From positions 1 through 29,735 of IMG/VR virus record IMGVR_UViG_3300033407_000093: a stretch of DNA of 29,735 nt. One strand, 5' to 3'. Source of the stretch: a virus (lineage: Duplodnaviria > Caudoviricetes). Position numbers and translations under genes: made by a program. Positions 1 through 29,735 of this stretch are shown here, piece by piece (within the stretch, counting starts at the first letter, position 1; every line of letters starts with the position of its first letter). The notes under the pieces are model-generated. The model saw only the letters and a list, made by a program, of their open reading frames with translations. It ran no database searches and was not told the origin of the DNA.

Positions 1-1
1 T

Positions 2-430
2 ATCATCGTTGATGAAATTCAGCACTGTCTGAAAGACAAGCGCGTCGTCGAGGTGTTTCGCGATATCTCTGACATGACCCTGACGCCTGTAATCATCGGT
101 GGTCACCTCGGCATATCGCGAACGCTGAAGCGCTTCGATCAGATCTACTCACGCATCGCCGACGTCACCGTGTTCGACTATTGCACACTAGAGGACGTGG
201 CTATTTGCTGCACTGAATTATGCGAAGGCATCGAAATCGCGGAAGACCTTGTTGCTCAAATCCACCTGCGAACGTCCGGTAGGCTGCGCGAAATGATGAA
301 CGCCATCGCCGAAGTGGAACGCTTTGGTAGGAAGCACGGCAAGAAGATCATGGCCGCGGCGGATATACCACTGACATCGCTCACTAATGATGGCAAGGCT
401 CGCTCGGCTGCCGTAAGGCTCTCAGCGTGA
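2..430 (+). CDS. MuB-like AAA+ transposition ATPase, C-terminal part (5' truncated)
   Basis: Frame open from position 2: IIVDEIQH (Walker B), FRDISD, PVIIGG, YSRI, SGRLR; at the start of the Mu-like early region. Confidence 0.8.
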   Translation: MIVDEIQHCLKDKRVVEVFRDISDMTLTPVIIGGHLGISRTLKRFDQIYSRIADVTVFDYCTLEDVAICCTELCEGIEIAEDLVAQIHLRTSGRLREMMNAIAEVERFGRKHGKKIMAAADIPLTSLTNDGKARSAAVRLSA

Positions 431-1026
431 GCGGCGCTCGCAAGCCCGGCGCAGGCGCACGCGTCCTAGGAAATTTGGCCACAGCCAAGACTGCCATTTC
501 TCTTGATGAGCTGGCGGTTAACCTTAACGACCTCAAACGCAACAAGATCACGGCCGTCGTCAGTCGTCTAATCACAGATAGCTATGTCGTTCGAAGGAGC
601 AACGGTTCCTATCAGGTCACCAAGGAAGGCATCGCGGCAGACGCTGCAGGATACAAGCCCGGTCCACAACGCAAAGCGACAGGGCAGGCAAAGCCTAAGC
701 CTAACTCTCTCCGCCAGAAAATATGGAAGACACTTAGGCTGCGCCGAAGGATTAGCACACTCGATCTTCTCGCCAATGTCTGCGACGGCGATCCCAAGGT
801 GCAACGCGACGGCGTCTACAAATATCTGAAGGCGCTGGAGCTCGCAGGCTACGTGCAAATGCTCGGCAAGCGCGTTGCAGGCACAGCTCCCACATCCAAT
901 GGCTACAAGATCGCGCTCCTGTTGAATGACACCGGTGCTTTAGCGCCGATGGTCAACTGGAAGACGCGCCGCCTCACCGATCCGAACATCGATCAGATCA
1001 TCGACTTCAGCGAGGTGTCGCTATGA
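427..1026 (+). CDS. Winged-helix DNA-binding protein (probably two wHTH units)
   Basis: Basic 199 aa; ISLDELA..VSRLITDSYV..YQVTKEG and IWKTLR..VYKYLKALELAGYV patterns; GTGA overlap with the ATPase. Confidence 0.65.
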   Translation: MSGARKPGAGARVLGNLATAKTAISLDELAVNLNDLKRNKITAVVSRLITDSYVVRRSNGSYQVTKEGIAADAAGYKPGPQRKATGQAKPKPNSLRQKIWKTLRLRRRISTLDLLANVCDGDPKVQRDGVYKYLKALELAGYVQMLGKRVAGTAPTSNGYKIALLLNDTGALAPMVNWKTRRLTDPNIDQIIDFSEVSL

Positions 1027-1394
1027 GCACCACTGCGGTGACCAAGGCTAAGGCTGCATGGGGTGCCGACATCCCGGATTGGGTGATCGCCCTGGCGGAG
1101 GCTTGCGATGAGACGAGCCAGAACAAGGTTGCCGCCGTCATCGGCAATTCATCGACGGTCGTGAGCCGGGTTTTGGCGAATGCCTATCCCGGCAACGTCG
1201 ATAAAATCGCCCAGAAAGTGCAGGGCGTCTATCTCGCCCAGAACCTGATTTGCCCGGTACTCGGTGAAATCAGCCGGGCGCGCTGCGTGCGCGAGCAGGA
1301 CCTTCCTCTGACCTTTCAGAACCCGGTGCGGCCGCGCGTTCATGCAGCCTGCAGGGGCGGTTGCAAACATTCATCCATCGGGAGGAGCAAATGA
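1023..1394 (+). CDS. Mu-like early HTH protein with C-terminal Cys cluster
   Basis: SQNKVAAVIGNSSTVVSRVL HTH; CPVLGEI..C..C..C; ATGA overlap. Confidence 0.65.
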   Translation: MSTTAVTKAKAAWGADIPDWVIALAEACDETSQNKVAAVIGNSSTVVSRVLANAYPGNVDKIAQKVQGVYLAQNLICPVLGEISRARCVREQDLPLTFQNPVRPRVHAACRGGCKHSSIGRSK

Positions 1395-1612
1395 TCTCCA
1401 ACGATCTTCGAAACCTTATCGGCAGCATGCGGGCGCATGTCGATGCTGACCAGATGTCAAAGGGCTTTTTTGCCGTCTTTGAAGTGCGGCTGCGCGAAGT
1501 CGCCGACGACATCGAGCAACTGGAGCAGGCGAATGTGCTGCCTCATCTGCGCGGCACGCCATCGCCGAGCGGATGCACTCAGCTGAGCCTTGTCAGCGGT
1601 GGCCGATTATGA
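1391..1612 (+). CDS. Hypothetical protein
   Basis: GGAGG RBS before ATG 1391; ATGA overlaps at both ends. Confidence 0.6.
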   Translation: MISNDLRNLIGSMRAHVDADQMSKGFFAVFEVRLREVADDIEQLEQANVLPHLRGTPSPSGCTQLSLVSGGRL

Positions 1613-1935
1613 GCGACAAAGCCGCTGAGGCCATCGCTGAGGACGGACTGCCAAAATTCGACGTCCTCAGGTTCGCGCAGAAGGTTCTCGATAACGGACC
1701 CTTCGCCGTCGACATCAATGCGCGCGATGTCGTCGCCATCGCACAAGTCATCCGCGATCTCGATGAGGCGGCATGCCAGGCGGTTTTGTTCATGACGAAG
1801 ATCAACACCCTCGCCGACAACCCGAGATCAGTCCCCTCGCGTTTCGACTGCATGCGCGAGCTCATCGCTCTGGAAAGAGCGCTCATCAAGATCGGCTACA
1901 TGGAGGAACGAAATGCCCATTCGATTTCTGCCTGA
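1609..1935 (+). CDS. Hypothetical protein
   Basis: ATG 1609 overlaps the upstream stop; fills the operon. Confidence 0.6.
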   Translation: MSDKAAEAIAEDGLPKFDVLRFAQKVLDNGPFAVDINARDVVAIAQVIRDLDEAACQAVLFMTKINTLADNPRSVPSRFDCMRELIALERALIKIGYMEERNAHSISA

Positions 1936-2170
1936 TCAGCCAGCAAGGCGGTCGGCACCTCAGCTTGTGTCAATCGTCAAAATGGTCCCGGCCCTGCTCC
2001 GGGAAATCGGCACGGCGCGCGCGGAGCGGCAGCGCAAGGAAGCACAAATCGCCAAAGCACGACAGCGCCAGCTGGAACGCTATCACAACGGATTTTATTC
2101 GCTCGGCGTGAGCATTCGGAACACGACCGGCAATTACGGCAAGCCCGGACCAAGGAGATATCTATGGTGA
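1913..2170 (+). CDS. Hypothetical basic protein
   Basis: GGAGG RBS upstream; overlaps both neighbours. Confidence 0.5.
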   Translation: MPIRFLPDQPARRSAPQLVSIVKMVPALLREIGTARAERQRKEAQIAKARQRQLERYHNGFYSLGVSIRNTTGNYGKPGPRRYLW

Positions 2171-2787
2171 CCTCTATGACCGACATACCCGCTGGCTTCT
2201 GGAAAGACCCGAAAGGTAACCTTGTCCCGGAAGTGAACATAAAGCCGCTCGACCGGTTGCGCGACGAGTTTGTCAAAAACGCGATCGAGAATGTGCTGAT
2301 CGAGCATGACACGATGGTCGAGCTCAAGCAGAAGCTCTTTTCAGAGTTCGATGCATTCATCGACCTATCTTTCTCCGAATACGGAGCAAATATCGGCGGG
2401 AAGAAAGGCAATGTGACGCTTTATAGCTTCGACCACAGCCTGAAACTCGAAGTGCAGGTTATGGAGCACATTGCTTTCGATGAACGCCTGCAGGCCGCCA
2501 AGGCATTGATCGACGAATGCATTCGCGAATGGGGTGCGACAGCGCACCCCGGACTCATGGCGCTGATCAACGACGCCTTTCAGGTCGACAAGGCGGGCAA
2601 AGTCTCGACCGCGCGCGTCCTCGGGCTGCGGCGTCACAATATCGAAGACGAAAAATGGAAGCGCGCCATGACGGCGATCTCGGACAGCATCCAGAGTGTC
2701 GGCTCGAAGCGCTACATGCGTTTTTACCGACGCACACCCGGCACCGAGAACTATGAGCCCATCTCACTCGACATCGCAAAGCTGTGA
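2164..2787 (+). CDS. DUF3164 family protein of Mu-like phages
   Basis: WKDPKGNLVP..IKPLD, GGKKGNVTLYSFD, FDERLQAAKALIDECI, AFQVDKAG, YMRFYRR; AGGAG RBS. Confidence 0.85.
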   Translation: MVTSMTDIPAGFWKDPKGNLVPEVNIKPLDRLRDEFVKNAIENVLIEHDTMVELKQKLFSEFDAFIDLSFSEYGANIGGKKGNVTLYSFDHSLKLEVQVMEHIAFDERLQAAKALIDECIREWGATAHPGLMALINDAFQVDKAGKVSTARVLGLRRHNIEDEKWKRAMTAISDSIQSVGSKRYMRFYRRTPGTENYEPISLDIAKL

Positions 2788-2795
2788 GGTGCGCC

Positions 2796-3020
2796 ATGAG
2801 CAGGAAGAAACCCAACAAGGTCTATGCGGTTCGCAAAATGGGCTTCCATGCGGTTTTCGCGTTTGCGATTGCGCGTCATAGCAAAGGCGCGATCTCGGTC
2901 GTGCGCGCTCATTGCACCAACGCACCCAAGTATCTCGTCGCGACAGAAACCGACCGCGACCCGACCAAGGAAACAAACGCCTGCAACCCTATGAAGAGGA
3001 ACTTGATTGATGACAACTAA
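2796..3020 (+). CDS. Hypothetical basic protein
   Basis: GAGG RBS then ATG 2796; fills the gap between DUF3164 and GapR. Confidence 0.45.
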   Translation: MSRKKPNKVYAVRKMGFHAVFAFAIARHSKGAISVVRAHCTNAPKYLVATETDRDPTKETNACNPMKRNLIDDN

Positions 3021-3330
3021 GTCCAAAGAGACGCCGCGCCGTGAAGGCGATAACAGCTTTGCCAAAGGACGCCTGCGCGATTTCTTTCAGCGGATCGAGC
3101 GGCTCAACGAAGATATCGAAGCTCTGAACAGCGACAAGTCCCAAGTTTATCAGGAAGCCAAGGCCGAGGGCTTCGACGTCACCATCATGCGGGTAGTCCT
3201 GTCACGCCGAAAGATGGATCGCGCCGATGTTCAAGAGCGCGATGCGCTTGTCGAACTTTACGAGAGCGCTCTATCTGGCACGAAACCTGCTACGCGTGCA
3301 CGCGCACGTGAGGACGGGGCCGATGAATAG
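3010..3330 (+). CDS. gapR: GapR/DUF2312 (UPF0335) nucleoid-associated protein
   Basis: LRDFFQRIERLNEDIEALNSDKSQVYQEAKAEGFDVTIMRVVLSRRKMDRADVQERDALVELYESAL matches the GapR consensus. Confidence 0.9.
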   Translation: MTTKSKETPRREGDNSFAKGRLRDFFQRIERLNEDIEALNSDKSQVYQEAKAEGFDVTIMRVVLSRRKMDRADVQERDALVELYESALSGTKPATRARAREDGADE

Positions 3331-3610
3331 TCCCGCCGCCACGCTGCAGGCTCAACCGCTCACCTTGCGCAAGCTCTGCCGGGTCAAGCGTTGTGCCGAG
3401 CTTCGGCCTCTCGGGCGGCTGCTCTGTGATCATCACGAGACGATGGTACCCGAAAAGCTCGCCCAGCGGATCGCGTTCGCCAACAAGCGATTTACAGCCG
3501 CTGCCATCGATGGCGACATCGGCCGCGCCATGCGCGCCCTCCAGGACGGGCTGAATACCGAGCGCCAGATTTGCGCGGCGATCGAAAGGCAGGAGGCATC
3601 CGATGCATAG
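3323..3610 (+). CDS. Hypothetical protein with C-x4-C..C-x2-H motif
   Basis: ATG 3323 after a GAGGA RBS; CRVKRC..LCDHH putative Zn ligands. Confidence 0.55.
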   Translation: MNSPAATLQAQPLTLRKLCRVKRCAELRPLGRLLCDHHETMVPEKLAQRIAFANKRFTAAAIDGDIGRAMRALQDGLNTERQICAAIERQEASDA

Positions 3611-4274
3611 GCATTCCCTCTTGCTGATCGGTGCAGCCATGCTGTTCGTCGCTGGCTGTCAGACGACACCTGTCAGGTCCTCGCAGCTCGCCATCGGTCA
3701 GCAAGTGCTGCCGCCTATGGGCTTCATCGGATTTTGCCTGAGCGACCCGACACAGTGCGAAGGCGGCACGGACATGCCCGCCAGGGCGCAACTGACGCCC
3801 GCACGATGGTCCGAGCTCAACGCCGTCAATGATTACGTGAATGCGAATGTGCCCCAAATCGAAGACATCGCGCATTATGGCGTAAGCGAAAAATGGTCAT
3901 ATCCAGACGCCACAGGCGGCGACTGTGAGGACATGGCGATGTTGAAGCGCAAGCTGCTCATCGCTCGCGGCTGGTCTCCCTCCAATTTGCTGCTCACGGT
4001 CGTGCGTGATTGGAGCGGCGAAGGTCATGCCGTGCTGGTCGTCACAACCGACAAGGCCGACTACGTCCTCGACAATCTCAATGCGATGATCGCGCCCGCG
4101 AATGAAGCGCCCTACACATGGATCAAACGCCAGTCGCGCGAACGTCCCTACATCTGGGTTGATCTTGACGAAAAGACCTTCCGCACGGCCGCCAATGACA
4201 CACTGCCTCCGGTCGGCGCGCCCGTTCCCTTCGTGGTGGCCGCCCAGGCATTCGCGAAGGAGCTGAGAAAATGA
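3603..4274 (+). CDS. Transglutaminase-like cysteine peptidase (BTLCP, peptidase C93) lipoprotein
   Basis: Lipobox FVAG-C; PPMGFIGFC; catalytic triad motifs GDCED, GEGHAVL, YVLDN; GGAGG RBS. Confidence 0.9.
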   Translation: MHRHSLLLIGAAMLFVAGCQTTPVRSSQLAIGQQVLPPMGFIGFCLSDPTQCEGGTDMPARAQLTPARWSELNAVNDYVNANVPQIEDIAHYGVSEKWSYPDATGGDCEDMAMLKRKLLIARGWSPSNLLLTVVRDWSGEGHAVLVVTTDKADYVLDNLNAMIAPANEAPYTWIKRQSRERPYIWVDLDEKTFRTAANDTLPPVGAPVPFVVAAQAFAKELRK

Positions 4275-4720
4275 CCACTCAAATTGCAACGCAGAATATC
4301 GGCAGATATCCCTTGCCCTGGTCTATTTGCGATACGGTTGACGATACGAGCGTCAGAGACGCAAACGGTACGATGGTCGCCAACATCACGAGCGACGCCG
4401 AATTCGATCTTTGGGAGGGCATTGTCCTCTGGGTCAACCAGCGCGCGTTTTCAGACGTTGTTAGTTACGGGCTCACCGCATTGCAGACCCGCTGTCTCGC
4501 CCTCATCGAGCAAGGCATCGAGATCGGCATTTGCCCGACCTATCAGGAACTCGCCCAGGCAATGGGTGCAAAATCCAAAAGCCGCGTTCACGAGATCGTC
4601 GGCGCGCTCGAAGCCCGCAAGCGCATCCGTAAACTTCCCGGCCATCCACGTTCGATTGTTGTGTTAATCCCACTCACAGATCAGGAACGCAAAGCATGTC
4701 ACCCGTCGCGGAAGCCTTGA
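4271..4720 (+). CDS. Protein with C-terminal LexA-type DNA-binding winged HTH and no S24 peptidase domain
   Basis: LTALQ..L..I..CPTYQELAQAMGAKSKSRVHEIVGALEARKRIRKLPGHPRSI resembles the LexA N-terminal domain. Confidence 0.75.
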   Translation: MTTQIATQNIGRYPLPWSICDTVDDTSVRDANGTMVANITSDAEFDLWEGIVLWVNQRAFSDVVSYGLTALQTRCLALIEQGIEIGICPTYQELAQAMGAKSKSRVHEIVGALEARKRIRKLPGHPRSIVVLIPLTDQERKACHPSRKP

Positions 4721-5097
4721 ACGATCTTCTCTGGGCCACGTTTCCCATGCGCAACATCCTGAAGGGTGAGGCTCGCGCCAAATTCCTCGACATCTGGAAC
4801 GCAGGCTCGAAGGCCCTTTGCAGGGACCGTTTCAACGCCGATGAAACACCCCTGGGCACTGCCAGAGAAGCTGCTGTCCGGCTTCACCGGCGTTGCCTTG
4901 AGACTTGCGCAGCCCTTGGCGTCAAGCCGCATGAGCTCGTCGCGCAGTTCAACGATCGCGTTGATGGCGGGTTCTCACCATCGGGCGACGCTGCCGACCA
5001 TGTCGTATTGCTCGGGCTGGAAGCCACACGCGTTGCCCGTGCGCTCAATGTTCCCCGTGAAACAAGACCCTCAGAGGAGCGCGCCCATGTCAGCTAG
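4696..5097 (+). CDS. Hypothetical protein
   Basis: 133-aa ORF with AGGA RBS, overlapping both neighbours. Confidence 0.6.
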   Translation: MSPVAEALNDLLWATFPMRNILKGEARAKFLDIWNAGSKALCRDRFNADETPLGTAREAAVRLHRRCLETCAALGVKPHELVAQFNDRVDGGFSPSGDAADHVVLLGLEATRVARALNVPRETRPSEERAHVS

Positions 5098-5758
5098 TCC
5101 CAAACAGGATCGCCGCACGCAGCTCATTCGCCTCATTCATGTCGCCAAGCGGGATCGGCAGCTCAGCGATGAGGTCTATCGGGACGTCCTGACGCGGGCC
5201 ACTGGCAAAGCCTCGTGCTCGGCCATGACCGAGACCGAGCTCGACAAGGTCATGAAGGCGCTGAAGTCTCAGGGGTTTCGCGTGAAACATTCGCAGCCGA
5301 AGGTCGTCGCCACGTCGGGCAAGACAAAGGCTCCCAGAAACGGCCCGCGCGACGGGCAGGCGGCGCTGATCACGGCTCTGTGGCTCAACCTCTGGGAACT
5401 TGGCGTCGTCGAGAACAATGACGACAAGGCGATCGATGCCTTCGTGAAACGCCAGACCGGCGTGGCGCGCTATAGCTGGCTCACCCCGGCGCAGGCAAAC
5501 AAGGTCATTGAAGCGCTGAAAGACTGGTCAGCTCGCAAGGGCTTCATCGTACCAACCGTCCTGGACGAGGAAGTGCCGGGGCTCACAGCCAAGCGCCAGC
5601 TCTGTGAAGCGATCTACAAGAAGCTCCGCCATGTCGCCGACACGAGCGAGTGTGATCTGGAGATGGACTATGTCTCGCGCCTAGATGCTGATGAAGCGGA
5701 AGGTCTGGCGCGGATGATGGGTGCGCGGCTGCGCGAAGCAATGGCGCGGGCAAAATGA
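5087..5758 (+). CDS. gemA: Mu gp16/GemA family protein (DUF1018)
   Basis: LIRLIHVAKRDRQLSDEVYRDVL..TGKASCSAMT..EL..GF, ALWLNL, AFVKRQTG, VIEALKDW; GAGGAG RBS before ATG 5087. Confidence 0.88.
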   Translation: MSASPKQDRRTQLIRLIHVAKRDRQLSDEVYRDVLTRATGKASCSAMTETELDKVMKALKSQGFRVKHSQPKVVATSGKTKAPRNGPRDGQAALITALWLNLWELGVVENNDDKAIDAFVKRQTGVARYSWLTPAQANKVIEALKDWSARKGFIVPTVLDEEVPGLTAKRQLCEAIYKKLRHVADTSECDLEMDYVSRLDADEAEGLARMMGARLREAMARAK

Positions 5759-6093
5759 TGAGCCGCAAACGCCGCCCGCTCAGGAAGCACACGACGCCGC
5801 GATATGGCGAGGCGCATCGCGAGAACGCGATCCGCCACGTCCAGCGGCGCACATGGGAACGGCTCGGGATCGCCCTGTCGGTTCCTGAGGTCTTGCAGCT
5901 TTCCGCGAAATGCGCTGCTGGCGAGCTCGGCAACATAGACCCGCGTGGCCATCATCACGTCGAGATGAACATCAAGGGTCATGACGTCCGCGTGATCTAT
6001 TGCCCGCGTCTTGCCCAGATCGTGACGATGTTTCAGCGACCGATCGGCAAGAAGCGCAACGACGCGCGCCTGCGCATCGTTGTGGAGGCTTGA
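5755..6093 (+). CDS. Hypothetical basic protein
   Basis: ATGA overlap; H..RR..ER.GI and C-terminal IVT patterns. Confidence 0.55.
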   Translation: MMSRKRRPLRKHTTPRYGEAHRENAIRHVQRRTWERLGIALSVPEVLQLSAKCAAGELGNIDPRGHHHVEMNIKGHDVRVIYCPRLAQIVTMFQRPIGKKRNDARLRIVVEA

Positions 6094-6094
6094 G

Positions 6095-6352
6095 ATGAGC
6101 GACATGTCCCTTGCCCCAAAAGCCATCCCGCTTCTGGCGCTCCCGCCCGCTTCGCACATCGCTGTCTATCGCAATATTGCGGGACAGGTCACCAATCAGC
6201 GCGCCTTCTTCCTGCCAAAGGCCAGCGATGCAGATGCACTTGAGGCGGCAAAGGGATGGCAGGCAACGAGCGAAGTCTATTGCGACGTCTTCGAGATCGT
6301 CGAAACGCGGTGCCTGGGCGGCTGGATATTCAGAAAGGACGAACAGCTATGA
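6095..6352 (+). CDS. Hypothetical protein
   Basis: GGAGG RBS then ATG 6095. Confidence 0.55.
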   Translation: MSDMSLAPKAIPLLALPPASHIAVYRNIAGQVTNQRAFFLPKASDADALEAAKGWQATSEVYCDVFEIVETRCLGGWIFRKDEQL

Positions 6353-6714
6353 GCGCGAAGAGCGGACATTGCCGTCACTATGCCTATGAAGGTCGGATGA
6401 TCTGCCGGGCCGGGGTCGACATCGGGAAAGTGCATGGCAATGCGCTGGCATGCCTGCCGAACCCAAAGAGGCCATGTGACCAGCGCGAAGAATTCACGGC
6501 GGAAGAAGTCGAAGCCGAAAACGTCAGATGGAAGGCTATCTTCGAGCGCATGGTCCTTTGCCTCGCTGCCTTGCCGGGAGCTATGCCTGGCACGAGTGGG
6601 CATATCGATTGTCCTGCCTGCAAGACGGGACGGATCGACTATGTGTTTTCGCCGGGCAATGGACATTGCCATGCGCGTTGTACGACGCCCGAATGCTTTG
6701 AGATGCATCAATGA
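6349..6714 (+). CDS. Cys-rich, probably zinc-binding protein
   Basis: CRHY..CRAG..CLP..C and CPAC..HCHARC..C motifs; ATGA overlaps; AAGGA RBS. Confidence 0.65.
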   Translation: MSAKSGHCRHYAYEGRMICRAGVDIGKVHGNALACLPNPKRPCDQREEFTAEEVEAENVRWKAIFERMVLCLAALPGAMPGTSGHIDCPACKTGRIDYVFSPGNGHCHARCTTPECFEMHQ

Positions 6715-7007
6715 GCCGCTGGAGCGAGAGAGCAAGAGAAGCAATCCGCAGGGCACATGAGACGATGCCTGAAGACGCCACGCTTCAAGAGCGCATGAAG
6801 ATCGTCGACGCGGCCTATCCCTTCGGGCAGCGCGAACTCTGGCCCTACAAGGCATGGCTGAAGGCTCGCAAGAGCTATCTGCAGTCCTATGGCTACAAGC
6901 CCAAGCCGAAAATGCCGACACCACTGTTTGACTGCACCTGCGATGCCCATTCCAAAGCGCCGCACAAGCCGGGCTGCCCCATGCACGTCGGAAAGGCGAA
7001 GGCATGA
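6711..7007 (+). CDS. Hypothetical protein
   Basis: AYPFGQR..WPYKAWL motif; C-terminal CxC..H..C..H; ATGA overlaps. Confidence 0.65.
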   Translation: MSRWSERAREAIRRAHETMPEDATLQERMKIVDAAYPFGQRELWPYKAWLKARKSYLQSYGYKPKPKMPTPLFDCTCDAHSKAPHKPGCPMHVGKAKA

Positions 7008-7387
7008 CAGATGAGCCGTCCATTGCCCTTCCTGAAATCCTCGCCCGGATCGCTGAAGCGTCGGGTGAAGAAGCGGCGTTGCTTGTCGCACGGGAATGGG
7101 GCGGACGGTCGTTGTATATCCCGCGCGAGTTCAGCAGGGGCCATCGGCTTGTCGAGTTGATGGGCGAGGAACGCGCGCGCAAGATGTGCGACGCCATCGG
7201 GCATGGTTCGGTGCTCGTGCCGATGGGCCCCTTTGCCGGTGCGCTGGAGCGTCGTGTGATCGCGGCCCGGAAGCTGGAGGAAGGTGCAAGCCAGAGCGAG
7301 GCGGCGCGTCAGGCGGGCGTGCATCTGCGCACGGTGGAGCGTCTGGCGGCCAAGAAGCGCCGCGACAACCAGGGAGAGCTTTTCTGA
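7004..7387 (+). CDS. Mor/C-family late transcription activator
   Basis: REWGGRSLYIP Mor-like motif and C-terminal HTH SQSEAARQAGVHLRTVER; last gene before the lysis cassette, as for Mu C. Confidence 0.85.
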   Translation: MTDEPSIALPEILARIAEASGEEAALLVAREWGGRSLYIPREFSRGHRLVELMGEERARKMCDAIGHGSVLVPMGPFAGALERRVIAARKLEEGASQSEAARQAGVHLRTVERLAAKKRRDNQGELF

Positions 7388-7413
7388 ATGACTTGATTGG
7401 GATGACATAGACC

Positions 7414-7438
7414 GGGTGGCCAAAGTGCCGCCCTTTTT
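7414..7438 (+). terminator. Putative intrinsic terminator ending the early/middle operon
   Basis: GGGTGGC-caaagt-GCCGCCC stem (one G-U) followed by TTTTT. Confidence 0.7.
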
Positions 7439-7448
7439 CATGTGATCA

Positions 7449-7471
7449 ACCCCGACAGTTGTCGGGGTGCC
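7449..7471. promoter_or_regulatory. Palindromic operator, copy 1 (candidate late activator site, Plys-like)
   Basis: ACCCCGACA-GT-TGTCGGGGT-GCC; 22/23 identical to 14792-14814. Confidence 0.75.
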
Positions 7472-7543
7472 GAATTTCGGGATTTAGGATCACCTTGCAA
7501 TGACAGTGCGCGAAACGCACCTGACCATGCAAGAGGCTTTCAG

Positions 7544-7783
7544 ATGTTCGACCTTATTCCCGATTTTGCCATCGTCAGCTTCTTTGTGCGGCTCGCCTAT
7601 TTCCTGATCGCCCTCGGTGTCGTCATCGGCTTTCTGCGGTGGCTCGATTACACGATGGGCATTCACGGACAATTCAAATCAAAGGTGTGGGATGTCATTG
7701 CACAGAACCCTCTGGCTCTTGCTGTCTATCACGGCCTCCGCTTCTATGCCGTGGTCTGGCTCGCAGGCCAGTTCCTTTCCTGA
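7544..7783 (+). CDS. Holin-like membrane protein
   Basis: 79 aa with two hydrophobic segments; AGAGG RBS; first gene of the lysis cassette. Confidence 0.65.
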   Translation: MFDLIPDFAIVSFFVRLAYFLIALGVVIGFLRWLDYTMGIHGQFKSKVWDVIAQNPLALAVYHGLRFYAVVWLAGQFLS

Positions 7784-8282
7784 TCGATACGACGCGGATA
7801 TCAAGCAAGCAGTCAATCTCTATTGGGTGAACTATCCCGACTGGCTTGCATGGAAGGCGCAGCTCTATCAGGAGAGCCGATTAAACCCCAAGGCCGTCTC
7901 GCCTGTGGGTGCGGCTGGCCTTGCGCAGTTCATGCCGGGCACATGGCGTGATGTCGCGCATCGCATGAGCTTTCCACATGGCACAAGCCCGCATGAAGCC
8001 GCCTTCGCGATCGAGGCCGGTGCCTACTACATGGCCACCCTCAGCGCTCAATGGCGCGCACCGCGACCCGCACTTGATCGCCACCGACTTGCCCAGGCGA
8101 GCTACAACGCCGGGATCGGCCATATCGTCGCCGCGCAAAAGCGATGCGGCAATCCCAACGGCTATGCCGCCATCATGGCCTGCCTGCCAGCTGTGACAGG
8201 CCAGCACTCATCCGAGACTTTGGCCTATGTCGGCCTGATTGCCCACTGGCGCGACCAGATGGCGCTGGAGGGCGCACGATGA
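7692..8282 (+). CDS. Endolysin, SLT-type lytic transglycosylase with putative N-terminal export signal
   Basis: QES..NPKAVSPVGAAGLAQFMPGT and ASYNAG motifs; ATG 7692 follows AAGGTG; start position inferred. Confidence 0.88.
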   Translation: MSLHRTLWLLLSITASASMPWSGSQASSFPDRYDADIKQAVNLYWVNYPDWLAWKAQLYQESRLNPKAVSPVGAAGLAQFMPGTWRDVAHRMSFPHGTSPHEAAFAIEAGAYYMATLSAQWRAPRPALDRHRLAQASYNAGIGHIVAAQKRCGNPNGYAAIMACLPAVTGQHSSETLAYVGLIAHWRDQMALEGAR

Positions 8283-8392
8283 GTGGAAATGACCCCAATC
8301 CTCACTTCTACCTAGACGGTGTTCTGCTCGCCATCGGTTTGGCTATCGGCTTCGAACTAGTCGTCCATTTCGTTCGGTGGTTGTTTTCATGA
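8279..8392 (+). CDS. Small single-TM protein in the lysis cassette
   Basis: 37 aa with LDGVLLAIGLAIGFELVVHFV; GGAGG RBS; ATGA overlaps at both ends. Confidence 0.6.
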   Translation: MSGNDPNPHFYLDGVLLAIGLAIGFELVVHFVRWLFS

Positions 8393-8928
8393 ACTTCTTC
8401 GAGACCTTCATCACCAAGCTTGCAGGCTGGCGCGGCTACGCGTTGATTGCGGTGCTTTGCCTGGGCGCAGGCGGCTGGGCTGCAATGCAGGTGCAAGGGG
8501 CTTTCTACAAGGCAGAAATCGCCGGTCTGAAGGAGGCAGCTGCCACGCAGGCGGCTGACCAGGCGCGCAGCTCGCTCGCGGAAATCGTCCGGCTTCAGGA
8601 CATCATCAAGGGGATTGATGAAGATGGCTACAAATCACTCATGGCAAGCAAGGTGGAAACGGATCGCCTGCAGCTTGATCTTGCTTCTGGGGCTCTCAGC
8701 CTGTCAGCACGCGTTACCGCCTGCGACCGCGTCGTTCCCCCCGGCTCCGGCATGGATGATGGAACCTCAATCGCCCGACTTGACGAAACGACTTCTCGAA
8801 ACCTTGCCGCCATCGCCGCCGACGGCGACCGCGCCATCATCAAAATGACCGGCCTTCAAGACTACGCACGGCTCTGTGAAAAGACATTGCGTAGTTGCTC
8901 GGCCTCAACCGCGCCTCAGGGGGACTAA
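8389..8928 (+). CDS. rz: Rz-like inner-membrane spanin
   Basis: N-terminal TM segment, coiled coil, C-terminal GDRAII..GLQDY. Confidence 0.85.
   Translation: MNFFETFITKLAGWRGYALIAVLCLGAGGWAAMQVQGAFYKAEIAGLKEAAATQAADQARSSLAEIVRLQDIIKGIDEDGYKSLMASKVETDRLQLDLASGALSLSARVTACDRVVPPGSGMDDGTSIARLDETTSRNLAAIAADGDRAIIKMTGLQDYARLCEKTLRSCSASTAPQGD
8618..8848 (+). CDS. rz1: Rz1-like outer-membrane lipoprotein spanin embedded in Rz (+1 frame)
   Basis: LILLLGLSA-C lipobox followed by Pro-rich PPAPAWMMEP; start could be 8618 or 8624. Confidence 0.85.
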   Translation: MKMATNHSWQARWKRIACSLILLLGLSACQHALPPATASFPPAPAWMMEPQSPDLTKRLLETLPPSPPTATAPSSK

Positions 8929-9296
8929 TGACACCGGCTATCTGGATGGCGGGTTGCGCCACCGCATCACTCATCGTCTCAATCGGGACTATTTTTTACA
9001 CATGGTATGCCTCTCGCCAGCGAGCGACGCAACGTGAGCTCGAAGTGCTCCGTGAAAAGGTTTTGGAGATCGATGCGAAGCGCGCGGCCGACAAGGGCGA
9101 AATGCGCGACCGGATCGTCCGCGTGGAAGCCGAAGTTGAGAACCTGCCCAATCATTCACAAATGGCGGCGCTCACGGACAACATCCAGCAAGTGCGGGGA
9201 GACGTGGGCGGAGTTCGCGACATGCTCAATATGCTCGCCATGCGCATTGAGCGTGTTGACAATTATTTGATGAATGAGAAAGGCAGCAGAGGATGA
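8928..9296 (+). CDS. Mu gp25-like (DUF2730) membrane-anchored coiled-coil protein
   Basis: N-terminal TM; RIVRVEAEVENLP motif; synteny. Confidence 0.75.
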   Translation: MTPAIWMAGCATASLIVSIGTIFYTWYASRQRATQRELEVLREKVLEIDAKRAADKGEMRDRIVRVEAEVENLPNHSQMAALTDNIQQVRGDVGGVRDMLNMLAMRIERVDNYLMNEKGSRG

Positions 9297-9595
9297 GCAG
9301 CTTCGACAATTATGTGACTGAGGATCGTCGCTTGTGCATTTTGCGCTGCCTCATGGGGCAAACCGCCAACACGCTCAATGAAAGCATCCTCCAACGCGCC
9401 ATCGGCGGCTACGGTCACAACGTCAGCCGCGATGTCATCAAGCAGGATTTGCGCTGGCTCACTGAGGTCGGTGCGCTCACCGTTAGAGAAGTCGCAGACT
9501 ATCTCATCGCGACGCTGACTGAGCGCGGGCTTGATCATGTGGTGCGGCGTACCGCAATCGACGGGATCGCCAAGCCAAAACTCGGTGGCACATGA
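9293..9595 (+). CDS. Mu gp26-like winged-helix protein
   Basis: EDRRLCILR..LNESIL..SRD..DLRWL..ATLTERGLD..GI.KP. Confidence 0.8.
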   Translation: MSSFDNYVTEDRRLCILRCLMGQTANTLNESILQRAIGGYGHNVSRDVIKQDLRWLTEVGALTVREVADYLIATLTERGLDHVVRRTAIDGIAKPKLGGT

Positions 9596-10167
9596 TGGCC
9601 AATGGAAAGCGCGGACGGCTGTCATCGATCGATACGTTGCCGGAGGAGGCAGACGATGATGTGCGCTGGGCGATCGAAGAGCTCAAGACCCGCAAGCGCA
9701 CCGCCGAAGATATTCGCGAGGAGTTCAACAATCGCCTCCTCGGCCTTGGCTGCAACCCAGTCAGCAAGTCCGCCTTCAATCGCTATTCGCTGCACATCGC
9801 GCGCCACGGTCGCGCGATGCAGGAAGTGCGCGACGTTGCCGCGCTGATCGCCGAACGCATCGACGAAGAGCCCGATGGCGACGTCGGCCTTCTGCTCGCC
9901 GAGACCATCAAGACGATGATCTATGACGTCATGATGCAGGAAGCGATGAGCGACGAAGCGCCTTCCATGAAGATGTTGCTTGCGGCCGCCGAAGCGGTCC
10001 AGCGTCTTGAGCTGGCGCGCAGCACATCGCTCAAGGCGGCGAACTTCAAACGCGAGAAGTTCATCAAGGACGTCGCGACAATCGTCGAAGACGCCGCCAA
10101 AGAGAAAGGTCTTGGCGCCGATACGGTTGAGGCCATCAAGAGCGCCATTCTCGGTGTGCCCAAATGA
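9592..10167 (+). CDS. terS: Terminase small subunit (Mu gp27/DUF3486)
   Basis: GRLSSIDTLP, SKSAFNRY, GL..TVEAIK..ILG; directly before terL. Confidence 0.85.
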   Translation: MMANGKRGRLSSIDTLPEEADDDVRWAIEELKTRKRTAEDIREEFNNRLLGLGCNPVSKSAFNRYSLHIARHGRAMQEVRDVAALIAERIDEEPDGDVGLLLAETIKTMIYDVMMQEAMSDEAPSMKMLLAAAEAVQRLELARSTSLKAANFKREKFIKDVATIVEDAAKEKGLGADTVEAIKSAILGVPK

Positions 10168-11666
10168 CAGACCTCAAGGCGTTGCTGGGTCCTTTCGACA
10201 AGCAGGAAGAGATCACCTTCCCGGAGGAGCTTCGCGGCGCGCCCTTGGAGAAGGTGCTTCTGGATTATCAGGGGAACGCGATCAGCCTGCTCGGCACTAC
10301 GTCTCTTCTCGCCATTGAGAAATCGCGACGCATCGGTCTCACATGGGGCCTCGCTGCTCACGCGGCCTTGACGGCAGCAGCGGCAAAGTCGGCAGGCGGC
10401 ATGAACGTCTGGTATATGGGCTATGACAAGGATATGGCCACCGAGTTCATCGACGTTGTGGCTATGTTCGCCCGCGCCTTTGGTATCGCCGCAGCTGAAG
10501 CCGACGAAGAGGTCTTCAGTCTGGAAACAGGCGAAGACGTTACCGCCTACCGCATCCGATTTGCTTCGGGCTTCAAGGTAGTTGCATTGCCATCCGTCGC
10601 GCGCGTGCTGCGCGGCAAGCAGGGCCTTGTCATTATCGATGAAGCGGCGTTTCACAAGAACCTCGAAGAGGTCATCAAGGCCGCGCTCGCCCTGCTCATC
10701 TGGGGCGGCAAGGTGGTCATTGTTTCGACGCATGACGGCGTGGACAATCCCTTTAACCTGCTTCTCGACGACATCAAGGCTGGCAAGCGCAAGGGTCGAA
10801 CGCTTCGGATCACATTCAATGAAGCGCTGGCCGATGGTCTCTATGAGCGCGTGAAGCTCGTCTCGCCACCAGGCGCGGTGCCACCGAAGGACGAATGGAT
10901 CGCCGATATTCGCGCGACCTATGGCGAGGATGCCGAAGAGGAACTCGACTGCATTCCGAAGTCCGGCTCGGGCTCATGGCTCAAGCCTGAAGACATGGCC
11001 GCTTGCGAGCACGCCGATGCCGGTCGACCGGAATTTTATCAGGGTGGGCTCGTCTATATCGGGCGCGATGTGGCGCGGCGTGGTGACAAGGCGGTTATCT
11101 GGCCCTTCGAACTCGTTGGCAATGTGCTCTGGCTTCGGCAACGCTACGAAGAGCGCAACGTGCGTTTTGACACGCAGGACGATGTCTTCGACAAGATGTT
11201 TGCCGACTACCGTGTCGCCAAGGCTTATATCGACCAGACCGGCATGGGCGAGAAGGTGGTCGAAGATGCGCAGAAGCGCCACGGTCATTTGCGTGTCGAA
11301 GGCGTGCTGTTTACCGGACCGGCCAAGCTCGATCTCGCGACCTCACTTCGCCAGCGCGTCGAACAGGGACTGATCCGCTGGTCTCCCGACCCTGCGATCC
11401 GCGCCGACTTTCGCGCCATCAAGCGGACGGGCGGATCGGGCAACGGGCTTGTCGAGGAAGGAACGGTCCACGCCGATATGTTCTGGGCGGCCGCGCTTGC
11501 CTGCCTCGCGGCCGAGCGCGGTGGCGTGAAGATCGACTTCCAATCGACAGGCGATCAACGTGTATCCGGTGGCCTCTTCGGCGAGAGAGGTCTCAACGAC
11601 GGGCGGCAACAATCCGACATCGGCTTTGGCGTTATTTCCGGTGGCTCGGACATGAGAGGTTTCTGA
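10164..11666 (+). CDS. terL: Terminase large subunit (Mu gp28-like)
   Basis: KSRRIGLT, VIIDEAAF, VSTHDG.DNPF ATPase motifs; IGRDVARRGD, IDQTGMG, HADMFWA nuclease motifs. Confidence 0.95.
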   Translation: MTDLKALLGPFDKQEEITFPEELRGAPLEKVLLDYQGNAISLLGTTSLLAIEKSRRIGLTWGLAAHAALTAAAAKSAGGMNVWYMGYDKDMATEFIDVVAMFARAFGIAAAEADEEVFSLETGEDVTAYRIRFASGFKVVALPSVARVLRGKQGLVIIDEAAFHKNLEEVIKAALALLIWGGKVVIVSTHDGVDNPFNLLLDDIKAGKRKGRTLRITFNEALADGLYERVKLVSPPGAVPPKDEWIADIRATYGEDAEEELDCIPKSGSGSWLKPEDMAACEHADAGRPEFYQGGLVYIGRDVARRGDKAVIWPFELVGNVLWLRQRYEERNVRFDTQDDVFDKMFADYRVAKAYIDQTGMGEKVVEDAQKRHGHLRVEGVLFTGPAKLDLATSLRQRVEQGLIRWSPDPAIRADFRAIKRTGGSGNGLVEEGTVHADMFWAAALACLAAERGGVKIDFQSTGDQRVSGGLFGERGLNDGRQQSDIGFGVISGGSDMRGF

Positions 11667-11667
11667 G

Positions 11668-13227
11668 ATGGTGAAAGCTATTCGCGATGGCGTGGAGGCT
11701 GCAAGCGCCAATAGCGCTGCCAATGCGACGACGGTTGGCGAGAAGGTCCCACCGCCCGTGGCGGGTGAGATTGCGGCTTCAGTCGATGGCCGCGATATCA
11801 CGCTCGGCTTTTTTGGTACCATGCGACCGATGCAGGACAGCGTGCTGGCGGCGCGTGGCGGCGGTCTCGAAATCTACGAAGAGGTCTTGCGTGACTGGCA
11901 GTGCTTCTCGACATTCCAGCAACGCCAGCGTGCAGTGGTCTCTTGCGAGTGGGATGTAACGCCAGGCGCGAAGGACCGGCGCAGCCGGATGGCTGCCGAT
12001 AGTCTCAAGGCGCAGCTGGATGCTATCGGCTTTGATAGCGCTACCAACAAGATGCTCTTCGGTCTCTGGTATGGCTATGCGGTCGGCGAATGCCTGTGGA
12101 GCACGTCGAGTCGTGAAGTCGTCCTTGAGCGCCTCAAGGTGAAAAAGGCGCGGCGCTTCAACTTTGATATTGATGGGGGCCTTCGTCTGCAGACATTGAT
12201 GACCGGCTATGAGGGTGAGCTCATGCCGGAGCGCAAGTTCTGGACCTTCAATACGGGCTCGGACAATGACGACGATCCCTATGGCCTCGGCCTCGGCCAT
12301 TATTGCTACTGGCCTGTCTGGCTGAAAAAGAACGGCTACAAGTTCTGGTCGATGCTGCTCGACAAATTCGGCATGCCGACCGGCGTCGGCAAATATCCTG
12401 CAGGCACGACGCCCGAGGAGCAGAGGAAGCTGCTGCAGGCGGTTGCCGCCATCCAGTCTTCGTCTGGCGTGATCATTCCAGATGGCATGCTGATCGAGTT
12501 CCTCGAAGCAGCGCGCAGCGGCACGGTCGGCAATGAGGGCTTTGTCGATCGCATGGATGCTGCAATCGCAAAGGTGATCCTGTCGCAGACGATGACGACG
12601 GACAACGGTTCGTCGAAATCGCAGAGCCAGACGCATATGGACGTGCGTGAGGAAGTCGTCAAAGGCGATGCCGATCTCATCTGCTCCAGCTTCAACAATG
12701 GCCCCGCCAAGTGGCTCACCGACTGGAACTATCCCGGCGCGACACCGCCGAAGGTCTGGCGCAAGATCGATCCACCTGAAGATCTCGGCATGCTCGCCGA
12801 AAGGGACACCAAGATTTACGCGATGGGGTTTGAACCCACCGAGGAATATGTCCAGAACACCTATGGCGATGGTTGGGTGAAGAAGGCTGCACCGGTCCCG
12901 CCCATTGCGGCTGGACTGCCGGGAGGCCCGCCTTTGCCTGGTACGACACAGTCGCCAGCACCCGCGTTTGCCGATCCGATTGTGTCGCCGAGCGATGTCG
13001 CCGGAGAGCTCGCCCTGCAAGCTGATACGCTTTCAAGCGACGCGGCTTCAGCGCTCATCGACGAGATCAAGCAGATCCTCGAAACTTCAACATCGCTGCA
13101 AGAGTTCGAGCAACGGCTGCTCACCGCCTATCCCAAGCTCGGCGTCAAGGACATCGCCGCCGTGCTGCGTGACGCGCTCATCGCTGCCGAGCTGACAGGA
13201 CGCAACGACCTCGAAGTCGGCAACTGA
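11668..13227 (+). CDS. Portal protein (Mu gp29/DUF935)
   Basis: YGYAVGE, DPYGLGL, KFGMP..GKYP, IAKVILSQTMTT; follows terL. Confidence 0.93.
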   Translation: MVKAIRDGVEAASANSAANATTVGEKVPPPVAGEIAASVDGRDITLGFFGTMRPMQDSVLAARGGGLEIYEEVLRDWQCFSTFQQRQRAVVSCEWDVTPGAKDRRSRMAADSLKAQLDAIGFDSATNKMLFGLWYGYAVGECLWSTSSREVVLERLKVKKARRFNFDIDGGLRLQTLMTGYEGELMPERKFWTFNTGSDNDDDPYGLGLGHYCYWPVWLKKNGYKFWSMLLDKFGMPTGVGKYPAGTTPEEQRKLLQAVAAIQSSSGVIIPDGMLIEFLEAARSGTVGNEGFVDRMDAAIAKVILSQTMTTDNGSSKSQSQTHMDVREEVVKGDADLICSSFNNGPAKWLTDWNYPGATPPKVWRKIDPPEDLGMLAERDTKIYAMGFEPTEEYVQNTYGDGWVKKAAPVPPIAAGLPGGPPLPGTTQSPAPAFADPIVSPSDVAGELALQADTLSSDAASALIDEIKQILETSTSLQEFEQRLLTAYPKLGVKDIAAVLRDALIAAELTGRNDLEVGN

Positions 13228-13228
13228 T

Positions 13229-14494
13229 ATGGGCACGGTTGCCACAGGCGACAGCGTTGCGCCAAAGCCAGCGCCGGTGCATTTCACCGAGGCGATCGAC
13301 TATCTGCGTAACAAGACCCGCCTGCCGACGCGCGCCTGGACGGACCTCTGGCAGGATCAGCATGCCCGTGCCTTCGTCGTTGCAGGGGCAATGAAAGACG
13401 GGCTTGTCGCCGATTTCCACGAGGCGGTGACGAAGTCGATTGCCGAAGGAAGGACGCTTGAGGACTTCCGCAAGGACTTCGACCAGATCGTCTCGACGCA
13501 TGGTTGGAGTTACAATGGCTCGCGCGGCTGGCGATCGCGGACAATCTTCGAAACCAATATGCGAAGCGCCTATTCGGCCGGGCGCTGGGCTCAGGCCGTC
13601 AAGCTCAAGGCGCAGCGTCCCTATCTGCGCTACGTTCACGGTCACCCCAGGCACCCGCGCAAATGGCATCTCGCATGGAACAACACAATCCTGCCCGTCG
13701 ATCATCCGTGGTGGAAGACGCATTTTACTCCCAATGGCTGGGGCTGCCAGTGCACCATCCAGAGCCTGTCTGAAAGCGACATGCGGCGTTATGGCTACAA
13801 GGTCTCGCCGGACCCCGAGCCGTCGAAGATGATTGCCCACAAGCTCAACACGCCGGATGGCCCGGTGACAGTGAAGGTGCCCGAAGGTATCGATCCGGGC
13901 TTTGCCTTCAATCCCGGCGAGGGCGCATTCGGGCGCGGGGCCAATCTCGATGCGATCGAGAAGCATGGCGGCTTTGTTGATCTCCAAGCGCCAAGCTCCA
14001 GTCGCACGACGGCTGGCAACCTTGATGCCGTCACAACACAGACGCAGCCCGCGCGCCTGCCACCAATACTGCCGGATGCCAAACCGGACGAGAAGGCATG
14101 GCGCGATCTTCTCCACCGCTCGATAGGTGGCGAAGAGGCTATCTTCACTGATCCGGTCGGGCAGCGCGTTTCCATTACTGATGCTGTCGTTGATCATCTT
14201 CTGGCGAGCGGCCGAACTGAAGACATGGGCCGTGCAGCCTATTGGCCCTATATGCGCGAGCTCATCGAAGCGCCTCAGGAAATCTGGGTCGGCTTTGCCA
14301 AGGACAAGGTCACGGGTCGCGTCGCCCTGAGGCGTCGCTATGTGAAGCTCATCCAGCTCGGCAAGGACCGCGTCGTCGCCCTGGTTGTGGACGAGCAGGC
14401 GGGCTATTGGCAGGCTTTGACCTTTTTCACGGGAAGGCCCGGCACTCAGCTCGACAATCTCAGGAAGGGGGTTCTGGCATACAAGGCCGGATAG
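13229..14494 (+). CDS. MuF (gp30) minor head protein with C-terminal PBECR2-like nuclease-fold extension
   Basis: AFVVAGA, TIFETN..AYSAGRW, R..H..W, PNGWGCQC, GIDPGFAFNPG; extension has ELIEAPQEIW..RRRYVK..TFF..LRKG.LAY. Confidence 0.88.
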   Translation: MGTVATGDSVAPKPAPVHFTEAIDYLRNKTRLPTRAWTDLWQDQHARAFVVAGAMKDGLVADFHEAVTKSIAEGRTLEDFRKDFDQIVSTHGWSYNGSRGWRSRTIFETNMRSAYSAGRWAQAVKLKAQRPYLRYVHGHPRHPRKWHLAWNNTILPVDHPWWKTHFTPNGWGCQCTIQSLSESDMRRYGYKVSPDPEPSKMIAHKLNTPDGPVTVKVPEGIDPGFAFNPGEGAFGRGANLDAIEKHGGFVDLQAPSSSRTTAGNLDAVTTQTQPARLPPILPDAKPDEKAWRDLLHRSIGGEEAIFTDPVGQRVSITDAVVDHLLASGRTEDMGRAAYWPYMRELIEAPQEIWVGFAKDKVTGRVALRRRYVKLIQLGKDRVVALVVDEQAGYWQALTFFTGRPGTQLDNLRKGVLAYKAG

Positions 14495-14556
14495 GGAGCT
14501 ACAGGTCCGCACGCCCTGCGCTCGCTCACCGTGACGGAAGAAGGCATGCGGCCAGC

Positions 14557-14577
14557 CGTCAGGCGCTGACGATTTTT
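14557..14577 (+). terminator. Putative intrinsic terminator after muF
   Basis: CGTCAG-gcg-CTGACG then ATTTTT; short stem. Confidence 0.45.
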
Positions 14578-14791
14578 ACCCCCTCAGGGCCAAAAATTCA
14601 AGAAGTCAGATTTAAGGCTCACAGGCGCTCAGAGGGCCCTTTCCGGGCCCGTCATACCCGAAAAATCCTGCAACGCATTTTGCAACGCGCTCTGAGGCGT
14701 TTGGGGGGCGATTTGCCCTCGACCGAGCCCCTGAGGACGTCCGGGCGGCAAACTGACCAAAAAGGGATGAAATCGGGGGGCGAACCCCCTG

Positions 14792-14814
14792 ACCCCGACA
14801 ATTGTCGGGGTGCC
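14792..14814. promoter_or_regulatory. Palindromic operator, copy 2 (candidate late activator site, PI-like)
   Basis: Perfect 20-bp palindrome ACCCCGACAATTGTCGGGGT plus GCC, upstream of the protease gene. Confidence 0.75.
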
Positions 14815-14857
14815 ACGGCGAAGCCGCAAGGCAGAAGGTCAGGACCTCAAGAGGTTC

Positions 14858-16054
14858 ATGACCTCAAGCCTCACAGATGCGGAACGGTTTGCCAAGATGA
14901 AAGCGTTCGAAATTTTCAAGCCCGGCACTTTTACGGCAGAGGGCGGTCAGGTGGTCAATTTCACGAGCGACATGCTCGCGGAAGTGGCCAGCTCCTATAA
15001 CCCGGCGCTTCACGAAGCGCCGATGGTCGCCGGTCATCCCAAGAATGACGATCCGGCCTATGGCTGGATACGTGGCGTGACCTATGAAGACGATCGCCTC
15101 ATGGCCGATCCCGATCAGGTGGATACCGCTTTCGCCGATATGGTGGCCGCCGGTCGCTTCAAGAAGCGTTCGGCCTCCTTCTATCCGCCCAAACATCCCG
15201 GCAACCCCACGCCAGGCAAATGGCACCTGAAGCATGTCGGCTTCCTCGGTGCGATGCCCCCCGCCGTCAAGGGCCTCAAGGAAGTCGCCTTCGCCGAAGA
15301 CGAAGAGCCCGTGCTGACGATCGAGTTCAGCGATGGCGAACGCACGATCGGATGGGCGCTGCGCAACATGGCCGATATGGCACGCGGCATTCGCGACTAC
15401 ATCCTCACGCGCGATGGCGAGGACGTCGCCAACAAGGTCATCCCCACCTACCAGATCGACCAGATGATCGCCGACAGCACTCGCATTGTTGTCGAAGCCG
15501 AGGCCGAACCTTCTTTCTCAGAACAACCCCTTACGGAGGACACCGTGAAACTCACTCAGGAACAGCTCGACGCCCGTCAGGCGGAGCTTGATGCTCGTGA
15601 AACCCAGATCGCGACCCGCGAGACGGCTATCGCCACGCAGGAAACCAGCTTCTCGGAAGCCCAGAAGCAGACGCGCCGTGCGGCCCATGCCCTCGTGCTC
15701 GACCAGCTGATCGCCGATGGCAAGTTCGTGCCTGGCATGAAGCCCGCGACGCTCGACTTCCTCGACGGTCTGGACGCTGCCACGACTGTTGAGTTCGGTG
15801 AAGGCGACGGCAAGACTGAAGCGACGCCCGTCGACTGGTTCATCAACCTGCTGAAGTCGTCCGGCACGGTCGTTGATTTCTCCGAGCGTGCGGCTGCAAC
15901 GGACAAGGACAAGGACGTGGTTTCCTTCGCTGCCCCCGATGGCGCGACGATCGATCCCGTGCAGCTTGAGCTCCACAACAAGGCGCTCGCCTATCAGGCT
16001 AAAAATCCAAACGTCGAGTACATGGACGCCGTTCGCGCCGTCAATCACGGCTAA
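14858..16054 (+). CDS. Prohead protease/scaffold (Mu gpI-like)
   Basis: FEIFKPG, APMVAGHP..PAYGW, KKRSASFY, LKHVGFLGAMPPAVKGL; start 14858 (AAGAGG RBS) or 14897. Confidence 0.88.
   Translation: MTSSLTDAERFAKMKAFEIFKPGTFTAEGGQVVNFTSDMLAEVASSYNPALHEAPMVAGHPKNDDPAYGWIRGVTYEDDRLMADPDQVDTAFADMVAAGRFKKRSASFYPPKHPGNPTPGKWHLKHVGFLGAMPPAVKGLKEVAFAEDEEPVLTIEFSDGERTIGWALRNMADMARGIRDYILTRDGEDVANKVIPTYQIDQMIADSTRIVVEAEAEPSFSEQPLTEDTVKLTQEQLDARQAELDARETQIATRETAIATQETSFSEAQKQTRRAAHALVLDQLIADGKFVPGMKPATLDFLDGLDAATTVEFGEGDGKTEATPVDWFINLLKSSGTVVDFSERAAATDKDKDVVSFAAPDGATIDPVQLELHNKALAYQAKNPNVEYMDAVRAVNHG
15545..16054 (+). CDS. Scaffolding protein (gpZ-like) from an in-frame internal start
   Basis: GGAGGA at 15535-15540 then in-frame GTG; coiled-coil follows; parallels Mu I/Z. 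Confidence 0.65.
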   Translation: MKLTQEQLDARQAELDARETQIATRETAIATQETSFSEAQKQTRRAAHALVLDQLIADGKFVPGMKPATLDFLDGLDAATTVEFGEGDGKTEATPVDWFINLLKSSGTVVDFSERAAATDKDKDVVSFAAPDGATIDPVQLELHNKALAYQAKNPNVEYMDAVRAVNHG

Positions 16055-16112
16055 GCCCAGATCATCACCGGCCATCCGTTAGAGCGGACGCCAGAAAACA
16101 GGACATACTCTC

Positions 16113-16529
16113 ATGGGTAAACAATCTTCACCTTTGCAAGCTTTCACATATGTCGCCGACGGCGCAGTGGCTGCCTATCGCGGTGTTGGCTTTGATGGCG
16201 CGCAGGCAACGGCACAGGGTCAGAAAATTCTTGGCATCGCCCAGCGCGCTGCCGCCGATGCAGAAGCGAGCGACGCCGTCAAATACGGTTCGACCGTCGT
16301 CGAAGCCGGTGCCGCCATCGCGGGTGGTGACAGCCTGATCATGGATGCCCAGGGCCGCGCCATTCCGGTGACCGGCGCGCTTGCCGTCGCCGCCGGTGCG
16401 ACGGCCATGACCTCGTCGGCCGCCAATGGCGACGTGCTGACCGGTGGCGATCTCCCTGAATACGTCTTTGCCGACGCGCTCGAAGCTGCCAGCGCTGCCG
16501 GTGAATTTATAGAAGTGCTGATGCGCTAA
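16113..16529 (+). CDS. Capsid cement/decoration protein (DUF2190-like)
   Basis: Ala/Gly-rich; LGIA..VEAGAAIAGGD..DAQGRA..ALEAASAAGEFIEV; between protease and capsid genes. Confidence 0.75.
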   Translation: MGKQSSPLQAFTYVADGAVAAYRGVGFDGAQATAQGQKILGIAQRAAADAEASDAVKYGSTVVEAGAAIAGGDSLIMDAQGRAIPVTGALAVAAGATAMTSSAANGDVLTGGDLPEYVFADALEAASAAGEFIEVLMR

Positions 16530-16591
16530 CCGGCGCAACTCAGAAACCCATGTTGTGACGCGCATTTGCGCAAACCAAGGAAACCCAAACT

Positions 16592-17530
16592 ATGGCACCG
16601 CTTAATAATGCCTCCGCCCGCGTTGTCGATCCGGTTCTCAGCCAGTTCGCGCGCGGCTATCAACAAGCCGGTTTGATCGGTCGCGTTCTTTTCCCCCGCG
16701 CCTTTGTGCCCGTTCGCGGCTTCAAACGTGTCGAGTTCGGCAAGGAAGGCTTCCGCCTCTACAACACGCGTCGTGCGCCCGGCACTGCTACCAAGCGGCT
16801 GGTCTTTGGCTATGACGGCAAGCCCGCCTCGCTTGACCAGCATGGGCTTGATGGCGTCGTGCCGCGCGAGCACGTAGGCGAGGCCGCTGCCGGTCCCGGT
16901 ATCGACCTGCAGCAGGAAGCTTCCCGCGTCGTGCTCGATGCTATGCAGCTTGACGAAGAAGTCTCTCAGGCGGCGCTGGCGACGACAGCTGGCAACTATG
17001 CTGCTGCCAACAAGGTGACGCTCGCAGGCAGCGACCAGTGGAGCCATGCCGACAGCAAGCCCAAGGATGCTGTCAAGGAAGGCAAGGAAGCGGTCCGCTC
17101 CAAGATCGGTCGCAATCCGAACGTCATGGTGATTTCCAAGCCGATCTTCAATGCACTCGACGATCACCCTGCGCTGCTCGACAAGCTGAAATATACGTCC
17201 GGCGCCAGCATCACGACGGACATCCTTGCCCGCTATTTCGATGTCGACAAGGTTGTGGTCGGTGAAGCCGTCTACACGGACGGCGACGAAACCAGCTTTA
17301 CCGATGTCTGGGGCAATTTCTGCGTGCTGGCCTATGTGCCTCAGGGCGGTCAGCCCAGCGTGCGTGTGCCCAGCTACGGCTACACCTACACGCTCGCCGG
17401 TCATCCCTTCGTCGAACAGACGCGCTGGGATGCCGACGCCAAGAGCTGGATCAACGGTGTGACCGATGAACGCTCGGCCGAGCTCGTGGGTGCGGAAGCT
17501 GGCTACCTGATGTCCAGCGTCATCGCCTAA
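16592..17530 (+). CDS. Major capsid protein
   Basis: 312 aa; VDPVLS..ARGY, FGKEGF..TRRAPG, PSYGYTY; AAGGA RBS; synteny. Confidence 0.88.
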   Translation: MAPLNNASARVVDPVLSQFARGYQQAGLIGRVLFPRAFVPVRGFKRVEFGKEGFRLYNTRRAPGTATKRLVFGYDGKPASLDQHGLDGVVPREHVGEAAAGPGIDLQQEASRVVLDAMQLDEEVSQAALATTAGNYAAANKVTLAGSDQWSHADSKPKDAVKEGKEAVRSKIGRNPNVMVISKPIFNALDDHPALLDKLKYTSGASITTDILARYFDVDKVVVGEAVYTDGDETSFTDVWGNFCVLAYVPQGGQPSVRVPSYGYTYTLAGHPFVEQTRWDADAKSWINGVTDERSAELVGAEAGYLMSSVIA

Positions 17531-17562
17531 TCCCCAACCGGCAACGCCAGAGGATCATTTCA

Positions 17563-17850
17563 ATGGCCACCAAACCAACGACCCCCGCCAAGCCCAAGGC
17601 CGAGAAGGCCCCAAAGGCGGACAAGCCTGCTGCTGCGCCCAAACCGGCAAAGCCGAAGGAAGAAGCCCAGAGCTTCGAATTCGCCGTGATGAGCGCGGTG
17701 CGGGTGAATGGCAAGCGTCGCGAAGCTGGCGAAGTCGTCGAGCTCACGATGGATGTGGCGCAGGGGTTGCTCGATGCCGGTGTGATTTCCACCGACTTGC
17801 CCGATGACGAAGTCACCGAGCCGGTCAAGGAAGACGATACCAAGGAATAG
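17563..17850 (+). CDS. Small head-associated protein (Mu gp35 position) with K/P/A-rich N-terminus
   Basis: VRVNGKRREAGEVVEL..A..LL..GVI motif; GAGGA RBS. Confidence 0.7.
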   Translation: MATKPTTPAKPKAEKAPKADKPAAAPKPAKPKEEAQSFEFAVMSAVRVNGKRREAGEVVELTMDVAQGLLDAGVISTDLPDDEVTEPVKEDDTKE

Positions 17851-18060
17851 CGCGGACCGCATCCCGCGCTATCACCGGCGATGGGGGATTGTCGCTGGTT
17901 TACCGGTGGCGGCATTTCTCGATGGATGTCGCCACCGGTCGGAATTTCAGAGGGCGCTTGTCGCCCATGCTTGGAGGACGGCAGGTGATCGTCCTTCTCC
18001 AAAGCCCTGGACGTTGCATGTGTTGTGTTTGGTGCAACGTCCAGGCACCGCCCTTGAAAG
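17847..18060 (+). ncRNA. Candidate structured cis-regulatory RNA (multi-hairpin leader)
   Basis: Six stems covering nearly the whole intergenic region; most non-Watson-Crick positions are G-U on the + strand. Confidence 0.6.
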
Positions 18061-18069
18061 GATGTTTTC

Positions 18070-18297
18070 ATGATCCTCTATCGACGCTTCTTCCATTCAG
18101 CTTTCGGCTTGATTTGCGGCTTGGCTGTCGCCTGCTTCGTTTCCATCCTCTTGATAGCGGCAGGGATCGACTATCTCGCTGCGCTGCTCACACCGCCTCT
18201 CAAGGTGGTGCGTCTGCGCATCGGGGCGCTCGCCGCCAAATGCCGCCATCGCATCACGCATGCCGGTGGCATCTTCGTGCAGGCGGTGTCTGCATGA
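18070..18297 (+). CDS. Small membrane protein
   Basis: 75 aa; long hydrophobic stretch then basic C-terminus; AAAGGA RBS; ATGA-coupled to ACP. Confidence 0.6.
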   Translation: MILYRRFFHSAFGLICGLAVACFVSILLIAAGIDYLAALLTPPLKVVRLRIGALAAKCRHRITHAGGIFVQAVSA

Positions 18298-18557
18298 ACG
18301 ACCTCTCGTTGCGCATCCGCGAAATCATCGCCGACGTCATTGTCGGCTGCCCGATGTCACCCGAAGAGATGACACCGGTGACGCGGCTGCGCGACGAGCT
18401 CGGTGCCGACAGTCTCGATGAAGTCGAGATCAGCATCGAGATCGAGGAGAAGCTCGGGGTCGCTCTTGCCGATGAATTTCTCGACGAGGTCAAAACCGTT
18501 GGTGACTTTATCGCGGGCACGGATGCCCTTCTTATTGCAAAGGCGATGTCCAAATGA
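18294..18557 (+). CDS. acpP: Acyl carrier protein homolog
   Basis: 87 aa, acidic; RIREII..ELGADSLDEVEI..IEEKLG..DE..VKTVGD aligns with AcpP; Ppant Ser40 codon at 18411-18413. Confidence 0.9.
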   Translation: MNDLSLRIREIIADVIVGCPMSPEEMTPVTRLRDELGADSLDEVEISIEIEEKLGVALADEFLDEVKTVGDFIAGTDALLIAKAMSK

Positions 18558-18979
18558 GCTCCTACGCAACCAAACAGAACCTTATCGATCGCTTCGGCGA
18601 GCTTGAGCTGCTCCAGCTCACCGATCGCACGCACACGCCTCAGACAACGATCGACGACGCTGTTGTCGATGATGCGCTGAATGACGTCGCCTCGCAGATT
18701 GATGGCTATGTCGGCGCGCGCTATACGCTGCCGATCTCGCCGGTCCCGGCGCGCCTCACCAAGGTCGCCTGCGACATCGCGCGCTATTACCTCTTCGGCC
18801 GCGCTGCCGACGAGGTCGTGCGTCAGGCTTATGAAGACGGGGTGAAGTGGCTCGTCGAAGTCTCCAAGGGCATTGTCCAGATCAGCTCCGAAAGCGTGGG
18901 CGTCCAGCCTGCCATCGGCGGCGTTCAGACAAGCGTCCCGCCTTCCCTTTTCGACCAAGACAGTCTGGACCAGTTCTGA
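18554..18979 (+). CDS. Head-tail adaptor (Mu gp36/DUF1320)
   Basis: YAT..L..RFG..EL.QLTD, IDGYVGARYTLP, CDIARYYL. Confidence 0.9.
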   Translation: MSSYATKQNLIDRFGELELLQLTDRTHTPQTTIDDAVVDDALNDVASQIDGYVGARYTLPISPVPARLTKVACDIARYYLFGRAADEVVRQAYEDGVKWLVEVSKGIVQISSESVGVQPAIGGVQTSVPPSLFDQDSLDQF

Positions 18980-19557
18980 TGGCGGGCGCGGGTTGGCATA
19001 TTCAGGTTGCGGACGCCGAAGTGCAGACGGCGCTCAATGCCGTCGTTGCAGCCGGGCTTGACCCGGAACCGCTCTTTGAAGACATCGGGCAATCGCTGAT
19101 CGTTTCGACACAGCATCGCTTCGAGGCCGAAACCGATCCACAAGGCCGCAAATGGAAGGCGCTCGCCAAAAGCACGCTCCGCCGCAAGCGTGGCGATAAC
19201 CGCATCCTGCGCCAGAGCAACCGTCTCTATGACAGCATCACGAAAGATGTCGCGCCGGACTATCTGCTTGTCGGTACTGATGTCGCCTATGGCGGCGTTC
19301 ACCAGGGCGGCGCGACGATCGATCACTACGCCCGCTCGCAGAAGGCCACCTTCTCGCGCAATCGCAAAGGGCAGCTGCGCTTTGCATCGAAGCGGTCGAA
19401 GGCGAAGAGCCGCGTCGTCAAGCCGATCACGATTGGCGATCACACGGTCACCATCCCGGCACGGCCCTATCTTGGTCTCGACGAAGCCGACAAGGCGATG
19501 ATCCTCGAAAAGGCTGGCACTTATCTCACGAGCGCGGCTCAGGGAGGTGTGTCATGA
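18979..19557 (+). CDS. Virion morphogenesis/tail completion protein (Mu gpG-like)
   Basis: STQHRFE..DPQG.KW, IL....RL..SI, VGTDVAYGGVHQ.G, IPARPYLGL. Confidence 0.88.
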   Translation: MAGAGWHIQVADAEVQTALNAVVAAGLDPEPLFEDIGQSLIVSTQHRFEAETDPQGRKWKALAKSTLRRKRGDNRILRQSNRLYDSITKDVAPDYLLVGTDVAYGGVHQGGATIDHYARSQKATFSRNRKGQLRFASKRSKAKSRVVKPITIGDHTVTIPARPYLGLDEADKAMILEKAGTYLTSAAQGGVS

Positions 19558-19979
19558 GTCTCGTCGATGAAATGGTGACGCGTCTCAAGACCGAATGTGG
19601 TGACACGTTCAAACTCATCGAGCGCGTTGCCCAACTGGCCGACATCAAGGTTCTGCCGATCGTTATGCCCGCCCTCTACGTCTATGTCGTTGAGGAAGCG
19701 GCAAAGGAAAACGAGCGCGTCAACGAAGTCTATCAGCGCGTCGAGGCGGACATCGCCTGCATGATCATCACGTCAAACGTCGGCGATCCCAAAGGCGGTC
19801 GCGCCTCAAGCGATGTCGAAATCTTGAAGAAGGTGATCGACGACACGCTCATTGGCTGGCAGCCAGCCTCGGCCGCTGAAGCCATCGAATATGTCGGCGG
19901 TCGCCTCGCCCGCGCCAATGCTGGCGCTGTCTGGTGGGAGCACACGCTCGGAGCCGCATTTTACAAGGGAGAAGCATGA
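19554..19979 (+). CDS. Tail terminator-like protein (gp37 position)
   Basis: PALYV, LIGWQP motifs; synteny before the tail tube. Confidence 0.7.
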   Translation: MSLVDEMVTRLKTECGDTFKLIERVAQLADIKVLPIVMPALYVYVVEEAAKENERVNEVYQRVEADIACMIITSNVGDPKGGRASSDVEILKKVIDDTLIGWQPASAAEAIEYVGGRLARANAGAVWWEHTLGAAFYKGEA

Positions 19980-20182
19980 TGCCTGTTCGTCAAGGTGGCA
20001 GCTATCTGAAGAAGAGCCCGGACGCCAAGCCCGAGCTCGTCGAGCGCACCGCGCCTGCGCCGCATCCCAATACTCCGGCACCGGCTTCCGTCGAGCCTGT
20101 TGCCGTGATGGAAGAAACATCCGTCGAAGAGAGCAAGACCAGCTCGTCGAAATCAACGCCTAAGAGCAAGGCCAAGGAGTAA
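19976..20182 (+). CDS. Small hypothetical protein
   Basis: GGSY..LVERT.P motif; ATGA overlap; GGGAG RBS. Confidence 0.6.
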   Translation: MMPVRQGGSYLKKSPDAKPELVERTAPAPHPNTPAPASVEPVAVMEETSVEESKTSSSKSTPKSKAKE

Positions 20183-20184
20183 TC

Positions 20185-21117
20185 ATGACCAAGCGTTATT
20201 TCCGCAAGCTCGCTGCGCTTGCCAAAATCGAAGCGACCTATGGCGTTGACGCCACGCCGACCGCAATGGCCAATGCCATTCGCTGCACGGATGTCAGCTT
20301 CAATCCGCTGGCGGCCGACAAGGTCGAGCGTAATCTCTATTTCGACAATCTCGGCGCTCAGCCTTCCCTGCAGGCCGGTGAGCATGTCGAGATGAGCTTC
20401 AAGGTGGAGCTTGCCGGATCGGGCACCGCTGGCGTTGCGCCTGCATGGGGTCCACTCATGCGCGCTTGCGGCATGTCGGAAACCATCGTCGCCGATACGA
20501 GCGTCACCTATGCGCCGGTGAGCGCGGGCTACGAGTCCATCTCGGAATATTTCAATCTCGATGGCGTGTTGCATCAATTTCTGGGCGGCCGCGGCAATGT
20601 GAAAATCGCGCTCACGCCCAAGCAAATCCCCTATCTGGATTTCAACTTCATGGGGTTGCTCGTGGCGGCAGCCGATAGCGCCTTGCCCTCGCCTGACTTC
20701 AGCGCGTGGCAGGACCCCCTCATCGTCTCGAAGACGAACACGCCGACATGGGCGATGCACGGATACGCCGCAATCGGCGAAAGCTTGACGCTCGATCTCG
20801 GCAACAAGGTGGAAATGCGCAACCTCGTCGGCGAGGACAGCGTGCAGATCACTGATCGCAAGGGCTCCGGCTCGATGGTAATCGAAGCGCCGCTGCTTGC
20901 CGCCAAGAACTTCTTCGCGATCTCGCGGGCTCGCACGCGTGGTGCGCTCGCCGTCGTGCATGGCACGGCTGCGGGCAACATCGTGACGATCGGCGCGCCC
21001 AAATGCGAGATCGATCCGCCGAGCTATGGCCAGACGCAGGGCATCGTCAATCTCACGCTGCCTTTCGTCCCGACCTTCGATGCAGGCGACGACGATCTCA
21101 CGATCGCGTTGACCTGA
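20185..21117 (+). CDS. Major tail tube protein (non-contractile tail)
   Basis: AKIEATYGVD, VELAGSGTAG..PAWG.L.RACG, G.RGN; AAGGAG RBS. Confidence 0.85.
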   Translation: MTKRYFRKLAALAKIEATYGVDATPTAMANAIRCTDVSFNPLAADKVERNLYFDNLGAQPSLQAGEHVEMSFKVELAGSGTAGVAPAWGPLMRACGMSETIVADTSVTYAPVSAGYESISEYFNLDGVLHQFLGGRGNVKIALTPKQIPYLDFNFMGLLVAAADSALPSPDFSAWQDPLIVSKTNTPTWAMHGYAAIGESLTLDLGNKVEMRNLVGEDSVQITDRKGSGSMVIEAPLLAAKNFFAISRARTRGALAVVHGTAAGNIVTIGAPKCEIDPPSYGQTQGIVNLTLPFVPTFDAGDDDLTIALT

Positions 21118-21163
21118 GCTTTTGCCCACCCCTTTGAACACCCCCATTCACAAGGATTGAAAC

Positions 21164-21532
21164 ATGTTTGAATTTTTCTCCGAACCTCTCCAGCACTGGT
21201 GGCCTGTTGTCGTCAAGGCCCCTTCGAGCGCCACGCCTGGCGCAATTGTCGAGCATCGCTTTGAGGTGCTTTTCGAAACGCTGGAGCATGACGAGGCCGA
21301 AAAGATAGACAATGAAGTGTCGGCCGCCGAGATCGCTGGCGATACCTCGAAGCGCAATGTCCTGCTTCGTCGTGTCGTCAAGGGCTGGAAAGGCGTTGTC
21401 GACCAGAAACAGCAGCCGATCCCCTTCTCCACTGAGGTGCTCGACAAGGTTCTTCAGTTCACATGGAACCGCATCGGGTTCAATCGCGCCTGGACGGCTT
21501 ACCAGAACGGAGATCCGCGTCTGGGAAACTGA
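21164..21532 (+). CDS. Tail assembly chaperone (lambda gpG-like)
   Basis: WWPVVV, GWKGVVD..PIPFS; ends in slippery G GGA AAC. Confidence 0.8.
   Translation: MFEFFSEPLQHWWPVVVKAPSSATPGAIVEHRFEVLFETLEHDEAEKIDNEVSAAEIAGDTSKRNVLLRRVVKGWKGVVDQKQQPIPFSTEVLDKVLQFTWNRIGFNRAWTAYQNGDPRLGN
21523..21529 (+). other. -1 programmed ribosomal frameshift heptamer GGGAAAC
   Basis: X XXY YYZ immediately before TGA; the -1 frame is open into DUF1799. Confidence 0.85.
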
Positions 21533-21942
21533 GAGGCGCTGCGATCGTCTGGGCCCGCAAAATCTCAGGCACGGAAGATCGATCAGCGCCGCAACCGATC
21601 GATGAAGAAGAAGCGAAGGAATGGGCAAAGCTCGGTGGTGAGGTGAAACCGAAGGCCCTGACCAAGCGGCGAGATTTCCCGATTGCGGAAGCCAACAGGG
21701 AGACGGTGCTTCTCTTCCTGTCGTTGCAAACGCAATGGCGGGTCGCACCGACCGAAAGGGGTCTGATGTGGTTTGGCCTCGATTATGTGGCAGTCGCCGC
21801 GCTGATGCGGATGAAGAAGACGAAGGGTAAAGCCAGGATGATCGAGAGGCTGCAGATGATGGAGGAAGCGGCGCTGAGCGTTCTCAGCGGTTGCGCCTTG
21901 TCTGATGCAGATCTCGCCTGGGCGAAAGGTGGTGACGCATGA
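21523..21942 (+). CDS. Tail chaperone extension (gpT-like, DUF1799) reached by frameshift
   Basis: N...V.LF..LQTQWR..GLDY..V..L..ME..AL. Confidence 0.8.
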   Translation, partial: GKLRGAAIVWARKISGTEDRSAPQPIDEEEAKEWAKLGGEVKPKALTKRRDFPIAEANRETVLLFLSLQTQWRVAPTERGLMWFGLDYVAVAALMRMKKTKGKARMIERLQMMEEAALSVLSGCALSDADLAWAKGGDA

Positions 21943-24900
21943 CCGATCTCGTTGTCGCCCTCAAGCTCACCGCCGATGGTTCCGATCTTGTCAGCGAGGT
22001 CCGGCTTTCGAGCGCGGAACTGAAGCAACTTGGCGTTGCGGCCGGACAGGCAGAGGTGGAGGCGCGGCGCACGGCGGCGGGTCTTGGCTCTGTGGAGGTT
22101 CAGACGCGCCAGGCGGCGGCCGCTACCCGCGCCTTTACAAATGAAACACGCGCGATGGCAAACGCCATCAATGAATATGACGACAAGCTCGATGGGATGC
22201 GCGCGAAGTTCAATCCCTTCGTCGCCCTTCAGCGTGACTACGTGGCGCGGCAGAAAGAGATCAACGCAGCTGTTGCCCAGGGCGGCATCAACCAGATTGA
22301 AGGCCAGCGTGAGCTCGACCGGACACGCACAGCCTATTCACGCAACCTCAATTCACTGAAGGCCATGACGGCCGCCTCGCGCGAACATACCGGCGCGGTG
22401 AAGCTGCAGGGTTATCAGATCACCAATCTGGGTTACCAAATACAGGACGTCGGCGTGCAACTCGCGTCGGGCACCAATCCCTTCGTGATCCTCGCGCAGC
22501 AGGGCCCGCAAGCGACAAGCGCCGTGGGCGGCGTCAAGAATGCGCTGGCATTGGTCGCTCCCTATTTCACCGCGACGACAGTCACGGTGGGCTTCCTTAC
22601 AGCCGGTCTCGTTGCCGGAGCAGCGGCCTGGCATTCCTATCTCGCATCGGTCAAGGCGGTTGAAACCGCCTCGCAAGGCCGTGGCCGATCACTCGGGATC
22701 AGCCCCGGCGACCTCGAAGCCATCGCCTCAGCGGGGGCAGAAGCGTCGGGCATTTCGCAAAAGACAGCGCGCGATGCTGAGGTCAGCTTTCTGAATACCG
22801 GCCGCATCGGCCAGGCGACGATGCGGGGCCTGATCTCGATCTCACGCGACTATGCCAATCTGATCGGCAGCGATGTCTCGACCGCCATCGACGATCTGGC
22901 GCAGAAGTTCAAGGACCCGGCAAAGGGTGCGGAGGAGCTACAGAAATCCTACGACCTGCTCGATGATAGGACCAAGCGCTATATCGAGACGCTGACTTCG
23001 CAAAATCGGATCTACGAAGCGCAAGCTGCATTATTCTCGGCGCTCAACAAACGAGTTGAGAATTCTGCCGATCAAATCACTGCACTAGGACGCGGGTGGA
23101 ACTATGTCTCCAATGGCATTTCCAATGCCTGGGACGGTCTTGGTGCCTTTGTCGATCGGATGGTCGATGGTGTCCCCGCCTCGCAAGCCTACCTCGATGA
23201 ACTGACGAACGTCCAAACGGCCGCTGAAAAGGTCGGTGCGAGAGGCGTACTGCTCAAGGGTGTTGGCGTGCTCGACATGAACGAGCTCGATGACGAAATC
23301 ACCCGCGTCAAATCAAAGCTGGCCAAGCTGCGCGCCGATGCCGCCAACGACAATCTCAATCGGATCTCCGCTCGGGCAGGCGACATCGGTCGCAAGTACA
23401 CGCCGGGTGTTAGCGAGCTTGATCAACTGCGCACCGATCAGGCGAGCGCCAATGCCGTACTCCACAATCAGGACGCCGCCGCTCGCGTCGATAATCTCGG
23501 CCAAGTCGCCAATGCCTATCTCGCGGTTGGCCACGCGATTGACACCTATCTGACGCCTGCGCAAAGGGCCCAAAGACTCGATGATCTCAGCCTGCAGGCA
23601 CTGACCGCACGCTCGCCCGCCGAGAAGGGTCGGATCGCCGAAGAGCGCAAGAGCGTCGAGCTTGCCGGTCAGTCGATCTCTGCCGGCGAGGTCGAGACAC
23701 AAATCATTCGGGCTGGAACGGTCGCCCGGCAGACCGCCACGCAGGCCATCGCCGACCAGAACACAGCGACAGCCATCAATACGCGCGCCACGCTCGATGT
23801 GGCTGCCGCCATGCTCACGAGTGCTGACGCGGCCGAACGCGCCAAGGCACGCCGCACGGCGCTTTCAGAGGCGTTTCAGAACGGCGCGAATGTTGAAACA
23901 CAATCCCGCCTGCAGCTCAAAGCGGCGATCGCCACTCAGGCCGAAACCGCCGCGCAGTCGGTGCTCGATCTCAACCAACAGGCCAGCGTCCAGAAGCGCG
24001 TCAACGATGCGGTGAGCGCCGGGACACTGACTGTTGCCCAGGCGAACGACAAGGCGAAGGTCGACGCGGCTCTGCGTCCCTTGCTGACGGCGCGCGCTCT
24101 TGCCGAAGGCGATGCCAAGGCGCAGCTCACCAAGATCATCAATGCGCTCACAGCCGCCTATGGACGGCTCAACGCCGAACAGGCGCGCGCGGCCGCCAAT
24201 GACATCATCGCAGGCCAGAAGGACGAGCTCGCGACCCTGCAAGCCGAAGCACAGGCCATTGGCAAGAGCGCCGAGGCGCGCGCCGTCTCAACGGCCGTCC
24301 TTCAGGCCGAGCAGCAGGCGCGCCGCCAGAACATTGATCTCGCCTCGACTCAAGGGCAGACGATTGTCTCGAATGCAGCCAAGAACGCGAGAGCGACGGT
24401 CGAAGTGGAGCGCCAGCAAGACGCCTACAACGGCCTTGCACAGGTCGGTCAGAGCGCTCTCGACAATCTGTCGGACTCGATCGCCAAGAACGGTCTGAGC
24501 TGGACATCGCTTGCCGACGTCGCGACCAGTGCTCTGCAGGACATCATGCAAGAGCTGACACGGCTGGCGATTTCAAACCCTCTGAAGAATGCGCTCTTCG
24601 GCACGAATGCTGGCACGCTGAGCGACGCCGGTGGCCTTCTTGGCAGCTTGTTCGGTAGCGGCGTCTTTCATACCGGCGGCGTCGTCGGCGAAGGGGCAAA
24701 TGACAATGCCGTACGCGCTGTGCCAGTCTCGACATTCGCCCATGCCCAGCGCCGTCACATGGGTGGCCTTGCCGCAAACGAAGTGCCGATCATCGCCAAA
24801 AAGGGCGAAGAGGTGCTCACCGCCGATGATCCGCGACATATCAATAATCTCGGCAAGGGTGGCAAGACCGGCTCGGGTCGCGGCGACGTCATCGTCAACA

Positions 24901-25091
24901 ATTATCCGGCTCCTGGTACCGAGAGCAAGGTTACGACGCGTAAAGGCGCGAACGGCGAAACGATCATCGATATAGTCGGCCGAGAGATCAAGAAATCGAT
25001 CGCGTCCGACATCGCCAACGGTCAAGGCGACATCACCGATGCGATGGTTGGCCGCTTCGGTCTCAATCGCGCCAGCGGATTGCAGAGTTAG
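21939..25091 (+). CDS. Tail tape measure protein
   Basis: 1050 aa, Ala-rich; NLGYQIQDVGVQLASGTNPFVILAQQGPQ; C-terminal FHTGGVV..EVPIIAKKGEEVL. Confidence 0.93.
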   Translation: MTDLVVALKLTADGSDLVSEVRLSSAELKQLGVAAGQAEVEARRTAAGLGSVEVQTRQAAAATRAFTNETRAMANAINEYDDKLDGMRAKFNPFVALQRDYVARQKEINAAVAQGGINQIEGQRELDRTRTAYSRNLNSLKAMTAASREHTGAVKLQGYQITNLGYQIQDVGVQLASGTNPFVILAQQGPQATSAVGGVKNALALVAPYFTATTVTVGFLTAGLVAGAAAWHSYLASVKAVETASQGRGRSLGISPGDLEAIASAGAEASGISQKTARDAEVSFLNTGRIGQATMRGLISISRDYANLIGSDVSTAIDDLAQKFKDPAKGAEELQKSYDLLDDRTKRYIETLTSQNRIYEAQAALFSALNKRVENSADQITALGRGWNYVSNGISNAWDGLGAFVDRMVDGVPASQAYLDELTNVQTAAEKVGARGVLLKGVGVLDMNELDDEITRVKSKLAKLRADAANDNLNRISARAGDIGRKYTPGVSELDQLRTDQASANAVLHNQDAAARVDNLGQVANAYLAVGHAIDTYLTPAQRAQRLDDLSLQALTARSPAEKGRIAEERKSVELAGQSISAGEVETQIIRAGTVARQTATQAIADQNTATAINTRATLDVAAAMLTSADAAERAKARRTALSEAFQNGANVETQSRLQLKAAIATQAETAAQSVLDLNQQASVQKRVNDAVSAGTLTVAQANDKAKVDAALRPLLTARALAEGDAKAQLTKIINALTAAYGRLNAEQARAAANDIIAGQKDELATLQAEAQAIGKSAEARAVSTAVLQAEQQARRQNIDLASTQGQTIVSNAAKNARATVEVERQQDAYNGLAQVGQSALDNLSDSIAKNGLSWTSLADVATSALQDIMQELTRLAISNPLKNALFGTNAGTLSDAGGLLGSLFGSGVFHTGGVVGEGANDNAVRAVPVSTFAHAQRRHMGGLAANEVPIIAKKGEEVLTADDPRHINNLGKGGKTGSGRGDVIVNNYPAPGTESKVTTRKGANGETIIDIVGREIKKSIASDIANGQGDITDAMVGRFGLNRASGLQS

Positions 25092-25094
25092 GGC

Positions 25095-25577
25095 ATGGCC
25101 ATACAGACATGGCCTGCGGGCCTCAATTTCCGACCGATGCGCGATGGCTATGCCTTCGATCCACACGATCCCTTGTCCCGCACGGACATGGAGCAGGGCC
25201 CGGCGCGCCAACGCCTCATCTATCCGAACTCCCCGGCGACACCCAATCTCGTCTGGCCATTCACGGCCGATGAATTCGAAGTGTTTCGCGCCTGGTACCA
25301 CGAGGATCTGCGCGATGGTGCGGAATGGTTCTGGATGCAGGTCTTCATCGGTGGTCGCCAGATGCTCGGCCTTTGCCAGTTCATCGGTGCGTTTCAGCCC
25401 GTGCTCAATGGCAATGTCTGGAAGGTGACCACGAAGCTTCAGGTGCGCAACGTCGAATATATGGACGCCGATGCGCGCTGGTTCGCTGGCGAATATGGAC
25501 CGGGGCTGGCGATCACCATCGCAGACAGACTGCACACCATCATTCATGAGGAGGCACCGGTAGACTTGCCGGGTTGA
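25095..25577 (+). CDS. Distal tail protein-like
   Basis: RTDMEQGPARQR, F.AWY...L.DGA.WF; directly after TMP. Confidence 0.7.
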   Translation: MAIQTWPAGLNFRPMRDGYAFDPHDPLSRTDMEQGPARQRLIYPNSPATPNLVWPFTADEFEVFRAWYHEDLRDGAEWFWMQVFIGGRQMLGLCQFIGAFQPVLNGNVWKVTTKLQVRNVEYMDADARWFAGEYGPGLAITIADRLHTIIHEEAPVDLPG

Positions 25578-25582
25578 CGCGT

Positions 25583-26359
25583 ATGACAACAGCTCTTGAA
25601 ACGGCCATCGAAACCTTCAGCACTGACCTCGGTCTCGCGCATGACATCGTGCATGGCGATGATACGACGGTCGTCACCACGGACGGCGGCGACGTCAATT
25701 CGCTGGCCAAGACTATCGCGGAAGCCGAAGCGACGGCCGCCGCCATCATCGCGCCATCGACGGCTGCAGCCGTTGCCGCGCAGGCAGGCGCTGAAGCTGC
25801 CCAGACGGCTGCCGAGGCCGCCCAGACCGCCAGTGAAGCCGCCGAAGGCACAGCCGTCGCAGCTGCAGGCAGTGCAGGTGATGCGCAGACGGCAGCCGAA
25901 GCTGCCCAGACTGGCGCTGAAACCGCCCAAGGGCTTGCTGAAGGCGCACGCGATGATGCGGTGACGGCCCAGACGGCTTCCGAGGCTGCGCAAACAGCAT
26001 CTGAAACCGCCCGCGACCAGGCGCAGGAAATCGTCGGAGAGACCATCTCTGACCTTGGCGCTGGTACCGAAATTGACCTTGGCCTCGGTGCATCATGGTT
26101 CAAGAAGACATTCGCGGCGGGCGCGGTGGCGATGACCGTCACCAACTGGAAGGCGGCGGGCACGATCAGCTCCTTTGTGCTGGAGGCCAAGAACCTTGGG
26201 CTTGCCACGCCAACATGGCCTGCAAGCAGGCACTGGGCGGCCGATGTCGAGCCGGTGTTTTCCGATAGCGCGACCGATCTCATCTCGGTGATGAGCGGCG
26301 ATGGCGGCGTCACTGTCTATGCGGGCGTCGGGCTCTTCGGCCTCAATCCGGGGGCTTGA
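25583..26359 (+). CDS. Short tail fibre/appendage-like protein with Ala-rich heptad repeats
   Basis: N-terminal VTTDGGDVNSLAK, 12 heptads, beta-rich C-terminal domain. Confidence 0.6.
   Translation: MTTALETAIETFSTDLGLAHDIVHGDDTTVVTTDGGDVNSLAKTIAEAEATAAAIIAPSTAAAVAAQAGAEAAQTAAEAAQTASEAAEGTAVAAAGSAGDAQTAAEAAQTGAETAQGLAEGARDDAVTAQTASEAAQTASETARDQAQEIVGETISDLGAGTEIDLGLGASWFKKTFAAGAVAMTVTNWKAAGTISSFVLEAKNLGLATPTWPASRHWAADVEPVFSDSATDLISVMSGDGGVTVYAGVGLFGLNPGA
25778..26029 (+). repeat. Degenerate 21-bp (7-aa) tandem repeat x12, consensus AQTA(A/S)EA
   Basis: AQAGAEA AQTAAEA AQTASEA AEGTAVA AAGSAGD AQTAAEA AQTGAET AQGLAEG ARDDAVT AQTASEA AQTASET ARDQAQE. Confidence 0.8.
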
Positions 26360-26362
26360 TAG

Positions 26363-26911
26363 ATGACCGATGCCTGGAGCGATGCCATTCGCGAAGCCTA
26401 TGCCTCGGCACCGCCTGCCGTCACGATCTTCTACACGCTCGAATTCTGGCATTCGTCGTTCGACGTGCCAGCGCGCGTCGTGCGCGATCATGGTGTGCTG
26501 ATCACGGAAGACCCGGTCGTCTTCGGGCGTATGCTGACGATGGAAGGCAGTGCGCCGCGCAATGCGGGAGAGAGCGTGCTCTTTGTCGCCACCCAGTTCA
26601 CCGCGGAGGCTCCGGGCTCTGAAGAGAATGTCGCGCCCGAGATCACATTGTCGATCGACGGTGTGCCGGGCAACCTTGGCATTGCGCTTCGCAATTCGAC
26701 GACAGAGCCCGGCGAGATCGAGGTCATTTATCGCGAGTATTTTGCCGACGATCCAAGCGGCCCGCATTTCATTCAATCCGGCCTCACTCTCAAGCGCACC
26801 ACCGTCACCATGCTGCGTGTGTCGGGTAAGGCACAATTCTCAGACCCAACCTCCAAGAGCTTTCCGGGAACCACATACGACAGCGATGAATACCCTTCTC
26901 TCTCCCAATAA
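26363..26911 (+). CDS. DUF1833 minor tail protein
   Basis: AIREAYASAP..TLEFWH..F..P.RVVRD, ITLSIDGV, YREY..D.SGP. Confidence 0.8.
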   Translation: MTDAWSDAIREAYASAPPAVTIFYTLEFWHSSFDVPARVVRDHGVLITEDPVVFGRMLTMEGSAPRNAGESVLFVATQFTAEAPGSEENVAPEITLSIDGVPGNLGIALRNSTTEPGEIEVIYREYFADDPSGPHFIQSGLTLKRTTVTMLRVSGKAQFSDPTSKSFPGTTYDSDEYPSLSQ

Positions 26912-27383
26912 TGCAGTGGACCTCGTCCCGCCTCCCGGATTGCCGCCCATTGGCTGCGAGGGCGGCGAGCTCGTGCGTGCGCTCATGGCAGTTGGCATCA
27001 AGCATGAGCTCGGGTGCCGTGGCCCGGTGAAGTTCGACTGCTATGCGATGATGCAGCTAGTCCAATGGCACCTGTTCGGCCGCGTGGTCTCGTCGATTGA
27101 TCTTGGCGCAGATGCGAGCGGTCGTGCAGTGCTCAGCGCTCTTGCCCTCAATCGAACGCGCCGCGCATGGCGTCTCAATGCGGGTCGGCCGCGTCATGGC
27201 GACGCCGTCACGATGAGCCACATGCATGAGCCTTTCCATATTGGCACTTTCCTCGACATCGACCGGGGCGTGGTGGTGCATTGCGCGTCGTTCGCCGGGC
27301 TCGTCTGCGATGACACAGCGGCCCTCAGGGCTTCGGGCTGGGGCAAGATTTGCTTTTATTCCTATAGAGGAGCGGCCTCATGA
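26886..27383 (+). CDS. NlpC/P60-like tail assembly protein (gpK-like)
   Basis: GP..FDCY, GDAV.M, HIG..V.HC motifs; start uncertain (26886 or 26916). Confidence 0.75.
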   Translation: MNTLLSPNNAVDLVPPPGLPPIGCEGGELVRALMAVGIKHELGCRGPVKFDCYAMMQLVQWHLFGRVVSSIDLGADASGRAVLSALALNRTRRAWRLNAGRPRHGDAVTMSHMHEPFHIGTFLDIDRGVVVHCASFAGLVCDDTAALRASGWGKICFYSYRGAAS

Positions 27384-29735
27384 ACGGCATTCATGTCCAT
27401 GCGCCTGCCGCCTTCATGCCGCCAGAGCCTTTCGTCTGCGCGCCGGGCGAGACCATTGCGGAGATCGCCGATCGTCAACTTTATCGGCTGCCGCATTTTT
27501 GCATTCTCAATGAGGAATGGCTGCCGCGCGATGAATGGGAACGGCCACTTGACGAAGCCGATCGGCTCGCCTTTGTCACCCTGCCTGCCGGTGGACAGGG
27601 AGGTGGCAAGGACGTCCTGCGCTCGGTGCTACAGATCGCGATCGTCGTCGTCGCGGTTTACTTCGCCGGTCCGGCCGGACTGGGCCTCAGCGGCTACGGG
27701 TTGGCTGCTGCACGCGTCGGCGCTTTCGTTCTCAGCGGCTATCTGGTCAATGCCATCCTGCCGCCACAGCAGGCCGCAAACCCCAATGGGGCGCTGTCAA
27801 ACCTTGGCCAGGCATCGCCGACCTACAGTCTCAATGCGCAGGGCAATCAGGCGCGTCTCGATACGGTCGAGCCTGTGCAATATGGCTATCACAAGATGGT
27901 CCCCGACTTTGCCGCCCAGCCCTATACCGAATATCGCGACAATGACCTCTACCTCTATCAGCTCTTCAGCCTCGGGCTTGGCCGCAAGTCGGTCGATGAG
28001 ATCGGCATCGAGCAGACTGCGCTCTGGACAAATACAGACGGCCTGACAGGGGCTTTCAGCGACGTTGAAATCGAGATCGTCAATCCCGGCGGGCACGTCA
28101 CCCTCTTTCCCGCAAACGTCATCACCTCGCTGGAAGTCTCGGGTCAAATCCTGCTCGGCACCAATGAGGACGGCGCGGGCTGGATCGGTCCCTTTGCCGC
28201 CTGCCCGGCCGGAAAGGTGGTCAGCAAAATCGCGTGCGACCTTGTCTGGCAGCAGGGTGCATTCCATGTTTCGGACACTGGCTCGCTTGCGAGCGTCAAT
28301 ACCAGCCTCCGCATCGAGGCACGCGAGATCGACGACTATGATACGCCGCTCGGCGATTGGCTGTTGCTTTCGGGTGAGGTCTATACGTTTGCCAAGCGCG
28401 AGCAGCAGCGTGTAACGGTCCGCAGCGATGTCTCGACCGGCCGCTGGCAGGTTCGCGTCATGCGCACCAATGACGCGCTCACCGATGACCGTTCCTATGA
28501 TGAAGTTCAATGGGCGGGTCTCAGAGGCTATGTGCCCGGCGCGAATGCCTTCTCACGGGTGACGACGCTCGCTATCGTGATGCGCGCCACCAATCAGCTT
28601 TCCAATACGACGGCGCGGCGCTTCTATACCAAGCAAACAATGATGCTGCCGATCTATGACGCCGACACCCAGACATGGAGCGCCCCAACTGCGACGCGCT
28701 CGATCAGCGCGGCCGCCGCCGACATCATCCGCAACAGCGTCTACGGCTGGGGCCGCTCCGACGCCGAGATCGATCTCGATCGCCTTGCCTCCCTTGAGGC
28801 AACATGGATATCGCGCGGCGATACGTTCGATGGTGTTTTTGATCAGAAGAGCGACGTCTGGTCGGCCCTCAACGACGTCCTCCATGTCGGCCGCGCCTAT
28901 GCGGTGCGGGTCGGCAGCGCGATCTCCTTTGTCCGCGACGAGAAGCGCACGGTCTCACGGTTGATGATGACACCGCGCAATATCAAGCGCGGCAGCTTCT
29001 CGACCGACTTCGTCCATTTCGACACGGATACGCCCGACGACGTGATTGTTCGCTATTTCGATGAGCGCGTCTGGAACTGGCGCACGGTGCGCGCGACGCT
29101 GCCGGGTTCGGCATCGGAAAAGCCTGCCACCGTCACCTTCTTTGGGTGCACCGATCGGACGCGCGCGTGGCAATACGGGATGTATCTGGCAGCCCAGAAT
29201 AAATATCGTCGTATATTCCCGCGTGGCACCGTCGAGCTCGAAGGCCGCTTCGTCAAACGCGGCGACCTTGTGCCGGTGTCTCATCCCCTGCTCGAATGGG
29301 GGGCGTCCGCCGACGTGGTCGACTTCGATGAGGCCACCCGCACCTTGACCGTGAGCACGCCCGTGACGCTCAAAGAGGGTGCCGACAGCTATCTGGCGCT
29401 GAAGAAGCCGGACGGCAGCGCATGGGGCCCTGTGCTCGTCACAGCCGGTGCCACGGCCTATCAACTCATTGCCGATGTAACTGACCTGACCGCCGCGATC
29501 ATCGCCTATGGCGACTGGGCGGATTTCATTGTGACGCTTGACGGCGCGATGGAGCCCAGCGTCGCGGTCTGGGGTGCGGCCGGGTCATTCGTCCAGGACT
29601 GCCTGCTTGTTGGCGCGCGCTCGGCCGGACAGGACTATATGACCCTCGACCTCGTTGCCGATGACGATCGGGTCTACACGGCTGACGGGGGCGAACCTCC
29701 CACGGAGTCCGAGGTGACAGTGCTGCCGGTGACGA
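27380..29735 (+). CDS. Tail tip/host-specificity protein J-like, 3' truncated (absent from the ORF track)
   Basis: ATG 27380 after GAGGAG; MNGIHV..LPAGG..DVLRSVLQIA..SPTYSLNAQGNQARL..PVQYG..PDFAAQPY..RGDTFDGVFD..FVRDE; reads open to the window end. Confidence 0.88.
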   Translation, partial: MNGIHVHAPAAFMPPEPFVCAPGETIAEIADRQLYRLPHFCILNEEWLPRDEWERPLDEADRLAFVTLPAGGQGGGKDVLRSVLQIAIVVVAVYFAGPAGLGLSGYGLAAARVGAFVLSGYLVNAILPPQQAANPNGALSNLGQASPTYSLNAQGNQARLDTVEPVQYGYHKMVPDFAAQPYTEYRDNDLYLYQLFSLGLGRKSVDEIGIEQTALWTNTDGLTGAFSDVEIEIVNPGGHVTLFPANVITSLEVSGQILLGTNEDGAGWIGPFAACPAGKVVSKIACDLVWQQGAFHVSDTGSLASVNTSLRIEAREIDDYDTPLGDWLLLSGEVYTFAKREQQRVTVRSDVSTGRWQVRVMRTNDALTDDRSYDEVQWAGLRGYVPGANAFSRVTTLAIVMRATNQLSNTTARRFYTKQTMMLPIYDADTQTWSAPTATRSISAAAADIIRNSVYGWGRSDAEIDLDRLASLEATWISRGDTFDGVFDQKSDVWSALNDVLHVGRAYAVRVGSAISFVRDEKRTVSRLMMTPRNIKRGSFSTDFVHFDTDTPDDVIVRYFDERVWNWRTVRATLPGSASEKPATVTFFGCTDRTRAWQYGMYLAAQNKYRRIFPRGTVELEGRFVKRGDLVPVSHPLLEWGASADVVDFDEATRTLTVSTPVTLKEGADSYLALKKPDGSAWGPVLVTAGATAYQLIADVTDLTAAIIAYGDWADFIVTLDGAMEPSVAVWGAAGSFVQDCLLVGARSAGQDYMTLDLVADDDRVYTADGGEPPTESEVTVLPVT

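Follow-up and report, generated by a model that had tools for sequence, protein, structure and literature searches.

What could an acyl carrier protein (ACP) gene and a small hydrophobic open reading frame (ORF), preceded by a strongly folded leader, be doing between the head and neck genes of a Mu-like phage? Judged by Pfam and PHROG gene content, the DNA analysed here (29,735 bases, referred to as the window) comes from a long-tailed, transposable phage of the Mu-like kind, of which it covers 29.7 kb, with transposition B, GemA, Mor, a lysis block, gp27, terminase, portal, gpF, protease, capsid, gp36 and neck genes as well as tail tube, tape measure and tail tip genes. It represents a one-contig virus record that starts within the transposition B gene and breaks off within the tail-tip gene, with both genome ends missing. 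An alphaproteobacterial host is suggested by GapR and BTLCP protease genes and by the best matches of gp36 and the capsid protein. The first two are host-type genes, a GapR-like DNA-binding gene in the early region (3007-3330, E 1e-24) and a full-length BTLCP transglutaminase-like protease gene with a lipoprotein-like start (3603-4274, E 3e-57). Further, gpF (13229-14494) carries a fused PBECR2 nuclease-like domain at its C-terminus (E 8e-25). Most of the window sequence is present in soil and sediment sequencing runs, and a diverged variant of the region is found in wastewater runs (X4-X6, all from one study). Runs X4-X7 are labelled RNA and flagged as probably DNA, and were used as contigs, not as expression evidence.

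Layout of the insert upstream of gp36

The insert consists of 703 bases separating the gp35-like gene from gp36 and comprises six predicted hairpins, a 75-residue hydrophobic ORF and an 87-residue ACP (Table 1). ATGA overlaps connect the hydrophobic ORF to the ACP gene (18294-18297) and the ACP gene to gp36 (18554-18557). An initial sequence-only reading of the window had described an insert of about 700 bp holding a folded leader, a 75-residue membrane protein and an ACP chained by ATGA overlaps; all of these are present, the membrane assignment being a prediction. In the ORF list, the ACP appears only as the tail of a 222-codon TTG frame. Upstream of the ACP start, its frame stays open for a further 135 codons, from 17889, running through the leader and the membrane-protein gene. 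A fused membrane-ACP protein was considered and rejected, as a length-free search of 1.84 billion representatives returned only 75- and 80-residue proteins.

Table 1 Features of the insert and its flanking genes.
Feature	Position	Strand	Details
gp35-like small head-region gene, after the major capsid gene	17563..17850	+	DUF7210 (E 0.0011) and phrog_2322 (E 0.00036), both weak
Hairpin 1	17847..17872	+	9 base pairs, overlaps upstream stop codon; z -4.2; no difference listed in X4-X6
Spacer without called gene	17851-18069		219 bases
Hairpin 2	17874..17899	+	11 predicted pairs including G-U, then three U; z -4.5; no difference listed in X4-X6
Hairpin 3	17902..17939	+	14-16 base pairs, inverted repeat I2; z -6.8; no difference listed in X4, X5
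3' leader domain with hairpins 4, 5 and 6 and alternative long-range stem	17945..18060	+	Centroid structure
Hairpin 6	18006..18045	+	Perfect 13-base-pair stem, inverted repeat I4; among the window's longest true stem-loops
Shine-Dalgarno-like AAAGGA of the membrane-protein gene	18057..18062	+	Unpaired probability 0.01-0.74 per base, four folds
Predicted membrane-protein ORF	18070-18297	+	75 codons
ACP ORF	18294-18557	+	87 codons, PF00550
gp36 head-tail adaptor	18554-18979	+	PF07030 (E 2e-36), phrog_195 (E 5e-44); start overlaps ACP stop

The cassette has a genome-like base composition (GC 0.57-0.60, GC3 0.71-0.72). No sigma-70-like promoter site was found on either strand of 17400-18700, although alphaproteobacterial promoters may escape a sigma-70-type consensus, and the only terminator-like site of the 17400-18700 scan lies within the ACP gene, matching chance expectation. 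Morons are defined by their own promoter before the gene and an intrinsic terminator after it; as far as the sigma-70-type consensus scan reaches, the cassette does not fall under this definition. No phosphopantetheinyl transferase (PPTase), acyltransferase or fab family was matched by Pfam among the 49 larger window ORFs (27 + 22), which agrees with the sequence-only reading. Judged by their sequences, both cassette ORFs look like real genes.

The phage ACP and the predicted membrane protein

The ACP passes the PF00550 gathering cut-off (36.8 vs 20.8 bits, E 4.9e-9) and matches phrog_5934 (E 1e-11). Its attachment serine, Ser40, is part of an Asp-Ser-Leu motif (codon 18411-18413), and the modelled helix starts at residue 40. 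The structural model adopts the four-helix ACP fold (pLDDT 90.4), and all 41 Foldseek matches listed are ACP chains or ACP-containing complexes, with query-normalised TM scores of 0.63-0.81 to ACPs. The protein is acidic, containing 19-21 Asp/Glu residues. It scores below every NCBIfam cut-off, reaching 41.8 vs 70.45 bits for the TIGR00517 equivalog (43.2-57.9 for four clade relatives), and is 35-38% identical to four alphaproteobacterial AcpPs. Its neighbours are phage genes, not a fabG-acpP-fabF neighbourhood. A three-residue insertion in loop I carries Gly-Cys-Pro, and helix II is altered after the serine. In the seven A5 sequences, Asp-Ser-Leu and Glu45 are kept and Gly-Cys-Pro is common, while the host Asp-Thr pair after the serine motif is replaced; the ACP thus looks loadable but specialised.

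An alignment search, in which the best 7999 candidates were scored, ranked a small group of close ACP relatives ahead of ordinary ACPs. In a tree of 37 sequences, based on a short alignment and containing several long branches, the seven chosen members together with P0033 form one branch (support 96/81). This clade excludes two host AcpPs of Alphaproteobacteria as well as the ACPs of phages R6L and Bajun, and has P0031 and P0034 as sister rows. P0031 and P0146 are sister ACPs of the clade, and P0146 occurs on 13 contigs of up to 545 kb, so that a relative may be present in a bacterial genome or prophage. In clade member P0033 (8612-base contig), Asn replaces the attachment serine and 15 residues are inserted, making the protein a possible unloadable carrier mimic. 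A search with A5 at E 1e-17, run without a positive control, retrieved 0 of 9 and 4 of 391 genomes, the four hits being host-type AcpPs beside fab-like genes. Atlas look-alikes scored at most 0.78, under the useful level. The ACP of the wastewater variant (X4) shows at least six synonymous and at least two non-synonymous changes, counted from 28 of the 41 differences on that contig, with the latter located at the protein ends. P0022 differs from the window ACP at exactly those two terminal residues.

The product of the 75-residue ORF is predicted to be a membrane protein (mean hydropathy over 19 residues 2.7). The corresponding structural model has two helices at low confidence (pLDDT 67), and the protein is predicted to consist of a hydrophobic N-terminal helix, a Pro-Pro break and a basic C-terminal helix with 7-10 Lys/Arg and 1-2 acidic residues. 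A profile search of 1.84 billion representatives yielded two clusters only. Four relatives are available (P0021, 69%; P0024, P0025 and P0026), which share 45-69% identity and span 75-83 residues. Conservation is uneven, with a variable hydrophobic N-terminal half and a well-kept basic C-terminal helix; Arg-Leu-Arg-Ile, Cys58-Arg-His-Arg and Ala-Gly-Gly are invariant. The gene has a GC3 of 0.71, and codon changes in its compared 3' part are four synonymous and three non-synonymous. No Pfam, PHROG, NCBIfam or PADLOC family matches the protein, and its alignment retrieved none of 401 genomes of one alphaproteobacterial order in a search run without a positive control. In PADLOC 2.0, five of six proteins matched no family, and P0003 gave Drt4 at E 0.033, which was treated as noise. 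An LYR-type ACP-binding motif at the N-terminus of the membrane protein was discarded as it is absent from three of the five relatives.

Leader RNA, recurrence of the two genes and variability of the slot

The predicted leader fold has an energy of -110.8 kcal/mol (z -5.18), equalled by none of 200 shuffles. The minus strand scores z -5.66, so the z-score alone cannot assign the strand. Hairpins 2 and 3 hold G-U pairs and the plus strand is about 7 kcal/mol more stable; for hairpin 2, the energies are -14.3 (plus) vs -7.4 kcal/mol (minus). On the plus strand, hairpins 1, 2, 3 and 6 each fold better than all 200 shuffles, while hairpins 4 and 5 do not. The 900 bases upstream of gp36 contain 11 stems of at least eight pairs, five of them in the spacer, compared with at most seven in 81 other distinct upstream stretches listed, some of which are shorter. 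When 247 120-base windows of the genome were scanned with 15 shuffles per window, the best leader window came fourth (z -4.5), behind 14761-14880, 15001-15120 and 3601-3720, two of which lie inside genes; folding of such strength is thus not unique in this genome. The strongest of them, 14761-14880 (z -6.4), belongs to a second hairpin cluster at 14490-14900 between gpF and the protease gene, whose start is probably an ATG near 14859-14898, not the GTG at 14810. The other two represent strong predicted folding in the 5' parts of the protease gene (15001-15120, z -5.5) and the BTLCP gene (3601-3720, z -5.3).

Rfam 15 gave no match in the window at the gathering score and seven sub-threshold matches in 17500-18700 at chance level. 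Neither a tRNA nor a tRNA remnant was found in the window, and no match to the Mu-gpT-DE or C4 RNA families was obtained. Within the 3' leader domain, 17952-17956 is predicted to pair either locally with 17962-17966 (probability 0.25-0.64) or distally with 18049-18053 (0.35-0.69). A two-state ribosome-site switch was considered on this basis and is unsupported, as the Shine-Dalgarno-like sequence is mostly paired with or without the distal stem in the folding predictions. In a single 151-base X2 contig (depth 3.9), the left arm of hairpin 6 is changed along with three unlisted differences in 18034-18067, a pattern compatible with covariation but not demonstrating it.

Whether leader, membrane-protein gene and ACP gene travel together can be followed in a few relatives. 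It should be noted that gene order is directly visible in just two places, the window and a 722-base X4 contig that joins the membrane-protein gene, the ACP gene and gp36; elsewhere, co-location was inferred from equal contig size in bases. By such equal-size matches, a 46507-base contig encodes capsid, gp35-like protein, membrane protein, ACP and gp36. A 7930-base contig encodes a capsid (98% identical), gp35-like protein (97%), membrane protein (69%) and ACP (98%), and a 29462-base contig a capsid (94%), membrane protein (54-56%) and ACP (56-58%). Cassette proteins can diverge far faster than the capsid, which fits an exchangeable, host-facing module. Overall, a size-matched clade ACP exists for three of five membrane proteins and a size-matched membrane protein for four of ten clade ACPs. 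P0025, P0026 and six clade ACPs are without such a partner, mostly on short contigs and after incomplete searches. A1 scans of genome and metagenome contigs returned 15 and 34 loci, where gp36 was seen only in L073, the window's own contig. Viral-contig scans with ACP, A1, A5, membrane-protein A2/A3, capsid and leader-motif queries returned no relative; gp36 alone gave loci.

The wastewater runs resolve the insert further. The variant differs from the window at two positions in 17790-17945, run X5 carries a diverged stretch of equal length in place of 17946-18033, and 18111-18209, the middle of the membrane-protein gene, is diverged, with hairpins 1-3 and the ACP retained. A loose end in run X6 encodes part of P0021, the same allele as on the 7930-base contig. 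Replacement of the 3' half of the leader and the membrane-protein gene with the ACP kept ties the RNA to the membrane-protein gene and not to the ACP. The reading initially suggested is supported in part, as both genes look real and recur together in diverged relatives; a single three-part module of RNA, membrane protein and ACP does not follow, the 3' leader varying with the membrane-protein gene and not with the ACP.

A comparison of 98 other gp36 loci, reduced to 74 distinct ones with at least 800 bases upstream, places the insert in a wider context. None of the 74 carries the ACP or the membrane-protein gene; the insert is rare. Instead, a tRNA-Met(CAT) is located directly upstream of gp36 in 5 of 37 distinct alphaproteobacterial loci (L110, L114, L124, L138, the same prophage as L150, and L151) and in 0 of 37 viral-contig loci. 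Among relatives found in genomes, L138 and L151 have the most similar capsid proteins (65-66%). Bases 1 and 72 are unpaired in four of the five tRNAs, and the anticodon stems differ in all. An unpaired 1/72 position is a hallmark of initiator tRNAs. Elsewhere, the slot contains tRNA-Met with or without hairpins or small unrelated ORFs. The slot is thus an accessory site whose cargo varies among prophages, the window carrying one of several kinds.

In L001 (1710-1994) and L002 (1712-1996), a 94-residue hydrophobic ORF follows the capsid gene behind short hairpins; the two copies are 87% identical to each other and match no family, and homology between the L001 ORF and the membrane protein of the window was rejected (probability 0.07). 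A start motif, AT(A/G)CCCAG, recurs in L113, L124 and L138 and at loose ends at 17945 in X4 and X9; L113 and L124 have roughly 30 more bases in common, a hint of an as yet undescribed RNA element in the slot. No alignment was obtained for a common structural motif of the slot spacers.

Possible functions and comparison with known systems

We hypothesize, tentatively and as a possibility rather than a probability, that the insert is an accessory two-gene cassette whose ACP, activated by the host and likely held at the membrane, would serve late in infection as a stand-in or decoy for host AcpP. The observations behind this hypothesis are the position of the cassette, its overlaps, the ACP fold with its serine, the separate clade, the recurrence of the two genes and the variability of the slot. 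The cassette would be transcribed within the late message, consistent with the lack of a promoter-like site, and host AcpS would add phosphopantetheine to the phage ACP, in line with the lack of a PPTase match in the window. The acidic ACP could then dock on the membrane protein through the latter's basic C-terminal helix and be held at the inner membrane, where the pair may replace host AcpP or draw its partners away. Solved precedents for an ACP as a subunit on a membrane protein, MmpL5-AcpM and Emb-AcpM, are among the sequence and fold matches. Hairpins 1-3 might signal processing or a step-down of the message behind the high-copy head genes, and hairpins 4-6 might form a translation-control region of the membrane-protein gene. 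In one relative, the membrane protein changed by 31% and the ACP by 2%, which runs counter to tight one-to-one co-evolution; the basic C-terminal helix is the conserved part of that membrane protein.

The phage would benefit if the host response depletes, senses or uses AcpP, a hypothetical target suggested by analogy with phage tRNAs (PMC10264068) and Mu-like anti-CRISPR slots (PMC4378225). According to the accessible parts of these papers, phage tRNAs have been proposed to counter tRNA-depleting defences (PMC10264068) and accessory slots in Pseudomonas Mu-like phages hold anti-CRISPR genes (PMC4378225). By the same analogy, the tRNA-Met found in the slot may be another spare copy of a housekeeping part, parallel to the ACP. 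This parallel is weakened by the general avoidance of tRNA-fMet by phages where the anticodon itself is cut, as described in the same text (PMC10264068). No defence system acting on or through ACP was found in the literature searched. A bolder version appears rather unlikely: a dedicated ACP of the cysteine-loop clade would join the membrane protein in a complex, under control of the hairpin leader, and this complex would intercept host acyl traffic at the membrane or acylate its own cysteine and so beat a hypothetical ACP-dependent antiphage response. If true, the complex would mirror, at the protein level, the spare tRNA-Met carried by other phages at this position.

The insert might instead hold three independent passengers, namely generic hairpins, a separate small accessory gene and an ACP adding carrier capacity to host lipid synthesis. 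We regard this as conceivable yet doubtful. Unrelated hairpin clusters and small genes do occupy the slot, or follow the capsid gene directly, in other prophages (tRNA-Met; the L001/L002 ORF), equally strong folding exists elsewhere in the genome, and most clade ACPs lack a linked membrane-protein gene among the sequences compared. Lone ACPs without a named membrane partner also occur in unrelated phages, and acpP has been read as metabolic in the accessible part of PMC8224337. However, the window ACP is far from host AcpP in identity and in TIGR00517 score, has no fab neighbours and, unlike the short-branched Brevundimonas phage ACP, forms its own clade, and membrane-protein gene and ACP gene were replaced jointly on the 29462-base contig. 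The behaviour of the 3' leader and the membrane-protein gene, which co-vary in X4-X5 at constant ACP like allelic specificity modules, would also suit a toxin or superinfection-exclusion unit, type I toxin-like or receptor-blocking, that is expressed in the lysogen as well, with the ACP as antidote or bystander. A small hydrophobic protein with a basic tail, a folded leader and a ribosome site predicted to be paired are in keeping with such a unit, but the region 17400-18700 has no sigma-70-like promoter (alphaproteobacterial ones may be missed), no Rfam antisense family or PADLOC match was found, and 75-83 residues exceed the size of most type I toxins, making this account unlikely.

Two further proposals assign a more direct chemical or structural role to the ACP. 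The host-loaded ACP could pass its acyl chain to Cys58 of the membrane protein, yielding a lipidated effector in a self-contained pair that needs no acyltransferase. Cys58 is invariant in all five membrane proteins and lies in a basic patch, Cys19 in the inserted ACP loop is invariant in the seven A5 sequences, translational coupling is 1:1 and no acyltransferase was matched in the window. Invariance among so few related sequences is a weak argument, though; an enzyme-like motif is lacking, the Asn of P0033 replaces the serine within the very same clade, and the flanks of Cys58 are not a lipobox following a signal peptide as usually defined, so that such a pair seems quite improbable. A virion assembly role, in which the ACP might for example assist gp36 or a different neck protein as a cofactor or by donating an acyl group, is very improbable. 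The cassette is embedded in the morphogenesis operon and its ACP stop codon overlaps the start of gp36, but such overlaps join many late genes in this phage, 0 of 74 other distinct gp36 loci have an upstream ACP, and in the closest capsid relatives from genomes gp36 directly follows the tRNA. The earlier suggestion of an acylated virion component thus finds no support, nor does a role at gp36, which does without the cassette in all the other loci examined.

Phage ACP genes have been catalogued for years without tested function (PMC5463345, PMC8224337, accessible parts), and the function of the R6L ACP is stated there as unclear (PMC5463345). The cassette offers a small testable case, combining a specialised ACP clade, one candidate partner and natural alleles of 55-98% identity. 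If the ACP acts as a decoy or spare, this would point to a host antiviral step acting on acyl carrier protein; if it only boosts lipid synthesis, the cassette would put the metabolic reading to its first test. The family is small, and neither a cultured phage nor a host for the cassette was found, which limits near-term work. The sequence-only reading knew of no description of such an arrangement. An ACP in a Mu-like phage is not new, as the accessible part of PMC8224337 records a lone acpP for two roseobacter prophages of the Mu-like kind, prophage 2 of Celeribacter marinus and prophage 1 of Loktanella atrilutea, with no fabF or fabG row, and takes it as a lipid-metabolism gene. The pairing with a membrane protein before gp36 was found in no paper of the full-text literature searched, outside of which most subscription papers lie, nor were the specialised clade, its fixed place before gp36 or the tRNA-Met alternative found there. 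A term search of the accessible part of PMC7824862 returned no mention of ACP.

Compared with known systems, the tRNA-Met loci are similar to the cassette in position before gp36 and often in the presence of hairpins, but the window has no tRNA, and its leader aligns unconvincingly with their spacers. The plasticity regions of Pseudomonas Mu-like phages, as presented in the accessible part of PMC4378225, resemble the slot in holding short accessory ORFs at fixed variable positions, some with counter-defence functions; they differ in host group and cargo, and their anti-CRISPR slot is low in GC, whereas the GC of the window cassette is genome-like. Likeness to the roseobacter acpP genes is by description only, as the accessible part of PMC8224337 gives no position, neighbour, RNA or membrane partner. 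Bacterial AcpP (PF00550, TIGR00517) shares the four-helix fold, Asp-Ser-Leu and the acidic surface with the window ACP, which differs by the loop I insertion with Gly-Cys-Pro, the altered helix II and the absence of a fabG-acpP-fabF context, an arrangement seen at the host-type loci compared. Other phage ACPs (phrog_5934; Erythrobacter phage vB_EliS-R6L ORF 32 and Brevundimonas phage vB_BgoS-Bajun BAJUN_00790) are, like the window ACP, stand-alone proteins of alphaproteobacterial phages, and no fab gene is annotated within 1.2 kb of the R6L and Bajun genes. These two ACPs are only 34-38% identical to the window ACP and fall outside its clade, and they are encoded amid small hypothetical and methyltransferase genes, whereas the window ACP is encoded between head and neck genes.
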